A DNA stretch of 64,000 nt from positions 1-64,000 of IMG/VR virus record IMGVR_UViG_3300015371_000010; one strand, written 5' to 3'. The translations under genes were made by a program, and so were the position numbers. Numbering within the stretch: position 1 is the stretch's first letter; every line of letters begins with the position of its first letter. Shown piece after piece: positions 1-64,000 of the stretch. The notes below the pieces were generated by a model. That model was not told the origin of the DNA and made no database searches. It worked only from the letters and a program-made list of their open reading frames with translations. This DNA comes from a virus.

Positions 1-168
1 CGGCGCGAGCGCGGGCTGGAACGTGTCGATGCAGATTGGATCTTCATCGTCGCGAACCGCTGCGGTCTGGGGGGGCGCGACGTACGTCGGCGTGACGTAG
101 ACCACGCGCTCCCGATAGCACCCGGCGAGCGCAACCAGCGCGAGGCACGTAACGAGAGCGCGGGACAT
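1..168 (-). CDS. Putative lipoprotein, truncated by the window edge
   Basis: ATG at 168 preceded by GGAGG; translation MSRALVTCLALVALAGCYRE has a hydrophobic signal peptide and an LAG-C lipobox. Confidence 0.6.
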   Translation of the reverse strand, partial: MSRALVTCLALVALAGCYRERVVYVTPTYVAPPQTAAVRDDEDPICIDTFQPALAP

Positions 169-171
169 GAT

Positions 172-291
172 CTACCTCCGTGGTGTGCGGCGGCGCTTCT
201 CCTCCGCCTCCATGCAGTTGGCGATCCGGTTCAGGTGCCGGGCGATCTGGTTGATGTCCTGGTACATCTGCACTTCGTAGCCAGTGGGCAT
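172..291 (-). CDS. Small hypothetical protein (MPTGYEVQMY...)
   Basis: ATG at 291 with a GGGAGG SD, overlapping the upstream stop codon. Confidence 0.55.
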   Translation of the reverse strand: MPTGYEVQMYQDINQIARHLNRIANCMEAEEKRRRTPRR

Positions 292-581
292 CAGTGCCTC
301 CCGTTCTTTCCTAGTTCCCAGGCACCGGCGAGCAGCTCGGTGCCATAGGCCTTGTAGATGGGCGTTCTCGGTCTGGAGGCCCGAGCCACCCGGGCCACTG
401 CGTGGGCGTCCCGGTTGGGCACCTTGCGCTCGGTCAGGACCCGCCGCTGGTTGCGGTTCCTGATGTCGGCCTGGATGGTGCCCAGCGCTGCCTTGAAGGC
501 CAGCGCGTGCTCGGCGCACATCGGCCTGGTCTCGACCTGATCGTCGGCCTGCTTGGTACAGGTGGAGTAGAAGCAGATCAC
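291..581 (-). CDS. Hypothetical protein with Cys/His (possible Zn-binding) N-terminus
   Basis: 96 aa ORF tiled in the leftward operon; CxxxxC...CxxH. Confidence 0.55.
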   Translation of the reverse strand: MICFYSTCTKQADDQVETRPMCAEHALAFKAALGTIQADIRNRNQRRVLTERKVPNRDAHAVARVARASRPRTPIYKAYGTELLAGAWELGKNGRH

Positions 582-636
582 GGGCGAACTCCTATCGTCA
601 CGATCACCACGAACGCGGCCGTGACCAGCAGCCAGA

Positions 637-1008
637 TCACCGGCTCTCCTCCGCCCGCTTGGTCACCCGCTCGGCGTGGTGGACTACGCACAGCGTCTTG
701 ATCCAGTAGCCGCCGTCGTAGTCCGGGAACCCGTCATCCCCACACACCTCGCAGATCTTGAACGACTCGGTCTCCGCAGCGCTGATCCGAGCATGGAACT
801 GGGAGACCAGCTCCGCCGGGGTGGCGTTGGGCACGGCCGCGTAGTAGCGCAGCCCACCGAACTTCTCCTTGACCTGCTGCAGGCTGTAGTCGGGAACCAG
901 CGCGGTCAGCTCCGTCTCCAGGTCTCGGACCAGCGGTCGCCAGCCCTCCCCGACGTTGGTGATCCCGGTCATCATGTCCCGGGGCTCGACCTCCGATGGG
1001 CCGGTCAC
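637..1008 (-). CDS. Conserved phage hypothetical protein
   Basis: GEGW, QVKEKFGGLRYY and CEVCG...TLC..H motifs typical of a widespread phage family (from recall). Confidence 0.75.
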   Translation of the reverse strand: MTGPSEVEPRDMMTGITNVGEGWRPLVRDLETELTALVPDYSLQQVKEKFGGLRYYAAVPNATPAELVSQFHARISAAETESFKICEVCGDDGFPDYDGGYWIKTLCVVHHAERVTKRAEESR

Positions 1009-1256
1009 CGGACGATCACCTCCTGCTCGGAGATGACCTCGATCTTGGTGTAGCCGTGGCCGTTGCCCAGTACCTCCTGAGCCTTGGCCCAGATGGCCGG
1101 CATCACCTTGACGTGCCGTAGGTCCCCAGAGCGCTTCTGAGGCTTCTTCCGCTCCTGGGTGGGGGTTGGGTCCACCTCACCGCTGGCGACGGCCTGAACG
1201 GCCTTTTCATGCAGACTGGCGGTCTCCTGGACCGTCCTGCCCTTCTTCTGATTCAT
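1005..1256 (-). CDS. Hypothetical protein
   Basis: 83 aa; GAAGGAATGAG SD upstream; 4-nt overlap with the next gene. Confidence 0.65.
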   Translation of the reverse strand: MNQKKGRTVQETASLHEKAVQAVASGEVDPTPTQERKKPQKRSGDLRHVKVMPAIWAKAQEVLGNGHGYTKIEVISEQEVIVR

Positions 1257-1458
1257 CTGATCTCATTCCTTCCATCAGAGCCATCAGCTCTGCAGGTTCC
1301 TTCAGTACCGGACCCTCGATGCACCAGGGCCCGTCCGGAGTGCGGTGCCGGCTGATCGGCCGGCCCGAGGTCATGTAGACATCAGACCCGCAGGTCTCGC
1401 ATGCGACGTACCAGCCCACATCAGTCCTCGGAGCCGTTCTTCTCCCCGAACTCCTCAT
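1207..1458 (-). CDS. Possible small Zn-ribbon protein (start uncertain)
   Basis: CETCGS...H...C; fills the gap between two leftward genes but overlaps both. Confidence 0.4.
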   Translation of the reverse strand: MRSSGRRTAPRTDVGWYVACETCGSDVYMTSGRPISRHRTPDGPWCIEGPVLKEPAELMALMEGMRSDESEEGQDGPGDRQSA

Positions 1459-1882
1459 CCGGGTCGACCATGTCCGGGTCGTCCAGGACCATCCTGGAGA
1501 ACTCCTCGTAGTGCGCGTACCGCGCCTTGAACCGCTTCCACTCCCGGAACATCTGCCGCAGCATGATGTTGCGCGAGATCGGGTCGACGATGACCTCTTC
1601 GATCGGTACGTACTGGCTCTCTGAGTCCTTCTCGGTCCCCTTGATCACCCAGAAGTGCCTCAGGTTAGCCACCTCTCCGCTCTCGGCGGTCTGCCGAAAC
1701 GTGACTCGCAGCAGCTGTGCCGCCTGGGCCAGCCGGTACTTCTCGGCCGCCACCGAGTCGTCCCACTCGAACTTGTCGTGCAGCGGGTGCTCCGGGTCCG
1801 TCGCCTCGGCCAGCACGATGGCCGGCGTCAGCTTGCCCCGCTCCTCTCGGATCCTGAGGAGCTCTGTCTTCAGATCACTCAT
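1421..1882 (-). CDS. Conserved phage protein; putative accessory protein of the RAMP/array locus
   Basis: 153 aa; GKLTP...ATDPEHPLHDKFEWDDSVAAEKYRLAQA motif; strong SD (GAAAGGAATGAG); begins right where the array ends. Confidence 0.8.
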   Translation of the reverse strand: MSDLKTELLRIREERGKLTPAIVLAEATDPEHPLHDKFEWDDSVAAEKYRLAQAAQLLRVTFRQTAESGEVANLRHFWVIKGTEKDSESQYVPIEEVIVDPISRNIMLRQMFREWKRFKARYAHYEEFSRMVLDDPDMVDPDEEFGEKNGSED

Positions 1883-1900
1883 CTCATTCCTTTCATGTGT

Positions 1901-4673
1901 GTGGCCACGCTGGACCTAGCCCTACCAACCCAGATGCGGCCTTGCCTTGCCTGCCATGCCATCCGTTCCCTGTCCCGACGACCCAAGTCCTGCTTGCCAT
2001 GCCTGCCAGGCCTAGCGGGACCGCGAGCACCTGGCCTTGCCTGCCAAGATCCGCCCCGACTACCCATGAGTCGCTTTACCAAGAACGCCTTGCCTGCCCT
2101 GCCGAGTACGCCTAGCCCGGGCTTGCCCATCGAGCCGTTCCTTGCCTGCCCCGTCTTGCCCCCACAAGCCAAGACCCAGACGGCCATGCCTGCCCTGTCT
2201 TGCCGTGACGAATCCGCCAAGCCCACCATCCGAGCTGCACCATGCCTGCCATGCCCCGTCGTCCTCGACGCACCGATCGACCGCGCCGACCACGTCCCGC
2301 CTAAACCAGCCTGCCGCGCCGGGTCGTGCCGTGATTGCCTTGCCACGACCGGCAGAGCCTGCCGCGCCGGATTCAGCCATCCCCGCCGTGTCAAACTCAC
2401 CACGCCTGCCCTGTGCTGCCCTGTACTGCCTTGGCACACCTACCCAAGCCAGGGAGCACCCTGCCTGCCAGGCCAACCCAGCCTTGAACGCCGCAGTAAG
2501 CCTTGCCGCTCAGCGCCTGCCCAACCGGGACTCGCCTTGCGCCGACCAATGGGACACGCGATGCCATGCCTGCCGAGACTTGCCTTGCACTCCAAGACGG
2601 GCCTGGACTACCCAGTGATGACCTGCCGACGGCCACCTCGACGAGCCATGCCTGCCCTGCCCCGGTTCCCAAGCACCGCTGCACCGGGCCGTGACGTGAA
2701 TGCCATGCCTGCCATGCCTGGCCAAGTCCGGCGATCCCGCGCCTAGTCGCAGATAGCCCTGTGATGCCCCGCCTGCCGTGCCTGGCCTCGACTCAATGGG
2801 ACTGACCGAGACCGAATCGCCCAGCCTGCCGTGCCTGGACATGCGCGTGCCCACCCAGACCCAACGAGCCTGCCTCGCCAAGCCTTGGCATGACCGGATC
2901 CCGTACCGGGCCTGCCTCGCCCTGCCTGGTCTGGACTTGAGTTACCTCGTCACACCAGGTGTTGCCCCGCCTGCCATGCCGACCAAGCCGAGCGGTGCCA
3001 TCCCTCTGGACCACCCGTGCCTTGCCTGCCGTGACCGGAGAGACCTCGCCACGCCGTCCGCACGCCCTACCTACTCGGGCCCTGCCAACGGTGCCATGCC
3101 TGCCACGTACTGCCGGAGAGCGCCGTCCAAACCAAGACCGTCCATGCCTGCCACGCCGGACACTGTCACACACGCCAAGACCAGCAATCCAAGCCCATCC
3201 ATGCCTGCCGGGCCGGGCCGCGCCGTCCCCGACGCTGACAAGAAGTACCTAACCCTGATACGCCATGTGATGCCTGGCCTGCCGTGATCGGCCATGCCAC
3301 CCAACTGCCCCGTTATCCGAGCCCTGGCACACCTGCCATGACTCACCACGCCCAGCACCGTTGAGCCAACCGAACCCAACCTCGCCTGCCGCACCTAGTC
3401 GGGCCTCGCCGTCGGTAGCCAAGCCGGGACTGCCATGTCCTGCCGGAGCAAGACCTGATCTGCCTGGCCTGCCGCACCAGAACGAACCACACCTATCGGA
3501 GCCAAGGTGCCCATCCGAACCGCGCCTGCCCAGCCATGACCGTCGAACCTCACCGAGCCACGGGGCGCCTGCCGAGACAAGACACACCGATGCCCAACTT
3601 GTCCGGCCGTGCCAAGCCTGCCTCGTCGTACCACACCGGGTCGGACCGGCCCAAGCTACGCAGTGCCATGTGACGCCTTGCCTGCCACACCGCCCAAGCC
3701 AAGTCCTGGTGAGCCATGCCTGCCGTGCTCCGCCATGCCTAGTAGTGCCGGAACCGGCCACCCGAGCCACTTGACCCTGCCTGCCCTGTCCCGCCCACCC
3801 TAGACACTGACAGCCTTGTTCTGCCCTGCCTGCCGCGCTCCGCCATGCCGCTGCGAAACCGACCTAGCCGCGCCATCGGCCGCCCCGCCTAGCCTGCCGC
3901 GCTTCGCCATCCGGACCACGGATACCCTGCCGGTCCTTGCCTAACCTGCCACGCAGCCAAGCCGTGATTGCCTTACCCGAGCTAGCCGCGCCTGCCACGT
4001 GGGGCCACGTACCGACTTGTCCCGTGATGCCTGGTCTTGCCTAGCCTGCCATGCCCCGAGACGCCGAGCGCTGAATGACGGGTCATCCATGCCTAGCCTG
4101 CCTGACCATGCCGATCCGGACCGTCCCTGGCCGAACCTGCCTAACCATGCCGAGACCGACCCGACCATGAACGGTCGAACCCTGCCTGCCAGGTCAGGCC
4201 CAACCACGCTCCGCCTCACCGTGCCGGGCGAAGACAGCCGTGCCTGCCGTGCCGTGCCTAGCCGGGCCTAGCCAAGGGCCGCCTTGCCTGCCCCGCCGAC
4301 CAAGCCTTGCCAAGCGTCACCAAGCCGGGCCTGCCGAGCACTGCCTAGAATGCCGCGTCGCCCATGACCAGACCCGCTGAGCCTGCCCAGCCATGCCAGG
4401 CCTCGCCTTGCCGCGCCGTGCCTAGCCGGGCCTAGCCTGCCCTGCCGTGCGATGACGCCCTCGCCGGGACGACCCAGAGGATGCCTTGCCGCGCCTGCCA
4501 AGCCCATCCAAGCAGCACTTACCCGGCCGCGCCCCGTGGGACCGCGTCGAGGACCCGGGGGCAGGTGGGTTCCCTGGCCGTCCTGCCCCCGGGTGGTTCT
4601 TGCCTGCCCCGCCGCGCCATGTTCAAGCCATAACGTTCCTGGCCCTACCAAGCGCCGCCACGACATGCCTGCC
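1901..4673 (-). repeat. Non-coding array of ~50 units: GGCAGGC handle + (NN-GGY)n pentamers; candidate guide-RNA array
   Basis: Manual count: 47 exact GCCTGCC (+ strand; 1949, 2001, 2039 ... 4602, 4667) plus 4 ACCTGCC variants, mostly 42-65 nt apart. A 5-nt NN-RCC period lies between them, e.g. 4381-4441 gcctgcc cagcc atgcc aggcc tcgcc ttgcc gcgcc gtgcc tagcc gggcc ta gcctgcc. No credible ORF. Confidence 0.9.
4553..4594. other. Perfect 13-bp hairpin inside the array
   Basis: ACCCGGGGGCAGG (4553-4565) / CCTGCCCCCGGGT (4582-4594), 16-nt loop. Confidence 0.8.
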
Positions 4674-5440
4674 TAGCTGATGACCTCGACTTGCTTGGCC
4701 GGATTGATGCAATAGGTGCCGTATTCGCCGCGCCTCTCCGGACGCCACTCACCGACACCCACACCGAGGCCGCCGGCCTCGATGAGACTGAGGACCGAAT
4801 CCCTGGTCAACATTGACTTGACGTAGGTGACATCCAACGTGGTCTCCCACTCCTGCCAGCAGGGCCGGTAGCGGAGGTCGGTGCCACCGTTTCCAACCCT
4901 GACCACGTCCTCGCGCATCTCCGGCGTGCCTGAGATGCGAGCCAGCATCATCCCCTCGCCCTTGGAGAACTCGCCACCAATGAAAACCGTCTGGCGCAGA
5001 CCAACCATCGTCACCGACTTGCCGAAGAACCTGGCGGCGGAGACGGTGGCGGACTTGAAGGCGATGGCCGGGATGCCATAGCCCCCGTCGTCGAGCCGGT
5101 AGGCCGCTGCCTCGTACTCGGCCTCTGGGTTCTTGGGCTCCTTGGGGGACTTGCGTCCCTGCATCGCGTCCAGCATCTGCCTCTTCGCCTTCTCGCTGAA
5201 CTTGTGCGTGATCAGCGGGGAGGTGCCGAGCAGTGGAACGCGCACCGTCTCGGTGGCGATCTTGGAGATGACGATCTGACCCTCGGGCATCGTGTGCTCG
5301 GTGGTCTGCGGCTTCTTCAGGGGCGTCGTCGTCACCCCGTTGCCCGACGGCCTGGTCACCGCCGTGGCCTTGGCGGCCTTGGTGGCCTTCTTGACTGCCT
5401 TCTTTGCCGCCTTCTTGGCCGGCATCGCATCTACTGACAT
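4673..5440 (-). CDS. Stand-alone RAMP (Cas7/Csm3-like) protein with Lys/Ala-rich N-terminal tail
   Basis: RAMP-like motif order: VRVPLLGTSPLITH (beta1), YGIPAIAFKSAT (IPxSxxKG-like), DLRYRP.W..W, C-terminal Gly-rich loop GLGVGVGEWRPERRGEYGTY; SD GAAAGGA upstream. Confidence 0.75.
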   Translation of the reverse strand: MSVDAMPAKKAAKKAVKKATKAAKATAVTRPSGNGVTTTPLKKPQTTEHTMPEGQIVISKIATETVRVPLLGTSPLITHKFSEKAKRQMLDAMQGRKSPKEPKNPEAEYEAAAYRLDDGGYGIPAIAFKSATVSAARFFGKSVTMVGLRQTVFIGGEFSKGEGMMLARISGTPEMREDVVRVGNGGTDLRYRPCWQEWETTLDVTYVKSMLTRDSVLSLIEAGGLGVGVGEWRPERRGEYGTYCINPAKQVEVIS

Positions 5441-5465
5441 GATGGTGGTTCATTCCTTTCATGAG

Positions 5466-5506
5466 CAGGGGCCCGGGAACTCATCTCCCGGGCCCCTGTG
5501 CTTTTT
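5466..5506 (+). terminator. 13-bp hairpin with T-tract on the + strand, just upstream of the RAMP gene SD
   Basis: CAGGGGCCCGGGA-actcatc-TCCCGGGCCCCTG followed by tgcttttt. Confidence 0.6.
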
Positions 5507-5722
5507 CTAGTGCCAGGACAGGACAAGCATTCCGCCGCTGTCCCAGGCGGTCGTGGAGGTGGCCAGCGCCTTCTCGATGGCTGGCAACCTGAACGGTGGG
5601 ATGTTGCGGTGGCCGATCTCCCAGGCACTGACGACCTGGGCTGAGACCCCCATCTCCTCGGCCAGCTGTGACTGGCTCATCCCAGCCTCGTGTCGCCGGC
5701 TCTTGAGCTCCTCACCGGTCAT
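5507..5722 (-). CDS. XRE/Cro-family HTH regulator
   Basis: LKSRRHEAGMSQSQLAEEMGVSAQVVSAWEIG; ATG at 5722 with GAAAGGA SD. Confidence 0.85.
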   Translation of the reverse strand: MTGEELKSRRHEAGMSQSQLAEEMGVSAQVVSAWEIGHRNIPPFRLPAIEKALATSTTAWDSGGMLVLSWH

Positions 5723-5750
5723 GTGTGTCCTTTCGTCGTTTGTCACTGCG

Positions 5751-5972
5751 TCAATCCCTCGCTCGGTGGTACGTCTCCACAACGGCCAGAACCGTGGTGA
5801 TCCACTGAGCAGCATGCAGGTCCACCGGCCAGACGACCCGTCGATCGGTGAACGTCATGATGAAGCCGTACTGACCGACCACGCGCTTGACCGTCTCCTC
5901 GGGGAGGTGGTCAGGAACGTCGATCGACCATTGCGGCACTGATCCGTCGTCGAGCTCAAGCAACGTGGTCAC
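5751..5972 (-). CDS. Hypothetical protein
   Basis: 73 aa, tiled in the operon. Confidence 0.55.
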   Translation of the reverse strand: MTTLLELDDGSVPQWSIDVPDHLPEETVKRVVGQYGFIMTFTDRRVVWPVDLHAAQWITTVLAVVETYHRARD

Positions 5973-6213
5973 ACTCGAACACGCCGGAGTGGATCAGGTG
6001 CACAGACTCGCCGTCCTTGGTGATCTCCAGCACGACCTTGCGGACGTGCAGAGACTCGGCCAGCTGACCGATCGGCTCGATGGCCTCGGCCAGCATCTTG
6101 CTGTACTCCTCGGTCGCGTCTCCCACGGTGGAGTGGTGATGCGTGAACTCGACCTCGTTGCAGTAGGTGATGGTGACGGTGATGACGCTGCCGTCCACTG
6201 CGGTGATGGTCAA
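5956..6213 (-). CDS. Hypothetical protein
   Basis: 85 aa; TTG start after the ACATCACAT-GAGAGGA motif. Confidence 0.6.
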   Translation of the reverse strand: MTITAVDGSVITVTITYCNEVEFTHHHSTVGDATEEYSKMLAEAIEPIGQLAESLHVRKVVLEITKDGESVHLIHSGVFECDHVA

Positions 6214-6362
6214 CGGATGATTCCTCTCATGTGATGTGCTCTCTTCCTGCTCAGGGTGCGGGTCACCCTCCAGACACGCACGCCGATCGACCCCCCGGAA
6301 GATGACGTGCGCGCTGGGCTATGACCCCCGACCCCCCGGAGGAGGGCCACAGCGGTCTGTGG

Positions 6363-6734
6363 CTACCTCACCCGATCGGGATGGTGGTAGGGCCGCTGTT
6401 TGAGCGACGCGCCCTTGCGGGCTGGATGTGAGCACTTGTAGATCCACTGCATGTGGAGCACGACCTCATCATCATCGTGCCGACACTTGTGGACGGTGAT
6501 TCTGGCCAGGTGCGACCAGTCGGGGAAGAGCGAGAGCCAATCTTGTGGATCTTGGTTCTTCTTGAAGTGGCCGACTTCGCGACCGCTCATACCGATCAAT
6601 GTCAACGCGGCTGCGGCCTGGTTCGCCGCTGCCTTGTTCGCCATGAAGGTGCCGTCATCGAACTTCACGATGTGGATCGTGCCGGTGCAGTCCTCCAGAA
6701 CCAACTCGGCATAGTCAAAACCCTTCTTGCTCAT
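6363..6734 (-). CDS. Hypothetical protein
   Basis: ATG at 6734 with GAAGGG SD. Confidence 0.55.
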   Translation of the reverse strand: MSKKGFDYAELVLEDCTGTIHIVKFDDGTFMANKAAANQAAAALTLIGMSGREVGHFKKNQDPQDWLSLFPDWSHLARITVHKCRHDDDEVVLHMQWIYKCSHPARKGASLKQRPYHHPDRVR

Positions 6735-6867
6735 GGAACCCTTCCGTTTGGTGCTGACCTGACCATGACTTGACCAGGGGTAATCCTCGCCTCCGAGGAT
6801 CACGTGTGTGTGATGAGCATGATGAGACTGGCGAGCGACACGACCACCAGCGCCCCGATGGCGGCGA

Positions 6868-7266
6868 TCACTGGGCCGCCGCCAGGGCCGGGATCGAGTG
6901 CGTCGTCCAGATCACAACGCGCTCGGCCACCTTGGGGTCACGGGCGTCCAGGTCCTGGTGCCACTCGATGGGCGCGATGTTGTGGGTGACGAAGTGCGCG
7001 AACTGCTCCGGCAGGTCCAAGAAGGCGTACTCCTGGTAGCCGTCGGAGAGCATGCACTCCGCGATGATCCGGGCGTCCTGCTCGGTGACCTGGCTGCGCT
7101 CGACCTCGAAGTAGATCGGGCCGTCCTGGCCGAACGGCTCCTGGAGGATGCCGGGCAGCGGGCCGTTGATGTCGGCCGGGTGGAAGATGTGGAACCGGAA
7201 GGTGGCCGGGTCGTCGTAGCGACGCAGGCCGACGACGAACTCCGGGTAGATGACGATCTCGTCCAT
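6868..7266 (-). CDS. Hypothetical protein
   Basis: 132 aa, strong GC3 bias, preceded by the ACATCACATAGGA motif. Confidence 0.75.
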   Translation of the reverse strand: MDEIVIYPEFVVGLRRYDDPATFRFHIFHPADINGPLPGILQEPFGQDGPIYFEVERSQVTEQDARIIAECMLSDGYQEYAFLDLPEQFAHFVTHNIAPIEWHQDLDARDPKVAERVVIWTTHSIPALAAAQ

Positions 7267-7300
7267 GGTGGGAACCCATTCCTATGTGATGTGGACATGC

Positions 7301-7332
7301 GAAAGGCCCCATAGCCGAGTTGCTATGGGGCC
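7301..7332 (-). terminator. Intrinsic terminator-like hairpin
   Basis: GGCCCCATAGC/GCTATGGGGCC 11-bp stem followed by TTTC on the minus strand. Confidence 0.6.
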
Positions 7333-7350
7333 GGGTACTGCAGAGGGCGC

Positions 7351-7494
7351 CTAGCGACGCTTGTACTTCCGGGAGGTGACGAGGTTCCAGTAGAGCCCCT
7401 TCAGCTCCCGGACGATCAGGGCTGCGGCCACGAAGCAGCTGAAGTCCAGCAGCCCGCGTGCCGCGGCGGCGAGGTACCACTTCAGGTACCTCAT
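7351..7494 (-). CDS. Small membrane protein (MRYLKWYL...)
   Basis: ATGA overlap with the upstream gene; hydrophobic stretch. Confidence 0.5.
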   Translation of the reverse strand: MRYLKWYLAAAARGLLDFSCFVAAALIVRELKGLYWNLVTSRKYKRR

Positions 7495-7784
7495 CGCTGG
7501 CCTGTGGCCTTGTCTGCCTGCATGATGCCGATCCCGGCCATGACGCCGGTCAGGACCAGTGCCAGCACGCAGATACCGATGGAGGTGAGAAGCCAGATCC
7601 CACCATCGAGGTTGTCCAGGACCTGGTTGAAGAGCCAGCCGCAACCCATCCAGGCTGCGAACCCGCCCCATCCGAACCAGCGCCAGAAGACCTTTGTCCA
7701 GCTGGCCTCTTCGGGGGTCAGAGTGAGGTTCGGTCGGGGTCCAGGTCGCTCGACCAGGTACACCGGCTTGGGCTTGTGAGTCAT
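7491..7784 (-). CDS. Membrane protein (2 TM)
   Basis: ATG at 7784 after the ACATCACATAGATAGGA motif; two hydrophobic segments. Confidence 0.65.
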   Translation of the reverse strand: MTHKPKPVYLVERPGPRPNLTLTPEEASWTKVFWRWFGWGGFAAWMGCGWLFNQVLDNLDGGIWLLTSIGICVLALVLTGVMAGIGIMQADKATGQR

Positions 7785-7846
7785 GCCATTCCTATCTATG
7801 TGATGTCGAGATCTGGCCCCGTGCCCTGATCTCAGATGTGCTGGGA

Positions 7847-8191
7847 TCAGATCGCGACGTAGCGAGTCATGGCGAGGTGCTGGGTGCCGTCGTACTTGAC
7901 CCGGAAGGCCACCATGACGACCTTGCCCGAGTGCGGGCGGCAGTCGTTGTAGGCGTACATCGCGTAGCGGGTGCCCTCGTAGCTGTCGTTGATGTGGAAC
8001 CACGGGTGCGCGTGGGTCGCGGCGTTGACCTGCTTGGTGGTCATGCCGAGCCGCAGATTCGCCTTCTCCGACATGCTGATGCAGTCGTAGTTGCTGGCCG
8101 CCTGGGCCTCGGGTGCGGTGACCGCCAGGGTGCCGGCGCTGATCGCGGTGATGGCAGCCACGCTGGCCGTGGCCTTGATGATGATGTTCAT
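7847..8191 (-). CDS. Secreted hypothetical protein
   Basis: Signal peptide ending in AQA; SD AGAAGGA. Confidence 0.75.
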   Translation of the reverse strand: MNIIIKATASVAAITAISAGTLAVTAPEAQAASNYDCISMSEKANLRLGMTTKQVNAATHAHPWFHINDSYEGTRYAMYAYNDCRPHSGKVVMVAFRVKYDGTQHLAMTRYVAI

Positions 8192-8221
8192 GTCATTCCT
8201 TCTGATGTGATGTGGACAAGC

Positions 8222-8253
8222 AAAAAGGCCCCCTGCCGAAGCAGAGGGCCTTT
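8222..8253 (-). terminator. Intrinsic terminator with cUUCGg tetraloop
   Basis: Minus strand AAAGGCCCTCTGC-TTCG-GCAGGGGGCC-TTTTT. Confidence 0.75.
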
Positions 8254-8290
8254 CGCCTGTATCAGGGCATGCTTACGCCCTGACCCCTTA

Positions 8291-8320
8291 ATTATAGGCT
8301 AAAACAGCCACTATATGCAA
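8291..8320 (-). promoter_or_regulatory. Sigma70/SigA-type promoter
   Basis: TTGCAT-N18-TATAAT on the minus strand in an AT-rich intergenic island. Confidence 0.7.
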
Positions 8321-8329
8321 CTAAAACCA

Positions 8330-8731
8330 CTACTTTGAGCCGTTTTCCGACCCGTTTTCGACCTCCTGGGGCTGCTCGAACTCTTCCTGGGTGGTGGCGC
8401 GGACCAGCAGCACCATGGCGTTGTGGCCAGCGATCGCCTCTTCCTCGGTGGCGTATCGGAGCACGTCGAACTCGGTTAGGCCGTACCCCTCCTCGTCCGT
8501 CTCGGGGTTGGCGAAGACCATGGTCTCGAAGATCAGCGGAGGACCGTTCTGGAAGTAGTTGTGGTCCAGGCCGAGCCACACCGTGGAGATCCAGTAGACC
8601 CCCACGGTGTCCTCGGCCACCCGCTTGTACTCGATGTCCTCCGCCAGGGCCGCCCACTCGCGGTTCGTCTTGATCTTGTTGCCCCGTCGGTCATAGACCT
8701 GGTAGGGCTCTCGATCTAGCCAGTCACTCGT
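8330..8731 (-). CDS. Conserved phage protein (start uncertain: ACG at 8731 or GTG at 8620)
   Basis: ISTVWLGLDH...PPLIFETMVF...RYATEEEA.AGH motif; frame is open and coding-like up to 8731. Confidence 0.7.
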   Translation of the reverse strand, partial: TSDWLDREPYQVYDRRGNKIKTNREWAALAEDIEYKRVAEDTVGVYWISTVWLGLDHNYFQNGPPLIFETMVFANPETDEEGYGLTEFDVLRYATEEEAIAGHNAMVLLVRATTQEEFEQPQEVENGSENGSK

Positions 8732-9299
8732 GATTGCTTCCCTTCTTGGCGATCAGCACCACGTTGTCGTGGTACTCGCCGGTGGATGGGTCGTAACCCT
8801 CGCAGGTGACCACCACCAGCTGGGGTGGTCCATCCTGCTGGAACAGGTGCACTGCTCGCTTGGCCAGCGCGGTCTTGGAGATCACCATGTTCTCGGTGAC
8901 CACATAGGTGTGCCCAGAGACGTACGCCCGGGTGCCCACCGGCACGTGCTCCAGCGCATCGAGCTTGCCCACGAACCCGGGTCGGGGATCGTGGACCGTG
9001 TGGCCCACCAGCAGGGTGGTCCCGTTGTCGGACCCAGCGGGACGACCCCACCAACCCAGCACACTCGGGTCATCGGGAGGCGTGAGCACTCGATTCGCCT
9101 CCCTCACCGGGACCACGGGAGCGTCGATCCACGCGAGTCTCAGGCGCCGGGGCTGATCTGTGGTGGCCGGAGCCGAGGAGGCCGATGATTCGGAGGCGAC
9201 AACATCGCGCACCGGCCTCCCCGACTCCGGGGTTTCCTTCACGGCCCCACCACACCCGCTGACGACAAGCACGACGAGGCCGATCAGGAGCCTTCTCAC
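8724..9299 (-). CDS. Class F sortase
   Basis: RLRLAWIDAPVV, LTPP.DP..LGWW, GTTLLVGH (His), LVVVTC (Cys), YHDNVV (Asn at the Arg position, as in class F); N-terminal signal/lipobox VSGC. Confidence 0.85.
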   Translation of the reverse strand: MRRLLIGLVVLVVSGCGGAVKETPESGRPVRDVVASESSASSAPATTDQPRRLRLAWIDAPVVPVREANRVLTPPDDPSVLGWWGRPAGSDNGTTLLVGHTVHDPRPGFVGKLDALEHVPVGTRAYVSGHTYVVTENMVISKTALAKRAVHLFQQDGPPQLVVVTCEGYDPSTGEYHDNVVLIAKKGSNHE

Positions 9300-9700
9300 A
9301 GTCCGCCGACGACCTCAGTCGGAGGCGGCGCAGGAGGCGTCGTCGGCGGTGGTGACGGCGGCGGCGTGTTGTGCGTAGGCGGAGGTGTGGGCGGGCTGGT
9401 CGGCGGCGTCGTTGGCGGCGTCGTCGGCGGGCTCGTTGGGGGCGTCGTCGGTGGGCTCGTCGGAGGCGAGGTCGGCGGCGTCGTAGGTGGAGTTGTCGGC
9501 GGTGTCGTCGGTGGTGTAGTCGGCGGCGTCGTCGGCGGCGTACTGGTTGGGTACGTCGGCGTAGGCGTTGGCGAGTGCGTGTAGTGCGTACCCGTCGGGG
9601 TGGGCGATGGCGTGCCTCCGCCACCGCCCAACGATGCCCCGTTGGCTGCAGCGCACCCCGTCAGTGGCACCAACAGGGCCACTGCGAACAGTCGTTTCAT
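9296..9700 (-). CDS. Pro/Thr-rich lipoprotein; candidate sortase partner
   Basis: Lipobox LTG-C; about ten PPT(T/S) repeats; ends PPTEVVGGL; GTGA overlap with the sortase gene. Confidence 0.7.
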   Translation of the reverse strand: MKRLFAVALLVPLTGCAAANGASLGGGGGTPSPTPTGTHYTHSPTPTPTYPTSTPPTTPPTTPPTTPPTTPPTTPPTSPPTSPPTTPPTSPPTTPPTTPPTSPPTPPPTHNTPPPSPPPTTPPAPPPTEVVGGL

Positions 9701-9735
9701 CTCATTCCTTTCGTGGATACGGCATCAGGTCCAGG

Positions 9736-9960
9736 TCACTCGACCCGTCTGATCGGACCCTCGCGGAACGCTTCCGCGATGGCGGTGAGCATGTCGGCGA
9801 AGTCACCACTGGGCATTCCCTCAGCCAGGTTCACCCGGACCCCGTGGTCGTAGACCTCGATCCGGGCGAAGCAGCCCTCTGGCATCGGCTCTGCCTCGCC
9901 CAGCCGTTCCGCCTCGACGTAGGTCTCTTCCTCACCTTCGGTCATCGATTCCTCATCCAC
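9736..9960 (-). CDS. Small acidic hypothetical protein
   Basis: 74 aa ORF tiled in the operon. Confidence 0.55.
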   Translation of the reverse strand: MDEESMTEGEEETYVEAERLGEAEPMPEGCFARIEVYDHGVRVNLAEGMPSGDFADMLTAIAEAFREGPIRRVE

Positions 9961-10568
9961 CTCCCGTCAGTGCCCACGATCAGCCGGCGGTTGCCGGCGG
10001 TCTCGTAGGCGCAGTCGAAGATGTCCCCGATGGCAGTCGGGGACTCCTCGTTCTTGATGGTCATGACGCAGCAGTTCTTCAGCCCCTCCACAGAGTTGAT
10101 CCCGCGCAGGTTGGCCGGCAGCCACTCACCGGCACCGACCGCCTTGATGTGCTGCAGCTCCTCCTGGCTGTTCCCGAACCGAGTCGCGTGCGGTGGCTTG
10201 TCGGGGTCCTTGGAGGCCTCGATCTGCCGATGGATCATGTTGTCCCGCTCGTTCTCGATCTCGATCATCGCCCGCTGGAAGACGATCTCGCCGCGCTTGA
10301 TCTTGAGCTCTCGGCGCTGCTTGAAGCCCAGCACCTCCTGCTCGACCTCGTTGGCGAACACCTTCTTGTGGCCCTCGACGTGGGAGCCGTAGTAGGTGGC
10401 CCCATAGCAGCAGGCCGTGGCTGCCGCCGCGGTGAAGAACGCCGGGATGATCATCTTCAGGCCGTACTCCATGGTCTGAGCCAGCAGCACCACGGTGACG
10501 ATCGCGGCGATGCCAGCCAACACCGCCAGCCCCCACATCAGCACCTGGTAGATGACCTTCTCGGTCAC
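9942..10568 (-). CDS. Membrane protein (2 N-terminal TM)
   Basis: GTG at 10568 overlapping the upstream stop; hydrophobic helices. Confidence 0.65.
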   Translation of the reverse strand: MTEKVIYQVLMWGLAVLAGIAAIVTVVLLAQTMEYGLKMIIPAFFTAAAATACCYGATYYGSHVEGHKKVFANEVEQEVLGFKQRRELKIKRGEIVFQRAMIEIENERDNMIHRQIEASKDPDKPPHATRFGNSQEELQHIKAVGAGEWLPANLRGINSVEGLKNCCVMTIKNEESPTAIGDIFDCAYETAGNRRLIVGTDGRWMRNR

Positions 10569-10960
10569 AGCTCGACCCCCTGATCCGGGTCGAAGCCAGC
10601 CCGCTCGACCTTGGCCGCCTTCCGGAACAGGTCGATGACCTCCTGCCTGTCCCTGGCCCCGGAGCTCAACTTGCCGTCGTTCCAGTTCTCCAGCGAGGCC
10701 TCCTTGGGGAAGTCCCGGTCCGCGTTGAGCACCTTCAGCACCTTCTGGGAGACCCGGTGAACCATGGTCCGCAGCGCGCCGTACGGGGCGAGCTGGTACC
10801 TGGTCTGGTTCATTCCAGAGCCGTAGATGATCGCGCCGACTGCGCAGGCCTGCTTGCCGTTGGGCCCGATCAGCGCACCCCGCCACCAGCCGTTCTTTTC
10901 GATGTACTCAGCCGCCGCGTCCATGAACTCGGCGTCGTGTTCTTCACTGAATCGATCCAT
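10565..10960 (-). CDS. DUF6197-like actinobacterial/phage protein
   Basis: AAEYIEKNGW.RG...CAVGAI...WND...R...EVIDLFRKAA. Confidence 0.65.
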   Translation of the reverse strand: MDRFSEEHDAEFMDAAAEYIEKNGWWRGALIGPNGKQACAVGAIIYGSGMNQTRYQLAPYGALRTMVHRVSQKVLKVLNADRDFPKEASLENWNDGKLSSGARDRQEVIDLFRKAAKVERAGFDPDQGVEL

Positions 10961-10980
10961 CTCATTCCCTTCTGATGTGA

Positions 10981-11625
10981 TCAGGCCGCGACCGGCAAGG
11001 TCACGACGTTCGGCTGCCGACAGGGTTGCCGGCCGGACCAGTTGGCTCGGCGCAGGAACTCATCGGCGTGGAACTTCAGCCCCAGGTACTGCCCCAGCCA
11101 GCCGTCTTCCATGGGCATGGCGAACCCATTGGCGCGCATCGATGGGGCGATGCAGGCGCGGCCCAGGATGCAGCCGTGCTCGTCGACCCGGACGATGTTG
11201 CCGTGCACGGTGTCCCGGTGCAGCTCGATCCGGTACAGGTGCCCGTCCGAGCCCAGGACCTGGATCAGCTCCAGTCCCTCGACCCAGTCGGTGGGCGCCA
11301 CGATCTCGTCCAGCAGGCTCCTGGCCACCGCCCGAGCTCCCTCGATCCGCTGCTGCTCGGCCAGCCGCCGGCGCGAGTACTCCTCACGCTGTTGCTGCTG
11401 CAGGTCGGCCAGCCGGCGGAGCTCCTCCTCGGTGCGCTGGTACTGGTACATCACCGGCTCGTGCCACTGGTTCCAGGCCTGCCAGGTGGTGGCGGCTGTG
11501 GTGCTGTAGGCCGTCCCGGTGGTGAGCCACTGGTTCCAGGTGACCGTGGTGCTGGAGATGCTGCCGGTGGTGTAGGTCGGCCACGGCCAGGTAGCGCTGG
11601 CCGTGTAGGGCTGGAAGCTAGCCAC
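10981..11625 (-). CDS. Hypothetical protein (Trp/Thr-rich N-terminus, coiled coil, conserved C-terminal domain)
   Basis: 214 aa; coupled to the upstream GG-ending gene. Confidence 0.7.
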   Translation of the reverse strand: MASFQPYTASATWPWPTYTTGSISSTTVTWNQWLTTGTAYSTTAATTWQAWNQWHEPVMYQYQRTEEELRRLADLQQQQREEYSRRRLAEQQRIEGARAVARSLLDEIVAPTDWVEGLELIQVLGSDGHLYRIELHRDTVHGNIVRVDEHGCILGRACIAPSMRANGFAMPMEDGWLGQYLGLKFHADEFLRRANWSGRQPCRQPNVVTLPVAA

Positions 11626-11869
11626 CGACGGGCTGCCGGATCATGATGATCTTCCCGGCCTTCTTGTCGAACTCCCGGATGACCTGGCCGGTCCGCTCCC
11701 CGGAGTCCGGGTCCACCGAGTAGGCCAGCATCCCCTTGGCCTTGGCGGCGTCGAAGGCGGCCTGGGCGGTGGCCACCTCGTCCTTGTTCCGCGGGTCCCA
11801 CATGATCCGGGTGTCCCCGGTCTCGTCGGTGATGTGCAGGGTGCCCTGCTCGATGAGCTGGTCGGTCAT
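11618..11869 (-). CDS. Small protein ending in Gly-Gly
   Basis: 83 aa MTDQLIEQ...RQPVGG; ATGA overlap. Confidence 0.75.
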   Translation of the reverse strand: MTDQLIEQGTLHITDETGDTRIMWDPRNKDEVATAQAAFDAAKAKGMLAYSVDPDSGERTGQVIREFDKKAGKIIMIRQPVGG

Positions 11870-12354
11870 GCGTCTTCTCCTTCGGATGGTGCGATGGGCG
11901 CCCCGTGAACGGGGCAGTTGGGGTCGGTCTCGACTCGGTTGCCCTGGTCGACCCACTGGCAGGTGCAGTGCAGCAGCGGGAGCTCGGCGTCCTCGACCGT
12001 GGTCTTCCGCATCTTCTCCTCCTGCTCAGCCTTGGCCTGCTGCTCGGCCTGGTGCTCCTCGTCGGCCTCAGCGATCCGGTCCAGCGCGAACTCTTCTGGG
12101 TTCAGGGCTCGGTCCAGGATCGAGATCCGACTCTGGGCCAGCATCAGCTGCAGCCGGGCCATCTCGATGATCGCGTCGGCCTCCGACATCGCTTCCAGCG
12201 CGACATCCACGCATCTGCGGCAGATCGGCTTGTCGTCTGGCAGGTCGTCCCAGAGCACCTTGACGGTGAACTCCTTGCCACACAGCCCCAAAACAGAATC
12301 GCCGACCTGGTATTCAGGCCGGCTCGTGATGTGTGCTCTCTTGGTCAATCTCAT
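11866..12354 (-). CDS. DUF3039-like Zn-binding protein
   Basis: VLGLCGKEF...KPICRRC; start ATG 12354 or TTG 12348 after AGAGGA. Confidence 0.6.
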   Translation of the reverse strand: MRLTKRAHITSRPEYQVGDSVLGLCGKEFTVKVLWDDLPDDKPICRRCVDVALEAMSEADAIIEMARLQLMLAQSRISILDRALNPEEFALDRIAEADEEHQAEQQAKAEQEEKMRKTTVEDAELPLLHCTCQWVDQGNRVETDPNCPVHGAPIAPSEGEDA

Positions 12355-12857
12355 TCCTCTCTGATGTGTCGCTTCCTCCAGGGCAGGAGGAAGTTGCGGA
12401 TCCTCAGCCAGTTGCTGGCCCAGGACTCGATCTCCTTCTGCAGCTCCAGGGCGGCCTTTGTGGCCTCCTCGGCCTGCAGCTGTTCGGCGGCCCGCTCGGC
12501 AGATCGGCGGGCCTGGTAGGCCTCGATGTCGACCCTCTTCTTGGCGAGCTGCTCCGGAGACATGATCCAAGTGTCGGCTTCACACTCGTGCTCGAAGGCG
12601 ACCGATTGGGCCTCCTTCTTGGAGAGGATCGGCTCGTCGTCGTCCTCCCAGCCGCAGGTGTAGCAGCCGACCGCCCACTCCTGATCGGCGTGCGCGATCG
12701 GGTTGTGCTCCGGACACCAGGCCTCGGCTATGTCGGCGGTGTTGAGCAGCCAACCGGCCTGCCGGGCCTGGTAGAGCACCTCCCACATGGAGATGTCCTC
12801 GCCAGTGAACTCGTTGATGCAGCCCTCCTTCTTGCAGCTCAGCGTGTTGAGCTTCAT
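12351..12857 (-). CDS. Cys-rich hypothetical protein
   Basis: C..EGC, WCPEH, CYTCG, HEC motifs; AGGAG SD. Confidence 0.65.
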   Translation of the reverse strand: MKLNTLSCKKEGCINEFTGEDISMWEVLYQARQAGWLLNTADIAEAWCPEHNPIAHADQEWAVGCYTCGWEDDDEPILSKKEAQSVAFEHECEADTWIMSPEQLAKKRVDIEAYQARRSAERAAEQLQAEEATKAALELQKEIESWASNWLRIRNFLLPWRKRHIREE

Positions 12858-13018
12858 TCCTCTCCTTCTTCGGCCGCCCTTCCCCGTCGCTGGTCGTAGA
12901 TGGGCAGCTCGATGGCTTCGGCCAGGTCCTCCAGGAGCCCGACCGCTCGATCCAGGGCATCCGCGATCCGCACGATCGCCGCGATCAGATCGCGGATGCC
13001 CGGCTCGTCGTTGGCCAC
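12854..13018 (-). CDS. Small helical hypothetical protein
   Basis: GTG at 13018 with GGAGG SD. Confidence 0.5.
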   Translation of the reverse strand: MANDEPGIRDLIAAIVRIADALDRAVGLLEDLAEAIELPIYDQRRGRAAEEGEE

Positions 13019-13345
13019 TAGGCCTCCATGCGCAACCGGATGCCGGTCCTGGCCGGGAGCACGTCCACCAGAATCTGGGCGTAGCGGGACGCAACGGGTG
13101 CGGATGGCACTGCGACCCACTGATGGACTCCTGAGTCGTCCAGGCCCTCGTAAACGAGCTCTACGGGGGCTTCTGAGCCGTCCCAGTACCTGATTCGGAC
13201 GTTCTCCGGCGGGGTTACGTCCGAATCCAGCTCTTCCGACAGGAACACGTGATCAGGACCCGCTTTGGCCTCTGTCCACCGTGCAGCCATACCGCCGGCA
13301 GGACGTTCCTCCGCTGCTTGTGGCGGAGCATCTTGTGCCACCAGA

Positions 13346-13840
13346 TCACTCTTGCTGCCTCTCCTTCTTCTGAAGCGCATCTCCCACCTCTTGTCCGACC
13401 CGGTAGGCCAGGTCCGGAGGAACCTCCCACCTAGCCGCCCGAGCTCGCTCGAAGTCACTACGGTCGATCTCCCACAGGTTGACCACGTGGGCCGACCCAT
13501 ACTCACCCTCCGGCTCGACGATGGAGAACCACCGCCCGTACCGATAGCCGCGGGCATGGGAGTCGCGCAGTGCATCGAGCTCGTAGCGGGCCTCCTCATC
13601 CAGGTCCTCTTCGATCACCGGTCCGTTGAGCTCCAGGTAGCGCGACTCGGTGAAGATCTCCCCGAAGATCCACAGCTCATCGACTACCCGGACCACATGT
13701 GAGCCCCAGGTGATCCGCCACTGCTCATCGAGCGAGTACTTGATCCCCTGTTGCTCCTGTTCGGCCATGTAGGCCTGCATCTCTTCCATCGACTCGAAGC
13801 CGATGATCTTGTTGCCGTGTCCGAGATCTTGTTCCTTCAT
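13346..13840 (-). CDS. Hypothetical protein
   Basis: 164 aa; GGAGG SD; GYRYGRWFS..EPEGEYG motif. Confidence 0.75.
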   Translation of the reverse strand: MKEQDLGHGNKIIGFESMEEMQAYMAEQEQQGIKYSLDEQWRITWGSHVVRVVDELWIFGEIFTESRYLELNGPVIEEDLDEEARYELDALRDSHARGYRYGRWFSIVEPEGEYGSAHVVNLWEIDRSDFERARAARWEVPPDLAYRVGQEVGDALQKKERQQE

Positions 13841-13842
13841 CG

Positions 13843-14049
13843 CTACCTCCGAAGTCGCTGGCTGATCCGGACAGCACCGACCAGCACCCGGGGCTCTTCC
13901 GCGTGCCGGGTGGTGCAGGAGAGGCAGAAGGGGTCATCCGGGCCGGTAGTGGTGCCGGCACAGATGTTCTCTCCGTCCTCGTCGATGATCAGGCAGCAGC
14001 ATGGGTATGGCCCCCTTGCTTGAACCCGCACTGGTTCTGGTTCGATCAC
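13843..14049 (-). CDS. Small Cys-rich protein
   Basis: 68 aa tiled ORF, CC...C...CxxC..H. Confidence 0.5.
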   Translation of the reverse strand: MIEPEPVRVQARGPYPCCCLIIDEDGENICAGTTTGPDDPFCLSCTTRHAEEPRVLVGAVRISQRLRR

Positions 14050-14276
14050 GGCCGTCCCTCTTCCCTCGCCTTCATCTGCAGCCGGTCGACCTCGTCGACC
14101 AGGGCGATGATGGTGTGCGCCATCCCGATCTCCCAGGGGTATTCGGCGTCACCGTCCCGCATCTCGACGGCCTGGTCCCGCAGGGTCTGCAGGTCGACGA
14201 TCTTGTCGTTGACCACGAACGGCTCTCTCATCCACGGCTTGGTCACCGGGATGTCCTTCCGGCTGAACCAGCTCAC
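14046..14276 (-). CDS. Hypothetical protein
   Basis: 76 aa, GTGA overlaps on both sides. Confidence 0.6.
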   Translation of the reverse strand: MSWFSRKDIPVTKPWMREPFVVNDKIVDLQTLRDQAVEMRDGDAEYPWEIGMAHTIIALVDEVDRLQMKAREEGRP

Positions 14277-14473
14277 AGCTCTCTCACCTCGGTCGGTGGG
14301 TCTCTGAAGAAGTCGATGAGCTCGCCGGCCATCGCCGGATCATGGCCATGTAGCACCACCACTGGCTGGTGGCAGGCCGAACACGGCATCACAATGTCGA
14401 ATCCACCGGCAGGGTTGAGTCGTACCTCGCCGGCCTTGAAGCGATCACTGCCGCACGCGCAGGTGATCTGCAT
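14273..14473 (-). CDS. Small Zn-ribbon protein
   Basis: ATG at 14473 with GAGAGG SD; CACGS...CSAC. Confidence 0.55.
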   Translation of the reverse strand: MQITCACGSDRFKAGEVRLNPAGGFDIVMPCSACHQPVVVLHGHDPAMAGELIDFFRDPPTEVREL

Positions 14474-14503
14474 CTGTTGTCCTCTCTCGGGGGTCTGGAC
14501 ATG

Positions 14504-14548
14504 AAAAAAGCCCCAACGGTCAGGAGGTCTGCTCCTGGCCGCCGGGGC
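14504..14548 (-). terminator. Intrinsic terminator
   Basis: GCCCCGGCGGCCAGGAG-cagac-CTCCTGACCGTTGGGGC-TTTTTT on the minus strand. Confidence 0.75.
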
Positions 14549-14581
14549 GGATGTGCGGACTCGGGTTGGTTCCTCGTCCGG

Positions 14582-14635
14582 GCATGCCTCATTAAGGCAT
14601 GCACTAAGTATATCAAAAACACTACAAACGCACAA
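14582..14635 (-). promoter_or_regulatory. SigA-type promoter with downstream palindromic operator
   Basis: TTGTGC-N17-TATACT (extended TG); GCATGCCT-N5-AGGCATGC inverted repeat at 14582-14602. Confidence 0.6.
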
Positions 14636-14787
14636 GGGCCGGGGCGATACCGCCTCGGCCTGCTCGGGAGTGCCGGTGCTCCCCTCGGGAGACTTATCCG
14701 GGTGACTCCGGGAGGGCTAGGGACCATCACAGTGGGTCCCTCAGGTCCTCCAGAGGCTCCCCCTGACGGGTTCGACCTCATGCATCC

Positions 14788-14816
14788 ATTATAGACCATC
14801 CACTACATCAGGTCAA
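14788..14816 (-). promoter_or_regulatory. Near-consensus SigA-type promoter
   Basis: TTGACC-N17-TATAAT on the minus strand. Confidence 0.7.
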
Positions 14817-15106
14817 TGGATCGTGGATCCGTCCCACCAGCCCTTGATGGTCGCCGGCCGGACGGCCGAGCCATCCCACCAGCCCCTCAGCGTGGCCGAC
14901 CTCCTGGTGGAGCCGTCCCAGTAGGTCGGCGTCATCGGGTTCAGGTTGGTGCTGTAGAGCACCTCGACATGAAGCCGGGAGAGTCGCATGGTCGGAGAGC
15001 TCTGCAGCACCAGGGCCTCGGAGTGCAGCCGGGACAGCCGGATCTGAGGCGGGCTCTGCTGGACCAGCGTCTCGGCGTGCAGCCGGGAGACTCGGGTGTC
15101 GGTCAC
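14813..15106 (-). CDS. Small virion-associated protein with internal repeats
   Basis: 3x R(V/L)SRLH.E.L and 3x (Y/W)WDGS repeats. Confidence 0.65.
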   Translation of the reverse strand: MTDTRVSRLHAETLVQQSPPQIRLSRLHSEALVLQSSPTMRLSRLHVEVLYSTNLNPMTPTYWDGSTRRSATLRGWWDGSAVRPATIKGWWDGSTIH

Positions 15107-16122
15107 ACCGCCTTCACCCCGATCTCCATGGCGTTGACGTTGGCCACCGAGAAGTTGCCGCCGGCGTTGGGCCGGAGCTTGACGAAGTCGGACCAGTAGG
15201 CCCCGTAGGTGGTGCCCACGCCCAGGGTGCCAGAGATGGTGGAGTTGACCGAGTTGTCCCGGATCACCGCCTGGAGGCTGGCAGCACCGGTGTCGGTCTT
15301 GGCCGCATACATCCCCAGGCGGACGCCGTAGACGACCTGTGCCGCGCCCGGCAGGTCAGGGAAGACGTAGGTGTCGATCAGGTTGGAGCCGCCCAGGGCG
15401 CCCACATAGTCGGTGGTGGTCGGCGGGTTCTCGTCCACGGTGCCCCAGTTCGGGGCCACGCTCGGGGTCCAGCCGGTGGTGGTGCCGGCCCCGGTGGGGT
15501 AGCCGTGAGCCACCTTCACATCCCCGAGGAAGGTGTTGTTGGGCCGACCATCGGTGGCGGTGCCGTCGGAGAGGTCCAGCAGGTACATGTCATCGATCCA
15601 GCCGTTGGAGCCAGCCCCGTTGATCAGATCGATGCCGGTCACCGGAGTAGTGGAGACCGCCGTCCGAGCGGTGAAGTTCATCCACTGGACACCATCCACC
15701 CGGACCTGACACAAGCCGGCGGTCAGATGTGGGGTGTAGGCGATCTCCAGGTAGTGGTCGACGTTCTGCAGCCAGTTCAGGCCACTGGTCACCGCCACCT
15801 CGGAGACGGTGTTGTGGAAGCCGATCTCATTGGTGCTGACACCGGAGAAGTAGAGCGTGCCCAGGGTGGTGGTCCCGTTCATGAACCGGGCGATGGGCCG
15901 GTTGGAGGTGGCCGTCCAGACTCCTCGGCCCAGCGCATAGCCGACGATCAGGCTGCTCATCGGCGCCCCGGGCACAGTGAGCGAGCAGGTGCTGTTGGAA
16001 AGCAGCGAGCTGGCGTGGTTGGCCACTCCGTCCCGGCCGGTGGTCGAGTTGTAGCCGTTCCATTCCGGGTAGGCCATCGTGGTCGATCCCCCGTCGAACC
16101 CCCAGAACCCGCGCAGTGCCAT
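15103..16122 (-). CDS. Minor tail/receptor-binding-like beta-rich protein
   Basis: 339 aa Gly/Thr-rich; HYLEI...QVRVDG...IDDMY...TFLGDV lectin-like pattern. Confidence 0.6.
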   Translation of the reverse strand: MALRGFWGFDGGSTTMAYPEWNGYNSTTGRDGVANHASSLLSNSTCSLTVPGAPMSSLIVGYALGRGVWTATSNRPIARFMNGTTTLGTLYFSGVSTNEIGFHNTVSEVAVTSGLNWLQNVDHYLEIAYTPHLTAGLCQVRVDGVQWMNFTARTAVSTTPVTGIDLINGAGSNGWIDDMYLLDLSDGTATDGRPNNTFLGDVKVAHGYPTGAGTTTGWTPSVAPNWGTVDENPPTTTDYVGALGGSNLIDTYVFPDLPGAAQVVYGVRLGMYAAKTDTGAASLQAVIRDNSVNSTISGTLGVGTTYGAYWSDFVKLRPNAGGNFSVANVNAMEIGVKAV

Positions 16123-16123
16123 C

Positions 16124-16486
16124 TCAGCCCTTCTCGAAGATCACGGTGCCGGCCGGAGTGCCACCGGGCACGGCGGCTCCGTTCTCGATCAGCAGCAGCC
16201 CGACACCAGCTGGGCCGGTGGGACCGGTAGGCCCGGGAGGACCGGTGGCGCCAGCGACACCAGCACTTCCAGTCAAGCCGGTGGGGCCTTGAGGCCCGGG
16301 TGCGCCGGCTGCTCCGGGTGGTCCATCGGCGCCGGCGGGGCCAGAGGCCCCAGCGGGTCCAGGCGGGCCCTGCTGACCAGGGATGCCCAGGTGCACCGCC
16401 GGCAGGTCCAGGTAGACCTCGACCGCGATCTGGTCGTGCAGCACCGCGACGTAGTTCGTCTCGATGTCCAGGAGCAGCTCATCCAT
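16124..16486 (-). CDS. Collagen-like protein
   Basis: Continuous Gly-X-Y run ([21 protein letters not shown]...). Confidence 0.8.
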
Positions 16487-16835
16487 GGGTCACGTCCAGG
16501 ACCGCCTTGAAGCTGCCGCTCACCAGGGTCTCGATGTCGGCGCCATCGTCCATCTGGAGGTCCCATACCCCCGACTTCTCCACCTCGCTACCGAGCCAGG
16601 TCGTCACGTCGTCACCGGGCCAGGCGAGCATCATCACCCCGTGCACCTCGTCCACAGCGGTGATCACGGCGTCCAGCGCGTCTGTGGCATTGGCGGCACT
16701 GCGGGCCATAGCCGTCAGAGTCGTTCCGGTCAGGTCGATAGGCCGACCAGCACGGGTGATGGTGATCTGCATCTTGTTGCTGTCTCCAGCTCGGATCCCG
16801 TCCAGATCCAGAGTGGCTGGTCCTAGCTGCACCAT
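16479..16835 (-). CDS. Tail fibre adaptor/BppU-like protein
   Basis: LD...GDS......PIDLTG...A..R...GVWDLQ....TLVSG.F.V..DVT pattern; GGAGG SD. Confidence 0.6.
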
Positions 16836-16920
16836 CGCTCCACCTCCGTCCTCAGGCTAACGAGCAGCGCTCGTCGTTACCGTGGAGATGATCAGAGATG
16901 GCCAGGAGAGGAGACTGGTG

Positions 16921-17172
16921 ATGGCTCCTCTTCGGGATCGACCTACCGCTGATGTGGTGATCGTCATCTTCACCATGGTGGTGGCCTTCGTGGTGATCAC
17001 CATCACCCTGGTCACGGTCATCTCTCTGTTGACCGGAAACTTCGATCATCTCAGCAACGTCTTGCAGGCGGTGGGGGATCTGACCGGTTCCCTGATCGCC
17101 CTGATCGTTGGTTATGTAGCCGGTCGAGGTACCAACGGCAATGACGGCCGAGGTAGTACTCCTGGAAGCTGA
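16921..17172 (+). CDS. 2-TM membrane protein
   Basis: Two hydrophobic segments; start uncertain (16882-16921). Confidence 0.6.
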   Translation: MAPLRDRPTADVVIVIFTMVVAFVVITITLVTVISLLTGNFDHLSNVLQAVGDLTGSLIALIVGYVAGRGTNGNDGRGSTPGS

Positions 17173-17231
17173 GGATGGATAACCTCCTAGGGAACTGACA
17201 CGTTTCAGTGAACTGAATAAGGAGACCCCCA

Positions 17232-18167
17232 GTGACCATCTATGACGATGTGCGAGCCAAGCTCGCCGAAGCTGAAGCCGGCTACCAGCAGCTCACTGCA
17301 GATCTGAACGCTGCCGAGCAGCAGATCATGACCCTGACCCAGCAGCTGGAGGAGTGCCAGGCTGCTCAGCAGCCGGAGACTCCGACCACTCCCACCCAGC
17401 CCCAGCCGACCGGAACCAAGATCGGCTGCTCCTGGAAGGGCACCGAGGGACTGCCGGCCTCGATCACCAAGATCGACTCCTACCGCTACTTCTTCCAGCC
17501 CGGGGACATGAAGTCGGCGAAGACCTGGGGTGGCAACGCCAGGACTGCCCACGACAAGTACGGCTGTCGGAACTTCTCGGTCTCCTTCAAGCCGGACTCG
17601 GCCTCGGCCAACCCACCGTTCGCAGCAGCCTCGATCACCAACATGACCAACTACCTGAAGTCCATCCCCAGCGATGTCCCCCGGGAGAACGTCTACGTGA
17701 CCTTCTACCACGAGCACGACGGGAACATCCGGGACGGCAGCTACTCCCTGGACCTGTACAAGAAGGGTTCCAAGCAGGTGGCTGACGTGGCGCACTCTCT
17801 GGGGATGAAGTACGGACCGATCCACAACGGCTGGCCGATGAAGATCTCGGAGTGGCAGTCCAAGGAGGCTGACGTGTCCCTCTACGACTTCTGGGGCGCG
17901 GACTGCTACTCCGACACCTACCAGGCCAGCTCTCCGTACATGGATGTGCTCAAGCAGTACGCGGACTCACTGAAGAAGCCGCTGTTGATCGGGGAGATGG
18001 CCTCTCCGGCTGAGTCTGGTTCCAAGCAGGAGGACTGGTGCAAGCAGGCCAGGACCTGGGCTCTGAAGAACACTGCGGTGGCCCACTACTGGTCCTCTCA
18101 GGTGGGGACCACCGGTACCAACTACCGGCTCTCTGACCAGGCCGCCAGGAACTGGTTCGGGGTCTAG
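17232..18167 (+). CDS. Glycoside hydrolase, clan GH-A (GH26-like), with N-terminal coiled coil and Pro/Thr linker
   Basis: VYVTFYHEHD (acid/base), DFWGADCY, KPLLIGEM (nucleophile); AAGGAG SD. Confidence 0.7.
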   Translation: MTIYDDVRAKLAEAEAGYQQLTADLNAAEQQIMTLTQQLEECQAAQQPETPTTPTQPQPTGTKIGCSWKGTEGLPASITKIDSYRYFFQPGDMKSAKTWGGNARTAHDKYGCRNFSVSFKPDSASANPPFAAASITNMTNYLKSIPSDVPRENVYVTFYHEHDGNIRDGSYSLDLYKKGSKQVADVAHSLGMKYGPIHNGWPMKISEWQSKEADVSLYDFWGADCYSDTYQASSPYMDVLKQYADSLKKPLLIGEMASPAESGSKQEDWCKQARTWALKNTAVAHYWSSQVGTTGTNYRLSDQAARNWFGV

Positions 18168-18630
18168 GAAGACCCGGAGGAGGCCACGATCTTGGGACGC
18201 CAGGTTCGTGGCCTCTTCTTCATGGCCTCTACATAGAGCCGGTACTGCTCCCTGGCCAGAGCGAATGGCTCCTTCGGAGCCTCCGTGTTCGCTTCGCTCA
18301 CGCTGTTCCTTCTGGGCATGGGTGACTCTTTAGGCTCAGCAGCCCTGCAGGTCACTCACACCTGAGATCTTCAAGTGCTTAGGGGCAGTGGGTACGGATC
18401 CACCCCGGTTGTCCTGTACAGCCGGTGACGTATCACGGAGCCGGCATCCTGGCTCTCCGGCCAGACCACGAGGGACCGCAGTGGACTTTGATGTACTACA
18501 CTGCACTCACTCGTGATCTGACACTCGCGACGCTAGGCCTCGATCCGCTCCTGGTCAAGCATGAGGAACCCCGGTGTATGGATGCCACCGGGGTTTCTCC
18601 ATGTCTGGACAGCGCCGGTGGACTAGACAC

Positions 18631-18786
18631 ATGCCTCGTCCGATGCCCGATACCAAGCGCCGCGACTTCATGGTCCTGTGCGTCGCGCTGGGTGCTCTCC
18701 TGGGTGCCGCGGCCGCCTTCACGGTGGTCGGCGTGCATGTAGTTGAAGTAGCCCTGAACAAGGTTGCCGGCATGGCCGAGAACTAG
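18631..18786 (+). CDS. Small membrane protein
   Basis: Single TM segment. Confidence 0.4.
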   Translation: MPRPMPDTKRRDFMVLCVALGALLGAAAAFTVVGVHVVEVALNKVAGMAEN

Positions 18787-18834
18787 TCCGCTCGGACCTG
18801 TTGACGCCTCCTCGAACAGGTGTACGGTCGCCAG

Positions 18835-19176
18835 ATGCCCACCGTCTGGGTCACCGCGAACCGGAAGCGTCGAACCCGCTTCCACCGCAGCCCAGACTGC
18901 CGGCAGCTGAAGAAGGCGCCTGCTCGTGGCGAGCGCCAGCCGGTCCAGGCCCTGGACCTGAACGACGTGGGCGTCCGCCCGTGCAAGACCTGCTACCCGG
19001 ACGCGCCGGCGCTCAAGATCTTCAAGCCCTACTGCCACAAGTGCCGCTCCCCCTACCCCTGCCGGCACAACGGCGGGATCGAGGTCGTGGACCGTCGTGG
19101 TCATCGTCGGTACGTGTGGCCGGACACCAACCAGGCACCGTACTACCGAGCGCAGGGGCTTGACTGCGTGTCGTAG
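18835..19176 (+). CDS. Zn-binding hypothetical protein
   Basis: RFH...DC..L...RPCKTC...CHKC...C.H. Confidence 0.6.
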   Translation: MPTVWVTANRKRRTRFHRSPDCRQLKKAPARGERQPVQALDLNDVGVRPCKTCYPDAPALKIFKPYCHKCRSPYPCRHNGGIEVVDRRGHRRYVWPDTNQAPYYRAQGLDCVS

Positions 19177-19240
19177 ATGCGATTGCATCATTGCATGTAG
19201 TGCATAGTGTGAAGGACGAGCACACGAGGGAGCATCCACA

Positions 19241-20539
19241 ATGCCCGCAGCACCTGCAGAGACCCTGTTGATCTCTGCCCTGCTCAATGGCCAGTGCGTC
19301 GGCACCGAGGTCCAGTACGGCATCACGGTCGGGGACTTCGAGGGGTACGCCGATGAGTTCAATTGGCTCACCAACTACGTGGCCACCTACGGGTGCCAGC
19401 CGACCCGGGACATCTTTCGGATCAGGTTCCCCGGCTTCATCTTCTCCGAGCACATAGATGTCCGGTCAGCGGCGGAGATGGTCCATCAGTCCGCCAACCG
19501 ACGCCGGATCAACACCGCGATTACCGAGGCGATGGACTCGCTCCACCTGGGTGATGCGACCGCCGCGTACGACCGGCTGGTCGCTGCGAAGCCGAAGCGG
19601 GCGCTGGCTCCGCCGCGTGCTCTACTCACCGACGCGGGACGACTAGAGGCCTGGGGCGACCGCCGGTTCGCCATCGAGCTGCCCTACCCCTCGCTGCAGC
19701 GCTGGACCGGCGGGATCCGGGCCGGCAACCTCTGGTACCTGGCGGCACGGCCCCAGCAGGGCAAGAGCGCCCATCTGGCCTCGATCTGCAAGTACGCCAT
19801 GCTCCAGGGCCACCGGATCCTGTTCTTCTCCCTGGAGATGAGCGAGGAGGAGGTGGTCGGCCGGTTCCATGCCGCACTGGCCACCGAGATGGGCTACCCC
19901 ACGCTGACCCTGACCGCGCTCCGGGACCGGCGGGTGGAGCTGGCCAGCTACCGGAAGTTCATCGGGGAGCTCGCAGAGAAGCTGGCCGATTGTGGTGGTG
20001 GTCTAGACATCCACACGCCGGCGGACGGCAAGGTCTCCCCGAGCACGGTGGCCTCCCGGTGCGGGGAGTACGACCTGACCTGCATCGACTACGTGGGGCT
20101 GATGGCCTCCGACGCCGGTGGCCGGGCCGTGGACGACTGGCGGGTGATGGCCACCATCTCCAACAGCCTGAAGGAGACTGCGCTGGCCCAGCCGGATGCC
20201 CGGCTGCTGGCCGCGGCCCAGATCAACCGGGAGGGCGACACCGGGAGTGCCCCTCCGAAGCTCAGAAACCTGGCTCAGAGCGACGCACTCGGCCAGGACG
20301 GGGATGTGGTCGTCACGATGCGTGCGAAGCCGCACAACGTCGCTACCACCTTCTCCCTGGAGAAGAACAGGCATGGGGTCAGTGGGACCTCGTTCCACAC
20401 CACCTTCGACCCGGACCGAGGCGCCTACGCCGAGATCTCCGCTGACCACGCGGAGGACCTGGTGATCAACGCCGAGGAACTGGCCATCAACCCCGGCCCG
20501 CCTGCTCTGCGGGTCATCAAGAGTGAGGACAAGCCATGA
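19241..20539 (+). CDS. dnaB: Replicative DnaB-like helicase
   Basis: Walker A AARPQQGKS, FFSLEMS, IDYVGLM, AQINRE, LAQSDALGQDGDVV, KNRHG. Confidence 0.92.
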   Translation: MPAAPAETLLISALLNGQCVGTEVQYGITVGDFEGYADEFNWLTNYVATYGCQPTRDIFRIRFPGFIFSEHIDVRSAAEMVHQSANRRRINTAITEAMDSLHLGDATAAYDRLVAAKPKRALAPPRALLTDAGRLEAWGDRRFAIELPYPSLQRWTGGIRAGNLWYLAARPQQGKSAHLASICKYAMLQGHRILFFSLEMSEEEVVGRFHAALATEMGYPTLTLTALRDRRVELASYRKFIGELAEKLADCGGGLDIHTPADGKVSPSTVASRCGEYDLTCIDYVGLMASDAGGRAVDDWRVMATISNSLKETALAQPDARLLAAAQINREGDTGSAPPKLRNLAQSDALGQDGDVVVTMRAKPHNVATTFSLEKNRHGVSGTSFHTTFDPDRGAYAEISADHAEDLVINAEELAINPGPPALRVIKSEDKP

Positions 20540-20682
20540 GTGCAGCAGCCGCCCAGACCATCGAACATGTCTGGCACCGCCCAGAGCCCCATTACTTCGA
20601 GGGGCTGAGGAACACCTGGGTCTGCAACCAGGTGAACTGCGATGGCGAGCACCACCACTACGTGCCATGTGGTCCGCGCTGA
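20536..20682 (+). CDS. Small His/Cys-rich protein
   Basis: ATGA overlap with the helicase stop, GAGGA SD, 48 aa. Confidence 0.4.
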   Translation: MSAAAAQTIEHVWHRPEPHYFEGLRNTWVCNQVNCDGEHHHYVPCGPR

Positions 20683-21503
20683 CCCTGTCCGAGGCGCTGC
20701 GGTACGGGAAGGGGATCGAACGGTCGTTCCTGTGCCCTGAGCACGGGGACAGCCGCCCCAGCGCCTCGGTGAACATCGCCAAGGGGGTCTGGTACTGCTA
20801 CACCTGCCATGCCCATGGAGACCTGACCGGCGACGCCAAGCTGGTCGAGCCGGACTACCAGAAGATGAAGCTCTGGCTGGACAACAAGCTGAGCGAGGGC
20901 ACGATCTACCCTGAGTCCTGGCTGTCTCGCTATGACGCCGGCCCGGTCCATCCCTACTGGCTGGGTCGTGTGGGGGAGGTGGCGGCTAGACACTTCCGTC
21001 TTGGGGTCGACGTGGGTGCCGAGGCCGTCACCTATCCCCTGCGCGACCCGGCTGGTCAGGTGCTGGGCGTGGTGCGTCGAGCCCTGGACTATGACGGCCA
21101 GGGCCCCAAGTACCGCTACCCCAAGGGCCTGGACATGGGCAGCCTGCTGTTCAACTACACCCCGGCGGCTCGGAACGCGGTGGTGCTCTGTGAGGGCGCG
21201 CTGGACGCGATCGCGCTGTGGAAGGTGGGCGTGGACGCCTTCGCCATCTACGGCTCTCGACTGTCCATGGCTCAGGTCATGCTGATCAACAAGATCGATC
21301 CCGAGTACGTCTACTGCTGCTACGACATGGACAAGGCCGGCTGGCAGGCCTACAAGGACACCGCGGACGCCTTCCCCGGTCGCCTGGTGGGCCGGCTCAC
21401 CTGGCCTCGGGCCTGGGGTGGGGACATCGACGAGATCGGTGAGGCGCGCCGAAAGAAAGTAGTGAATGAGCTTGTATCAACAGGACGTGCGTGCATAGCA
21501 TGA
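20667..21503 (+). CDS. dnaG: DNA primase (CHC2 Zn finger + TOPRIM)
   Basis: CPEHGDSRPS...WYCYTC; PKY; VLCEGALDAI; YDMDKAG. Confidence 0.9.
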   Translation: MWSALTLSEALRYGKGIERSFLCPEHGDSRPSASVNIAKGVWYCYTCHAHGDLTGDAKLVEPDYQKMKLWLDNKLSEGTIYPESWLSRYDAGPVHPYWLGRVGEVAARHFRLGVDVGAEAVTYPLRDPAGQVLGVVRRALDYDGQGPKYRYPKGLDMGSLLFNYTPAARNAVVLCEGALDAIALWKVGVDAFAIYGSRLSMAQVMLINKIDPEYVYCCYDMDKAGWQAYKDTADAFPGRLVGRLTWPRAWGGDIDEIGEARRKKVVNELVSTGRACIA

Positions 21504-21507
21504 GCAC

Positions 21508-21891
21508 ATGACCCAGCCAGACCTACTCGTGGCGCAGTACCTGAACGCCAAGACCGAGTACGACAAGGCCAAGGCCCACTACGAGGACCTGCAGGCCCAG
21601 GTGACCAAGCAGATGGAGGCAGACCACCGGAAGCGCTACAAGTGGAACCAGCAGGGCAAGGTCTGCACGCTCACCTTCGTGCAGCAGCACCAGACCGACA
21701 TCGATGAGCCAGGGCTGCGCAAGGCCCTGACCGCCAAGGTCTTCGATCGCTACACCAAGCGGGTGCTGGACCGAAAGGCGATGGAACTGGCCATGGACAC
21801 CGGCGAGGTCGACCCGGTCACGGTCAGCCGGTTCGTGGCCACGCGGCCCAAGAAGCCATTCCTGACCTACACCGAGAAGGAGGCGGAGTGA
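21508..21891 (+). CDS. Hypothetical protein (coiled-coil N-terminus)
   Basis: 127 aa, strong GC3 bias. Confidence 0.75.
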   Translation: MTQPDLLVAQYLNAKTEYDKAKAHYEDLQAQVTKQMEADHRKRYKWNQQGKVCTLTFVQQHQTDIDEPGLRKALTAKVFDRYTKRVLDRKAMELAMDTGEVDPVTVSRFVATRPKKPFLTYTEKEAE

Positions 21892-22187
21892 AGATCGTCG
21901 ACAGCAAGGAGATCAAGCGGAAGCCGAAGGTCTCTCCGGCCTCTCGGATGATCGAGGCCCTGCCGGCCGACCTGTTCTCGGCGCGCCAGGTGGCCGATCA
22001 CTTCGGCGTGAACATCGAGACCATCCGCCGGCTGGCCAGGGCCAAGGACAGCGATGGCAACCCCAAGTTCACCGCGCCGTCCAAGGCGGCCAAGAACGGA
22101 GATCTGGTCGTCTGGGTCTACACCCAGGACGACATCGATGAGCTCGCAGAGTACTTCGGAGAGAAGGCGAGGAAGGTGAGGAAGTAG
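21888..22187 (+). CDS. MerR-like/excisionase-like HTH protein
   Basis: FSARQVADHFGVNIETIRRL...VYTQDDIDEL. Confidence 0.7.
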   Translation: MKIVDSKEIKRKPKVSPASRMIEALPADLFSARQVADHFGVNIETIRRLARAKDSDGNPKFTAPSKAAKNGDLVVWVYTQDDIDELAEYFGEKARKVRK

Positions 22188-22432
22188 TGCCAGATGTGAT
22201 CAAGAAGGGAATGAAGGCATACGAGTTGTTCGAGGGAGACCAGATCACCGTGGGAATCACCGCAGAGATCTCAGTCGGTCGCGACAAGTCGTGGTGCAAG
22301 TACGAGGCGACAACCAAGCTTCGCAGTGGTGAGAGAGCAGAAGACGCCAGGACACGGGCCATCGGCCACGTCAACGAGAGCGTGATGGAAGTAGTAGCCA
22401 CAACAGTTGAGACGCAGAGGAGCTACAAGTGA
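22187..22432 (+). CDS. Hypothetical protein
   Basis: 81 aa tiled ORF. Confidence 0.6.
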   Translation: MPDVIKKGMKAYELFEGDQITVGITAEISVGRDKSWCKYEATTKLRSGERAEDARTRAIGHVNESVMEVVATTVETQRSYK

Positions 22433-23229
22433 GGTTCGGCAAGAGCAAGACGGAGGCGGCCGAAGAGCCTGGCCGCGGTGGCGGTGGGGACTTCATCCGC
22501 TACCTCAAGGATGGATCCACGACCTTCCGGATCCTGCAGGAGCAGGACGAGTGGGTCTACTTCTGGGAGCACTTCTCCCCGGCCGGGTTCTCCTTCCCGT
22601 GCCCGCGCAGCGCTGACGACCCGGTGGAGATGTGCCCGGGCTGCTCCAGCGACAACGACAAGATGCGCAAGGCGGGCCGGAAGATCGCCTTCAACGTGCT
22701 GCACAGCGTGAACGGCAACGAGTACATCGACGCCTTCAAGGTGGGCCCGATGGTCGCGGACAAGCTGGAGAACCGGATCAAGCGGTACGACACCATCACC
22801 GACCGGGACTACACGATCACCAAGTACAAGACCGGCAACGACCGCTGGGACTTCGACGTGGAGGGTGCCACGCCCACCCCGATCGACCTGCGCAAGGAGG
22901 AGTGGAAGGACATCGAGGCGATGCTCCAGCAGGCCTGGGACGACGCCTGGGGTGACCCGGAGGCGGCTGAGCGCAACAAGGCGGCTGCTGAGATGCAGAC
23001 CGCTCGCCCGCGCGCCACGATCGCGCCGGCGCCGAAGCGGGTGGCACCGAAGGAGGTTGCTCCCGAGGAGCCCCCTTTTGAGGAGAAGTCCTACCGAGAG
23101 GAGGACCTGCGGGCCATGGAGCTCCCCAAGTTGGTGGAGACGATCCGGGCCGACATGAAGGTGACCCCGCCGGAGACCCTCAAGACCAGCGATGAAGTGG
23201 TTGACTGGCTGATGGCCCTGCAGGGCTGA
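22429..23229 (+). CDS. Putative single-stranded DNA-binding protein (gp32-like, Zn site)
   Basis: FIRYLKDG...FRIL...H...FPC...CPGC; positioned between primase and polymerase. Confidence 0.6.
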   Translation: MRFGKSKTEAAEEPGRGGGGDFIRYLKDGSTTFRILQEQDEWVYFWEHFSPAGFSFPCPRSADDPVEMCPGCSSDNDKMRKAGRKIAFNVLHSVNGNEYIDAFKVGPMVADKLENRIKRYDTITDRDYTITKYKTGNDRWDFDVEGATPTPIDLRKEEWKDIEAMLQQAWDDAWGDPEAAERNKAAAEMQTARPRATIAPAPKRVAPKEVAPEEPPFEEKSYREEDLRAMELPKLVETIRADMKVTPPETLKTSDEVVDWLMALQG

Positions 23230-23306
23230 GACGTGGGTGGGGCCGGCGACTGATCCCCCGGCCGACCCCACTCACCATTACCCAACGATCTACTAGGACA
23301 CGGGTT

Positions 23307-26060
23307 ATGAAGATCATCCCTGCGCAGCGGCCCTGGCGTATCGAGCCCACGGTCACCGATGCCAAGTTCTGGCACCTGCACGCGCACAGCCGGTACTCCT
23401 ACAACGACGCGATGAGCCACGTCGAGGCGATGGTCAGGCAGGTCGCCGGCTACGGGCAGCCGGCGCTGGCGATCACCGACCACGGCAACATGGCGGCCAG
23501 TGTGGAGCTGTACCAGGCCTGCCAGCGCTACGGCATCAAGCCGTTCCCGGGCTCCGAGTTGTACTTCGTGCCCGAGACCGCCCAGTACCGGGCGGACCGG
23601 GCCACCAAGGACCTGAAGTCGACCATGTACCACCTGGGCGTGGTGGCCTACACCAGCGTCGGCTACGAGAACCTGGTCCGGCTGAGCACCAACAGCCACA
23701 AGAATCATCACTGGAAGCCGCTTGTCGACTACCAGATGTTGGCCCAGATGGCGGAGGATGGTCACACCGAAGGGCTAGCGGTCACCACCGGTTGCTACTA
23801 CGGGTACCTGGCGCAGACATTGCTGGCTCAGGGCGAGGAGCCGGCGTTGCAGTTCTTGCACACGCTGTCCTCCTGGTTCCCGGACGGCGTCTACGTCGAG
23901 GTGCAGAACCACCACATCACCCACGACGAAGGCAGCACCGATGACCAACTGGCCGATGCGTTGGTCGGACTGGCGGACCAAGCGGGCCTCCCGGTCGTCC
24001 TCACGCAGGACTCGCACTACCTGGCGCCCGAGGACCGCGCGGACCATGACGGGCTCAAGAGGCTGGTTTCTTTCGGACCCGATCCCGATGACGCGGTATT
24101 CCCAGGAGACGGCTTTCATCTGTGTGATGCCCAGTGGATCGCCCAGCACCACGGTCACCGTCGCCTTGCCCGAGGCATGGAGGGACTCGCAGATCTCCTC
24201 GGCCGGCATCGGCTCGGGATACCTGTACTTGACTCTTATTCGTACGCCGTCCCCGAAGTTGTAGCCGACCCGCAGCGGGCCATGGTGAGCCGGGCCCAGG
24301 CGGCGTTGGAGGGCATGTGGGCGCCCAAGGACCCACCGCCGCGGTACCAGGCCAAGCTGAACGAGGAGATCGAGGTCATCGAGGCCTCGGGAATGGCCGG
24401 CTACCTGATGCTGGTCTGCCAGGTCACCGACTGGCTACGCGGCCAGGACATCATGTTCCAGACCCGAGGCAGTGCGGCCGGCTCCATGGTCTGCTGGCTG
24501 CTGGGCATCTCGAACGTGGATCCGATCAAGTGGAACCTTCGCTTCGAGCGGTTCCTGAGCAAGGATCGCACCAAGCCCCCGGACGTGGACTTGGACGTGG
24601 CCCACGACCGTCGCGACGAGCTCATCGAGATGCTCAACCTCAGATTCACTGCTCATCAGATCGGGTCGTGGGCCACTTACTCCCTGAATGACACCGAGGA
24701 CGAGTTCGGCGACACCCAGCGAGGGTCTCTGCGTGTCCGGTACTTCACTGCAGCAGGAAAGAAGGACGAGGGGGCCACCTCCTGGGGTGAGGTTCCTGCA
24801 GAGGACAAGGCCATGTTGTCGTCGCTCTCCGATCGCCACCTCTACAAGGGTATGGGCACGAATGCCGCCGGAATAGTACTCACCAGTACCCAGGCGGAGT
24901 TCGACCGACTCGTGCCGATGGCGCATATGACCCGGCCTGGGGGCAAGACCGGGCTGGTCACCCAGTACTCCAAGGACCAGATCGAGGCGCTGGGCCTGGT
25001 CAAGCTGGATGCCCTCGGGCTGAAGACCATGACGGTGCTGGACCGCACCATGCGGCTGCTGAACCTGGACCTGGCCCGGATCAACGACATCACCTACAAG
25101 GACCAGCCCACCTACCAGCTGATCCGCTCGGGCAGCACCGAGGGCATCTTTCAGCTGGAGGGCCGCTCCACGATGTGGGGGCTGCGGGACCTGAAGCCGA
25201 CCAGCATCAAGGACGTGATCGCGGCCATGGCGCTGTTCCGGCCGGCGACCATGAACACCGGTGCGACCAGGGCGTTCATCGCGCGCAAGCATCGTCAGCA
25301 GGCCCTGCCGCTGCGGCATCAGCTGATCATGGCGGTCACCAAGGACACCAACGGGATCATGCTCTACCAGGAGCAGGTGATCGACCTGCTGCGTGGGCTG
25401 GGCATGGACGCGGACAACCTGACCATCTTCCTCAAGGCGGTCAAGGCCTCGAACAAGGACATCGGCAGCGCTGGTGCGGTGATCGAGACCTACCAGGAGT
25501 GGATCCGCAACGCCTGTGAGGCCGTGGGCATGAGTCAGCTGGACCAGCAGTACCTCCACGACGCCATCGCCGGCTTCAGCGAGTACGGCTTCAACCGTGC
25601 CCACGCGACGGTGTATGGGATCACTGCGTACCGGATGGCGTACCTCGCTGCACGGCACCCACTGGAGTTCCACACCGCGCTGTTGGGCGTGGCCAGTGGT
25701 GGCGAGGCCAAGAAGGAGGACCGGTACCTGAGAGCAACCCGTCGGAGGCAGATTCGGGTGCTGGCTCCGGACATCAACGTCTCGGGAGCCACCTACTCCA
25801 TCGACGCTGCTCGCGGGGCCATCCGCAAAGGGCTGCAAAGCATAGACGGCGTGGGATCGATCTCCGCGGCGCGTCTGGAGGCCTTGCAACCCTTCACTGA
25901 TCTTGACGACCTGGTCGCCAAGGCGGCTGAGCATCACATCTCTGGGTTCAAGGAGTATGACGGCACTCTCGATTCCCTTACTGGGATCTTAGGCAAGCTC
26001 CACGCCTCTGGGTGCCTAACCAGGCTGACCAATGTGAGGAGGATCGATGCACAGATGTGA
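23307..26060 (+). CDS. dnaE: DNA polymerase III alpha subunit (C-family)
   Basis: PHP motifs HLHAHSRYS and ITDHG; RGSAAGS, FERFL, PDVDLD, KLDALGL, YQEQ, YGFNRAHA. Confidence 0.95.
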   Translation: MKIIPAQRPWRIEPTVTDAKFWHLHAHSRYSYNDAMSHVEAMVRQVAGYGQPALAITDHGNMAASVELYQACQRYGIKPFPGSELYFVPETAQYRADRATKDLKSTMYHLGVVAYTSVGYENLVRLSTNSHKNHHWKPLVDYQMLAQMAEDGHTEGLAVTTGCYYGYLAQTLLAQGEEPALQFLHTLSSWFPDGVYVEVQNHHITHDEGSTDDQLADALVGLADQAGLPVVLTQDSHYLAPEDRADHDGLKRLVSFGPDPDDAVFPGDGFHLCDAQWIAQHHGHRRLARGMEGLADLLGRHRLGIPVLDSYSYAVPEVVADPQRAMVSRAQAALEGMWAPKDPPPRYQAKLNEEIEVIEASGMAGYLMLVCQVTDWLRGQDIMFQTRGSAAGSMVCWLLGISNVDPIKWNLRFERFLSKDRTKPPDVDLDVAHDRRDELIEMLNLRFTAHQIGSWATYSLNDTEDEFGDTQRGSLRVRYFTAAGKKDEGATSWGEVPAEDKAMLSSLSDRHLYKGMGTNAAGIVLTSTQAEFDRLVPMAHMTRPGGKTGLVTQYSKDQIEALGLVKLDALGLKTMTVLDRTMRLLNLDLARINDITYKDQPTYQLIRSGSTEGIFQLEGRSTMWGLRDLKPTSIKDVIAAMALFRPATMNTGATRAFIARKHRQQALPLRHQLIMAVTKDTNGIMLYQEQVIDLLRGLGMDADNLTIFLKAVKASNKDIGSAGAVIETYQEWIRNACEAVGMSQLDQQYLHDAIAGFSEYGFNRAHATVYGITAYRMAYLAARHPLEFHTALLGVASGGEAKKEDRYLRATRRRQIRVLAPDINVSGATYSIDAARGAIRKGLQSIDGVGSISAARLEALQPFTDLDDLVAKAAEHHISGFKEYDGTLDSLTGILGKLHASGCLTRLTNVRRIDAQM

Positions 26061-26388
26061 GGCGTTGGTGGGGATGACCAACGTGATCAGCAACCGGACC
26101 ATCTACGTGCCGTGCGGTCGGGTGGACGCCGAGCTGCACCACAAGGTGACCAGGGCGCGGGGTGGATTGATCCTGGACCAGTCCGGTGAGACCTACCACC
26201 ACATGTACCTGTGCCGGCACCACCACAACGTTGCGCATGACGCACCAGCGTTCGAGAACGGCCTGCTGATCCGGGGCACGGTGATCACCGGTGCCGATGG
26301 TCGGCCGTTGTACTCCGGGCCCGATGAGTACCTCACCGAGCACTACGGGAGACGAGATGCGATTCGCGGACACGACCAAGCTAGTTGA
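26047..26388 (+). CDS. HNH-like endonuclease
   Basis: C...C...ELHHKVTRARGG...LCRHHHNVAH. Confidence 0.65.
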   Translation: MHRCEALVGMTNVISNRTIYVPCGRVDAELHHKVTRARGGLILDQSGETYHHMYLCRHHHNVAHDAPAFENGLLIRGTVITGADGRPLYSGPDEYLTEHYGRRDAIRGHDQAS

Positions 26389-27130
26389 CCCCAACCTGGT
26401 GGTGAGCCGGCGCCATGAGGACTGGCTGACCAAGTACGACCAGCCGGTGTACTCCCAGCGGGCCCTGGCCTTCGCTCACGAGCAGCTGTCCAAGCCTGGC
26501 CGGGTGCGGATGGGCACGGTGAGCGCGAGCTCGCTGGGGGACTGTCACCGCTACCAGCAGTTCACCTACCTGGGCCTGCCCAAGCTGCCCAATGACGCCA
26601 AGACCGCGCTGAAGTTCCAGAACGGCGCGTTCATGCACCTGCGCTGGCAGATGGCTGGGCTGAGCGAGGGCTGGCTGGTCGAGGCCGAGGTGCCGGTACG
26701 CGATCGAGAGCGTGGCTTGCAGGGCACCATGGATGGTGTGCTCTATGATGAGTCAATACTTGAACTCAAGAGCATCAACGCACACGGGTTCAGCGGGGTG
26801 ATGACCTTCGGACCCAAGCACGAACACCTGTTCCAGATGGCCACCTACATGGTCTGCACGAAGCGGACCAAGGGCGTGTTCATCTACGAGAACAAGGACA
26901 CCCAGGAGTACACCGAGATCGTGGTGAACGCCGATGAGGTGCCCTTGGAAGAGGCCATGGTTCAGGCCAGAACCTTATGGCAGGGGATTGAAGCCACCAA
27001 CCTGGCCGAGCCCCTGGAGAAGTGCATCGACAGGACGGGCTGGAAGTACCAGTCCTGCCCGTTCCGTGACCGTTGTCTGGAGCTCTACACCTGGGAGGAG
27101 GCGCTCCATGCGCGTGATTCCCACGCCTGA
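26357..27130 (+). CDS. Cas4/RecB-family PD-(D/E)XK exonuclease
   Basis: SASSLGDC, G..MH, E, GTMDG, LELKS, QMATYM, YENKD, C-terminal C...CPF...C. Confidence 0.8.
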   Translation: MRFADTTKLVDPNLVVSRRHEDWLTKYDQPVYSQRALAFAHEQLSKPGRVRMGTVSASSLGDCHRYQQFTYLGLPKLPNDAKTALKFQNGAFMHLRWQMAGLSEGWLVEAEVPVRDRERGLQGTMDGVLYDESILELKSINAHGFSGVMTFGPKHEHLFQMATYMVCTKRTKGVFIYENKDTQEYTEIVVNADEVPLEEAMVQARTLWQGIEATNLAEPLEKCIDRTGWKYQSCPFRDRCLELYTWEEALHARDSHA

Positions 27131-27539
27131 CACGCCGGCGGTGATGGCGCCCAAGGCCCAGTTCAGCCGGCGACTGACCGATGTCGATGTCCTGGAGGGC
27201 CTGCCCAGCGTCGAAGAGCTGCACGACGAGCTGCTGGGTTACGCCAACATCATCCTTGGGCGTGCCGACCCACCAATGGAGATCGATGGGTTTTACTTGG
27301 ATCTGATGGAAGTGGCAGCCGCGTACTACGCGCGGGCCAAGGAGATCGACATGCTGATCCACTGGGAGGAGCAGAACCGGCGGGTGATCAGGGGGTCGCC
27401 GTACTACAAGTTCCGGACCGGTCAACTGAGGAGCTTCATCGAGATGGCCAAGATGATGGCGGAGCTGGGGAGCAGACGCCTGACTCAGGAACGGCTGCTC
27501 TCGGATCAGCGGTTCGATGCGGGGAACGGTGGTGAGTGA
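27108..27539 (+). CDS. Hypothetical protein
   Basis: ATG at 27108 with GGAGG SD. Confidence 0.7.
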   Translation: MRVIPTPDTPAVMAPKAQFSRRLTDVDVLEGLPSVEELHDELLGYANIILGRADPPMEIDGFYLDLMEVAAAYYARAKEIDMLIHWEEQNRRVIRGSPYYKFRTGQLRSFIEMAKMMAELGSRRLTQERLLSDQRFDAGNGGE

Positions 27540-27916
27540 TGAGGATCATCCCGACCCATGGTCCGGACTGGGAGCGTCGGATGGTGGAAGCCCTGGAGCG
27601 GGTGGGCTACGTCTGCCACCCACCGGGTCAGAGCTGTGTGGGTGCGGAGCATGTCTTCGCGGGGAAACAGGACACCAGCTACAGCGCCAGCGTGTACGTG
27701 GCTCCGAGGACGGGCACGCTGCGCCAGATGATCCTGATGGAGCTGCAACTGAACGGGCCCAGTACCGATGTGGAGCTGCAAGAGTCGCTGAAGCTGCATG
27801 GCAACAGCGAACGACCGCGGCGGGTCGAGCTCGTGGAGGGCGGATTCGTTCGTGACTCTGGACTGCGGCGCAAGCATCACGGTAAGGAACACATCGTGTG
27901 GGAGGCGATCAGATGA
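27536..27916 (+). CDS. Winged-helix protein
   Basis: GPSTDVEL...NSERPRRVELVEGGFVRDSG.RR...IVW. Confidence 0.7.
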   Translation: MMRIIPTHGPDWERRMVEALERVGYVCHPPGQSCVGAEHVFAGKQDTSYSASVYVAPRTGTLRQMILMELQLNGPSTDVELQESLKLHGNSERPRRVELVEGGFVRDSGLRRKHHGKEHIVWEAIR

Positions 27917-28113
27917 GCACCATGGTTGATGAGATCACCGATGCAGAGTTGCATGCCGCGATGCGAGCGAGAAAGGTCGCGGGAGAGAGGTACCTGCAGC
28001 TCGTCCTCCAGGCCAAGGAGCAAGGCTGGAGCAACTCCCGGATCGCGCGGGCAGTGGGTCTCAGCGAGGCTGCGATCCGGCTGATGCTGCTCCGACGCGA
28101 CAAGGCAGCCTGA
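27913..28113 (+). CDS. Small HTH protein
   Basis: AKEQGWSNSRIARAVGLSEAAI. Confidence 0.7.
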   Translation: MSTMVDEITDAELHAAMRARKVAGERYLQLVLQAKEQGWSNSRIARAVGLSEAAIRLMLLRRDKAA

Positions 28114-28117
28114 CCCG

Positions 28118-28855
28118 GTGAGTGCATACCGCTGGGCTCATGGGAACACCCACTTCCCGCTGATGCGGGACAAGACGATGTCGCGCTGGCAGCAGTGCGA
28201 GAACCTGATCAGCGCCCAGGCGGGCAAGGCGGTGGCGCGGGGAGTGCCCTACTTCCTGACCGTGGATCACAACGATCACAGCGGGGACAGGTTCAATCCC
28301 AAGGGCTTCCGACGTATCGGTGGGCACGGGATCGATTACATCGGGGTCAGGCTGCCTGAGGACTGGAAGCTCCAGCCCAGCGACAAGGGGCGGGCCAAGA
28401 GCGTCAGCATTCTGAACGAGAAGATGGTGCCCGGGACCATCGACAGGCATGACTTCTACGGGGCTCGGGTGCTGATCGTCTACACCGAGCAGGTCCAGCT
28501 CCGGTTCTGGCTGGTCACCGCCAACCTGGGTCGTGGTGAGCCGGTGAATGTGTTCGAGCGCAATGTGCGCCGGATCAAGCGGGCCTTCCCCAAGGAGGCC
28601 TCGTTCGGGTTCCAGGAGATCGATGAGGCTGATCGGCCGCGGGAGCATGAGGAGTTGCGCCAGGAGTTCCCCCGGGCCCGGATGGTGGGCTGGGGCACGA
28701 TGAACCCGATCGTGACCAAGAGGCTGATGGTGCGCTCGGCCCGGATCACTAAGGCCTGTGATGGCCTGGCCAGGTACACCCCGACCCGGATGCTGGCCGA
28801 GGGCGAGTTCGAGGTGAAGGGTGATATCACCAAGCGAAGTGATATCAGTGGGTGA
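28118..28855 (+). CDS. EEP-fold (endonuclease/exonuclease/phosphatase) protein, apparently circularly permuted
   Basis: NTHF, TVDHN, GIDYI and DRH come before LVTANLG and FQEI. Confidence 0.55.
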   Translation: MSAYRWAHGNTHFPLMRDKTMSRWQQCENLISAQAGKAVARGVPYFLTVDHNDHSGDRFNPKGFRRIGGHGIDYIGVRLPEDWKLQPSDKGRAKSVSILNEKMVPGTIDRHDFYGARVLIVYTEQVQLRFWLVTANLGRGEPVNVFERNVRRIKRAFPKEASFGFQEIDEADRPREHEELRQEFPRARMVGWGTMNPIVTKRLMVRSARITKACDGLARYTPTRMLAEGEFEVKGDITKRSDISG

Positions 28856-28866
28856 TATCACCAAGC
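28819..28866. promoter_or_regulatory. Triple TGATATCA palindromic operator
   Basis: GGTGATATCACC at 28820-28831 and 28851-28862, TGATATCA at 28840-28847. Confidence 0.65.
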
Positions 28867-29024
28867 AGGTCTCGCTGCGGCTGCCCGCGCACCAGCTGAA
28901 CGAGGTGGACGAGCGGGCCGAGGCGCTGGGCATCTCCCGCAACCAGTGGTTCGAGAACATGCTCGACTGGGTGCTGCTGCACACCTACACGAACGCCGCG
29001 GGTGAGGTGCAGCGCAAGGGATGA
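28848..29024 (+). CDS. Ribbon-helix-helix (CopG/Arc-like) regulator
   Basis: KQVSLRLPAHQLNEVDERAEALGISRNQW. Confidence 0.8.
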   Translation: MGDITKQVSLRLPAHQLNEVDERAEALGISRNQWFENMLDWVLLHTYTNAAGEVQRKG

Positions 29025-29031
29025 TGTGGCC

Positions 29032-30195
29032 ATGGCGGGCGAGAACCACTGGTACCACCAGAACGGCGACCTCTACACGCTGACCCAGCTGGCCAAGCTG
29101 GATGTCGGTGATGTGGTCTACCGCAAGGGCGGAGCCAGGAACAAGCTCGACCAGGCCGAGCTCAATGCCATCAAGGCCTATCTGCAGGCCAACAAGGCCC
29201 AGGCCCAGCACCAGGCCAAGTTCCCGCAGTTCGGGCACATCCACTGCTCATCGCGGTTCGACCGCTCTGCGGCTTCGCTGGAGGCGGACCTGGATGACTG
29301 GATGAGCCAGGTCGGGCTGATCACCCTGACCGAGATCAGCAACGACAACCGGGCCAACCAGATGCGGGAGAAGGGCTGGCAGTACTACAACGCCAAGGCC
29401 TCCCAGGGCCAGGACGAGTGCGGTACCGCCTGGCGGATGGACACCTGGCGTCGGGTGGCGGCCACGGTGCGCAAGCTCAACAACGAGCAGTACTACCGCC
29501 TGGACGGGAGAGTGGCCGATCCCGTGGTCAGCTCCACGGTGGTGCTCAAGCGGGCCGATACCGGGCATCGGCTGATGGTCTCGGTCACGCACATGCCCGC
29601 GCATGTGGAGGGCAGAGGTGGCTGGCGGACCACGGAGAACAAGTGGCAGGCCCGCAAGGCCGCCTACCTGAGCTCCCTGGCCAACTGGGCCACCCATGTC
29701 CAGGCCCTGGAGAACCAGTACAAGCCGGACGCCACGCTGGTGGTGGCGGACTGGAACCTCAACCTCAAGGAGGAGTGGGTCAGGGATCTGCTGCGCAACC
29801 GCTGGGGCGCGGCCTATCGGCAGGCCTGGACGCACTTCCCCACCAGTGGTGGAAGCCTGGTAGGAGGCGCCTCCGCGCCCCCAGGCGCGCCGGGCAAGGG
29901 CTATGGCGACCGAATCATCGACGGCACCCTGATCAGGGGCGTGGAGACGATCGGCGGCCCAGTGCTGATGCCACGAGTGAGCAGCTCGGATCACCGGCCC
30001 TACCGAGAGAGCTTCGAGTTCACCACCAAGGCCGGCCATCCGGGCTCAGCCGGTGCGGCTGGCGGGGATGGAGACGATGAGGCCACCGGAGACACTCACC
30101 GTGGCGACCCCTGGTGGGGCTTCGGGGACTACATGGACGACGAGATCTACCAGGTCCCGGTCACGGTGGGTGCGCCTGGAGGTGAGGTGCTGTGA
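29032..30195 (+). CDS. EEP-fold nuclease/phosphatase
   Basis: LITLTEI, SVTHMPA, VVADWN, RIIDG, SSDHRP in canonical order. Confidence 0.7.
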   Translation: MAGENHWYHQNGDLYTLTQLAKLDVGDVVYRKGGARNKLDQAELNAIKAYLQANKAQAQHQAKFPQFGHIHCSSRFDRSAASLEADLDDWMSQVGLITLTEISNDNRANQMREKGWQYYNAKASQGQDECGTAWRMDTWRRVAATVRKLNNEQYYRLDGRVADPVVSSTVVLKRADTGHRLMVSVTHMPAHVEGRGGWRTTENKWQARKAAYLSSLANWATHVQALENQYKPDATLVVADWNLNLKEEWVRDLLRNRWGAAYRQAWTHFPTSGGSLVGGASAPPGAPGKGYGDRIIDGTLIRGVETIGGPVLMPRVSSSDHRPYRESFEFTTKAGHPGSAGAAGGDGDDEATGDTHRGDPWWGFGDYMDDEIYQVPVTVGAPGGEVL

Positions 30196-30344
30196 GCGAA
30201 GAGCCATCGGTGATCGTCTACTGCGAGAACGACCATTGCCGGGTGCTGCTGTTCTCCACCAGGGCCAAGGCCACCCAGGGCGAGGTTGCGGAGCAGGAGA
30301 ACTGCCCGGGCTGCGGCCAGTTCGGACGGACCAAGGGCAAGTGA
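30192..30344 (+). CDS. Small Zn-ribbon protein
   Basis: CENDHC...CPGCG; GTGA overlap. Confidence 0.5.
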   Translation: MSEEPSVIVYCENDHCRVLLFSTRAKATQGEVAEQENCPGCGQFGRTKGK

Positions 30345-30373
30345 GGGTACTGGGTGAGGAGGAGGTGAGAGCC

Positions 30374-30649
30374 ATGGACAACGAGACGTTCCACTGGCTC
30401 ATCCTGATCGGCGTGATCGTGGTCATCGTGCTGCTGATCGTGCCCTTGGTGAGGCCCAGGCGGTGATGACATGAGCACACTGATCTGGGTGCTGATCATC
30501 GTGGTGATCGTGGTGCTGGTACTGGCCCTGTTGCGCGGCCGGTTCTAGTGCCGGCATGGCTTCCTACCGTCCTGATCATCGCCGGCGTACTGCTGGTCGT
30601 GGCCTGGGTCTTCCGTGTCCCACCGTTTCGGGGTAGAGACAAGGGATGA
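30374..30649 (+). CDS. Three tandem single-TM microproteins (30374-30466, 30471-30548, 30548-30649)
   Basis: 30, 25 and 33 aa; each is one hydrophobic helix followed by Arg; closely spaced or coupled starts/stops. Confidence 0.55.
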
Positions 30650-31179
30650 GCATCGTCGGCATCGATCTGGGCGTGCACAAGATCGCCCTGGTCTGCATCA
30701 CCACGGGTGAGCAGGAGGCCTGGCTGTACTCGGCCACCCATCTCGAGCGCGACCTCCAGCTGTCCGAGCTGGGGGCGATGGCCCATGACTTCTGCCTGCT
30801 GCACCAGGCCGATTCGGTGTGGATCGAGGACGTGATCATCGGCAACAACCGGAAGTACTCCATCGGCCTGGCTCAGACCCTGGGCGCGGTGATGGCGGAT
30901 CTGGCTCAGCTCCGGATGGGACAGGGCACCGACATCTGCACCGTGGACAACAAGACCTGGAAGAAGGCCCTGCTCGGCAACGGCAATGCCAGCAAGGATG
31001 AGATCAGGGACTACATCGATGTGAGTCAATCTGGCTATGCTCCGCAATGTGAGGGCGAGCAAGACCTATACGACGCCACCTGCATCGCCCTCTACGGACA
31101 ACAGATCCTGGATCGAGCCGCCCACCTCCAGCTACAGCCTGGACGAGTGGATTCAGAGGACGAATCAGTTCGTTCCTGA
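30646..31179 (+). CDS. ruvC: RuvC-like Holliday junction resolvase
   Basis: IVGIDLG, VWIED, WKK...GNGNASKDEI, DLYDA.CIA. Confidence 0.85.
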   Translation: MSIVGIDLGVHKIALVCITTGEQEAWLYSATHLERDLQLSELGAMAHDFCLLHQADSVWIEDVIIGNNRKYSIGLAQTLGAVMADLAQLRMGQGTDICTVDNKTWKKALLGNGNASKDEIRDYIDVSQSGYAPQCEGEQDLYDATCIALYGQQILDRAAHLQLQPGRVDSEDESVRS

Positions 31180-31660
31180 GACCGACTCCGAACGCTGGGT
31201 CAGCTACAACATCGACGACCTCTATCCCGAGTGGCAGGTGCGCGCGCACTGTCGTGGGGTGGGGGTCGCCTACTACTTCGGGGACGATGACGACCAGCCG
31301 ACCATGTCCATCAAGGCGGTACGCCGGGCCTCGAAGCTGTGCGAGGTCTGCCCGGTGTTCGTGGAGTGCCTGACCTGGGCCTTGACCACGCGCGAGGAGT
31401 ACGGGGTCTGGGCCGGCACCTCAGGGCGAGTGCGCCGGCGGATCTTCAAGATGGTGGACAATGGCGACACCACCGTGGCTGAGGTGGTTGAGAGGTTCTG
31501 CAATGGACAAGGTGACACCTATCGACTCCCCGGAAAAGCGGAGACGCAAGCCCGTGGTGACCTCGTCCCGATCCATCCGGGACAAGTCGGTGGAACTGGA
31601 GCGGATGCGGAAGGCCCGCTCGGCCTACGAGCTGGTGCTGGCGGGGAAGTCGCACTCTGA
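31037..31660 (+). CDS. whiB: WhiB-family transcription factor (start uncertain)
   Basis: W..RAHC...CEVCPV..EC..WAL...EYGVWAG. Confidence 0.9.
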   Translation: MLRNVRASKTYTTPPASPSTDNRSWIEPPTSSYSLDEWIQRTNQFVPETDSERWVSYNIDDLYPEWQVRAHCRGVGVAYYFGDDDDQPTMSIKAVRRASKLCEVCPVFVECLTWALTTREEYGVWAGTSGRVRRRIFKMVDNGDTTVAEVVERFCNGQGDTYRLPGKAETQARGDLVPIHPGQVGGTGADAEGPLGLRAGAGGEVAL

Positions 31661-32006
31661 GATCGCAGAGCTCCTGGACCTGAGCGGTGGCGACGTGGTC
31701 TGGACCATGATGACCGAGATGTTCCTCAAGGATGCTCGCCGGCTCACCGCCGCTGAGCGCCAGGAGATGCTCGGCACCGAGCTGCTCCGGCTCAACGCCC
31801 TGCAGGCCGCGGTCTGGCCGGCAGCCATGATGGGTGATCCCAAGTCCGTGGACTCGGCGGTGCGGATCATCCAGGCCCGTGCCAGGATCTCCGGGCTGGA
31901 GCAGGTCGACCCGGTGGTGCAGAAGAACCTGGTCCTGGTGATGGGGGAGAAGGAAGAGGACTACATCGCCGCGCTCAAGGCGGCTGGCGGGGACGGCGAG
32001 GATTAG
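31503..32006 (+). CDS. HTH protein, putative terminase small subunit
   Basis: AYEL..AG.S..EIA..L; EL.RLNAL....WP.A..GD.K.VD.....I..RARI.GL pattern. Confidence 0.6.
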   Translation: MDKVTPIDSPEKRRRKPVVTSSRSIRDKSVELERMRKARSAYELVLAGKSHSEIAELLDLSGGDVVWTMMTEMFLKDARRLTAAERQEMLGTELLRLNALQAAVWPAAMMGDPKSVDSAVRIIQARARISGLEQVDPVVQKNLVLVMGEKEEDYIAALKAAGGDGED

Positions 32007-32009
32007 GTC

Positions 32010-32402
32010 ATGGGAGCCGCGTACGTTCCGATCGACATCGACCAGGGCGAGGACTGGACCGGGAATGTCATCTACACCGATGACTTCGACCAGCCCTACA
32101 ACGTGATCGCTCCGTGCCGGCTGGACATCAAGTCCAAGCAGGGCGCCACCCAGCTGTCCCTGACCACGCCGGCCGATGACGAGGTGATCCCGGAGGGGAT
32201 GATCCCGGAGATCACGCTGAGCAGCGACATCGGGCTGATCCAGATCCACATCGAGGACACGGTCACCGCGGCCATGGTGCCCGGGGTCTACAACTACGAC
32301 CTGTTCGTGACCGTGAATGACGGGAACGAGTACTCGGGCAACCAGATCCAGCGGCTGATCAAGGGCGAGGTCACCGTGAACCAGAGAGTGACGGTGCTGT
32401 GA
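32010..32402 (+). CDS. Tail fibre adaptor/BppU-like protein
   Basis: IDIDQGEDW...YNYDL......RLIKG.V.V...VT. Confidence 0.6.
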   Translation: MGAAYVPIDIDQGEDWTGNVIYTDDFDQPYNVIAPCRLDIKSKQGATQLSLTTPADDEVIPEGMIPEITLSSDIGLIQIHIEDTVTAAMVPGVYNYDLFVTVNDGNEYSGNQIQRLIKGEVTVNQRVTVL

Positions 32403-32403
32403 G

Positions 32404-33093
32404 ATGGCGAACGTAGTCAGACTGGTCAACGGCGGGTCCATCCAGGTCCGCACCGGGGTGCTGCAGGGCATCGGCCCGATCGGCCCGCGTGGGGTGGCTG
32501 GCCCGCAGGGCATCGACGGTCCCCAAGGACCACAGGGCGACCAGGGCCCGATCGGCCAGATCCTGCAGCTGCAGGGCAAGTCCAACGTGGCCACCAACAA
32601 CCCGTTAGCCGCGAACACCGACAGCCTGATCGCCTTCGGCTCGGTGAGCTATGACGACCTGAGCTGCTTCACCTCCACCTCGAACATCACCCTGGTCACG
32701 CCGGGCGACTACCTGCTCAGCGCCTGGCTCAGGTTCGACGACGCCGCAGCTACCGCCCGAGAGCTGTGGTTCCAGGTCGGCAGCACCACCATCGCCAGAA
32801 CCAGCAGGATGGCCGGTAGTGGTGCTGCCTTCTATGTGGACCTGGCCAGCCAGTACCGAGCGGCGGCGGGTGAGGTGGTCAACGTGATGGCCCGCACCGG
32901 CACGGCCACGGGCGTGAGCATGGGCCAGGTGATGGTGACCAGGATCGGCTCCGGCCCGGTGGGACCGGTCGGTCCGCCTGGACCGCAGGGCTTGGTTGGT
33001 CCGCAGGGCATCCAGGGCCCGAAGGGTGACGACGGAGACGCGAACAGCGGTTTCGGCACCTACGCGGACCTGATGGCCGCCACTGGCCCCTAG
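32404..33093 (+). CDS. Collagen-repeat tail fibre protein
   Basis: Two Gly-X-Y blocks flanking a beta domain. Confidence 0.75.
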   Translation: MANVVRLVNGGSIQVRTGVLQGIGPIGPRGVAGPQGIDGPQGPQGDQGPIGQILQLQGKSNVATNNPLAANTDSLIAFGSVSYDDLSCFTSTSNITLVTPGDYLLSAWLRFDDAAATARELWFQVGSTTIARTSRMAGSGAAFYVDLASQYRAAAGEVVNVMARTGTATGVSMGQVMVTRIGSGPVGPVGPPGPQGLVGPQGIQGPKGDDGDANSGFGTYADLMAATGP

Positions 33094-33102
33094 CATCAGC
33101 CC

Positions 33103-35232
33103 ATGACCTTCGACCAGGCTCAGTCCCCCAGGCTGGGTCAACGGACACCGGTCGAGTCCACCTATGTCCGATCCTTCGATGTCACCCCAGGCAACGACAT
33201 CGCAGACCTGCTGGAGGCGGCCTGGCCCGGTCAGCTCATCCACCGGGCCGACCTGAACATCCTGCAGATCTACGACGGTGCGGCCTGGCTGGACATCGCT
33301 GGTGGCATCGCCGGCAACCGCACCTTCGTGGGCGATGAGCCCCCGACCGAGGGCCCGTTCAACATCGGGGACCTCTGGTATGACCAGAACGACGCCTACC
33401 GGGCCTACATCTGGGACGGGGACAGCTGGGAGCCGACCAAGGCCGGCGGTGGGGTGCTCACCTTCCGCCAGCCCGAGCCGCCCACCTCGGTGAACATCGG
33501 GGACATCTGGATCGACTCCGACGACAAGAACAAGCAGTACCGGGCCAACCGGGTCGGGATCAACACCATCAGCGCCGACGGGATCGAGGACGGCTGGGTG
33601 CTGGTCCGGGACACCGATATCCCGGTGGCCCTGGACACCGCGAACCGGAAGACCCGGGCCTACTACGCGCCCGGCTTCCTGGCCGATGACGACAGCGACC
33701 CGACCACGTTGGCCCCGATCGGCTGGCTGACCACAGCCCCGGACGGTGCTCCACTGACCATCGGGGACATCTGGTATCAGACCGACTACTCCAACCATCC
33801 GTGGTTCTGGGCCGGTCCGGACACCAGCGCCCCCAATGCCGGCTGGGTGGACGCGGTCGATCCGAACGTGGCCAGCAGCATCGACCTGTCCAAGCTGGCC
33901 ACCCAGGTGGAGAACCTGACCCTGACCAGCTCCTCCACCAACAACACCGCAGATACTGCGGACGGCCGGATCTCCACCTCGGACTACCGACCCGGCATCG
34001 ATGACCTGACCTACACCCAGACCCAGAAGCGACTGGACTCCTCGGTCAGCCCACCGGTGGAGATCGAGGTGCAGTACCAGGTGCCTCGGGTGGACGGCTC
34101 GATCTGGTTCACCCAGACCCGCCCGCGCGTGAACTACTGCACCAACCCCAGCTTCGAGGTCGACACCCAGTTCTGGACCAACTCGGCCTGCACCGTGGCC
34201 CGGACCACCGCACCCGATGTGCCGGCCGGGATGTGGACGCTGCAGGTGACCAACACCACCACGGCGGACCACAACGTGGCCTGGGGTGTGAGCACGCCGG
34301 CGCCGGCCTCCCAGGGTCAGGCCTGGACCGCCTCGATCTTCGCCGAGCTGATCAGCGGCAACGGCACCGGGCTGACCATCCAGCTGGTCTGGCTGGACGC
34401 CAGCAACGCGGTGCTGGCCCTGGACCAGAGCGCCCCCTTCGATCTGGTCCTCAACGCCTGGTCACCCGAGATCGCCGGCACCATCGCTGAGCCGCGGTAC
34501 TGGGTGACCGCTACGGCGCCGGCGAACACCGCTGGGGTCTACCTCCGGGTCAGCAGTCCACACGGTGCGAACGACTCCGATGTCTGGCACATGGGTGCGG
34601 CGCTGCTGGAGCCGCGCGCGGACCTGGGCCGGTACTTCGACGGCGACTCCTGGACCGTGATGGGTGGAGACGGGCACTGGCAGGGCACGCCGCATGCCTC
34701 CCGCTCCGAGCTCACCGGCGACCGGATCTTCCAGGTCTGGGAGCTGCGGGAGAGCAACTGGGTGCGCAAGTACCTCACCGACGACGCCCAGGCCCCGGTG
34801 AACGGCAGTGTGCTGGTCGGCACCATCGACGGGGAGCTGATCGCGGACAACTCCCTGACCCCGGAGAAGCAGCAGGCGGCCCTGGTCAAGGCCTACGAGG
34901 CGCTGAGCTACGGGGACCTGGTGCACATCTACAACGACCACGGCGTCTTCACCGCGCGCAAGGCCGATGCCTCGTTGGGCAAGGTCTACGAGGCGCACGG
35001 CTATGTCATCGACACCGCGGCTTCGGGCGCGAACGTACGGGTCTACCACGTCGGCTACATGGACCTGCCTGGGGTGACCCTGACCCCGGGCTCGCAGTGG
35101 CTGTCCACCACGCCCGGCAAGACCCAGACCCGGCCGCCCAATGGTCCTGGCCAGCTGATCCAGATGGTCGGCGTCGCGCCCAGTGCGCACATCCTCAACT
35201 TCGAGCCCCGGCTAGCTGTGAAGATCACCTGA
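33103..35232 (+). CDS. Minor tail protein with carbohydrate-binding-like domain
   Basis: Repeated IGD(L/I)W motifs, NYCTNPSFE, YFDGD. Confidence 0.7.
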   Translation: MTFDQAQSPRLGQRTPVESTYVRSFDVTPGNDIADLLEAAWPGQLIHRADLNILQIYDGAAWLDIAGGIAGNRTFVGDEPPTEGPFNIGDLWYDQNDAYRAYIWDGDSWEPTKAGGGVLTFRQPEPPTSVNIGDIWIDSDDKNKQYRANRVGINTISADGIEDGWVLVRDTDIPVALDTANRKTRAYYAPGFLADDDSDPTTLAPIGWLTTAPDGAPLTIGDIWYQTDYSNHPWFWAGPDTSAPNAGWVDAVDPNVASSIDLSKLATQVENLTLTSSSTNNTADTADGRISTSDYRPGIDDLTYTQTQKRLDSSVSPPVEIEVQYQVPRVDGSIWFTQTRPRVNYCTNPSFEVDTQFWTNSACTVARTTAPDVPAGMWTLQVTNTTTADHNVAWGVSTPAPASQGQAWTASIFAELISGNGTGLTIQLVWLDASNAVLALDQSAPFDLVLNAWSPEIAGTIAEPRYWVTATAPANTAGVYLRVSSPHGANDSDVWHMGAALLEPRADLGRYFDGDSWTVMGGDGHWQGTPHASRSELTGDRIFQVWELRESNWVRKYLTDDAQAPVNGSVLVGTIDGELIADNSLTPEKQQAALVKAYEALSYGDLVHIYNDHGVFTARKADASLGKVYEAHGYVIDTAASGANVRVYHVGYMDLPGVTLTPGSQWLSTTPGKTQTRPPNGPGQLIQMVGVAPSAHILNFEPRLAVKIT

Positions 35233-36812
35233 TGGGCACCGACTGGGGAGCGTATGAGAACTCCGGAGGCCGAGGCATCCGGTGTGGTCTCACCTACAAC
35301 TGGCAGGCGGTCGGCCATGGAGACGGCAATGCGCACCTGGACCTCGACTGCCTGACCCAGAACAGCGCCAAGTACAACAACGACGCCCAGAGCCTGAACA
35401 TCTCCGGTGACTGGACCTTCACGGTCAACTACACCAACGACCAGGGCACCGGGGTCATCACTCGAAACTCGCGCACGCTCGCCTGGTCCTACCCTGGCAA
35501 CTCCTACGGCTCCTCACCGGGCAACATCACCGTCAAGTCCCTGCTCAGCGGGGCGGACAACGGGGTCACTCCTGGTGTCCAGGTCACGTTGGCGATCCCG
35601 GCTCGGCCCTATGGAGCGCCGAATGCGCCGTTCTTCCAGTCCGCGCAGGCCCAGTCCGACACCCAGATCCTGGTGCAGTGGCTGCAGCAGCCCACCGTTG
35701 GTGAGCCGTACCAAGCGGTCTACGTAGACCGGTACACCTACAACTTCGAGTCCTGGACCCGGATCATGAACGGCGGCGCGACCGGGGCCACCTCCGGCTC
35801 GGTGATGGCCGGCGCCCAGGCGAACCGGAAGTACACCTATCGGGTCTGGGCGGCCAACAGCGCTGGCAGCTCGGCGGCGGTGCAGACCAACGATGAGTAC
35901 ACCTCGCCGGGAGCTCCCGTGGGCGTGAGCCGGACCACGGCGGGCACCACCCAGAACCTGGCCTGGACCAACAACGTCGGCTATAGCGAGTACCAGACCG
36001 AGATCTGGGTCTCGGTCAACGGGGGCGGCTGGTCCCTGCTGGCCACCAAGGCAGCCGGAGTCACCACGCACGCGCACACCGGCACCTCGGTGGCGAACAA
36101 GTACAAGTACCAGCTCCGAACCAAGGCCACCGAAGAGCTCTCGCTCTACTCGGCCTACGTGGTGACCGACGAGTCCTCAGGTGTCACGACAGCCCCAGCC
36201 GCCCCGACCGCACTGGCTCCCGGTGGCGACATCGTGGTCGATGGCCTCAACCCCGTGGTGATGAGCTGGACCTACAACAGCACCGACGGCTCGGACCAGA
36301 CCCAGTTCGAGCTCCAGCACCGGGAGGTGGGCACCAGTACCTGGAATGTCACCTCGCCACCGGTGAACATCACCGCGACCCGGAACTACACCCTTGCCGG
36401 TGGCACCTACGACTACTCCAAGCACGTGGAGTGGCAGGTACGCACCTGGGGTGTGAACACCTCGCTGCCCTCGCCCTGGGCCTCGGCGTCCTTCCTGACT
36501 GCGGACGAGGTGCCGGTCAAGTACCCGCTGGTGATCAACCTGTCCTCGGGCCGGGTGGAGGCACTCTCCGGTGGTGGCGCGGCCGGGGTCGGGGATGCGA
36601 ACGTCTTCTACTACGAGCAGAACTACACCACGGCCACCACCACGGTGGGCTACAACCATGGCCTGGGGACCAAGGGACTGGAGATCGAGTTCTACGACTC
36701 GGGTGGAGTCCAGCGGTTCGGAGACGTGACCAAGACCGCCGACACGATCACCATGACTTTCTATCACCCAGTGACTGGGCTGATGATCGTGTACGGCGCG
36801 GTTGCGGCCTAA
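35232..36812 (+). CDS. Minor tail protein with fibronectin type III-like repeats
   Basis: YTYRVWAANSAG, YKYQLR, VEWQVRTWG. Confidence 0.7.
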   Translation: MGTDWGAYENSGGRGIRCGLTYNWQAVGHGDGNAHLDLDCLTQNSAKYNNDAQSLNISGDWTFTVNYTNDQGTGVITRNSRTLAWSYPGNSYGSSPGNITVKSLLSGADNGVTPGVQVTLAIPARPYGAPNAPFFQSAQAQSDTQILVQWLQQPTVGEPYQAVYVDRYTYNFESWTRIMNGGATGATSGSVMAGAQANRKYTYRVWAANSAGSSAAVQTNDEYTSPGAPVGVSRTTAGTTQNLAWTNNVGYSEYQTEIWVSVNGGGWSLLATKAAGVTTHAHTGTSVANKYKYQLRTKATEELSLYSAYVVTDESSGVTTAPAAPTALAPGGDIVVDGLNPVVMSWTYNSTDGSDQTQFELQHREVGTSTWNVTSPPVNITATRNYTLAGGTYDYSKHVEWQVRTWGVNTSLPSPWASASFLTADEVPVKYPLVINLSSGRVEALSGGGAAGVGDANVFYYEQNYTTATTTVGYNHGLGTKGLEIEFYDSGGVQRFGDVTKTADTITMTFYHPVTGLMIVYGAVAA

Positions 36813-36827
36813 GGACGAGGAGACGCG

Positions 36828-38174
36828 ATGCCCACCTTCGACTCACAGGTGAAGTTCACCAAGATCCCCACCGTGGATCTGGTGGCACCGCAGGCGGCCG
36901 CAGCCTCGCCACCGGCCTCGCCCATCGCGGGCCAGCTCTGGTACGACACCACCAACAACCAGCTCAAGGTCTGCACCAACGCCACCGGACCGGTCTGGAC
37001 CCAGTGCGACAACGCTGCGGTCGCCAACCTCACCGACGGGGACAAGGGCGACATCACCATCTCCTCGGGCATCTGGACCATCGACAACCTGGTGGTCACC
37101 GCGGCCAAGATCGCCAATGCCACGATCACCGACACCCAGATCGCCGCCGGCAACAAGGACGGCACCACTGCCGTGCCGTCGATGCGCACCCTGGGGTTCA
37201 GCGGCAACTCGGCCATGCCCGGCACCGCCTCCCTCAACCAGCTGGCCTCGCCCACCGCGCTGATCAACATGAACGGGCAGCGGCTGACCCAGCTGGGCGC
37301 TTCGGCGGCCGGCACGGACGCGGTCAACCGCAACGAGCTGGACGCGGTGGCTGCCGGCTTGGACTCCAAGGGCAGTGTGCGAGTGGCCACCACCGCGAAC
37401 ATCACCCTGTCCGGCACGCAGACCATCGATACCGTGGCTGTAGTGGTTGGCGACCGGGTGCTGGTGATGAACCAGAGCACCGCGGCGAACAACGGCATCT
37501 ACGTGGTCGCCTCGGGCGCGTGGACCAGGGCCACCGACATGGACAGCTGGATCGAGGTGCCCGGGGCCTACACCTTCGTCGAGGACGGCTCGGCCAACAT
37601 CAACAACGGCTACGTGTGCACCTCCAAGGCCGGCGGCACCCTGGGCACCACCGCGATCACCTGGACCCAGTTCTCCGGGGCCGGTCAGATCACCGACGGC
37701 ATCGGACTGCTGAAGACCGGGAACACCCTGGATGTCCGGCTGGACAACACCACCATCGAGGCGCCCTCGGACATCCTGCAGGTCAAGGCGGGCGGGATCG
37801 GTGGCACTCAGCTGGCCACGGGTGCGGTGGACCTGACCACCGCCAAGGTCGCCGGCATCCTGCCCCCGGCCAAGGGCGGAACCGGTGCCGATGCCACCAC
37901 CGCGGCCGGTCAGCTCAGCGTTCGGCAGAACCTGGGCGTGATGGGTCAGTACGCCACCCTGTCGCCCTCGTTGACCGCCGGGGTCTGGGCCACCATCACT
38001 CACAACATGCAGTCCCGAGCTCGGCACGTCTCCTTCGAGGAGGTGTCCTCTGGTGAGGGCCGGCTCCTGGACTGGCGGGTGAACTCCACCAACCCGCTCA
38101 CCCAGATCGACATCCGCTGTGACGTGCCCGGGGGCCGGGCGGCCAGCTACTACAACGTGAACGTTGGCTGTTGA
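36828..38174 (+). CDS. Tail fibre protein
   Basis: GQLWYDTT; VRVATTANITLSGTQTID...GDRVLV.NQ...NGIY...AWTRA. Confidence 0.75.
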   Translation: MPTFDSQVKFTKIPTVDLVAPQAAAASPPASPIAGQLWYDTTNNQLKVCTNATGPVWTQCDNAAVANLTDGDKGDITISSGIWTIDNLVVTAAKIANATITDTQIAAGNKDGTTAVPSMRTLGFSGNSAMPGTASLNQLASPTALINMNGQRLTQLGASAAGTDAVNRNELDAVAAGLDSKGSVRVATTANITLSGTQTIDTVAVVVGDRVLVMNQSTAANNGIYVVASGAWTRATDMDSWIEVPGAYTFVEDGSANINNGYVCTSKAGGTLGTTAITWTQFSGAGQITDGIGLLKTGNTLDVRLDNTTIEAPSDILQVKAGGIGGTQLATGAVDLTTAKVAGILPPAKGGTGADATTAAGQLSVRQNLGVMGQYATLSPSLTAGVWATITHNMQSRARHVSFEEVSSGEGRLLDWRVNSTNPLTQIDIRCDVPGGRAASYYNVNVGC

Positions 38175-39859
38175 TGCCAGGACTCGACGCGCCACTGGAC
38201 ATGGCCCAGCTGGGTTCCCCGACCAGAACCCCGACGACCGGGCGGACCTTCCTCTATCCCCGGGCCGACGGGCTGATGTGGGTGAAGACGCCGTCCTCGG
38301 AGTATGCCCTTCAGGTGGCCCAGCAGGCGGTCTCGCTGATCGCCAACGGGGACATGGAGATAGCCAAGGCCGGCACCCCACCGGTCGAGCCCTTGGCCTG
38401 GAGCGGCTTCTGGCACTCAGGCACCACCTCGGTGGCTCAGGACACCACCGTGTACGCCGGCGGGCTGGCCTCGCTCAAGGCCACCATCTCGGCAACCGCT
38501 GGTGACAACGTGGTCTGTCAGTCCGATGTGTTCCCGGTCCAGGGCGGCAGCACGCTGCTGCTGGACTACGACATGAAGGGCGAGGTGGGCGCTCAGTTCA
38601 CCTGCGAGCTGCAGACCTCGGCGGATGCCAGCAACGGCGCGCCGAACTTCTTCGCCACCGGCACCTATGTGACCGGTGGTGCGCCGGTGGTGTTCTCCAA
38701 CACCAACTGGACTCATGCCACCCGCGCGCTGGCCATCCCGGCCAACCACACCCTGGCCCGGATCAACTTCCGACTCGGTCACGTCGGCTCGGACGCAGCG
38801 GCTCACACCGGCTACATCGACAACGTGGTGGCCAGGATGGATGCCACCGCGGCTCCTAAGGCGAACTGGCCGCTGGTGGAGTGCCGGCTGGTCTCCACCA
38901 CCAACATCACCCTGTCCGGAAACCAGAGCATCGACTCCTTCACCACCGCGGCCGGGGACCGGATCCTGGTGGCCGGACAGACCACGGCCGCCGACAACGG
39001 CATCTACCTGGCCGACGCCGCGGCCTGGATCCGCGCCGGCGATGCAGACACCGCGGCCGAGCTGGCCGGGGCGATGGTGGCCATCCAGGCCGGCTCGGTC
39101 AACGGCGGCACCAGGTGGGGCACCAGCTTCCGGGCCACCGACGTGGTGGGCAGCACCGCGATGAACTGGGCCAACCTCAGCGTGGAGACGCTGGAGTGGC
39201 AGATGCTGTTCCTGAACGCGAACTACACGGGCACCACTGGCGGCGGGATCATGCCGTTCAAGACGGTGAGCGGTACCGGCGGCGGGATGACCGTGGACTC
39301 CTTCGGCCGGCATGTGGTGGCCAAGGCCGGGGTCTACCACGTGGCGGTCCAGTTCGAGTTCACCAACGCCGGCTCCGGGTACGCCATCGAGCGGATGAAC
39401 CTGATCCGGGGCGGGACCGCGATCAAGGTGGTGGAGACCGTGGAGTCCGGTGCCGGCTGGCACTCCGGGGTGGTCTTCGCCGACTGGGACTGCCAGGCCG
39501 GGGACATCTTCGAGGCGTTCGTGGCCTGTCAGACGGCGGGCCAGGTGCAGTTCGAGAACACCCGGAACCAGTTCATCGCGCATCGGTTGGCCACCGCGGC
39601 CCCGGCCGGTGCCGGAGGCGGGGGCGGCGCGGCGGGGCAGACGGTGGCCTCGCCGGCGATGGCCACGGCTGGGACCTGGTACTCGGTCTCCCACACCCTG
39701 GGCGTGCAGGTGCGCGAGGTGACCGCGGTGGACTCCTCGGGGGAGACCAGGCTGGTCGACTGGCGGCCCACCAGCGGGTCCATCGCCTCCTCGATCGACG
39801 TGCGCAGTGGGCTGGGCTCGCTGGCCGCCGGCTACTACAACCTGTATCTGGAGGGCTGA
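38174..39859 (+). CDS. Tail fibre/receptor-binding protein
   Basis: CBM-like LIANGDME domain and second NITLSG...GDRILV...NGIY module. Confidence 0.7.
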   Translation: MPGLDAPLDMAQLGSPTRTPTTGRTFLYPRADGLMWVKTPSSEYALQVAQQAVSLIANGDMEIAKAGTPPVEPLAWSGFWHSGTTSVAQDTTVYAGGLASLKATISATAGDNVVCQSDVFPVQGGSTLLLDYDMKGEVGAQFTCELQTSADASNGAPNFFATGTYVTGGAPVVFSNTNWTHATRALAIPANHTLARINFRLGHVGSDAAAHTGYIDNVVARMDATAAPKANWPLVECRLVSTTNITLSGNQSIDSFTTAAGDRILVAGQTTAADNGIYLADAAAWIRAGDADTAAELAGAMVAIQAGSVNGGTRWGTSFRATDVVGSTAMNWANLSVETLEWQMLFLNANYTGTTGGGIMPFKTVSGTGGGMTVDSFGRHVVAKAGVYHVAVQFEFTNAGSGYAIERMNLIRGGTAIKVVETVESGAGWHSGVVFADWDCQAGDIFEAFVACQTAGQVQFENTRNQFIAHRLATAAPAGAGGGGGAAGQTVASPAMATAGTWYSVSHTLGVQVREVTAVDSSGETRLVDWRPTSGSIASSIDVRSGLGSLAAGYYNLYLEG

Positions 39860-41193
39860 TGCCCGGTTACGACGCGCCCCTGGACCTGGCCGAGATCCCG
39901 ACTCCGAGTTGGAACCCGGCAACGGGCCGGAACCAGCTCTACACCAAGACCGACGACGTGTTGTACCGGAAGAACTCGGCCGGCATCGAGACCCCGATCG
40001 GGCTGGGCCAGCCGGGCTACGAGGTACGGGGCGGCTGCAACATCCCGTTGAACTCTACGGGTGCAACCACCGGCTGGCTCCAGATCACAGGTACGCCCAC
40101 GACGATCACCGTCGACCCATTGATGGGCGGAATGGCGCTGGGCAGCAACGGGCTCACCGTGCCAGTGACCGGCTACTACCTCGTCACCGGGATCGCCTCG
40201 TTCAACACCGGCTCCTCGGCCACCGGGCGCAAAGGTGTCGGGGTCGGGATCAACGGGGCGCTTCCCACGAACGCGCAGCTCGTGGACACCAACGCCAACA
40301 ACGCCTCGGGGAATCTACCGGTCTCATACTGCCTGGCGCTGAATGCCGGGGACACTCTTGGGGTCTGGCGCTACATCGACGCAGCGAACATCTTCAACGG
40401 GGTCACCGGTGTCCTCCAAGCGGTGCTGCTCTCCGGTGGGAGCAGCGCTCCGGCGGCGGCTGGGTTCCGGGGACCGGGCCAGACCCTCTCCAATGCGGCG
40501 GTTGCCGCTGTGGACCTTTCCGCTACGCCGGACCACAACATCGGTGGGGTGTTCTCCGTCGCCGGGAGTGTGGTCACGGTGGCGCGGGCCGGGGTCTACG
40601 CCTTCTCCGCCAACGTCACCTTCGACGCGGTGGGGGCGGGCGGTCGGCGGCTGCTGACTCTGGAGACGTGGACTGGTGCCGATCCCGGAGTCAGCCTTGC
40701 CACCCAATTGGGTCGTGCAGAGATAGCCGCCTCATCGGCCTCCTACTTCAGCGCCGTCGTCGCCGATCAGGCCAACCTCGCGGCGGGGGCGAAACTGCGG
40801 TTGGCGGCCTATCAGATCAGCGGCGGGACCATGAGCATCCTCCCCGCCTCGAACCTCGCGCCGAGGCTCAACGTCCACCAGGTGCCGACCGCGCTGTTCT
40901 CTGCCCCGGACATCCCCTGGACCTCGCTGACGCCCACCGCGAACATGACCGGGACCATCCAGTACACCCGTAGGTCGGGCAACGTCTACGTGGAGATGGC
41001 GGGCAGCAAGTCCGGCACGTCCGGTGCCATCCTGGCCACCCTCCCGCCCGGCTGCTGGCCGGCAGTGCAGGTGATCCGCCCTGCCGTGCAGGCGGGGGGA
41101 GTGCAGTCCGGGGTCTTCGTGGACACCGTCGGCAACATCAAGTCCGACTATGGCACCGGTGCCTACGGCGGCTTCTCGTTCCCGGCGGCCTGA
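39859..41193 (+). CDS. Tail fibre/receptor-binding protein
   Basis: ATG at 39859; N-terminus paralogous to the 38174 gene; C-terminal YTRR.GNVYV...ATLP.G..P fibre-tip motif. Confidence 0.7.
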   Translation: MPGYDAPLDLAEIPTPSWNPATGRNQLYTKTDDVLYRKNSAGIETPIGLGQPGYEVRGGCNIPLNSTGATTGWLQITGTPTTITVDPLMGGMALGSNGLTVPVTGYYLVTGIASFNTGSSATGRKGVGVGINGALPTNAQLVDTNANNASGNLPVSYCLALNAGDTLGVWRYIDAANIFNGVTGVLQAVLLSGGSSAPAAAGFRGPGQTLSNAAVAAVDLSATPDHNIGGVFSVAGSVVTVARAGVYAFSANVTFDAVGAGGRRLLTLETWTGADPGVSLATQLGRAEIAASSASYFSAVVADQANLAAGAKLRLAAYQISGGTMSILPASNLAPRLNVHQVPTALFSAPDIPWTSLTPTANMTGTIQYTRRSGNVYVEMAGSKSGTSGAILATLPPGCWPAVQVIRPAVQAGGVQSGVFVDTVGNIKSDYGTGAYGGFSFPAA

Positions 41194-41254
41194 GAGGAGA
41201 CGATATGAGCTATCTGACCCAGAGTGCCATTGCGGCGGACAACTAGGAGGAGTC

Positions 41255-41527
41255 ATGAAGCTCGACGGAGACATCATCAAGAACGAGCCGGTGCTGATCA
41301 CCGGATTCGTGGAGGCCGTGCTGGTGCTGCTGCTGGCCTTCGGTGTGGACCTGGACAACGACAAGATCGCCGCGATCATGGCGGTGGTCACCATCGGCCT
41401 GGCCATCCTGGCGCGGAAGTTCACCACGCCCACCAACAAGGTCACCCCGCAGCCGGAGGCTGAGGACAAGCCGATGTTCCCCGAGGAGCCGCCCCCAGCG
41501 CCGCCGCCAGTGCCGCCGAGCGTCTAG
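41255..41527 (+). CDS. Holin
   Basis: NEPVLI...AFGVDL... two TM segments, R...TP motif; AGGAGG SD. Confidence 0.75.
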   Translation: MKLDGDIIKNEPVLITGFVEAVLVLLLAFGVDLDNDKIAAIMAVVTIGLAILARKFTTPTNKVTPQPEAEDKPMFPEEPPPAPPPVPPSV

Positions 41528-41561
41528 CCAGCGATGAGACCATCTGAACAAGGAGGCAGCC

Positions 41562-41888
41562 ATGCCAGGAACCACCCCCGCCCAGGGCTTTCGCGTCCCG
41601 GTGGCCGGCGATGACCCCGATGTCGTAGACGACATGACCCAGCTCGCCAAGATGATCGAGAAGCGGGTGATCGGGGTCTACGCCAATGCATCCGCGCGAG
41701 ACACCGCGACCGCAGCGGCCGGGCTGGAGGAGGGCATGTTCGCCTTCACCAGGGACAACAACCAGGTCTACTACTTCGATGGTGCGACCTGGCAGGCCTG
41801 GCCGGCGATCCCGCCGGCGATCACCTCGGGCACCTCGGTCCCGCCGAACTCCAGCGGCAACAACGGCGACGTGTTCTTCCAGGTGTAG
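41562..41888 (+). CDS. Minor tail protein
   Basis: YANASARD...EGM...YYFDG.TW; SGT..P...G.NGDV. Confidence 0.65.
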   Translation: MPGTTPAQGFRVPVAGDDPDVVDDMTQLAKMIEKRVIGVYANASARDTATAAAGLEEGMFAFTRDNNQVYYFDGATWQAWPAIPPAITSGTSVPPNSSGNNGDVFFQV

Positions 41889-41890
41889 TA

Positions 41891-42994
41891 GTGGCGCTCT
41901 ACCAGAAGGTCGACGACGAGTGGGTGCTCTGCCAGCGCCCCTACGTCAAGTACTCCGGGATCTGGACCGCCTGCACCAACGCCTACGTGAAGCGGTCCGG
42001 AGTCTGGGTCAAGGCCTACTCCTACGACACCACGCCTCCGGTCAAGCCCGAGGTCGGGCTGATCCTGGTCGAGGACTTCGACACCGTCGGTGGCAAGAAG
42101 ACCCTGAAGACCCGCTACATCCGGGTCGGGGTGCGGATGCCGCTCGCGGCCCACGACCCCACGGTGCCGATGATCCGGGTGCTCACCGACTACGGCGGTC
42201 AGGCGCCGACCACGCCGTTCGGTGGCACCTACACCTCGCAGACCGACAGCAGCTACCCCTACGAGCCCTGGAGCGACTGGACCTACGGGGCTGGTCGGCA
42301 CGGAGACAACTCCAAGCTGATCTACAAGCAGTGGCCGCGGAACGCCACCGACGGCACCCAGCTCAAGGGCGACACCAACTACCACTTCGGGGCCTGGGCG
42401 GTGGACCAGAACGGAAACTGGTCGCTGGCCACCCAGGCTCAGCTGAACATCCCCAAGGGCGGGGTGGATGAGCCCCGGGTGCTCAAGCGCGAGGTCGGCT
42501 TCCTGCCCAACGCCACCGGCTCCTGGAAGCGGAACGAGTGGGCGGCTGGTCGGCTGATCCAGCAGAAGTCCCCGCGCTCGATGGGGCTGTGGATGTACGG
42601 CCGGCAGTTCCCGGACAACTTCAGCACCAAGTCCCGGATCACCTCGGCCCAGGTCTACATCTACCGGCACAACGACTCGGGTGCGGCCAACGCCAACATC
42701 TACATGTTCTGGCACGCCTACAAGAACACCGCCGACTTGCCGGCCACCGGCGGCGCGATCGTGCGCAACCAGACCCAGAAGCTGGGCCAGCTGGCCAAGG
42801 GCCAGGGCAAGTGGTTCGACCTGCCCGGCCAGTTCCGGGACGACATCAAGGACGGCTCGGCCAAGGGGTTCGGGCTGGACTGGAAGGACCCGGCCAAGGC
42901 CGACGCCAACGCCAACGACTACTCCCTGGTGGCCACTACCGCCGAGGTCCCGCGGTGCGGCGAGATCCACATCATCTGGGAAGAGGACGTGTAG
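41891..42994 (+). CDS. Minor tail protein
   Basis: Repeated YVK.SG.W N-terminus; 367 aa. Confidence 0.6.
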   Translation: MALYQKVDDEWVLCQRPYVKYSGIWTACTNAYVKRSGVWVKAYSYDTTPPVKPEVGLILVEDFDTVGGKKTLKTRYIRVGVRMPLAAHDPTVPMIRVLTDYGGQAPTTPFGGTYTSQTDSSYPYEPWSDWTYGAGRHGDNSKLIYKQWPRNATDGTQLKGDTNYHFGAWAVDQNGNWSLATQAQLNIPKGGVDEPRVLKREVGFLPNATGSWKRNEWAAGRLIQQKSPRSMGLWMYGRQFPDNFSTKSRITSAQVYIYRHNDSGAANANIYMFWHAYKNTADLPATGGAIVRNQTQKLGQLAKGQGKWFDLPGQFRDDIKDGSAKGFGLDWKDPAKADANANDYSLVATTAEVPRCGEIHIIWEEDV

Positions 42995-43036
42995 TTCGGG
43001 CACCGTACGACTAGGCAACTAGGGAAGGATGAAGAC

Positions 43037-43363
43037 ATGACCGCCAATCCGTATGAGCACGAGACCTCCGACTCCGACATCGAGATGGATGAGGGTGGCA
43101 GCGGCATCAAGGGGCAGATCGTGTACCCCGACCGTGAGGTGGACGCCGAGCAGGCGGGCCGGTTTGCGGCCATGAAGGAGGACGCGCTCAACCCGGACCG
43201 CCCGGATCAGAGCGGCTGGCAGAACCCGGCCGACCGGCCTGGTGAGGTGGAGGACGCCGAGGGCGCCGCCGAGGGCAAGCCCGGCGACGAGACCGGTGAA
43301 GAGACCGAGCCCGAGGGTGTTGGCGGCAATCCCTACGGCGACGGCAGCGACACGGAGGAGTAA
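43037..43363 (+). CDS. Acidic hypothetical protein
   Basis: 108 aa Asp/Glu-rich; coupled to the lysin gene. Confidence 0.65.
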   Translation: MTANPYEHETSDSDIEMDEGGSGIKGQIVYPDREVDAEQAGRFAAMKEDALNPDRPDQSGWQNPADRPGEVEDAEGAAEGKPGDETGEETEPEGVGGNPYGDGSDTEE

Positions 43364-43773
43364 TGGCATATCGCGCCAGCGTGTGCGCACGCAATGCAGA
43401 GAACGACCGGCACAACGCCCCGGGCTACTGCCTACAGCAGGTGCGCACCTGGTGCGGTATCCCAGCCAGGTACGGGACCGCAGCCCTGGCCTGGGCCAAC
43501 ACCAATGACCGGCACACCGATCGGCGCCCTCCGCGTGGTGCCCCGGTGTTCTGGACCGGGGGCTCTCGGAGCTATGGCCATATCGCGCTGAGCCTGGGAG
43601 ACCGGAATAAGGACGGCACCTTCATGGTGCGCTCCACCGACGTGAACGGCTATGGCGGAGTCGGCACGGTGGACCTGGGCTGGATCGAGCGGAACTGGCA
43701 CCTGAAGTACGTCGGCTGGTCCTGGGACCTCAATGAGGTCCGAATCCCGCACTCCAAGGGCAAGAACCGCTAG
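43363..43773 (+). CDS. Endolysin (CHAP/NlpC-P60-like cysteine peptidase)
   Basis: GYCLQQVR, TA..AW, PPRGAPVFW.GG...GHIALS.G, STD, YVGW. Confidence 0.8.
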   Translation: MAYRASVCARNAENDRHNAPGYCLQQVRTWCGIPARYGTAALAWANTNDRHTDRRPPRGAPVFWTGGSRSYGHIALSLGDRNKDGTFMVRSTDVNGYGGVGTVDLGWIERNWHLKYVGWSWDLNEVRIPHSKGKNR

Positions 43774-43795
43774 ATGTAGTGGATAGGATGGAGTC

Positions 43796-44113
43796 ATGGT
43801 CAGCGCCTGCATGATCACCGGCTCCTTCACCACTTCGCAGGGACGACCGGTCCAGGGCCTGGTCCGGTTCATACCCAGCAGGCTCTGGGTGGTGGTAGAC
43901 AACATCACCTGGGCCTGTCTGGCGCCCACGATCCAGACCGGCAGGGACGGCAGCTTCACTGCCTGGGTCACGGCCACCGACAACGATGCGGTGCCCTGGA
44001 CCTACCAGGTGGAGACACCAGCCGGCATCTGGACCACCTACATCCCCTGGATCGCCTCCGGCTACGCGCTGCCTGACCTGTTGCACGGCCATGGAGTAGA
44101 ACACTCCACATGA
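43796..44113 (+). CDS. Hypothetical protein (possible virion)
   Basis: G.P..G.VRF.P, DGSF...V.ATD...WTY.V. Confidence 0.6.
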   Translation: MVSACMITGSFTTSQGRPVQGLVRFIPSRLWVVVDNITWACLAPTIQTGRDGSFTAWVTATDNDAVPWTYQVETPAGIWTTYIPWIASGYALPDLLHGHGVEHST

Positions 44114-45612
44114 CGCTGATGCTGGGTCGGGCCCCCAGGACCGATGATGAGCTGTACGAGCTGGTCAAGGTCATGTGGGGGATCACCATCCCCCGGCACA
44201 AGGTGTGCGGCGAGCACGATGCCCCCTTCGACGCCTTCGCCTGCGCCTACTTCAACCGCGAGCCGCAGATCCTGATCCACGGCTCTCGTGGTCTGTCCGG
44301 GAAGTCCCGGCTGCTCTCCATCCTGGGCATCACCATGGCCGCGGTGAAGGGCTCGGACGTGAACATCGTCGGTGGCTCGCTGAACCAGTCGATCAACATC
44401 CACAACACCATCCGCGATGCCTGGGAGTCCGAGCACGCCCCGAACTACCTGGTCCGCGAGGAGAGCGCCACCAAGATCCGGCTGTTCAACAAGGCCGTGA
44501 TCATGCCGCTGACCGCCAGCCAGAAGACCGTGCGTGGCCCGCACCCACCGACCCTGTTGCTGGATGAGATCGACGAGATGGACCAGGCCATCTTCGATGC
44601 GGCCAAGGGCCAGCCGATGCCGCAGCAGAACTGGCGCGGGGAGATCGTCCGGCCGCAGACCGCGATGAGCTCGACCTGGCAGTACCCGGACAAGACCTTC
44701 GCGCACGAGTACCAGCGCTTCCAGGAGGAGGGGCTGCCGATCTTCACCTGGTGCTACCGGGACACCTCCAACCCGATCGATGGCTGGCTGGACCAGGAGA
44801 CCATCGACCAGAAGAAGCGCGAGATCCCGACCGAGATGTGGCGGGTGGAGTACGACCTGGGTGAGCCCTCGATCGGCAACCGTGCCATCGACTCCCAGGC
44901 GGTGGAGGAGATGTTCTCACTGCCCACCGACACCATCCACGAGTCGGTGCAGAAGGAGCGCCAGGAGTACCGGTTCGAGAACCCGAACTCCTCCGCGGAG
45001 TACGTGATCAGTGCGGACTGGGCTCAGGCCCAGGACTGGACGGTGATCACGGTGACCGATGTGAGCTTCTTCCCGGTCCGGGTGGTGCACTGGCTGCGGA
45101 TGCGCCGGCACCCCTACCCAGTGATGATCGGGCACTTCAACCGGCTGATGAAGGAGTACAACGCCGAGGGCATCCACGATGCCACTGGGCTCGGAGCCGT
45201 GGTCGCGGACTACGTGGACCGGCGGGCCCGGGGCTTCCTGATGACCGGTGCCCAGCGGGACAACATGCTCAGCGAGTACATCTCCGCGGTGGAGAACGGG
45301 AAGTGGCGCGCCCCTCGGATCCCGGTCTTCTACAAGTCCCACCTGTATGCCTCGGTGGAGATGATCTACGCGCGCGGCAAGGAGTTCCACCTGCCCGACG
45401 AGATCTGCTCGATGGCGCTGGGCTGGCGGCTGGTCTCCAAGCGGGCCATCCCGGCCCAGCCGATCATGGTGCCCGGTGACCACGGCCCGACCTGGATCGA
45501 GAAGGAGATGCAGGAGAACCGGGACGCCAAGCGGAAGCCAGGTCCCTGGGTGGTCGGCTCGGTGCAGAACAAGTCCGATGAGGTGCCCGAGGAGTTCGAC
45601 CTGATGGTCTGA
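44110..45612 (+). CDS. terL: Terminase large subunit
   Basis: Walker A GSRGLSGKS, Walker B LLLDEIDE, MSST, nuclease SADWAQ..D.TV, DATGLG, PDE. Confidence 0.9.
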   Translation: MTLMLGRAPRTDDELYELVKVMWGITIPRHKVCGEHDAPFDAFACAYFNREPQILIHGSRGLSGKSRLLSILGITMAAVKGSDVNIVGGSLNQSINIHNTIRDAWESEHAPNYLVREESATKIRLFNKAVIMPLTASQKTVRGPHPPTLLLDEIDEMDQAIFDAAKGQPMPQQNWRGEIVRPQTAMSSTWQYPDKTFAHEYQRFQEEGLPIFTWCYRDTSNPIDGWLDQETIDQKKREIPTEMWRVEYDLGEPSIGNRAIDSQAVEEMFSLPTDTIHESVQKERQEYRFENPNSSAEYVISADWAQAQDWTVITVTDVSFFPVRVVHWLRMRRHPYPVMIGHFNRLMKEYNAEGIHDATGLGAVVADYVDRRARGFLMTGAQRDNMLSEYISAVENGKWRAPRIPVFYKSHLYASVEMIYARGKEFHLPDEICSMALGWRLVSKRAIPAQPIMVPGDHGPTWIEKEMQENRDAKRKPGPWVVGSVQNKSDEVPEEFDLMV

Positions 45613-45616
45613 ACAT

Positions 45617-45659
45617 GAGACAGCCCCTGATGCCTCGGGTACACCAGGGGCTGGGTCTC
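45617..45659. terminator. Hairpin between convergent genes
   Basis: CAGCCCCTG (45621-45629) / CAGGGGCTG (45645-45653), extended by GAGA/TCTC. Confidence 0.55.
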
Positions 45660-45666
45660 GTGGAGC

Positions 45667-46275
45667 TCAGGACTCGGGCGAGACGAACTGGCCGGTGTCC
45701 GGGTCGCGCGGCAGGTCGCCGGGCAGGGTGTTGTCCGGGTGCGGGTCGTCCGGGTTGGACGGCAGGTCGCCGGGCAGGGTGTTGTCCGGGTGCGGCTGGG
45801 AGTCGTCGGGCTCGGTGGCTCCGCTGTCCTGGCCATCGTCCGGCTCGGGCGGCTCCTCGGTGCTGCCGTCCGGCGGAGGCTCTTCGGAGCCGGTGTCGCC
45901 ACCAGTGTCGGGCTCGACCGGGGTCTCCGGGTTTGCACCGATCTGGTTGAGCTCGTCGATCTGCTCGTTGATCGCGTCTGCGGCCTGGCTGGCCTGGTCA
46001 AGGGCCTCCTGGAGCTGCTGCTGCATCGCAGCGTCGTCGAGCTCCTCGTCGGCCAGGGCCTGGTTGGCGGCGTCCAGAGCCTCCTGGAGCTCCTGAACCT
46101 TGCCGGCGAACCGGGCGTTGATGTCGTCCACGGCGGACTGAAGGTCTGCCACCGACTTGCTGAGATCTGCCATGCGCTTCTCCATCTGGTCGAGAGTGTC
46201 AATGATGTAGAACAGCAGCTGTCGATCCGACAGGCCACTCAGGGGAACGAGCACCCTGGTCTCGGGGTCAGCCAT
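45667..46275 (-). CDS. Acidic coiled-coil protein with PHPDNTLPGDLP repeats
   Basis: 202 aa; 36-nt direct repeat at 45709-45744 and 45760-45795. Confidence 0.75.
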   Translation of the reverse strand: MADPETRVLVPLSGLSDRQLLFYIIDTLDQMEKRMADLSKSVADLQSAVDDINARFAGKVQELQEALDAANQALADEELDDAAMQQQLQEALDQASQAADAINEQIDELNQIGANPETPVEPDTGGDTGSEEPPPDGSTEEPPEPDDGQDSGATEPDDSQPHPDNTLPGDLPSNPDDPHPDNTLPGDLPRDPDTGQFVSPES

Positions 46276-46328
46276 AGCCTCAACTTAGTCAGTCTGTCTA
46301 GGCGTGACATCGCTGCGACGATGGGGGC

Positions 46329-48224
46329 ATGGCAGACGTTCGGCTTCCTCAGGGCGACATCTCCACCTGGGACGAGGACAACGCCGGGGATGAGATCCCG
46401 CAGCGCGTCGGACCCATGGAGGAGCTCGGTGTCACCGGGGTCAAGCGCGTCTCCGGCTACATCGACGAGGAGTTCCTGCCGGCACTGCGTGGCCGCAAGG
46501 CGGTCCGGGTCTACCGGGAGATGTCGGCCAACGACTCGATGGTCGGCGCCCTGCTGTTCAGCATCGACAAGCTGATCCGCGAGGTGGAGTGGAAGGTGCT
46601 CCCCGCCGAGCAGACCGATGAGGGGGTGCTGGCCCAGGAGTTCCTGGAGTCCTGCATGGAGGACATGTCCCACAGCTGGGACGACTTCATCGGTGAGGTG
46701 CTCTCCATGATGATCTACGGCTGGAGCTGGCACGAGATCGTCTACAAGCGTCGGATCGGGCCCTGGGAGAAGGACCCGAGGAAGCGGAGCAAGTACGAGG
46801 ATGGGCTGATCGGCTGGCGGAAGATGCCGATCCGGGCGCAGGAGACGATGCTGCGGTGGAGCTTCGACGAGACCGGTGGAGTCCGTGCGTTGGTCCAGAT
46901 GGCGCCGCCCCGCTACCAGACCACGGTGATCCCGATCGAGAAGTCGATCCTGTTCCGCACCAGCATCGCCAAGGGCAACCCGGAGGGTGTCTCCTTGCTC
47001 CGTACCGCCTACCGGGCCTGGTACTTCAAGAAGCGGCTCGAAGAGTTCGAGGCGATCGGGGTGGAGCGCGACCTGGCCGGCATGCCCGTCGGTAGGGTCC
47101 CCGCCGACTACCTGACCGCTCAGAAGGGCACGCCCCAGGCCAAGACGGTGGAGGCCTTCCGGAAGATGGTCCGAGGCGTCCGCCGGGACGAGAACGAAGG
47201 CCTGGTGCTGCCCACCCAGTACGACCCGGACACCAAGCAGCCGCTGTTCGACTTCGAGCTGATGAGCTCGGGTGGCACCCGGCAGTTCGACACCAACTCG
47301 ATCATCCAGCGCTATGAGCAGCGGATCCTGATGAGCGTGCTGGCCGACTTCATCCTGGTCGGCCACGAGTCCACCGGCTCCTACTCGCTGCACACCGACA
47401 AGACCGGCATCTTCCGGGCCGCGCTGAACGCGATCACCAAGGCCATCGCGGACACCCTGAACCGGTACGCGGTGCCCCGGCTGTTCGCGGTCAACGGCTG
47501 GAAGCTGGACCAGCTGCCTCGGTTCGAGCCCACCAACGTCGACCCGCCTGACCTGCAGCAACTGGCTGCCTTCATCTCCTCCACCGCCGGCGCCGGCATG
47601 CAGTGGTTCCCGGACCCGGAGCTGGAGAAGTACGTCCGCGAGATCGCCCGCCTGCCGGAGATGACCGACGAGGACGTGGACTACAAGAGGATGATGCTGG
47701 AGCAGGAGAAGGCGATGGAGTACGGGCAGAGCCAGATGGAGCTGCTCGGGATCCAGCAGAAGGCCGAGCTCACCGCCCAGGGCATGACCCCGGAGCAGGC
47801 CGAGATGCACGCCGCGACCCCACACCCAGCCACCCAGGAGCAGGAGCTGCAGATGCAGGAGCAGCAGATGGCCCTGCAGAACCAGCCGCCGCCGGAAGAC
47901 CCGAACGCGGAGAAGCAGCACGGCCGGGAGCTGCAGCGGATGCAGGCCGAGGAGAAGGTGGCCCAGTCCGCGCACGGCCGGGAGAAGGAGAAGCTGCGGC
48001 TCCAGGACGTGATGGCCGAGCGCGACCACAAGCGAACCAAGGAGCAGTTGCGGCTCAAGGATCGCTCGGCTGCCCAGCAGGCCAAGCTGCAGAGTCAGTC
48101 CATGAAGGACAAGGCCAAGTTCGGTCGTCCGGTGGCCGGGAAGAAGCAGCCGGCCACGCCGCCCAAGAAGGGGGCGGCCAAGAAGATGCCACCGCGGAAG
48201 CAGCCGCCGAAGAAGAGAGGCTGA
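46329..48224 (+). CDS. Portal protein (DUF935/Mu gp29-like) with long C-terminal extension
   Basis: YREMSAND, YGWS.HEIVY, GNPEG.SLLR.AY.AWYFK, ERDLAG.P, GSYSL. Confidence 0.9.
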   Translation: MADVRLPQGDISTWDEDNAGDEIPQRVGPMEELGVTGVKRVSGYIDEEFLPALRGRKAVRVYREMSANDSMVGALLFSIDKLIREVEWKVLPAEQTDEGVLAQEFLESCMEDMSHSWDDFIGEVLSMMIYGWSWHEIVYKRRIGPWEKDPRKRSKYEDGLIGWRKMPIRAQETMLRWSFDETGGVRALVQMAPPRYQTTVIPIEKSILFRTSIAKGNPEGVSLLRTAYRAWYFKKRLEEFEAIGVERDLAGMPVGRVPADYLTAQKGTPQAKTVEAFRKMVRGVRRDENEGLVLPTQYDPDTKQPLFDFELMSSGGTRQFDTNSIIQRYEQRILMSVLADFILVGHESTGSYSLHTDKTGIFRAALNAITKAIADTLNRYAVPRLFAVNGWKLDQLPRFEPTNVDPPDLQQLAAFISSTAGAGMQWFPDPELEKYVREIARLPEMTDEDVDYKRMMLEQEKAMEYGQSQMELLGIQQKAELTAQGMTPEQAEMHAATPHPATQEQELQMQEQQMALQNQPPPEDPNAEKQHGRELQRMQAEEKVAQSAHGREKEKLRLQDVMAERDHKRTKEQLRLKDRSAAQQAKLQSQSMKDKAKFGRPVAGKKQPATPPKKGAAKKMPPRKQPPKKRG

Positions 48225-48225
48225 G

Positions 48226-51200
48226 ATGCCGTACGCCAGTAACAAGCAGGCCGCCTACATGCACATCCATCACCCGGATATCGCGGCCAAGTGGCACGAG
48301 GCAGGCCACGGCTACGTCAAGGGCGGCAAGAACGACCCGGCCAAGAAGAAGCGCAAGGTGCGGAAGAACGCCCAGATGCAGGGCTGGCTCAAGCCGCTGA
48401 GCGTCGGCGTGATCGGCGGGGCGCTGGCCAACCAGTTCCCCTCCTACGAGGAGCGGGAGCGGCGCAGGGCGCTCAAGGCCCGGCGCAAGGGTCAGATCAA
48501 GAAGATGCAGGCGCCGGCCTCGGACGACCCCCACTACAACCAGGAGGCGGCTCAGAAGGCCTTCGACCTGGTGATGAAGATGGACGACGACACCGCCGAG
48601 GTGTTCTGCCACGTCGTGACCTCGGACTACTTCGAGGAGACGGTGGAGAAGAACCTGGGCACCCTGCAGCGCCATCTCAACGAGACCCTGCAGGCTCAGC
48701 TGGCGGACCTGAAGAAGGCGCACGTCCGGCTGGTGGCCAAGGGCATGGACAGCCAGGAGGCGGTCGCCTACGCCCAGGCCATCGCGCTGATCGAGAAGCA
48801 GCTGGCCGACCCGATCAGCAAGGCGCAGGGCAAGAAGAACCCCTACCAGTACGGCTATGTCTGGCGGGAGCAGGACTTCAACCGGGACCCGGGCTCCGGT
48901 CAGTTCCGGACCAAGATCAGCCACAACCAGACCAAGGAGCTGGACGACAAGGTCTTCACCCAGCTCACCGGGGCATCCACGCCGTCCCGGTCGCGCAGTG
49001 GCAAGAAGCTGACCGAGGAGGACCGGGTCCGGTTCCAGGACGAGTACCGCCAGCTGTCCGGCTTCATGCAGGCGGTGCGGGCCTCCACCGGTCCCGGCGG
49101 CAACACCTCGGTGATGCTGCACTACCGGGACCGGAACGGGAACGACTTCTCCCAGGTGCACTTCGGTACCAAGCCGCCGATCGACGACCTGGCCGACCCG
49201 GACTTCAGGCTGCTGGGGGTGGAGGCCAAGCCGACCACGCTGACCGCCGGCGGAGCTGCCTTCGGACTGGCCACCGCGCTGGGCGGCGGGATGAACTCCC
49301 AGCAGATCGAGGCGATCAACAACGTCGAGGGCGGGGCTGGTCGGTCCTTCTCGGAGAAGTGGCTCTCCTCGGGAGACGCCCAGAACTCCAACGCCAAGCT
49401 GTACGGCCGGCTGGCGGCCAGCGGGGATCTGATCTCCTCGGTGGGTGGGCCCAAGGCCCAGATGGCCGGCAAGTTCGCCTCGATCGTGGGCAGTGCCGGT
49501 CCGCAGGCCGAGGCGGTGCTGGGCCCGACCACGCGCAAGACCGCCTACCGATACCGGGGCACCGAGAAGAGTCCGGAGCGGAACCTGGTCCGGGCCTACG
49601 ACCAGGGCATCAAGCAGGGCAAGGTCTGGGGCGACCTGTCCGAGGCCGAGCAGGAAGAGGCTGTCCGCGGCTATGCCACCCGCCCGCGTGGGAAGGCGCC
49701 ACGGGCCAAGGAAGGTGGAGCGCCGCAGGTTCACCGGATGGCCGAGAACCGGATGGCCCTGGAGCAGCGCGCTCCGGAGTGGGGCGAGCGGGAACCGGGT
49801 CGACGGGCCATCGTGGACCATCTGCGGGCCAAGCTGCCCAAGAAGAACCTCTACGAGCTTCAGCTGGCCAGCGGGAACACGCCACCGTCCGAGGGCGTGA
49901 TCCTGAATGCGGATGGGCAGATCGTCACCCAGGCGGTGGGTTACGGCGATGATCACTACCTCCCGTTCAACCTGAAGAACCTCAAGGGTCTGAAGGGCGG
50001 GGAGTACATCCGTACCCGGAGCGTCGGCGGGCTGACCAGCGAAGACATCTACACCGCGATGATGATGGGAGCCCGCCGGGTCACGGTCACCTCGCGCTCG
50101 GGCACCTACGTGATGGAGTTCGAGCCGGACTTCAGGGGCGGGCGTCGGCACAACGACAAGGCCCGCCGGATGACCAGGCGCTACGAGCAGCTCCTGGACG
50201 CGGTGCAGTCCCAGCAGGTGGAGCGGATCGACATCGACCCGGAGATGCGCCAGCAGATCGAGAACGAGGTCAAGGAGGAGATGTCGGGCGCTGGCTGGAC
50301 CCAGCGGGACCGAATGGAGGCGATCCGGGAGCGGATCGATGAGTTCAAGGAGAACCCCTACATCACCGAGCAGGACGAGAAGCGGGCCGAGGCGATCATC
50401 ACTTCCCGGGGCGCCAACGCCAGTGAGGCGGAGAAGGCCAGGATCCGGGCCTCGGTCTACGACGACCTGATGGACCAGAAGGAGACCAAGTTCCGGCTGA
50501 ACAGCGCCGGCTACAAGGCCGCCCTGGACGCGCTGCAGGAGCAGTTCCCCTACTACATCAAGCAGCCGCGCTGGACCCCGCCTCGGGACGAGGGCAAGAA
50601 GATCGAGACCGCGCTGGACCGCGGCTATGTGGAGCCGGGCCGGAACCGGCCCACGGCGGCCAAGGCCGGCCTGTACGGCACCAAGGCCAACCCGGGCCAG
50701 AAGTTCTCTGCTTCCCACGCCGACTACCAGGGCACTCGACACGCGCCCGGTCGGGCCGTCCCGGTGGAGACCGAGGAGGCCGCTGCCGTCAGTGCCGGCG
50801 GGGACCGGAAGAGCACCGAGAAGGAGCGGCGCAAGGCACTGGCCGGGGCCCAGAACGAGTACAAGGTCTCCGAGGTGGCGACCAAGATCCAGGAGAACGC
50901 CAAGGGCAAGCTCGGGCCGAAGTCCCAGGCCGACCCGGACATCAAGCGGTACCTGGACATGACTGGCGATGAGCTGAAGGACGCCGACAACCTGGAGGGC
51001 TTCAACAACTGGGTGGGCCGGTACCTGGGCATGGCCGAGGTCAACGAACCCGGTCTGCGCCGGGAGTGGGAAGCGGCCTACGGCGGGCTGAACCGGGAGA
51101 AGTTCGACCGGAAGAACATCCAGAGCTACCCCAAGTTCCCGCCCAAGTTCGATGAGGACGCCTACGAGGCCGGGGCCAGCCGGAGCGAGGTCGACAAGGA

Positions 51201-51807
51201 GCTGAACCGGATCGACCGGAAGGCACGCAGCGGGGTGGTGAACGCGGTGCCACTGTCCGGGATGACCGAGCAGGAGTACGCCTCGGAGCACCGAGCGCTG
51301 GCCGGGATGCACCGGGCGCTGCAGATCAACCCGGAGCAGCCGCTGTCCAACGCCGTGCTGCAGGACCTGGGCGTGGACACCACCGCGCCGGCGGTAGCCA
51401 AGCTGCGCCGGGATCCGGACGCGATCGTGGAGCAGATGGAGTACCTCCAGCGGGCCCGGGCGCTGACCAGCGGCATGTCCTCGGAGACCCGAGAGGCACG
51501 GCAGAGCGCGGCCACCCAACGTGAGGTGGTCCGGGCCCAGCCGCAGACCAAGACGGCTCGCGCGGCGGTGACCGGGAACGTGCAGGCCAACATCAACCTG
51601 GCTCGATCGATCGCAGATCAGCTGGAGACGCTGGAGGACAAGGACGAGGACGAGATCGAGACGATTCGGAACCTGGCCTCGGACTGGGAGGAAGGAGCCG
51701 GCGAGCTCACCAACCCGGAGCAGACGCAGGCGTTCAACGCAGTACACGATGACGCACTGCGGACGCTGATGCGGGCGATGCACCGGCTCAACAACCCGAG
51801 TAGCTGA
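48226..51807 (+). CDS. Large head-associated protein (1193 aa)
   Basis: Between portal and MuF-like gene; strong GC3 bias; possible degenerate JAB-like domain. Confidence 0.75.
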   Translation: MPYASNKQAAYMHIHHPDIAAKWHEAGHGYVKGGKNDPAKKKRKVRKNAQMQGWLKPLSVGVIGGALANQFPSYEERERRRALKARRKGQIKKMQAPASDDPHYNQEAAQKAFDLVMKMDDDTAEVFCHVVTSDYFEETVEKNLGTLQRHLNETLQAQLADLKKAHVRLVAKGMDSQEAVAYAQAIALIEKQLADPISKAQGKKNPYQYGYVWREQDFNRDPGSGQFRTKISHNQTKELDDKVFTQLTGASTPSRSRSGKKLTEEDRVRFQDEYRQLSGFMQAVRASTGPGGNTSVMLHYRDRNGNDFSQVHFGTKPPIDDLADPDFRLLGVEAKPTTLTAGGAAFGLATALGGGMNSQQIEAINNVEGGAGRSFSEKWLSSGDAQNSNAKLYGRLAASGDLISSVGGPKAQMAGKFASIVGSAGPQAEAVLGPTTRKTAYRYRGTEKSPERNLVRAYDQGIKQGKVWGDLSEAEQEEAVRGYATRPRGKAPRAKEGGAPQVHRMAENRMALEQRAPEWGEREPGRRAIVDHLRAKLPKKNLYELQLASGNTPPSEGVILNADGQIVTQAVGYGDDHYLPFNLKNLKGLKGGEYIRTRSVGGLTSEDIYTAMMMGARRVTVTSRSGTYVMEFEPDFRGGRRHNDKARRMTRRYEQLLDAVQSQQVERIDIDPEMRQQIENEVKEEMSGAGWTQRDRMEAIRERIDEFKENPYITEQDEKRAEAIITSRGANASEAEKARIRASVYDDLMDQKETKFRLNSAGYKAALDALQEQFPYYIKQPRWTPPRDEGKKIETALDRGYVEPGRNRPTAAKAGLYGTKANPGQKFSASHADYQGTRHAPGRAVPVETEEAAAVSAGGDRKSTEKERRKALAGAQNEYKVSEVATKIQENAKGKLGPKSQADPDIKRYLDMTGDELKDADNLEGFNNWVGRYLGMAEVNEPGLRREWEAAYGGLNREKFDRKNIQSYPKFPPKFDEDAYEAGASRSEVDKELNRIDRKARSGVVNAVPLSGMTEQEYASEHRALAGMHRALQINPEQPLSNAVLQDLGVDTTAPAVAKLRRDPDAIVEQMEYLQRARALTSGMSSETREARQSAATQREVVRAQPQTKTARAAVTGNVQANINLARSIADQLETLEDKDEDEIETIRNLASDWEEGAGELTNPEQTQAFNAVHDDALRTLMRAMHRLNNPSS

Positions 51808-53783
51808 TGACCACAGCCCCGTACGTTGAGCTCCGGTTCAACCCGACGGACCTGCGACCCCAGGACATCCCTCGTGCCGGGGCCTACCTGGGGTCGCCGG
51901 CCCGGGCCATCGAGGCGGCCCTGGCGGTGGCTCGGGCCTCGATGGTGGACCAGATGAAGAAGGAGGTCCGGGGGCTCTCCCAGCCCACCCACAACCAGCT
52001 GCTCCGGATCGCGGACCTGGCCTGGCAGGCCACGTTCTGGCGGTTCCGGAAGGTCTCCGCCCCGGTGATCGCGGATGCCTACCTGCACGCCTACCGGGAC
52101 GCGGACGCCGGCGACGTGCCGGCCAGCCTGATCTACGACCTGGCCGACAAGCACGCGGAGAAGATCGGGGACTACTTCCACGCCACCTCCCGAGAGGCCC
52201 TGGCCGAGGGGTTCAACGGGCTGGTGAACCGGCGGGTCCCGGCCCGAGCGGCGGCGGACCGGGTGCTGGATGCCTACGGACTGACCCCACGGCAGATGCG
52301 TACCTACACCGCGGCCAAGCAGTTCGACACCCCGGTCAGTGATGTGATGCCCCGCTCGATCAAGGCCAAGGCCCGGGCCTACATCGACAAGGCGTTCACC
52401 ACCCGGAACCGGAAGCTGTCTGACCAGGAGGAGCACAACATCGACGAGCAGGCCAAGCAGCTGGCCTGGATGTGGCTCCAGGACAAGGGCCGGCTCAACG
52501 ACCGGGCCCAGAAGATGTGGCTGACCGCCAAGGACGAGCGGGTCTGCCCGGTCTGTGGTCCGCTGCACGGCAAGAAGGTCGGGATCAACGAGAAGTTCGT
52601 GACCCACCAGGGCGAGTTCTGGTCGCCGGGGCTGCACCCGAACTGCCGCTGTGAGCTCCGGCTGATCGAGAACAAGTTCTCCAAGGCCGACTGGGATCCC
52701 CAGGAGCACCCGCGCGGAGGCGACCCCGAGAACCGGGGCCGGTTCTCCCGAGTGGCGTCCCGGCCTGGCCCGCTGTTCAAGGAGCCGGACCGGCCGGTGA
52801 TCGAGACCACCGAGGAGGAGGCGCCGGTGGAGATGGCCTCCGAGACGGTGGAGATGGTCGGCAACGTGGAGATGAACCAGAAGGTCGAGATGACTCCGGT
52901 GGAGATGATCCGGCCGGAGATGACCCGGGGCCGGGCCGAGCTGATCCAGCCGGAGCTGACCGACGAGCGCAGGCGGGAGCTCCTGGAGATGACCGTCACC
53001 CCGCAGATGCGGCTGGAGATGGAGCGCAGCTTCGCCGACATCATCGCGGAGGGAGAGCGCAGGCGTCCGACGAAGCGGCCCAAGCGCGTCTACGACCGGC
53101 CGACCATCTCGATCCAGGACGAGAACGGGCACGAGTACCCGGTCTACGCGGTGGTGGACCGCAATGACGACGTGAACTGGCACGGAGGCAAGATGCAGTT
53201 GCACCAGGACGTGCGCTTCTACACCTCGCAGTCCCAGGCCTACCGGATCGCCACCGACAAGTTCGAGCAGGCCATCGAGGACGAGTACGACGCCATCATC
53301 GGCAGTGGCCGGCACAACCAGAAGCAGTGGCTGGGCAACCAGCAGTACGAGCTGATCTTCGACGAGGAGGACGTGTACAACGCTGTCATCTGGACCGCCT
53401 ACCAGGGTCGGGTGCCGGAAGGGATGGAGGCGCCCACGCACAGCTCGGTGGTGGCGGAGTTCCACGGCACCGGTCCGACCAGCGAGATCATCGAGCGGGA
53501 GATGAGCCTGAACGAAGCGGCCCGGTTGCTCAACATCGACCGGCGCAACTTCGACGTGCAGATCCTGCGGATGGACGAGGGCCATGCCTCCTACGAGGGC
53601 CAGACCACTGAGCTGGAGCACGGGACTCGGAAGGCCGACCAGGTCTGGGTGACCGAGGGGATCTACAACGTGACCCCGCTGCACGGCGAGATGGTGGACG
53701 AGACCCTCTCCCTGCAGCTGAACTACATCGAGCCGGACGTGGAGGAGACCGAGCGTCCGCTGCCACGGGGGATTCTCGACTAG
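51807..53783 (+). CDS. MuF-like head morphogenesis protein with C-terminal extension
   Basis: KMWLTAKDERVCPVCGPLHG...PGLHPNCRC. Confidence 0.85.
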   Translation: MTTAPYVELRFNPTDLRPQDIPRAGAYLGSPARAIEAALAVARASMVDQMKKEVRGLSQPTHNQLLRIADLAWQATFWRFRKVSAPVIADAYLHAYRDADAGDVPASLIYDLADKHAEKIGDYFHATSREALAEGFNGLVNRRVPARAAADRVLDAYGLTPRQMRTYTAAKQFDTPVSDVMPRSIKAKARAYIDKAFTTRNRKLSDQEEHNIDEQAKQLAWMWLQDKGRLNDRAQKMWLTAKDERVCPVCGPLHGKKVGINEKFVTHQGEFWSPGLHPNCRCELRLIENKFSKADWDPQEHPRGGDPENRGRFSRVASRPGPLFKEPDRPVIETTEEEAPVEMASETVEMVGNVEMNQKVEMTPVEMIRPEMTRGRAELIQPELTDERRRELLEMTVTPQMRLEMERSFADIIAEGERRRPTKRPKRVYDRPTISIQDENGHEYPVYAVVDRNDDVNWHGGKMQLHQDVRFYTSQSQAYRIATDKFEQAIEDEYDAIIGSGRHNQKQWLGNQQYELIFDEEDVYNAVIWTAYQGRVPEGMEAPTHSSVVAEFHGTGPTSEIIEREMSLNEAARLLNIDRRNFDVQILRMDEGHASYEGQTTELEHGTRKADQVWVTEGIYNVTPLHGEMVDETLSLQLNYIEPDVEETERPLPRGILD

Positions 53784-53805
53784 CGCAGGTGAGGACGATG
53801 AACAC

Positions 53806-54828
53806 ATGAGCAACGTGCGCGAGCTGCTGGCCACGGATGAGACGTTCCGCGAGGTGGCCGACCTGTTGTTCGGCGGTGGCGCCGACGAGCTGATCAGCAA
53901 GATGAGCCCGACCCAGTCTGACCTGGCCGCTCACGAGCGGAAGAAGCGCAAGATCACCGCTGGGCTGAGCGCGGTGGGCGCCGGCGCCGGGGCGGCTGGA
54001 CTGGCGCTGGGCACGCACAACCTGCGGCGTGGCTACCTGGCCGCGCGGGCCGGGCAGAAGGCCAACTTCGCCTTCCATGCACCTGGGGCCAAGCGGAAGG
54101 CGCTGAAGACCGCGGTCAGCCACGAGAAGCTGGCCACCGGCCTGGTGCCCCTGGAGGTGGCCGGTCTGGGCGGGGAGATCATGGCGACCAAGATCCTGCA
54201 CGGGGACACGAAGAAGAAGGGCTCCCTGGTCAAGAAGGACCTGGGTGAGCTGCTGAACAACGCTTCGGACTCCAAGAGTCAGCTGACCCGAGCCAAGATC
54301 CCCAGCCCGAAGCAGGTCGCGGCCAAGAAGGGGATCGAGTACACCGCCAAGTCGGGGGTGCTGAAGAAGCTCCCGGACAAGGTGCTGACCCATCACAAGG
54401 TCAAGAAGAACGAGGAGCCCAGCGAGGTCGACGTGATCTGGGAGGGCGAGTTCGCCAAGGCCGACCCGGACAAGCAGCAGGTCTTCGGCTGGGCCAGCGT
54501 GGTCGAGGTCAACGGCGAGCCGGTGGTGGACCTGCAGGGCGACGTGATCGCGCCGGAGGAGATGGAGAAGGCCGGCTACGAGTACGTGATGAAGTCCCGC
54601 AAGGGCGGGGACATGCACCTGCGGAACAACTGGGAGCCGATCAAGAAGTCGGAGATGATCGAGAGCTTCATCGTCACCGAGGAGAAGCGCGAGGCCATGG
54701 GCCTTCCCGACTCGGTACCGACGGGCTGGTGGGTCGGCTTCCAGGTCCAGGACCCCGAGGTGTGGTCGATGATCAAGGACGGCCGGCGTACGGGCTTCTC
54801 GATCCACGGTCACGGCAAGCGTTCATGA
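53806..54828 (+). CDS. XkdF-like prohead protease
   Basis: KQQVFGWASV, DLQGDVI, DMH, GWWVGF, W..IKDG..TGFSIHG. Confidence 0.85.
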   Translation: MSNVRELLATDETFREVADLLFGGGADELISKMSPTQSDLAAHERKKRKITAGLSAVGAGAGAAGLALGTHNLRRGYLAARAGQKANFAFHAPGAKRKALKTAVSHEKLATGLVPLEVAGLGGEIMATKILHGDTKKKGSLVKKDLGELLNNASDSKSQLTRAKIPSPKQVAAKKGIEYTAKSGVLKKLPDKVLTHHKVKKNEEPSEVDVIWEGEFAKADPDKQQVFGWASVVEVNGEPVVDLQGDVIAPEEMEKAGYEYVMKSRKGGDMHLRNNWEPIKKSEMIESFIVTEEKREAMGLPDSVPTGWWVGFQVQDPEVWSMIKDGRRTGFSIHGHGKRS

Positions 54829-56666
54829 CCACCAAGCGACAGGAGCGCACCGCCTCCGGAGCGGCCATCGCCGCCGGCGGTGGGGTAGCGGCCGGGACAG
54901 GGCTTGCCGCCGGCGGGGTGCCAGGCGGCAAGTCCGACTTCACCACGGTGCTCAACCTGAAGGAGCCCAAGGGCAAGACCAAGCCGGGTCGGCTGGCCAG
55001 CGCTGCGATCCGGAACCGGCACGTGGCCCGAGCCGCGCCCGGTGGCATCCTCGGCTTCCGCACCCACGCGCACCAGGGCGGGATGGTGGGCTTCGAGCAG
55101 CAGGCCGCGCACAAGGCTGGGGTGAAGCCCCCGTCGGGCAAGGAGGCCGGCCATGCCTTCTCGCACGGCTACGTCCAGGGCAAGATCGCGCCCGAGGCCA
55201 AGATCATCCGGCACATGAAGGGCGGCAAGAAGGCCGCTGCCGGGCTCCTGGTCGGTGGGGCCGCGACCACGGCGTACGGCCTGAAGCGGACCAAGGTGGA
55301 GAAGGCCCAGCGCCACAACGACCAGTACAGCGGCACTCTGGCCGGAGCCGGCGGGGCCGGACTGGCGGTCAGCGCCGGCGGGCACAAGCTGTTCCGGGGC
55401 CAGGAGCGCAAGTGGCGCAACACCGCGAACACCAGCGTCGACGAGGCCCAGAAGCTGGTGCCGGGGTTGGGTGGCCGACAGGGCCAGCGACTCTCGCTGA
55501 AGCAGATGCACAAGTACCGGCAGAAGCATGGACCGGACAAGCCGTGGCCGAAGTCGATGACCCCGGAGCGCTCGATGAGCGAGATCTCCCGGGACAAGAA
55601 GGTCTTCCAGGGGGTGCACCCGGAGGTGGCCCGGAAGGCCGGTCAGCTCCGAGGCGTGGCGGCTCAGGCCGAGCACTTCTCGCACGTCTACGGGAGCACA
55701 GCGAAGGTGGTGGGCAGGTTGCGGGGTCCAAGCGCGATCGTGGCGGGAGCCGGAGTCGGCGGGCTGGCGGCCTCCAGGAAGCCGGACAAGCGGGTCTCCA
55801 AGTCGGACAAGCCGCTGATGAGCGATGCCCAGCTGCGCCGCCGACGCAAGGCGCAGAGCTCCATCGGCCGGACCACCTCCACCATGGGCCTGACCGGTCT
55901 GGGCGTCACCGGAGTCGCGGCGGTGGCCGCCAAGAAGCCGGGTGTGCTCCGGGCGGTGCGCAAGGCACCGGGGCTGAAGGATGTCACGCCCAAGAAGATG
56001 GAGGGCTACGCGCTCAAGACCGGCATCGTCTCCGGTGGCATCGGCGGGATCGGTGGGTTCAACCAGGCCGCGATCTATGGCGACGAGGCGCGGCGCAAGA
56101 AGCAGACCACCCTGAAGAAGGGGCTGACGGAAGGCACGGACATGGGTGTCATCGAGATGGGGTTCTTCGGTGAGGAGGGCCGGCCGGTCAAGCTGAAGGA
56201 GATCGAGGCCGAGGTGGAGAAGGCCTGGACCCCCGCCGCGCGCAACTTCGACTCCGAGGCCAGCCGGCAGAAGCGGGCCAAGGTCTACGAGGGCGGGTCC
56301 CTGGTGGCTGCCGGCGGGGCCGGCGCGTACACCGCGCACCACGGGCTGAAGACGATCGAGGCAGGGCGTGGGGCCAAGCCCAAGGTGATGGCTCCGGTGG
56401 AGCACCGCCGCAACGCCAAGGGGAACCCGTACAAGATCGCGCTGGCCACCAAGGGCGAGCACGCCATCCCGGTAAAGGGTCTCAAGGCGGTGGGCCGTCA
56501 TGGTGGACGCACTGCGCTTGGTGCTGGCGCGGTTGCGGCTGCGGCTGGCACGCATGCTGCGCTGAAGCGGAAGCAGAGTGGCTCGTGGCAGCCCTACGCC
56601 AAGCGAGACACCTTCTCGGCCTTCGGCGTGGACCACGGACTGGACAGCTCAGAGTCCACTGTCTGA
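54825..56666 (+). CDS. Gly/Ala/Lys-rich modular protein, probable internal head protein
   Basis: ATGA overlap with the protease gene; hydrophobic Gly/Ala helices separated by VEKA/VSKS/YAKR; SAFGVDHG near the C-terminus. Confidence 0.7.
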   Translation: MTTKRQERTASGAAIAAGGGVAAGTGLAAGGVPGGKSDFTTVLNLKEPKGKTKPGRLASAAIRNRHVARAAPGGILGFRTHAHQGGMVGFEQQAAHKAGVKPPSGKEAGHAFSHGYVQGKIAPEAKIIRHMKGGKKAAAGLLVGGAATTAYGLKRTKVEKAQRHNDQYSGTLAGAGGAGLAVSAGGHKLFRGQERKWRNTANTSVDEAQKLVPGLGGRQGQRLSLKQMHKYRQKHGPDKPWPKSMTPERSMSEISRDKKVFQGVHPEVARKAGQLRGVAAQAEHFSHVYGSTAKVVGRLRGPSAIVAGAGVGGLAASRKPDKRVSKSDKPLMSDAQLRRRRKAQSSIGRTTSTMGLTGLGVTGVAAVAAKKPGVLRAVRKAPGLKDVTPKKMEGYALKTGIVSGGIGGIGGFNQAAIYGDEARRKKQTTLKKGLTEGTDMGVIEMGFFGEEGRPVKLKEIEAEVEKAWTPAARNFDSEASRQKRAKVYEGGSLVAAGGAGAYTAHHGLKTIEAGRGAKPKVMAPVEHRRNAKGNPYKIALATKGEHAIPVKGLKAVGRHGGRTALGAGAVAAAAGTHAALKRKQSGSWQPYAKRDTFSAFGVDHGLDSSESTV

Positions 56667-56714
56667 CACACCGAATGGACAGCACCGTGAGACTGAGAAC
56701 TAGAGGTTGATGAC

Positions 56715-57521
56715 ATGCCACAGCGACGGAACTTGACCGACATGGAGATCGACGAGATCTCCACGGTGGACAAGGCAGCGAACCAGCTTTCCAGGTTCGT
56801 CATTGCGAAGCGGGCTCCCGAGGAGGAAGAGATGCCCAAGCTCTACAACCAGGAGGGACAGCCCCTCGACGAAGACAACCTGGAGTTCGGCGACATCGTC
56901 TACGACGACCAGGGCCAGGCCTACGAGTGGGTCGAGGACAAGGGTGAGGAGGAGGAGAAGGACGAGCCCGTTCCCGAGCTCGCCACGGTCGGCAAGTCGG
57001 CCTTCTTCGAGCGCCAGGCTCCTCAGGCCGGCAGCTTCACCCAGTCGGTGATGGAGGAGCTCTCCAAGGCCTTCTCCGACGAGGACCGAGACGCCGTGAT
57101 CGCCAAGGCGCTCGGCCGGGTCGAGGAGCTGGAGAAGGCGCAGAAGGAGGCCGCCGAGATCGCCAAGAGCGAGCGGGACCTCCGGCTGACCCGGGAGTAC
57201 ATCTCCAAGGCCGCCGAGTACAACCTGCCGGTCGCGCCGACCGAGCTGGGCCCGGTGCTCTTCCGGATGGCCGAGTCGATGTCCTACGAGGACTGCGCAG
57301 TGATCGCCAAGTGCCTGGAGACGGCCGGCGAGATCCTCTTCGAGGAGCGCGGCTACCAGGGCGGCGGCGACAACGCCGACATCTACAGCCAGGTCTCCGC
57401 TCACGCTCACGAGGCCTTCGGCAAGTCCGAGGACTTCAACGAGGTGACCGCCATCAACAAGGTGTTCGACGAGAACCCGGACGCCTACGACGAGTACCTG
57501 CGTTCGCAGCAGATCCGATAG
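56715..57521 (+). CDS. Scaffolding protein
   Basis: IDEISTVDKAAN N-terminus; acidic coiled coil; NPDAYDEY C-terminus. Confidence 0.7.
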   Translation: MPQRRNLTDMEIDEISTVDKAANQLSRFVIAKRAPEEEEMPKLYNQEGQPLDEDNLEFGDIVYDDQGQAYEWVEDKGEEEEKDEPVPELATVGKSAFFERQAPQAGSFTQSVMEELSKAFSDEDRDAVIAKALGRVEELEKAQKEAAEIAKSERDLRLTREYISKAAEYNLPVAPTELGPVLFRMAESMSYEDCAVIAKCLETAGEILFEERGYQGGGDNADIYSQVSAHAHEAFGKSEDFNEVTAINKVFDENPDAYDEYLRSQQIR

Positions 57522-57533
57522 GAGGGAAGCTCA

Positions 57534-57935
57534 ATGGCCTACGAAGAGAGCCTTCGGTCGATCACGCTGAACGCGGACTCGTCCCTGGGCATCTACACGG
57601 GGGTTCCGGGTCAGCCCGGCTCCCCGGACCCACACGGAGGGCGGCAGTACCACTTCGTGAAGGTCACCGGCGTCCACCAGTGTGGGCTCGCGGCTGCCAC
57701 CGGCGATGTCTGTGGGGTGCTGCAGAACAAGCCCCAGGGCACCGGCCAGGCCGCCACGGTCGCCATCGCGGGGGTCTCCAAGGTGGTCTCCGATGTGGCG
57801 ATCACCGCAGGTGACCCGATCTACGCCAGCGCCGACGGCCAGGCTGCCAAGACCGGCACCGGTCCACGGGTCGGCACCGCACTGTCCACCACCGCCAACC
57901 CCGGAGAACTCGTCAACGTTCTCCTCACGCTCTGA
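57534..57935 (+). CDS. Capsid decoration/cement protein
   Basis: QYHFVK, GVLQNKP..G.AATV...GVSKV, AITAGD.I...ADG.A. Confidence 0.75.
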   Translation: MAYEESLRSITLNADSSLGIYTGVPGQPGSPDPHGGRQYHFVKVTGVHQCGLAAATGDVCGVLQNKPQGTGQAATVAIAGVSKVVSDVAITAGDPIYASADGQAAKTGTGPRVGTALSTTANPGELVNVLLTL

Positions 57936-57951
57936 GAGGGAGTGACTAGCC

Positions 57952-58950
57952 ATGCCTAACCCCACCCAGAGCGATCTCCACGTCAACGTTCCGCTGACCA
58001 ATGTCTCCGTCGCCTACATGCAGGACAAGTCGCAGTTCATCGCGGACAAGGTCTTCCCCCGGGTGCCGGTGCAGAAGCAGAGCGATCTGTACTGGAAGTA
58101 CTCCAAGTCCGACTGGCGCCGGACCGACGCGCAGAAGCGCGCCCCCGGCACCGAGACGGCTGGCGTTGGCTGGAAGGTCGACACGGGGCAGTACTTCGCC
58201 GAGGTCTGGGGTGTCCACAAGGACATCGACGACCAGGTCCGGGCGAACGCTGACTCCAACTGGAGGCTCGACAGCGACGCGACGACGTTCGTCACCAACC
58301 AGCTCCTGCTCCGCCGGGACCTGGACTGGAACGACAAGTACTTCAAGACCGGACAGTGGGGCACCGACCTCACCGGGGTCACCGGAACCGTGGGTGCCGG
58401 CCAGTTCCTGCAGTGGAGCGACCCGGCTTCAGACCCGATCGTGCAGTTCTCCGACCTGCAGACCAACTTCGTGGAGCAGTCCGGCCGCAAGGCCAACACG
58501 CTGGTCCTCGGAGCACGGGCGATCACTCAGCTGAAGAACCACCCCGACATCATCGACCGCATCAAGTACACCCAGCGTGGTGTGGTGACCACCGACCTGC
58601 TCGCGTCGCTGTTCGATGTGGAGCGGATCCTGGTCAGCTACGCGACGGTGACCGATGTGGCCGAGCTGAACGACGCCAAGGCGCAGGATGCTGCGGCGAC
58701 CTACCGGTTCATGTCCAACTCGAAGAGCGCGCTGCTCTGCTTCACCCCGAGCAGCCCGTCCCTGATGACCCCGGCTGCGGGCTACATCTTCACCTGGAAC
58801 GGCTACCTGGCTGGCAACAGCTACGGGATCCGCATGAAGAACTTCCGGATGGAGCCGATCGCTGCGGACCGCATCGAGGGCGAGATGACCTACGACATGC
58901 GTGTCGTGGCGAAGGACATGGGCATCTTCCTGGCCAACGCTGTCGCCTAG
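57952..58950 (+). CDS. Major capsid protein
   Basis: HVNVPLTNVSVAY.Q...FIADKVFP.VPV.KQSD; LKNHPDIIDRIKY. Confidence 0.9.
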   Translation: MPNPTQSDLHVNVPLTNVSVAYMQDKSQFIADKVFPRVPVQKQSDLYWKYSKSDWRRTDAQKRAPGTETAGVGWKVDTGQYFAEVWGVHKDIDDQVRANADSNWRLDSDATTFVTNQLLLRRDLDWNDKYFKTGQWGTDLTGVTGTVGAGQFLQWSDPASDPIVQFSDLQTNFVEQSGRKANTLVLGARAITQLKNHPDIIDRIKYTQRGVVTTDLLASLFDVERILVSYATVTDVAELNDAKAQDAAATYRFMSNSKSALLCFTPSSPSLMTPAAGYIFTWNGYLAGNSYGIRMKNFRMEPIAADRIEGEMTYDMRVVAKDMGIFLANAVA

Positions 58951-58958
58951 GAGGCGTC

Positions 58959-59159
58959 ATGGAGAGCGCCTTCGGCGTCGAGCATGGCGGAATCAGCAAG
59001 GGGCTCGGCGGGTTTCTGAAGCCCGCCGGGTCCAAGGCTGGCAAGGCCGTAGCAGTGGCTGGGAAGCGTCGTGGGCCGGTTACCGTCACCGGCGGCGCGC
59101 AGACCGGCGGTAAGTACCGGGCTGGGCAGCTGCCCTACAAGGGCAAGCACACGGGGTAG
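58959..59159 (+). CDS. Small basic protein beginning MESAFGVEHGGISK
   Basis: GGAGG SD; shared N-terminal motif. Confidence 0.7.
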   Translation: MESAFGVEHGGISKGLGGFLKPAGSKAGKAVAVAGKRRGPVTVTGGAQTGGKYRAGQLPYKGKHTG

Positions 59160-59258
59160 CCATGAAGCGGTTGGCCTGGTTGATCGGGCGGTTCGTGCGA
59201 TGGTTTCTGGGAATGCCTAGACAGCTACCAGGACCAGTACAGAGAAGGGCGGAGTTCC

Positions 59259-59783
59259 ATGCCTAGCCAGCTGATCAACAACGAGGCCATCTCTTTCGTC
59301 TGCGCCAAGAACTTCACCTACGCCGGCGAGGACTACCAGATGGGGGACGACTTCCCCCAGGAGGTGGCCAAGAACATCGAGTCTCTCGTCCGAGCTCGGT
59401 TCCTGATCCCGGTCATTGAGTCCACCGACGACAAGCCGCGGCACTGGCATCGAGAGGTACGGACTCGTGAGGAGGCCATGGAGTACCTCAACCGGGATCG
59501 GGTGCAGCTGCGAATGCACCACGAACCGGACTCGGACGAGGTGGTGGACATCGAGAAGCTCACCTACCCGGAGACCACTCCAGAGGCCGAGGAGCTGGCG
59601 GAGTCCCAGAGCGAGGAGACCACGACGGCTGCTCAGGCGGTGCACGACGACCAGTACGACCCCAGCTACCACACGGTGGTGGAGGTCAACACCTACCTGG
59701 CCACCGCCGACGCGGAGGAGCGGGAGCGGGTGCTGGAGGCCGAGCGCAACGGCAAGGCCCGCAAGGGCATCCTGGAGGCCTGA
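59259..59783 (+). CDS. Hypothetical head-region protein
   Basis: 174 aa; C-terminal TV.EV..YL...ERVLEAE..GKARKGIL domain. Confidence 0.7.
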   Translation: MPSQLINNEAISFVCAKNFTYAGEDYQMGDDFPQEVAKNIESLVRARFLIPVIESTDDKPRHWHREVRTREEAMEYLNRDRVQLRMHHEPDSDEVVDIEKLTYPETTPEAEELAESQSEETTTAAQAVHDDQYDPSYHTVVEVNTYLATADAEERERVLEAERNGKARKGILEA

Positions 59784-60145
59784 TGATCAGCGCGTTCGGT
59801 GTGGACCACGGCGAGGTCTCCAAGGCCTTCGGCTCCAACATCACCCGGTTGGGCTCCAAGCTCGGCTCCGCGACCTCACGGGCCGGCACCAACCTGGTCG
59901 GCCGGGGTGTGGCCAACAAGGGTGCGGCTCGGGCGATGGGGAAGCCGATGACCGGCGCGATGCGCGGGTTCCAGCGGGGTCTGGGCGTGGGCGGCAGTGC
60001 ACAGGGTGCTGTGGGCGGCCGGCTGCAGCGAGCCGGTGCCGGCATGATGAAGCGGCCCGGACTGACCGGGAGCCTGGCCGTGGGTGGCGCTGGCGCCGGT
60101 GGTGGCGCGGCTCTCCTCGGGAATCGGCAGCGCAGGACGTTCTGA
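59783..60145 (+). CDS. Gly-rich basic protein beginning MISAFGVDHGEVSKAF
   Basis: TGATG coupling; shared motif. Confidence 0.7.
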   Translation: MISAFGVDHGEVSKAFGSNITRLGSKLGSATSRAGTNLVGRGVANKGAARAMGKPMTGAMRGFQRGLGVGGSAQGAVGGRLQRAGAGMMKRPGLTGSLAVGGAGAGGGAALLGNRQRRTF

Positions 60146-60453
60146 TGCAGAGCGCGTTCGGGATCGAGCACGGGGAGGTCGCCAAGGCCTTCCGCGCGCC
60201 CCGGCCCAAGAAGGGCTACGTCCCGAGGGGCGGTGGCCAGACCGGCCCGCAGAAGACCAAGGGGGCGCTGCACCGGATCGGAGAGGCCGACATCTCCCTG
60301 AAGAACATCGGGACCGCCGCCGGCCGGGGCATGAAGGGCACTGGCGGCTTCCTGGAGCGGCATCCTGGTCTGACCGGCACGGCACTGGTGGGAGGTGGCG
60401 GTGCCGCCGGGTACAAGTACCTGAGCACCAAGCCGCGCAAGAAGGGGTCCTGA
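60145..60453 (+). CDS. Gly-rich basic protein beginning MQSAFGIEHGEVAKAF
   Basis: TGATG coupling; shared motif; paralogous PGLTG..A.VGG C-terminus. Confidence 0.7.
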   Translation: MQSAFGIEHGEVAKAFRAPRPKKGYVPRGGGQTGPQKTKGALHRIGEADISLKNIGTAAGRGMKGTGGFLERHPGLTGTALVGGGGAAGYKYLSTKPRKKGS

Positions 60454-60959
60454 TGACCACCACCTACACGGTCCCTGGCGATACCGACAAGGACACCCTG
60501 CGGTTCCTGATCCAGGACACCGACCCGCACGACGCGGATGAGTGGCAGCTCCAGGACGAAGAGATCCAATGGGCCTACGACACCTGGTTCCCGCTCTACA
60601 ACAACCTCTACTTTGTGGCGGCGACGCTGGCAGATACGATCGCAGCGCGTTACGCACGCGAGGCGTCTTACAGCGCCGACGGGGTGAGCATCAGTCTCGG
60701 GCCGGTGGGGGATCAGTACCGAGCTCTGGCTGCGTCGCTTCGAGAGCAGTACAAGAGCTCGCTCGTTGGGGGCGGACCCGACGTGGGTGGCATGGCCCCC
60801 AACGAGCAGCTCCTGCCCGACACCAAGCCGTTCTCCTTCGGCAAGGGGCTGCACGACAACATCGAGGCCGGCCCCCAGGAGTACGGCGGGGTCTACCCGC
60901 CTGAGCAGGCCCTGCAGATCCTGGCCGTGCCCGAGTACGAGCAGGTCGTCGAGCCGTGA
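60453..60959 (+). CDS. Head-to-tail adaptor
   Basis: DTLRFLIQDTD...LQDEEI...IAARYARE...QYRALA..LR. Confidence 0.75.
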   Translation: MTTTYTVPGDTDKDTLRFLIQDTDPHDADEWQLQDEEIQWAYDTWFPLYNNLYFVAATLADTIAARYAREASYSADGVSISLGPVGDQYRALAASLREQYKSSLVGGGPDVGGMAPNEQLLPDTKPFSFGKGLHDNIEAGPQEYGGVYPPEQALQILAVPEYEQVVEP

Positions 60960-61369
60960 CCAGCCCGATCACCGCCGAGGCTCGGAAGTACGTCCGGACC
61001 CGGGCCACCGAGGTGATGGAGTACACCTGCCGGATCGAGCGCACCGGGGTGCCCGGGAGCTATGACGAGGACTCGCTGATCTACACCCCCGAGGGCATGG
61101 CCGAGGTGATCTACGAGGGTCCCTGCCGGATCTGGGAGGTCTCTGGAGCGGCCGCGATCGTGGTGGGCGACACCGATGTCTACCAGGTCAGCACCAACCT
61201 CTCGATCCCCTGGGACACCCAGGCCATCGTCAAGCGCTATGACCAGGTGACCGTGCTGACCGCGCCCCAGGACAGCCAGATGGTGGGCAAGCGGTTCGAG
61301 ATCCAGACGGTGGCCAAGGCCGGTGAGCTCCGGGCCACCCGCCGCTTCGAGGTCACGGGGCTGCAGTGA
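60956..61369 (+). CDS. Head-to-tail stopper (DUF6093-like)
   Basis: M..TC.I.R, VIYEGPCRI, D.V.V...D..MVG..F, TRRF. Confidence 0.7.
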   Translation: MTSPITAEARKYVRTRATEVMEYTCRIERTGVPGSYDEDSLIYTPEGMAEVIYEGPCRIWEVSGAAAIVVGDTDVYQVSTNLSIPWDTQAIVKRYDQVTVLTAPQDSQMVGKRFEIQTVAKAGELRATRRFEVTGLQ

Positions 61370-61824
61370 CCGCCGTCGCCTCTGCCGACATCTCTCGGCT
61401 GACCGAGGCGTTGCGGAAGACCGCCCAGGAGTCCCAGATCACCACCCAGCAGGTGCTGATCCAGTCCGCCAACCACATCCTGGCGGAGATCGAGGCCCGG
61501 GTCCCGGTGAAGACCGGCACGCTGCGGCGCTCCCTGGCGATCAAGGTGGAGACCAACAAGGTGACCATCGGGCCCAACGAGGCCCAGGCCCCGTACGCCG
61601 GCTACGTGGAGTTCGGGACCAAGCCGCATGTGATCAAGCCCAAGAAGCCCGGTGGCTACCTGGTCTTCACCATCGGCGGTCGGAAGATCTTCGCCCGGCA
61701 GGTCCGCCATCCCGGCACCCGAGCGCAGCCCTACGTGGAGCCAGGCTTCGAGGCCTGGGTGGACAGTCTCGGGACGATGGCTGCAGAAGCGAATGTGAAG
61801 GTGTTCAAGGACGCTGCCAACTGA
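61366..61824 (+). CDS. HK97 gp10-like tail completion protein
   Basis: PVKTGTLRRS, YA.YVEFGT.PH.I.P, V.HPGT.AQPY. Confidence 0.85.
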   Translation: MTAVASADISRLTEALRKTAQESQITTQQVLIQSANHILAEIEARVPVKTGTLRRSLAIKVETNKVTIGPNEAQAPYAGYVEFGTKPHVIKPKKPGGYLVFTIGGRKIFARQVRHPGTRAQPYVEPGFEAWVDSLGTMAAEANVKVFKDAAN

Positions 61825-62291
61825 TGCCAAGCTCACTCTCCCGAGGACCGATCACCGACCGGCTACTGGCCGAGTTGGTGACCGAGAACTTCCCGGTGGG
61901 CGACAACGCCTCACCGACGGTGCCCTACGGCTGGCAGGGCGAGCCGAACGACCCAGGGACCACCTTCACGCCATGGATGTCCCTCACCCCCGGAGCCTCC
62001 ACCCTGCAGGCGCCTCCGGGGGCGATGGGCGACTCCCAGAGTGAGTGGCGACTGAGCTACCTGGTCATGTACTCCGGCATCTCCCGGAAGCAGACCGAGG
62101 CGCTGGCGGATCGGATGCGACTCAACCTGACCAACATCGTTCGGGAGTCGATCGACACGCCCACGGGGAAGTGGCGGATCCAGAAGACCACCTGTACCGC
62201 CATCGGCAACACCGCCCGGATCGGGTCGGCCTATCCGGACTACTTCACACAGACAGACTCATTCGAGGTATGGGTCACGAAGGGAAGCTGA
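61824..62291 (+). CDS. Tail terminator
   Basis: Position; VGD...P, G.SR.Q.E.LADR.R. Confidence 0.65.
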   Translation: MPSSLSRGPITDRLLAELVTENFPVGDNASPTVPYGWQGEPNDPGTTFTPWMSLTPGASTLQAPPGAMGDSQSEWRLSYLVMYSGISRKQTEALADRMRLNLTNIVRESIDTPTGKWRIQKTTCTAIGNTARIGSAYPDYFTQTDSFEVWVTKGS

Positions 62292-62292
62292 G

Positions 62293-62517
62293 ATGCCGCG
62301 TCCGAAGCAGATCAAGATCACCAAGGACGACCAGGTGGGCTACTGCCTGGAGTCCTCACTGAAGGCCTGGGAGCGCGCTGGCTGGACGCCTGCGGATGAT
62401 GGAAGTAGTGAAGAGGAAGCCCAGGTGAGCGCACACCCGATGGAGACCCAGGTGGTTGACACCGGTGAGCCAGGCCAGGAGGTTCCGCCGAAGAAGACTG
62501 CGAGGAAGGCACCGTAA
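62293..62517 (+). CDS. Small hypothetical protein
   Basis: 74 aa with SD; S..AWER.GW motif. Confidence 0.6.
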   Translation: MPRPKQIKITKDDQVGYCLESSLKAWERAGWTPADDGSSEEEAQVSAHPMETQVVDTGEPGQEVPPKKTARKAP

Positions 62518-62996
62518 TGGCCCGGATCATCCCGAACGAGAACACCTGGATCGGGTTCACGACTGCCGATATCACCGACCTGTCGGCCCCTACGGCCGCG
62601 CAGGTGGCGGCGTGTGTGGACCTCACTGGCTTCTGCATCAGCCTGAATGCCTCGGCCCGAGGCAACACCGTGCCGACGCCGGCCTTCGACTCCCTGTTCG
62701 AGACCAGCACGGCCGGTACCAGCGCGGCGACCTTCGACGCGGACTTCTACCGCGACGACGAGGACGACACCGCCTGGGAGACGCTGCCGCGCGGAACCCG
62801 TGGGACGTTCATCATCGCCAGGTTCGGTGGCACCGGTACCGACAACCTGCCGATCGCCGGGGATGACGTGGAGGTCTGGACCGTGATGGTGACCAGCCGG
62901 ACGATGGCGAACATGAGCTCCAACACGGTGCTCACCTTCACCGCCTCCTGCTCGGTCAACATCGAGCCGGCGGAGGATGCTGTAGTCGCTGCATAG
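62517..62996 (+). CDS. Major tail protein
   Basis: I.D..APT.A......DLT, R......GD.VEVW.V; directly upstream of the tail chaperones. Confidence 0.8.
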   Translation: MARIIPNENTWIGFTTADITDLSAPTAAQVAACVDLTGFCISLNASARGNTVPTPAFDSLFETSTAGTSAATFDADFYRDDEDDTAWETLPRGTRGTFIIARFGGTGTDNLPIAGDDVEVWTVMVTSRTMANMSSNTVLTFTASCSVNIEPAEDAVVAA

Positions 62997-63015
62997 GAAG
63001 GGCTAGCATCAGCCC

Positions 63016-63453
63016 GTGCCGACACAGAACGCGGGCAAGACCGTTGAGGCGCGCTCGAAGCAGTCGCAGGCTTCCAAGCGCGCCACCCTGGAGATGCTCC
63101 AGAACAAGCCACGCTCCACCACCGAGTTCTCGCTGTACCTGGGCGACGGCAATGGTGGAGCCAACGAGGTGACCCTGAAGTACCAGGCGATCGGGATGCG
63201 CGCCTACGACCGGCTGGTGGCCAAGCACCCACCCAAGCCCGAGCAGCGGGCCGAGGGTGCTTCCTTCGACATCGACACATTCGCGCCGGCGCTGATCGCC
63301 GCCTGCTCGGTGGACCCGGAGATCTCCCCGGCCGAGGCCAAGCAGATCTGGGACTCCGAGGACTGGTCGCGCGGGGATGTGATGGTCCTGTTCCGCAACG
63401 CGGTCGAGCTGAACAACCGGGGGCTGGACATCCCTTTCAGCGAGCGCGGCTGA
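63016..63453 (+). CDS. Tail assembly chaperone (G)
   Basis: AIG...YD.LV.KHPP, F..DTF.PALIAAC. Confidence 0.8.
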   Translation: MPTQNAGKTVEARSKQSQASKRATLEMLQNKPRSTTEFSLYLGDGNGGANEVTLKYQAIGMRAYDRLVAKHPPKPEQRAEGASFDIDTFAPALIAACSVDPEISPAEAKQIWDSEDWSRGDVMVLFRNAVELNNRGLDIPFSERG

Positions 63454-63806
63454 GGAAGGACCAGAACTTCTACCTGGAGATGCGCTACTGCAACGAGCAC
63501 GCCATCCCGCACTCCAAGTTCCTGACCTGGGACCCCGAGGACCGCGCCAAGTGTGTCGCCTTCATCCTGGAGGACTCGCTGCGCTGCAGCATGTGTGGCA
63601 CTGCTCCCTGGGAGTGGGAGGAGAACAAGTTCGCCTTCACCGCGGTCGATGAGTTCTGCCAGGGCTGCTACCAGAAGGCCATCTTCGGCGACACGCAGGG
63701 GTCGTCACTGCCCGGGACCAATGTCAAACTGATCCCAACCACCCCGCAGCTCACAGCTCAGATGGCCATCAAGGCCAAGAAGCGGGCCAGGCTGAAGATG
63801 GACTAG
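63432..63806 (+). CDS. Tail assembly chaperone GT extension via -1 frameshift
   Basis: Slippery C-CCT-TTC at 63432-63438; the -1 frame is open into ORF 63480-63806 (W...DR.K, C..CGT..WEW, C.GC). Confidence 0.75.
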   Translation, partial: PFQRARLRKDQNFYLEMRYCNEHAIPHSKFLTWDPEDRAKCVAFILEDSLRCSMCGTAPWEWEENKFAFTAVDEFCQGCYQKAIFGDTQGSSLPGTNVKLIPTTPQLTAQMAIKAKKRARLKMD

Positions 63807-63814
63807 GACGAGAT

Positions 63815-64000
63815 GTGACGAGCCAGCCGGTTGAGGCGAACGTTGTCCTGACAGCGGACAACACTCAATACGACCAGGCGATGAACCAGTCGACTCAGTC
63901 GACTGACCGGTTGGGCTCCTCCCTCGACTCGCTGGGCCGCAAGATCTCCTCGATCACCAAGATGGCGGGGAAGTCCCTGCTCGGGATCACTGCCGCCGAC
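63815..64000 (+). CDS. Tape measure protein, N-terminus (truncated by the window)
   Basis: GTG at 63815; VEANVVLTADNTQYDQAM; follows the tail chaperones. Confidence 0.8.
   Translation, partial: MTSQPVEANVVLTADNTQYDQAMNQSTQSTDRLGSSLDSLGRKISSITKMAGKSLLGITAAD

What the first reader, a model, noticed from the sequence alone, without database searches (positions are those of the whole stretch)
1421..5722. Phage-encoded RAMP/Cas7-like gene + 2.8 kb GGY/NN pentamer array + accessory gene: candidate non-CRISPR RNA-guided system
Seen in sequence: on the minus strand the order is HTH (5507-5722), a 255-aa gene (4673-5440), an array (4673-1901) and a 153-aa gene (1882-1421). The array starts inside the stop codon (TAG-GCAGGC) and ends at the SD of the next gene, so all parts probably share one transcript. 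Established knowledge: the 255-aa protein has RAMP motif order (beta1 with SPL, IPxxxxK, C-terminal Gly-rich loop), and RAMPs such as Cas7 polymerise on guide RNA with a fixed nucleotide step. No cas1, cas2, cas3, cas10 or cas5/6 gene and no canonical CRISPR array is in the window. Inference: each unit is cut out as a ~45-65 nt RNA coated by one RAMP subunit per 5-nt repeat. The conserved GGY would be protein-bound and the variable NN would carry targeting information, probably against competing phages or host genes and probably by binding or silencing, since no nuclease gene sits in the locus. From memory this resembles the recently described VIPR (GGY/NN-guided) architecture. I cannot verify that here. 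If it holds, this instance has about 50 units.
Basis: partly seen in the sequence, partly recalled or inferred. Interest (0 to 1): 0.97.

Follow-up and report, generated by a model that had tools for sequence, protein, structure and literature searches.

The report
Phage VIPR system with fifty-guide array
This soil-type phage carries a clear example of the VIPR system first described in 2026: a lone Cas7-like protein, about 50 guide-RNA units built from five-letter repeats, and a small accessory gene, so it is a real system of a known kind.

Summary
On the minus strand lie a 255-aa gene (5440-4673), a 2.8-kb array with a 5-nt period (4673-1901) and a 153-aa gene (1882-1421).

VIPR is in print as three bioRxiv preprints from 2026.
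- **Relatives:** of 24 related loci, 22 have a same-strand GGY-NN array and 22 have a homologue of the 153-aa gene.
- **Array:** about 50 units of median 53 nt, joined head to tail at GGC-A-GGC, with no tail and no ribozyme. This fits the "staggered" array named in a figure legend.

Arrays this large also occur in relatives (52, 65 and 71 junctions), and their content turns over fast.

Read by the published 1-nt-skip rule, unit 1 matches the vipr gene of the closest relative at 22 of 24 informative bases. It matches the phage's own vipr at 20 of 24. No other unit gave a target above chance.

This scan had already noted VIPR arrays on other DNA (865 notes). Verdict: a new member of a known kind.

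The parts
4673..5440 (-). vipr: a 255-aa Cas7-like RAMP. Residues 1-50 form a disordered Lys/Ala-rich tail and residues 57-255 form the RAMP core. The G-loop is GVGVGEWRP at 226-234.
1901..4673 (-). vrRNA array: about 50 head-to-tail units of median 53 nt. Each is a run of GGY-NN pentamers, and units are joined at a 4-nt step, GGC-A-GGC.
   Evidence: No Rfam family in 1200-6000 at E <= 1.
4609..4669 (-). Unit 1 of the array (12 NN, 24 informative bases). Its code is AT.GT.GG.TT.AG.CA.AC.AT.TT.AT.GC.GG.
   Evidence: By the 1-nt-skip rule it matches the vipr gene of L014 at 22 of 24 and the phage's own vipr at 20 of 24. 30 shuffles of NN order gave a mean of 16.5 and a maximum of 18. Skip 0 and skip 2 each gave 16.
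4974..5009 (-). Site inside the phage's own vipr gene (codons M-V-G-L-R-Q-T-V-F-I-G-G) that unit 1 matches at 20 of 24. The skipped base falls on the wobble position.
   Evidence: and the sequence.
4388..4437 (-). The cleanest unit: 10 uninterrupted GGC-NN pentamers. Its code is TA.CC.TA.AC.GC.AA.GA.CT.AT.TG.
   Evidence: Candidate targets are unresolved.
1421..1882 (-). vap-like accessory gene, 153 aa. Residues 1-99 look like a winged helix, followed by a long helix at 101-133.
5507..5722 (-). Upstream Cro/CI-type HTH gene. It is a neighbour, not a conserved part of the system.
   Evidence: Pfam HTH_3, E 5.5e-13. tblastn finds it in none of the 24 related loci.
5465..5499 (.). A 14-bp GC-rich hairpin between the HTH gene and vipr.
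   Evidence: It is scored as a terminator on the + strand only. Its role on the minus strand is unknown.

Best explanation
This is a VIPR (Viral Interference Programmable Repeat) system on a complete 82.7-kb, 65.5% GC phage genome from soil or rhizosphere-type metagenomes.

Inferred by homology to the studied SUSP1 system:
- The 2.8-kb array is transcribed on the minus strand, probably together with vipr and vap.
- It gives about 50 guide RNAs of roughly 50 nt.
- Vipr protomers line up along each guide, one per pentamer. They hold the GGY bases and present the two NN bases.
- The filament binds double-stranded DNA whose sequence matches the NN pairs with one base skipped between pairs. This blocks transcription of that DNA.
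- The winged-helix-like Vap probably helps at the DNA.

Shown here: the protein belongs to the family and keeps the GGY-reading residues. The array and vap travel with vipr across relatives. Units abut at GGC-A-GGC with no tail. One guide obeys the 1-nt-skip code on a natural sequence, namely the vipr gene of the closest relative (22 of 24) and, less well, the phage's own vipr (20 of 24).

That points to rivalry between related phages, or to self-regulation. What the other units (about 49) target is unknown.
For: (1) Sequence homology to the solved SUSP1 Vipr: E 4.9e-5 for the single protein and 9.8e-7 for a 26-sequence profile.

(2) In the alignment, SUSP1 R138, W178 and R179 align with R192, W232 and R233 here, and D177 aligns with E231. 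The cryo-EM paper names these residues as the contacts for G1, G2 and Y3 (section 5). All four are invariant in the 26-sequence family alignment.

(4) 22 of 24 related loci carry a same-strand 5-nt-periodic array next to vipr or vap, and 22 of 24 carry a vap homologue.

(5) The array statistics are given above.

(6) The code test. Of the 47 units tested against 0.77 Mb of held DNA (both strands counted), only unit 1 exceeded its shuffles: 22 of 24 at the 1-nt skip against 16 at skip 0 and skip 2. The skipped base falls on the wobble position. The code spells M-V-G-L-R-Q-T-I-F-I-A-G, which is exactly the peptide of the relative. Among 266 units from six phages scanned against 48 vipr and vap genes, it is the only clear outlier.

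(7) vipr-targeting vrRNAs, and self-match scores lower than rival-match scores (the latter reported for vrRNA-targeting guides), are reported for SUSP1-family phages (10.64898/2026.10.15.759431, section 8).
Against: There is no evidence of transcription or processing. No RNA run is on record, and the laid runs are contigs.

No sigma-70-like promoter was found in 1200-6000.

About 32% of steps lack GG and 110 of 574 steps are 4 nt long. The one-protomer-per-pentamer picture is therefore only approximate here. In SUSP1, disturbing GGY abolished silencing.

46 of the 47 tested units have no target above chance in the phage's own contig, the related loci or five whole related phages.

Of 6 exact 20-base scans of IMG/VR and the metagenome collection, 4 found nothing. 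The other 2 found one hit each, which is about the number chance would give by my own rough estimate.

Unit 1 matches the phage's own gene at 83%. That is above the 80% line at which the first paper saw no self-targeting. Either the threshold does not carry over to this clade or the guide acts on its own locus.

Confidence: 0.9

Rival explanations
1. The array works as DNA, not RNA. It would be a set of phased protein-binding sites (iterons, a partition site or a packaging site), with GGCAGGC repeated about every five helical turns and bound by Vap or the HTH protein.
For: The junctions have a median spacing of 53 bp, close to five turns of B-DNA by established helix geometry. Vap looks like a winged helix. 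There is no direct proof of transcription.
Against: The neighbouring protein is a homologue of a protein solved with vrRNA and keeps its GGY-reading residues. The repeat is strictly on one strand, the same strand as vipr, in 22 of 24 loci. Unit 1 carries a gapped code for a coding sequence elsewhere, which a binding-site array has no reason to hold. Array content turns over while the flanks stay.
Confidence: 0.04
2. It is a decaying or inactive VIPR locus. The array is a relic in which GGY motifs and register have eroded, and few or no units still work.
For: Only 68% of steps start with GG here and in the closest relative L014, against 87-88% in L015 and L022. Junction spacings modulo 5 are scattered: 18 of 49 at 4, 14 at 3 and 11 at 2. 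46 of 47 tested units have no target.
Against: vipr and vap are intact, and the GGY-reading residues are invariant. Position 3 stays C or T in 147 of 155 non-GG steps, which points to selection rather than drift. In unit 1, the NN of the four non-GG steps match the relative's gene at 7 of 8 bases. [quoted passage not shown] Missing targets are expected when the rival elements have not been sequenced.
Confidence: 0.05
3. The region is an ordinary coding region or a simple satellite, and the periodicity comes from GC-rich composition.
For: Several ORFs of 90-190 aa are open across the array in both directions.
Against: Autocorrelation at lag 3 is low (0.231) while lag 5 is 0.414. A 5-nt period cannot be read in one frame. 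Shuffles give 44% GG steps against 68% observed. Tandem Repeats Finder finds only short patches, so this is not a simple satellite.
Confidence: 0.01

Closest known systems
VIPR systems (Vipr + vap + GGY/NN vrRNAs). The reference is the type II system of Escherichia phage SUSP1. Sources: bioRxiv 10.64898/2026.04.26.720920, 10.64898/2026.04.26.720927 and 10.64898/2026.10.15.759431.
   Same: A lone small RAMP homologous to SUSP1 Vipr, with the GGY-contact residues kept. Same-strand GGY-NN pentamer RNA genes beside it. A small accessory gene with a DNA-binding-like fold. A phage host genome. No Cas1 and no CRISPR repeats. One guide obeys the 1-nt-skip code with the skipped base on the wobble position. 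A guide aimed at a vipr gene.
   Different: SUSP1 has four vrRNAs of about 100 nt, each with 9-16 repeats and a conserved 3' tail with a pseudoknot. Here about 50 units of about 53 nt abut directly with no tail, and a third of the steps are not GGY. Vipr here has an extra Lys/Ala-rich tail of about 50 aa. The vap here has no detectable link to a named vap class, because the supplements that define vap1-6 and types I-VII were not open to me.
'Staggered vrRNA arrays' of VIPR (legend of fig. S18 in 10.64898/2026.04.26.720920; passage read).
   Same: The legend describes vrRNAs taken from positions that overlap by 1 nt, where the end of one marks the start of the next. That fits units joined at GGC-A-GGC, a 4-nt step that shifts the register by one.
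   Different: I saw only the legend, not the figure or the locus. That this array is the same class is my inference. The paper states that staggered arrays were not among those confirmed by small-RNA sequencing.
Backbone subunits of type III and type VII CRISPR-Cas (Csm3, Cmr4, Cas7).
   Different: About 10-16% identity. No Cas10, Cas5, Cas6 or Cas1 partners. A 5-nt step rather than 6-nt. Guides are repeats with a gapped code, not spacers.

Membership tests
VIPR system | The Vipr protein is a homologue of described Vipr proteins | tested here: met
   phmmer against PDB chain 36pp_D, 'SUSP1 Vipr protein': E 4.9e-5. A 26-sequence profile gives E 9.8e-7, with the next hit at E 0.93. The alignment covers only the C-terminal 60 residues or so.
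VIPR system | Residues that read GGY (SUSP1 R138, D177, W178, R179) | tested here: met
   They align to R192, E231, W232 and R233. All four are invariant in 26 family members. Asp is replaced by Glu. H17, E71 and M72 lie outside the aligned stretch and were not tested.
VIPR system | Adjacent RNA genes made of tandem YNNGG/GGYNN pentamers (the paper's criterion is at least four units) | tested here: met
   388 of 574 steps start with GG and 346 with GGY. Uninterrupted runs reach 10 GGC-NN pentamers, at 4437-4388. The same holds in 22 of 24 related loci.
VIPR system | Conserved GGY positions with hypervariable NN positions | tested here: met
   In the logo around 47 junctions, information content is 0.7-1.5 bits at GGC positions and 0.02-0.27 bits at NN positions. 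NN base composition is near even.
VIPR system | An accessory vap gene in the locus | tested here: met
   A homologue of the 153-aa gene follows vipr in 22 of 24 loci. Which of vap1-6 it is could not be tested, because the supplements are closed.
VIPR system | The array is transcribed, and the vrRNAs co-purify with Vipr | not testable with these tools
   No RNA run is on record for this DNA. The laid runs are contigs.
VIPR system | Target recognition by the 1-nt-skip rule | tested here: inconclusive
   One unit of the 47 tested fits: 22 of 24 at skip 1 against 16 at skip 0 and skip 2, with a shuffle maximum of 18. The other 46 have no match above chance.
VIPR type II (SUSP1-like) | vrRNAs of about 100 nt with a conserved structured 3' tail | tested here: not met
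   Units have a median of 53 nt and abut at GGC-A-GGC with no room for a tail. No Rfam structure was found.
CRISPR-Cas | A repeat-spacer array and cas1/cas2 adaptation genes | tested here: not met
   There is no Cas1 (PF01867) in the 82.7-kb record, and the control rang in 7 of 14 genomes. No CRISPR-like tandem repeat was found in the window. cas2, cas3 and cas10 were not searched one by one.

The most novel reading that the evidence does not exclude
In this actinophage lineage VIPR has grown into guide libraries of 50-70 units that turn over as fast as CRISPR arrays, and that tolerate G-W-C in place of GGY at a third of the positions.

The unit placed first, directly behind the vipr stop codon, is aimed at vipr itself. 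It would then serve two ends: a weapon against the nearest kin phage, and, at 83% match, a brake on the phage's own vipr-array-vap operon. That would be a self-limiting feedback loop, which the passages I read do not describe for VIPR.
Probability: 0.25. Interest if true: 0.55.

Novelty: new member of a known kind. Interest (0 to 1): 0.35.

Why it matters
It extends the 2026 VIPR class to a complete high-GC soil phage and gives a workable test case.

- A tail-less, head-to-tail array of about 50 guides raises the question of how such units are cut apart.
- It also asks how strictly GGY is needed.
- One guide has a natural, checkable target, the vipr gene of a sister phage, that differs from the phage's own gene at two further informative bases.

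That pair is a ready experiment on how VIPR tells self from rival. It does not open a new category, and this scan had already logged many VIPR loci, including giant actinophage arrays.

Tried and rejected
**Targets for the other units.**
- All 47 units of 14 steps or fewer were scanned against the phage's own contig plus 24 loci. Three longer units were left out. Units from six phages were then scanned against six whole phage records, 1.43 Mb with both strands counted.
- Apart from unit 1, the only long-guide hit at 85% or more was unit 4437 on the N-terminus of an SNF2-type helicase gene (S-P-Y-T-A-K-D-L-V-R) in G002 and G003. It scored 17 of 20 and was in wobble phase. In the smaller database this unit's shuffles already reached 16 of 20, so I do not claim it.
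- Hits to 14- and 16-base guides were many and looked like noise.

**Exact scans.**
- Unit 4437 in IMG/VR: none.
- Unit 4437 in the metagenome collection: one hit, on a 1,171-bp, 65.5% GC contig. It lies antisense in an NAD-dependent epimerase ORF at V-H-I-S-S-L-A-V-Y-G-Y, in wobble phase. By my own rough estimate about one chance hit is expected, so it is unresolved.
- Unit 4437 at up to 2 mismatches in 401 genomes of one actinobacterial class: two copies in one genome, in a transposase-like ORF. The reversed-pattern control gave 0.
- Unit 4437 at up to 3 mismatches in five genomes: one hit.
- Units 2773, 2971 and 3279 (inner 20 bases): no exact hit in IMG/VR.
- Unit 3682: one exact hit, on a 49% GC viral contig, 21 of 24 over the whole unit, antisense and in frame in an ORF of unknown function. 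This is near chance expectation and is not claimed.
- Unit 1, with Y and M allowed at its two mismatches: only the contig of L014.

**Expression.** No RNA holder is listed. The two runs labelled RNA-Seq are marked 'probably DNA' and are contigs.

**Vap fold.** Foldseek gave nothing at E <= 0.001. A PDB sequence profile gave nothing below E 0.4.

**Phage relatives by DNA.** Megablast of 6000-30000 against the phage collection found no match.

**VIPR type.** I could not assign types I-VII or vap1-6. The text open to me does not define them by sequence, and the supplements (figs S16-S18, data S4) were not open. They may already show arrays of this size and this clade.

Full report
**What is there.**

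The window is the first 64 kb of a single 82,687-bp virus record. It is 65.5% GC, and CheckV rates it 100% complete and linear.

At its left end, on the minus strand, lie in order:
- a Cro/CI-type HTH gene at 5722-5507 (Pfam HTH_3, E 5.5e-13);
- a GC-rich hairpin at 5465-5499;
- a 255-aa ORF at 5440-4673;
- 2.8 kb without a convincing gene;
- a 153-aa ORF at 1882-1421.

Both ORFs are preceded by the same 14-nt ribosome-site context, at 5463 and 1897.

**The array is real.**

Base autocorrelation peaks at lag 5 (0.414) and is low at lag 3 (0.231), which rules out coding.

The heptamer GGCAGGC occurs 47 times on the minus strand inside 1900-4680 and only 6 times in the other 80 kb. None of the 10 plus-strand copies is in the array. 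Every 200-nt window of the contig with lag-5 autocorrelation of 0.37 or more lies in the array.

A logo centred on the 47 heptamers reads GGC NN GGC NN GGC NN [GGC A GGC] NN GGC NN GGY. The GGC positions are conserved and the NN positions carry almost no information.

A dynamic-programming parse of my own (heuristic) gives 574 steps: 442 of 5 nt and 110 of 4 nt. 388 steps begin with GG, which is 68% against 44% (sd 1.5) in shuffles. Splitting at the GGC-A-GGC junctions gives 50 units of 7-21 steps, with a median junction spacing of 53 nt.

A third of the steps are not GGY. Most of these are GTC, GAC or NNC, and position 3 is still C or T in 147 of 155. GG occupancy is 0.81 in the first fifth of the units and about 0.57 in the middle.

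No Rfam family, and so no hammerhead ribozyme, is found in 1200-6000.

**The protein.**

There is no Pfam family. PHROG 4652 matches, with unknown function.

phmmer against all PDB chains gives one hit, 36pp_D 'SUSP1 Vipr protein', at E 4.9e-5. A 26-sequence family profile raises this to 9.8e-7, with the next hit at E 0.93.

In that alignment SUSP1 R138, D177, W178 and R179 pair with R192, E231, W232 and R233. The cryo-EM preprint names these SUSP1 residues as the contacts of G1, G2 and Y3 of each GGY, and reports that D177A and R138A abolish silencing (section 5). All four are invariant in my family alignment.

The family is large: 2,769 proteins at E <= 0.001. In isolated phages it occurs in 34 records: 27 Mycobacterium phages, 5 Gordonia phages, 1 cyanophage and 1 Pseudomonas phage. 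In the listed rows it is annotated as hypothetical.

**What is known.**

A full-text search found three 2026 bioRxiv preprints on VIPR.

I read the following:
- For 10.64898/2026.04.26.720920: the abstract, the whole Results, four Methods sections and passages of figure legends.
- For the other two preprints: the abstract and one section each.

They describe the system as follows:
- Vipr is a minimal RAMP.
- A vap gene accompanies it.
- The vrRNAs have 9-16 YNNGG repeats.
- DNA is recognised by NN pairs with one base skipped.
- The result is transcriptional silencing.
- Targets lie in rival phages, satellites and other VIPR systems.
- There are seven types, with 'staggered', ribozyme-interspersed and single-vrRNA architectures.

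**Relatives.**

I collected 24 related loci: 3 isolated phages, 10 from genomes and MAGs, and 11 from IMG/VR. L011 and L016 give identical coordinates and scores and are probably one sequence.

- 22 of the 24 have a same-strand 5-nt-periodic array beside vipr or vap.
- 22 of the 24 have a homologue of the 153-aa gene downstream of vipr.
- The two exceptions are L020, whose contig ends at vipr, and L024, which matches only a 48-residue fragment.

The array can sit upstream of vipr, between vipr and vap, or after vap.

GGCAGG[CT] junctions recur in 21 of the 22 arrays. L018 has none.

The HTH gene has no homologue in any of the 24 loci.

Array size varies:
- 250-350 nt in the isolated phages Pipp, ODay and Saal;
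- about 1.2-1.3 kb in L012 and L013;
- 2.9 kb with 52 junctions in L014 (vipr 86% identical);
- 3.6 kb with 65 junctions in L022;
- 4.1 kb with 71 junctions in L015.

So the size here is shared by a sub-lineage that includes phages of 114-177 kb.

Against L014, vipr is 82% identical in DNA, but the arrays share only scattered, non-collinear units. The array content therefore turns over much faster than the flanking genes.

**The accessory protein.**

It has no Pfam family. PHROG 15946 matches, with unknown function.

**Does the code work here?**

Following the paper's rule (replace GGY by one wildcard and keep NN), I took the last two bases of every step as NN. I scanned 47 units against the phage's own contig and the 24 loci.

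Only unit 1 stands out.
- Unit 1 lies directly behind the vipr stop codon.
- It matches the vipr gene of L014 at 22 of 24 informative bases.
- 30 shuffles of NN order gave a mean of 16.5 and a maximum of 18.
- Skip 0 and skip 2 each gave 16.

The code predicts the peptide M-V-G-[FL]-[RS]-[HQ]-T-[IM]-[FL]-[IM]-A-G. L014 has M-V-G-L-R-Q-T-I-F-I-A-G at that place, and the skipped base falls on the wobble position.

The two mismatches are first positions of the Leu and Arg codons. One of them (guide U opposite target G) would be a G-U pair; that is my own inference.

The phage's own vipr, at the homologous site 5009-4974 (M-V-G-L-R-Q-T-V-F-I-G-G), matches at 20 of 24. In IMG/VR only the contig of L014 carries the site exactly, apart from those two positions.

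Among 266 units from six phages scanned against 48 vipr and vap genes, nothing else comes close.

The third preprint reports vipr-targeting vrRNAs and, for vrRNA-targeting guides, self-match scores lower than rival-match scores. The logic is therefore known. New here are the clade, the VIPR-positive carrier and the 83% self-match. That self-match is above the 80% line at which the first paper saw no self-targeting.

**Other targets.**

None is secure.

Unit 4437 is a perfect run of 10 pentamers.
- It scores 17 of 20 on an SNF2-type helicase gene of G002 and G003, a gene tblastn does not find in this phage's own record.
- It has one exact 20-of-20 hit on a short high-GC metagenome contig, inside the S-S-x-A-V-Y-G motif of an NAD-dependent epimerase gene.
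- In 401 actinobacterial genomes it has two near-matches, in a transposase-like ORF.

Unit 3682 has one exact 20-base hit on a 49% GC viral contig.

With seven exact scans in all, two lone hits are about what chance would give by my own rough estimate. I report these as leads only.

Two pairs of units share part of their code: 4437 with 4288 (TA.CC.TA.AC) and 2709 with 2359 (11 of 12 bases). This hints at tiling or variant coverage of the same targets.

**Mechanism and verdict.**

The best-supported reading, at confidence 0.9, is a working VIPR system. Vipr protomers would coat array-derived RNAs of about 50 nt, and the NN code would direct binding and silencing of rival DNA.

Shown here:
- homology to Vipr, with the GGY-reading residues kept;
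- the fold;
- linkage of vipr, array and vap across relatives;
- the array grammar;
- one natural match that obeys the code.

Inferred from the SUSP1 work:
- transcription and processing;
- filament assembly;
- DNA binding and silencing.

The array differs from the studied type II in three ways:
- it has no tail;
- its units are staggered head to tail;
- a third of its steps are degenerate.

It is a new member of a known kind. This scan had already noted such loci on other DNA: 865 notes in at least 506 genomes, among them giant actinophage arrays.

Noticed in passing
window 5291-5440 (minus strand; Vipr residues 1-50): Vipr here has a disordered, Lys/Ala-rich tail of about 50 aa (PAKKAAKKAVKK...). 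It resembles the basic tails of actinobacterial nucleoid proteins; that likeness is recalled, not tested. Similar tails are seen in 5 of the 26 aligned family members (this protein, P0005, P0008, P0011, P0020). Most members are about 205 aa and lack it.
   Followed up: partly
window 5450-5463 and 1884-1897 (minus strand): The same 14-nt stretch, CATGAAAGGAATGA, precedes the start codons of both vipr and the 153-aa gene. It occurs nowhere else on that strand of the contig.
   Followed up: partly
window 5465-5499: A 14-bp, 11-GC hairpin lies between the HTH gene and vipr. It is scored as an intrinsic terminator only for the + strand, where no upstream gene is evident.
   Followed up: no
window 9374-9541: A tandem repeat of period 12, with 11.9 copies (also scored as period 36), lies inside an ORF on the minus strand. 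I did not check that.
   Followed up: no
window 1400-5800 against runs X7 and X8: Contigs from two wastewater runs match single array units at 90-95% but join them in other orders, with joints that skip 786-1741 nt. This may mean relatives with reshuffled arrays, or cross-matching between repeats. The tool warns that such joints are unreliable below 95% likeness.
   Followed up: no
L011 and L016: A MAG contig labelled Solirubrobacteraceae (L011) and an IMG/VR contig (L016) give identical vipr, vap and array coordinates and scores. They are probably the same phage sequence filed twice.
   Followed up: no
PDB 36pp_D against the text of 10.64898/2026.04.26.720927: The paper names T175 in the Y3 pocket. 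By my count from the alignment, residue 175 of the deposited chain reads V, while C173, D177, W178, R179 and R138 agree. This is a minor discrepancy, or my miscount.
   Followed up: no
L003 (Mycobacterium phage Saal), L001 (Gordonia phage Pipp), L002 (Gordonia phage ODay): Well-known isolated actinophages carry the same vipr, vap and short-array module, annotated as hypothetical proteins. In Pipp a 'hypothetical protein' CDS (gene 43) is called across the array.
   Followed up: partly

Follow-up and report, generated by a model that had tools for sequence, protein, structure and literature searches.

A putative VIPR guide-RNA array in an uncultured phage, probably of Actinomycetota

Background

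VIPR, a CRISPR-related RNA-guided DNA silencer, was first described in 2026 (bioRxiv 10.64898/2026.04.26.720920). Experiments with other phages presented there demonstrated that the NN dinucleotides of the guide RNA (vrRNA) alone pair with DNA, one target base, usually at the wobble position of a codon, being skipped per pair; according to the same preprint, a vrRNA comprises 9–16 repeats, and in staggered arrays vrRNA boundaries are at 1-nt overlapping positions (legend to fig. S18). For Escherichia phage SUSP1, four vrRNAs of ~100 nt are described, each with a structured 3' tail (bioRxiv 10.64898/2026.04.26.720920). Period-5 intergenic clusters co-located with Vipr-like folds, among them clusters with non-canonical GAC/NN and CAC/NN repeats, are reported in the Evo-PIN survey (bioRxiv 10.64898/2026.10.21.760802).

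The window analysed here comprises 64,000 nucleotides, i.e., positions 1 to 64,000 of IMG/VR record IMGVR_UViG_3300015371_000010. Its tract at 1901–4673 (minus strand) is most probably an array encoding the guide RNAs (vrRNAs) of a VIPR system (estimated probability about 0.85) in an uncultured phage, probably of Actinomycetota. A first-pass annotation made from the raw sequence had reconstructed the VIPR logic, i.e., fixed GGY triplets, informative NN dinucleotides, a wobble-skipping target and a junction one base short. The idea of a gapped code is not new, since this logic was published in 2026.

Array layout and periodicity

The array at 1901–4673 is composed of GGY/NN pentamers, in which degenerate positions and slips of 1 nt are frequent, and is punctuated by a 7-nt handle, GGCAGGC. 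Between 1949 and 4673, the minus strand contains 47 copies of this handle and the plus strand none; the remainder of the 82,687-bp genome has only 16, counting both strands. Across the whole window, 61 matches to GGCAGGC were counted, whereas 100 shuffles gave 25.8 on average (sd 5.7) and never more than 48. The junction base of GGC-N-GGC is A in 47/47 cases in the array, as compared to C (97), T (55), G (32) and A (16) elsewhere in the genome. The handles and the GGY/NN lattice on the minus strand, both proposed by the first-pass annotation, are hence real features, with the 47 handles ~54 nt apart. The unit quoted there (G1, 4388–4441, minus strand) together with the next handle reads exactly as written; it is the sole fully canonical unit (10/10 GGC; NN = TA CC TA AC GC AA GA CT AT TG).

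Unit spacing ranges from 38 to 109 nt with a median of 54.5 (n = 46), corresponding to ~10 pentamers and lying inside the published range of 9–16. The claim that many spacings fit 9+5n was borne out for 15 of the 46 (4 mod 5), the others being off by 1–2 nt (14 spacings with remainder 3, 12 with 2, three with 0 and two with 1); a spacing of 29, given as an example, does not occur. In clean relatives, unit lengths follow 4+5n.

As anticipated by the first-pass annotation, base-identity autocorrelation of 1901–4673 is highest at lag 5 (0.415), compared to 0.18–0.32 at lags 1–4 and 0.272 at lag 6. Later peaks drift to lags 9, 14, 19, 24 and so on, as predicted by the 4-nt step per unit. A sliding scan of the genome revealed lag-5 autocorrelation above 0.42 only at 1835–4614. 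The adjoining coding DNA displays a lag-3 signal in place of lag 5, and a coding function of the array was rejected because this lag-3 signal is absent from it.

Tandem Repeats Finder reported only periods of 5–15 in the array, the handle being the sole exactly repeated element. A GC-rich hairpin at 4553–4592 (minus strand), with perfect 12-base inverted-repeat arms and a loop of ~16 nt, is located inside the atypical second unit of 109 nt; folding of the surrounding 181 nt yielded a z of −2.9. Known RNA families and tRNAs were not found in the window, and no match was obtained when the array was compared by megablast with 50,697 phage records. Sigma-70-like promoters were not found at 1–8000 (0 vs 0.8 expected), nor did a consensus scan reveal terminator-like sites on the minus strand within 1901–4673. 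The array is located near one contig end and has a GC skew of about −0.25.

Judged from the letters of the junctions, adjacent vrRNAs appear to meet at a boundary overlapping by 1 nt, with no spacer or ribozyme between them. A role of GGC-A-GGC as processing boundary, as had been suggested by the first-pass annotation, would fit the published staggered arrays.

The vipr gene and its product

The array begins at the end of a gene (vipr, 4673–5440, minus strand), the last base of its TAG stop codon being common to the first handle. The gene encodes a 255-aa RAMP/Cas7-like protein (phrog_4652) with a Lys/Ala-rich N-terminal tail of ~50 aa. As a single sequence, it matches the "SUSP1 Vipr protein" (PDB 36pp_D) with E = 4.9e-5, and a profile of 41 sequences matches 36pp with E = 2e-12 (next best match 0.34); the HMMER match to 36pp spans the C-terminal part only (query 129–202 of the profile). 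The AF2 model of the protein (pLDDT 86.5) yielded 93 PDB matches at E ≤ 0.001 in Foldseek (E from 3e-6), the top ones being chains of type III Csm/Cmr, type VII and Cas7-11 complexes.

In SUSP1 Vipr, GGY is contacted by R138, D177, W178 and R179 (bioRxiv 10.64898/2026.04.26.720927). Their aligned counterparts in the 255-aa protein are R192, E231 (in place of D), W232 and R233; among the 41 homologues R192 and R233 are invariant and E231 is at least 90 % conserved. From this alignment, the GGY-contacting residues appear to be kept, while H17, E71 and M72 of SUSP1 are not alignable. The 255-aa protein agrees with what defines a Vipr, namely a small stand-alone RAMP (RRM core, G-loop, thumb) encoded beside its RNA. 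For its homologues in Mycobacterium phages such as Quico and in the Gordonia phage Pipp group, the sole annotation is "hypothetical protein".

Accessory gene and neighbouring genes

On the other side of the array, ~20 nt past its last unit, starts a gene for a 153-aa protein (p153, 1421–1882, minus strand; phrog_15946), which is a candidate accessory gene (vap) of the system; for the vap genes of VIPR, an interaction with DNA is predicted. The AF2 model (pLDDT 89.1) comprises a winged-helix-like N-terminal domain and a long helix; residues 1–99 resemble winged-helix DNA binders (VIA-align Z 5–6.4), while Foldseek returned no match at E ≤ 0.001. Upstream of vipr, a gene for a Cro/CI-type HTH protein (5507–5815, minus strand; PF01381 HTH_3, E = 1.3e-12) is a candidate bystander; among the array loci, only one weak tblastn match to it was obtained. 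Neither another cas gene nor a partition or replication-initiator gene was detected among the ten flanking ORFs scanned.

This neighbourhood also bears on the view that the tract acts as DNA, i.e., as a series of binding sites for proteins (centromere, iterons or Chi-like nuclease decoys) or as G-quadruplex DNA, and involves no RNA guidance. Such a role could be read into the 47 co-oriented G-rich heptamers near a contig end with their strong GC skew, and a GGN3GG spacing might conceivably allow two-tetrad quadruplexes to form. It is nevertheless highly improbable, as the array adjoins a Vipr homologue, is in sense orientation with respect to its flanking genes, has no partition or replication-initiator gene among the ten flanking ORFs scanned and displays a 5-nt GGY/NN grammar with 4+5n units that equals the published vrRNA grammar (bioRxiv 10.64898/2026.04.26.720920). 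A centromere/iteron array, a G-quadruplex and nuclease decoys of the Chi type close to a genome end were dropped because the adjacent gene is a Vipr homologue and the grammar is that of published vrRNAs; on the same grounds alone, a TRAP-like ring that would bind RNA through 11 GGC triplets in each 54-nt unit was dropped.

Related loci

A scan of IMG/VR for three spaced handles, using DNA only, retrieved 120 loci, 57 of them with 5-periodic arrays and 63 non-periodic. Homologues of vipr and p153 were found in 40/57 and 38/57 of the periodic-array loci, respectively (the fetched loci often being partial), versus four and two of the 63 non-periodic ones. Conversely, loci reached through the protein alone contain similar arrays with an identical junction, the junction base being A in 48/50, 66/67 and 59/60 cases in L129, L130 and L137, respectively.

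Arrays of 48, 59 and 66 units are present in three sister phages, and the order vipr-array-p153 is also found in sister phages, whereas most fetched relatives are ordered vipr, accessory gene and then array. Arrays can accordingly reach 47–66 units (2.8–3.9 kb). The locus would place VIPR in an actinophage-related lineage, even though published tables may already list this clade. In deposited actinophage genomes, ORFs overlying vrRNA arrays are likely to be mis-annotated.

Predicted mode of action

By analogy with the described systems, the minus strand of the array may be transcribed together with vipr and the 153-aa gene, and the precursor may be cleaved in or close to every GGC-A-GGC junction, giving units of ~54 nt. 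As demonstrated for the SUSP1 system and suggested here by homology, Vipr protomers would then polymerise on each unit, one per pentamer, thereby sequestering GGY and exposing NN. The exposed dinucleotides would pair with double-stranded DNA, every third target base being skipped, and this pairing is predicted to silence genes of competing genetic elements irrespective of synonymous codon changes.

Degeneracy and divergence of the units

A slip-tolerant 5-state parse assigned GGY to 274 of 471 pentamers of the array (log-odds +283), compared with 87–116 of 451–462 pentamers in three base shuffles (log-odds −520 to −611) and 63/448 in flanking coding DNA. The degenerate triplets indicated by the first-pass annotation are indeed frequent (GAC, GTC and also CAC are common), and canonical units (length 4 mod 5 plus at least 80 % in-phase GGY) are rare. 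The expectation that the units constitute clean guides of 12–22 specified bases does not hold for most of them, which are too degenerate.

A rather unlikely alternative is that the array is largely decayed: it would be derived from VIPR, most of the 47 units would be relics and only a few (G1, G2) would be active. Only 2/46 units are canonical, the parse required 115 1-nt slips (47 of which are the handles), and the degenerate guides yield no target signal. Moreover, ~31 % of the array aligns to that of the sister phage L129 in shuffled order (~69 % is without alignable counterpart), with mismatches of 16.6 % at NN and 16.5 % at triplet positions; this equal divergence looks like drift rather than scaffold conservation. 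The vipr genes of the two phages are 82 % identical in DNA; beside such similar genes, the small alignable share of the array speaks for turnover of the guides and hence for the VIPR reading. On the other hand, all 47 handles are intact with the junction invariably A, unit length stays at ~10 pentamers, degeneracy shows no trend from one end of the array to the other (Spearman rho 0.04, p = 0.79), and the large numbers of units are kept in the three sister phages. Given the ~16.5 % difference of the alignable units from L129, the intactness of 47/47 handles points to selection on the handles; by our own arithmetic, only ~28 % of 7-nt sites would be expected to survive this per-base drift. For a functional vrRNA array, strictly conserved handles beside degenerating unit interiors prompt one to ask how little scaffold may suffice for a vrRNA.

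The NN positions were proposed to vary while the GGY positions are invariant. Within the array, NN is near-uniform (commonest base 30–50 %, compared to 89–91 % for the handle-adjacent GG), but the alignable L129 units do not show the difference. The fit of NN to codon positions 1–2 (−3.98 to −4.02 bits per NN) is no better than to a uniform distribution (−4.00), the fit to wobble-containing phases being far worse (−4.5 to −5.1 bits per NN). The NN composition is compatible with a wobble-skipping code, yet not diagnostic of it.

Target searches

Gapped matches of the guides were not enriched over shuffled guides at skips of 0, 1, 2 or 3 in the ~1.4 Mb scanned, contrary to what the first-pass annotation had proposed. 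This applies to 190 clean guides from all fetched arrays, for which real and shuffled guides performed equally against 1.36 Mb of related loci plus the own genome at skips 0–3, as well as to 25 guides from the window, which showed no excess over shuffled guides or other skip rules in the same DNA. The single 100 % match obtained there (L145) is circular, since L145 had been fetched with that very pattern. The concept of a gapped, wobble-blind NN code with one skipped base stands insofar as the locus bears the hallmarks of VIPR and the code is published, without being reflected by target enrichment in this dataset.

Self-targets above the level of shuffled guides were not observed: against the own 82.7-kb genome with the array masked, the maxima of the 25 window guides exceeded those of shuffled guides by 0.03–0.26 bases at skips 0–3, and the best 1-skip match (13/14) is in a reading frame that is not wobble-compatible. 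Outside the window, near genome position 75,681, a guide with seven NN has a 14/14 match at skip 3, which appears fortuitous.

A decoy or sponge, whose degenerate units soak up or misdirect the Vipr of rival phages instead of guiding the phage's own, would also be in line with the large number of units, the scarcity of identifiable targets and the conservation of the handles. A precedent is provided by satellites, which encode standalone vrRNAs redirecting VIPR to decoy sites (bioRxiv 10.64898/2026.10.15.759431) and which such an array would resemble. However, the operon-like position right after the phage's own intact vipr and the conservation of the vipr-array-p153 order in sister phages render a decoy improbable.

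In the reading as a guide array, the best-preserved units are of main interest. Exact 1-skip matches in IMG/VR numbered zero for G1 and likewise for the guides of units 1955 and 4190, and 11 for G2 (4249–4292, minus strand; 7/8 GGY; NN = AA GG TT TA CC TA AC AC). Neither G1 nor G2 has a counterpart in the other fetched arrays. Four of the 11 G2 matches are in purZ, representing three distinct genes with ~45 % amino acid identity, in frame and with all seven skip bases varying. Under the 1-nt-skip rule, G2 reads [KN]G[FL]YPYTT and exactly matches NGFYPYTT, a motif that does not vary among the three divergent phage purZ genes. A control with reversed order of G2 gave 15 matches, clustered only among near-identical contigs. 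G2 matches purZ of Barton and K21lambda1 with 14/16 and, at this motif, that of phiVC8 with 12/16, but purZ of the actinophages Korra, Ghobes, Goodman, Hiyaa and Parvaparticeps with only 9–11 of 16 bases. Convergence of all guides on the three purZ loci was not observed.

In case of G1, one exact metagenome match (L145) and one near match (L146) were obtained, both in frame on the motif [HQ]ISS..VYGY of genes for NAD-dependent epimerases. By rough estimate, one exact match is about the chance expectation, and the phage collection contains only distant homologues of the epimerase gene, none of them in an actinophage; for these reasons, the epimerase was treated as a chance match and not as the target of G1. 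No convergence of all guides on the two epimerase loci was found, and G1 had no match with up to 3 mismatches in 3 genomes. Among 401 genomes of the phylum to which the Nonomuraea genome belongs, G1 gave one forward match with at most 2 mismatches, namely the near match L146, and none in the backward control.

With low confidence, one may speculate that a clade related to actinophages expanded VIPR from few guides to 47–66 back-to-back units, and that one or more of the well-preserved guides (G2) target the invariant NGFYPYTT motif of purZ. The enzyme PurZ enables rival phages to build DNA with diaminopurine in place of adenine. If this holds true, G2 would represent RNA-guided silencing of a competitor's genome-modification pathway, and the wobble-blind code would enable a single 8-codon guide to cover purZ genes of only ~45 % protein identity. 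purZ is in this sense a candidate target linking VIPR to conflict with Z-genome phages.

Comparison with known systems

The locus closely resembles the staggered-array VIPR systems (bioRxiv 10.64898/2026.04.26.720920), as described in the main text of that preprint: a RAMP gene for Vipr is located beside tandem GGY/NN pentamers, the system is phage-borne and accompanied by an accessory gene (a candidate here), and the units are directly consecutive with a one-base register overlap. It differs in size, with 47 units over 2.8 kb here and 48–66 in the sister phages (array sizes were not found in the main text of the preprint), in that only about 59 % of the pentamers are canonical, and in belonging to a lineage related to actinophages; the terms "Actino", "Mycobacter", "Gordonia" and "Streptomyces" are absent from the main text (bioRxiv 10.64898/2026.04.26.720920). 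In contrast to most of the fetched relatives, the array is located between vipr and the accessory gene.

With type II VIPR of Escherichia phage SUSP1 (PDB 36pp; bioRxiv 10.64898/2026.04.26.720927), the locus shares a homologous protein, the R, E/D, W and R residues that contact the GG of every repeat, and the 5-nt GGY/NN repeat. Here, however, the protein match is restricted to the C-terminal part, an extra Lys/Ala-rich tail is present at the N-terminus, and the units have a 7-nt junction only in place of the tail of SUSP1 vrRNAs.

The clusters of the Evo-PIN survey (bioRxiv 10.64898/2026.10.21.760802) likewise combine period 5 with an adjacent Vipr-like protein, and the triplets GAC and CAC occur here as well. 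As reported in that preprint, a fixed non-canonical triplet is repeated 10 times in such clusters, whereas in the present array one and the same unit contains both canonical and degenerate triplets.

A further resemblance concerns the crRNA-Cas7 backbone of class 1 CRISPR systems (types III, VII and Cas7-11), with which the modelled protein appears to share the RAMP fold and, as described for VIPR (bioRxiv 10.64898/2026.04.26.720920), the principle of one protomer per short RNA period with periodic unpaired guide positions. Membership in CRISPR-Cas was rejected: a repeat-spacer array, whose repeats would exceed 20 nt, is absent, and the locus instead has a period of 5 nt with two informative bases.

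Architecture of the repeat tract

The phage carrying the repeat tract (1901-4673, minus strand) is an IMG/VR virus record of 82,687 bp, of which the window covers bases 1-64000. Encoded within the window are DNA polymerase, DnaB-like helicase, terminase and portal proteins, with the portal sharing at most 45-48 % identity with its nearest relatives (Arthrobacter phages and one further phage). Codon periodicity was absent from every reading frame of the tract. Base-identity autocorrelation revealed the 5-nt peak anticipated by the first-pass annotation (lag 5, 0.415), followed by lags 9, 14, 19 etc.; in adjacent coding DNA the maximum was at lag 3. When the whole genome was scanned, no second 5-periodic stretch was found.

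The handle, a GGCAGGC heptamer closing and opening the array units, is present in 47 copies on the minus strand of the tract and in none on its plus strand, with 16 copies in the remaining genome (both strands). The window total of 61 exceeded that of every one of 100 shuffles (mean 25.8). The junction base (GGC-N-GGC) is A in 47 of 47 array cases, and in the genome outside the array GGCAGGC is the least common GGCNGGC variant. Handle-to-handle spacing ranges from 38 to 109 nt (median 54.5), with 15, 14 and 12 of the 46 spacings belonging to the classes 4, 3 and 2 mod 5, respectively.

Only the unit at 4441-4388 is fully canonical, its sequence reading exactly as first quoted, and 2 of 46 units are in register with at least 80 % GGY. 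A slip-tolerant periodic parse fits the entire 2.8 kb to a pentamer lattice with GGY in 274 of 471 pentamers (log-odds +283), as compared to 87-116 in shuffles (log-odds -520 to -611) and 63 of 448 in flanking coding DNA. The parse introduces 115 slips into the array, almost all of them 1-nt deletions and 47 of them representing the handles. GGY retention is highest in the two handle-adjacent pentamers and falls off toward the unit centre.

The two cleanest units (4249-4292 and 4388-4441, minus strand) have a 23-nt segment in common (GGC-TA-GGC-CC-GGC-TA-GGC-AC-GGC), located at the 3' end of one and at the 5' start of the other, which suggests unequal recombination inside the array as a source of new guides. 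The atypical 109-nt second unit contains a GC-rich hairpin (4553-4592, minus strand) with perfect 12-base inverted-repeat arms and a loop of ~16 nt; folding of the surrounding 181 nt was stronger than in 200 of 200 shuffles (z -2.9).

Flanking genes and VIPR identification

The array shares its sense strand with both flanking genes. Its start coincides with the TAG codon terminating a 255-aa gene (4673-5440, minus strand; phrog_4652, no Pfam family), and its end lies ~20 nt ahead of the start codon (ATG) of a 153-aa gene (1421-1882, minus strand; phrog_15946). Within the array, the minus strand showed no terminator-like site. A Cro/CI-type HTH gene is located farther upstream of the 255-aa gene; between these two minus-strand genes lies a plus-strand terminator-like element (5465-5499) composed of a 14-bp GC-rich hairpin and a T-run.

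A recent preprint describes VIPR systems, in which Vipr, a small RAMP protein, goes together with an accessory gene (vap) and with vrRNAs of 9-16 GGY/NN pentamers; these RNAs pair with double-stranded DNA through NN alone, skipping one target base per pair, usually the codon wobble position (10.64898/2026.04.26.720920). Among the seven types distinguished there, some have "staggered arrays with overlapping vrRNAs", the limits of the single vrRNAs being at 1-nt overlapping positions (10.64898/2026.04.26.720920). The single 255-aa sequence matched PDB entry 36pp_D ("SUSP1 Vipr protein") with E=4.9e-5, and a 41-sequence profile of its family did so with E=2e-12 (second-best match 0.34). In SUSP1 Vipr, the residues R138, D177, W178 and R179 grip the two guanines, according to the structural preprint (10.64898/2026.04.26.720927). 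They align to R192, E231, W232 and R233 of the 255-aa protein, R192 and R233 being invariant across the 41-sequence family alignment. The AF2 model (pLDDT 86.5) matched chains of type III Csm/Cmr, type VII and Cas7-11 complexes (E from 3e-6; 93 at E<=0.001). We take the matched ~200-residue chains to be Csm3/Cas7 backbone subunits; entries titled Cmr6 and DiCas7-11 identify themselves as such by title. We accordingly assign the tract to VIPR as a staggered vrRNA array, with the 255-aa gene as vipr.

Residues 1-50 of this Vipr (5291-5440, minus strand) form a Lys/Ala-rich low-complexity tail (PAKKAAKKAVKKA...) of low pLDDT, which is kept in the close homologues P0004, P0005, P0007 and P0011 and missing in most of the ~205-aa family members. 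It may represent an added unspecific DNA-binding tail.

The model of the 153-aa protein (pLDDT 89.1) yielded no Foldseek match at E<=0.001; its residues 1-99 resemble winged-helix DNA binders at middling scores only (Z 5-6.4). For the vaps of types II, VI and VII, DNA binding is predicted in the VIPR preprint, and some of these proteins are described as winged-helix-like (10.64898/2026.04.26.720920). The modelled likeness is compatible with, but no proof of, a vap identity.

Occurrence in other phages and genomes

Scanning IMG/VR for three spaced handles retrieved at least 120 loci, and among the matches listed 57 have arrays in which the 5-nt period is pronounced and the units measure 4+5n; these arrays are often much cleaner than the present one. 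Among these listed and often incomplete loci, homologues of the 255-aa protein are encoded at 40 of 57 periodic versus 4 of 63 non-periodic ones, and homologues of the 153-aa protein at 38 of 57 versus 2 of 63.

A search with the 255-aa sequence yielded 14 loci, 11 of them viral; the three genomic ones are labelled as Nonomuraea, as a Solirubrobacteraceae MAG and as a contig of a "Flavobacterium" MAG. The sister phage L129, at 86 % protein identity, carries 48 handles and keeps the same order of vipr, array and 153-aa gene; two further sister phages possess 66 (L130) and 59 (L137) handles, and the remaining protein-found loci 0-20. Since pattern-found arrays have a median of 5 and a maximum of 27 handles among the matches listed, this subclade is an outlier in array size.

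Clean GGCNN arrays also adjoin Vipr homologues annotated as "hypothetical protein" in Gordonia phage Pipp (MN234179.1; L143 4138-4343, gp42) and Mycobacterium phage Quico (NC_028751.1; L144 2671-2911, gp57). The Pipp array underlies the annotated CDS gp43, which is thus probably no real gene; that of Quico occupies the unannotated gap from gp56 to gp57. The Flavobacterium sp. MAG contig (JASLID010000133.1, 15 kb) encodes homologues of Vipr (71 % identity) and of the 153-aa protein and carries a 6-handle array; it has the look of a phage sequence from this actinophage-related family that ended up in the bin of an unrelated genome.

Guide variation and candidate targets

The first-pass annotation had regarded GGY as fixed and NN as the informative part. 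Within units, NN is near-uniform in composition and the scaffold conserved; in blocks alignable with L129, however, NN (55/332) and triplets (85/516) differ at equal rates. For ~69 % of the array no counterpart in L129 could be aligned, at 82 % DNA identity of vipr, and the alignable blocks stand in a different order. Neither G1 (unit 4388-4441) nor G2 (unit 4249-4292) has a counterpart in the other arrays compared. The GC content of NN is 0.46-0.48 (phage, 65 %). Codon positions 1-2 fit the NN composition far better than wobble-including dinucleotides and no better than a uniform model.

The proposed enrichment of gapped matches over shuffled guides was absent at every skip when a 1.36-Mb set of related loci, together with the genome of the phage itself, was scanned (both strands, arrays masked) with 190 clean guides drawn from all arrays and with 25 from the window. 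Likewise, no exact 1-skip match in IMG/VR was obtained for G1, for the guides of units 1955 and 4190, or for the guide common to L130 and L137. The latter, a fully canonical 9-NN guide (L130 12244-12292, L137 11907-11955), is near-identical in both phages (one base different) and reads as AGY[IM]GA[HQ].. in codons, which may resemble a Rossmann GxxGxxG motif.

G1 had one exact match in the metagenome collection and, among 401 genomes sampled from the phylum to which the Nonomuraea genome belongs, one with at most 2 mismatches (control 0). Both coincide in-frame with a motif of NAD-dependent epimerases, [HQ]ISS..VYGY. By rough estimate, this is the level given by chance plus homology. In the phage's own genome, beyond the window, an apparently coding site (75,681-75,712) matches 14 of 14 bases of a degenerate 7-NN unit (~2812) at 3-base-skip spacing, probably by chance in view of ~100 guide-by-rule tests.

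G2 (16 informative bases) had 11 exact IMG/VR matches, 4 of them in the sense frame of purZ-type adenylosuccinate synthetase genes (PF00709, phrog_1211) at the peptide NGFYPYTT. These four represent three distinct genes with only ~45 % protein identity, among which all 7 skipped bases vary. Of 370 eight-codon windows, NGFYPYTT is one of only 3 in which the three genes do not differ at codon positions 1-2. A reverse-order control of the G2 dinucleotides gave 15 matches, clustering only among near-identical contigs. The purZ reading has its limits. Homology would also multiply a chance match that fell on an invariant stretch. The phage's own genome has no purZ, and no other guides converge on the purZ contigs. 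At the same site, purZ of Acinetobacter and Klebsiella phages agrees with G2 in 14/16 bases and that of phiVC8 in 12/16; actinophage purZ has a different motif (9-11/16). Overall, purZ is a tentative candidate target of G2, with the odds against it.

Proposed mechanism and comparison with known systems

To the observed array anatomy, homology, co-occurrence and strict handle conservation, a mechanism modelled on the VIPR family may be added. Vipr, array and accessory gene would be co-transcribed and the transcript cleaved at the GGC-A-GGC junctions. Vipr would then form a filament on every unit, with one protomer per pentamer, and NN would pair with DNA, every third base being skipped. The predicted outcome is transcriptional silencing of rival elements.

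Both this mechanism and the array type are already in print (2026 preprints). To these, the present locus adds an actinophage-related lineage, the size of the array and its position between the two genes, extreme internal degeneracy alongside perfectly kept junctions, and purZ as a candidate target.
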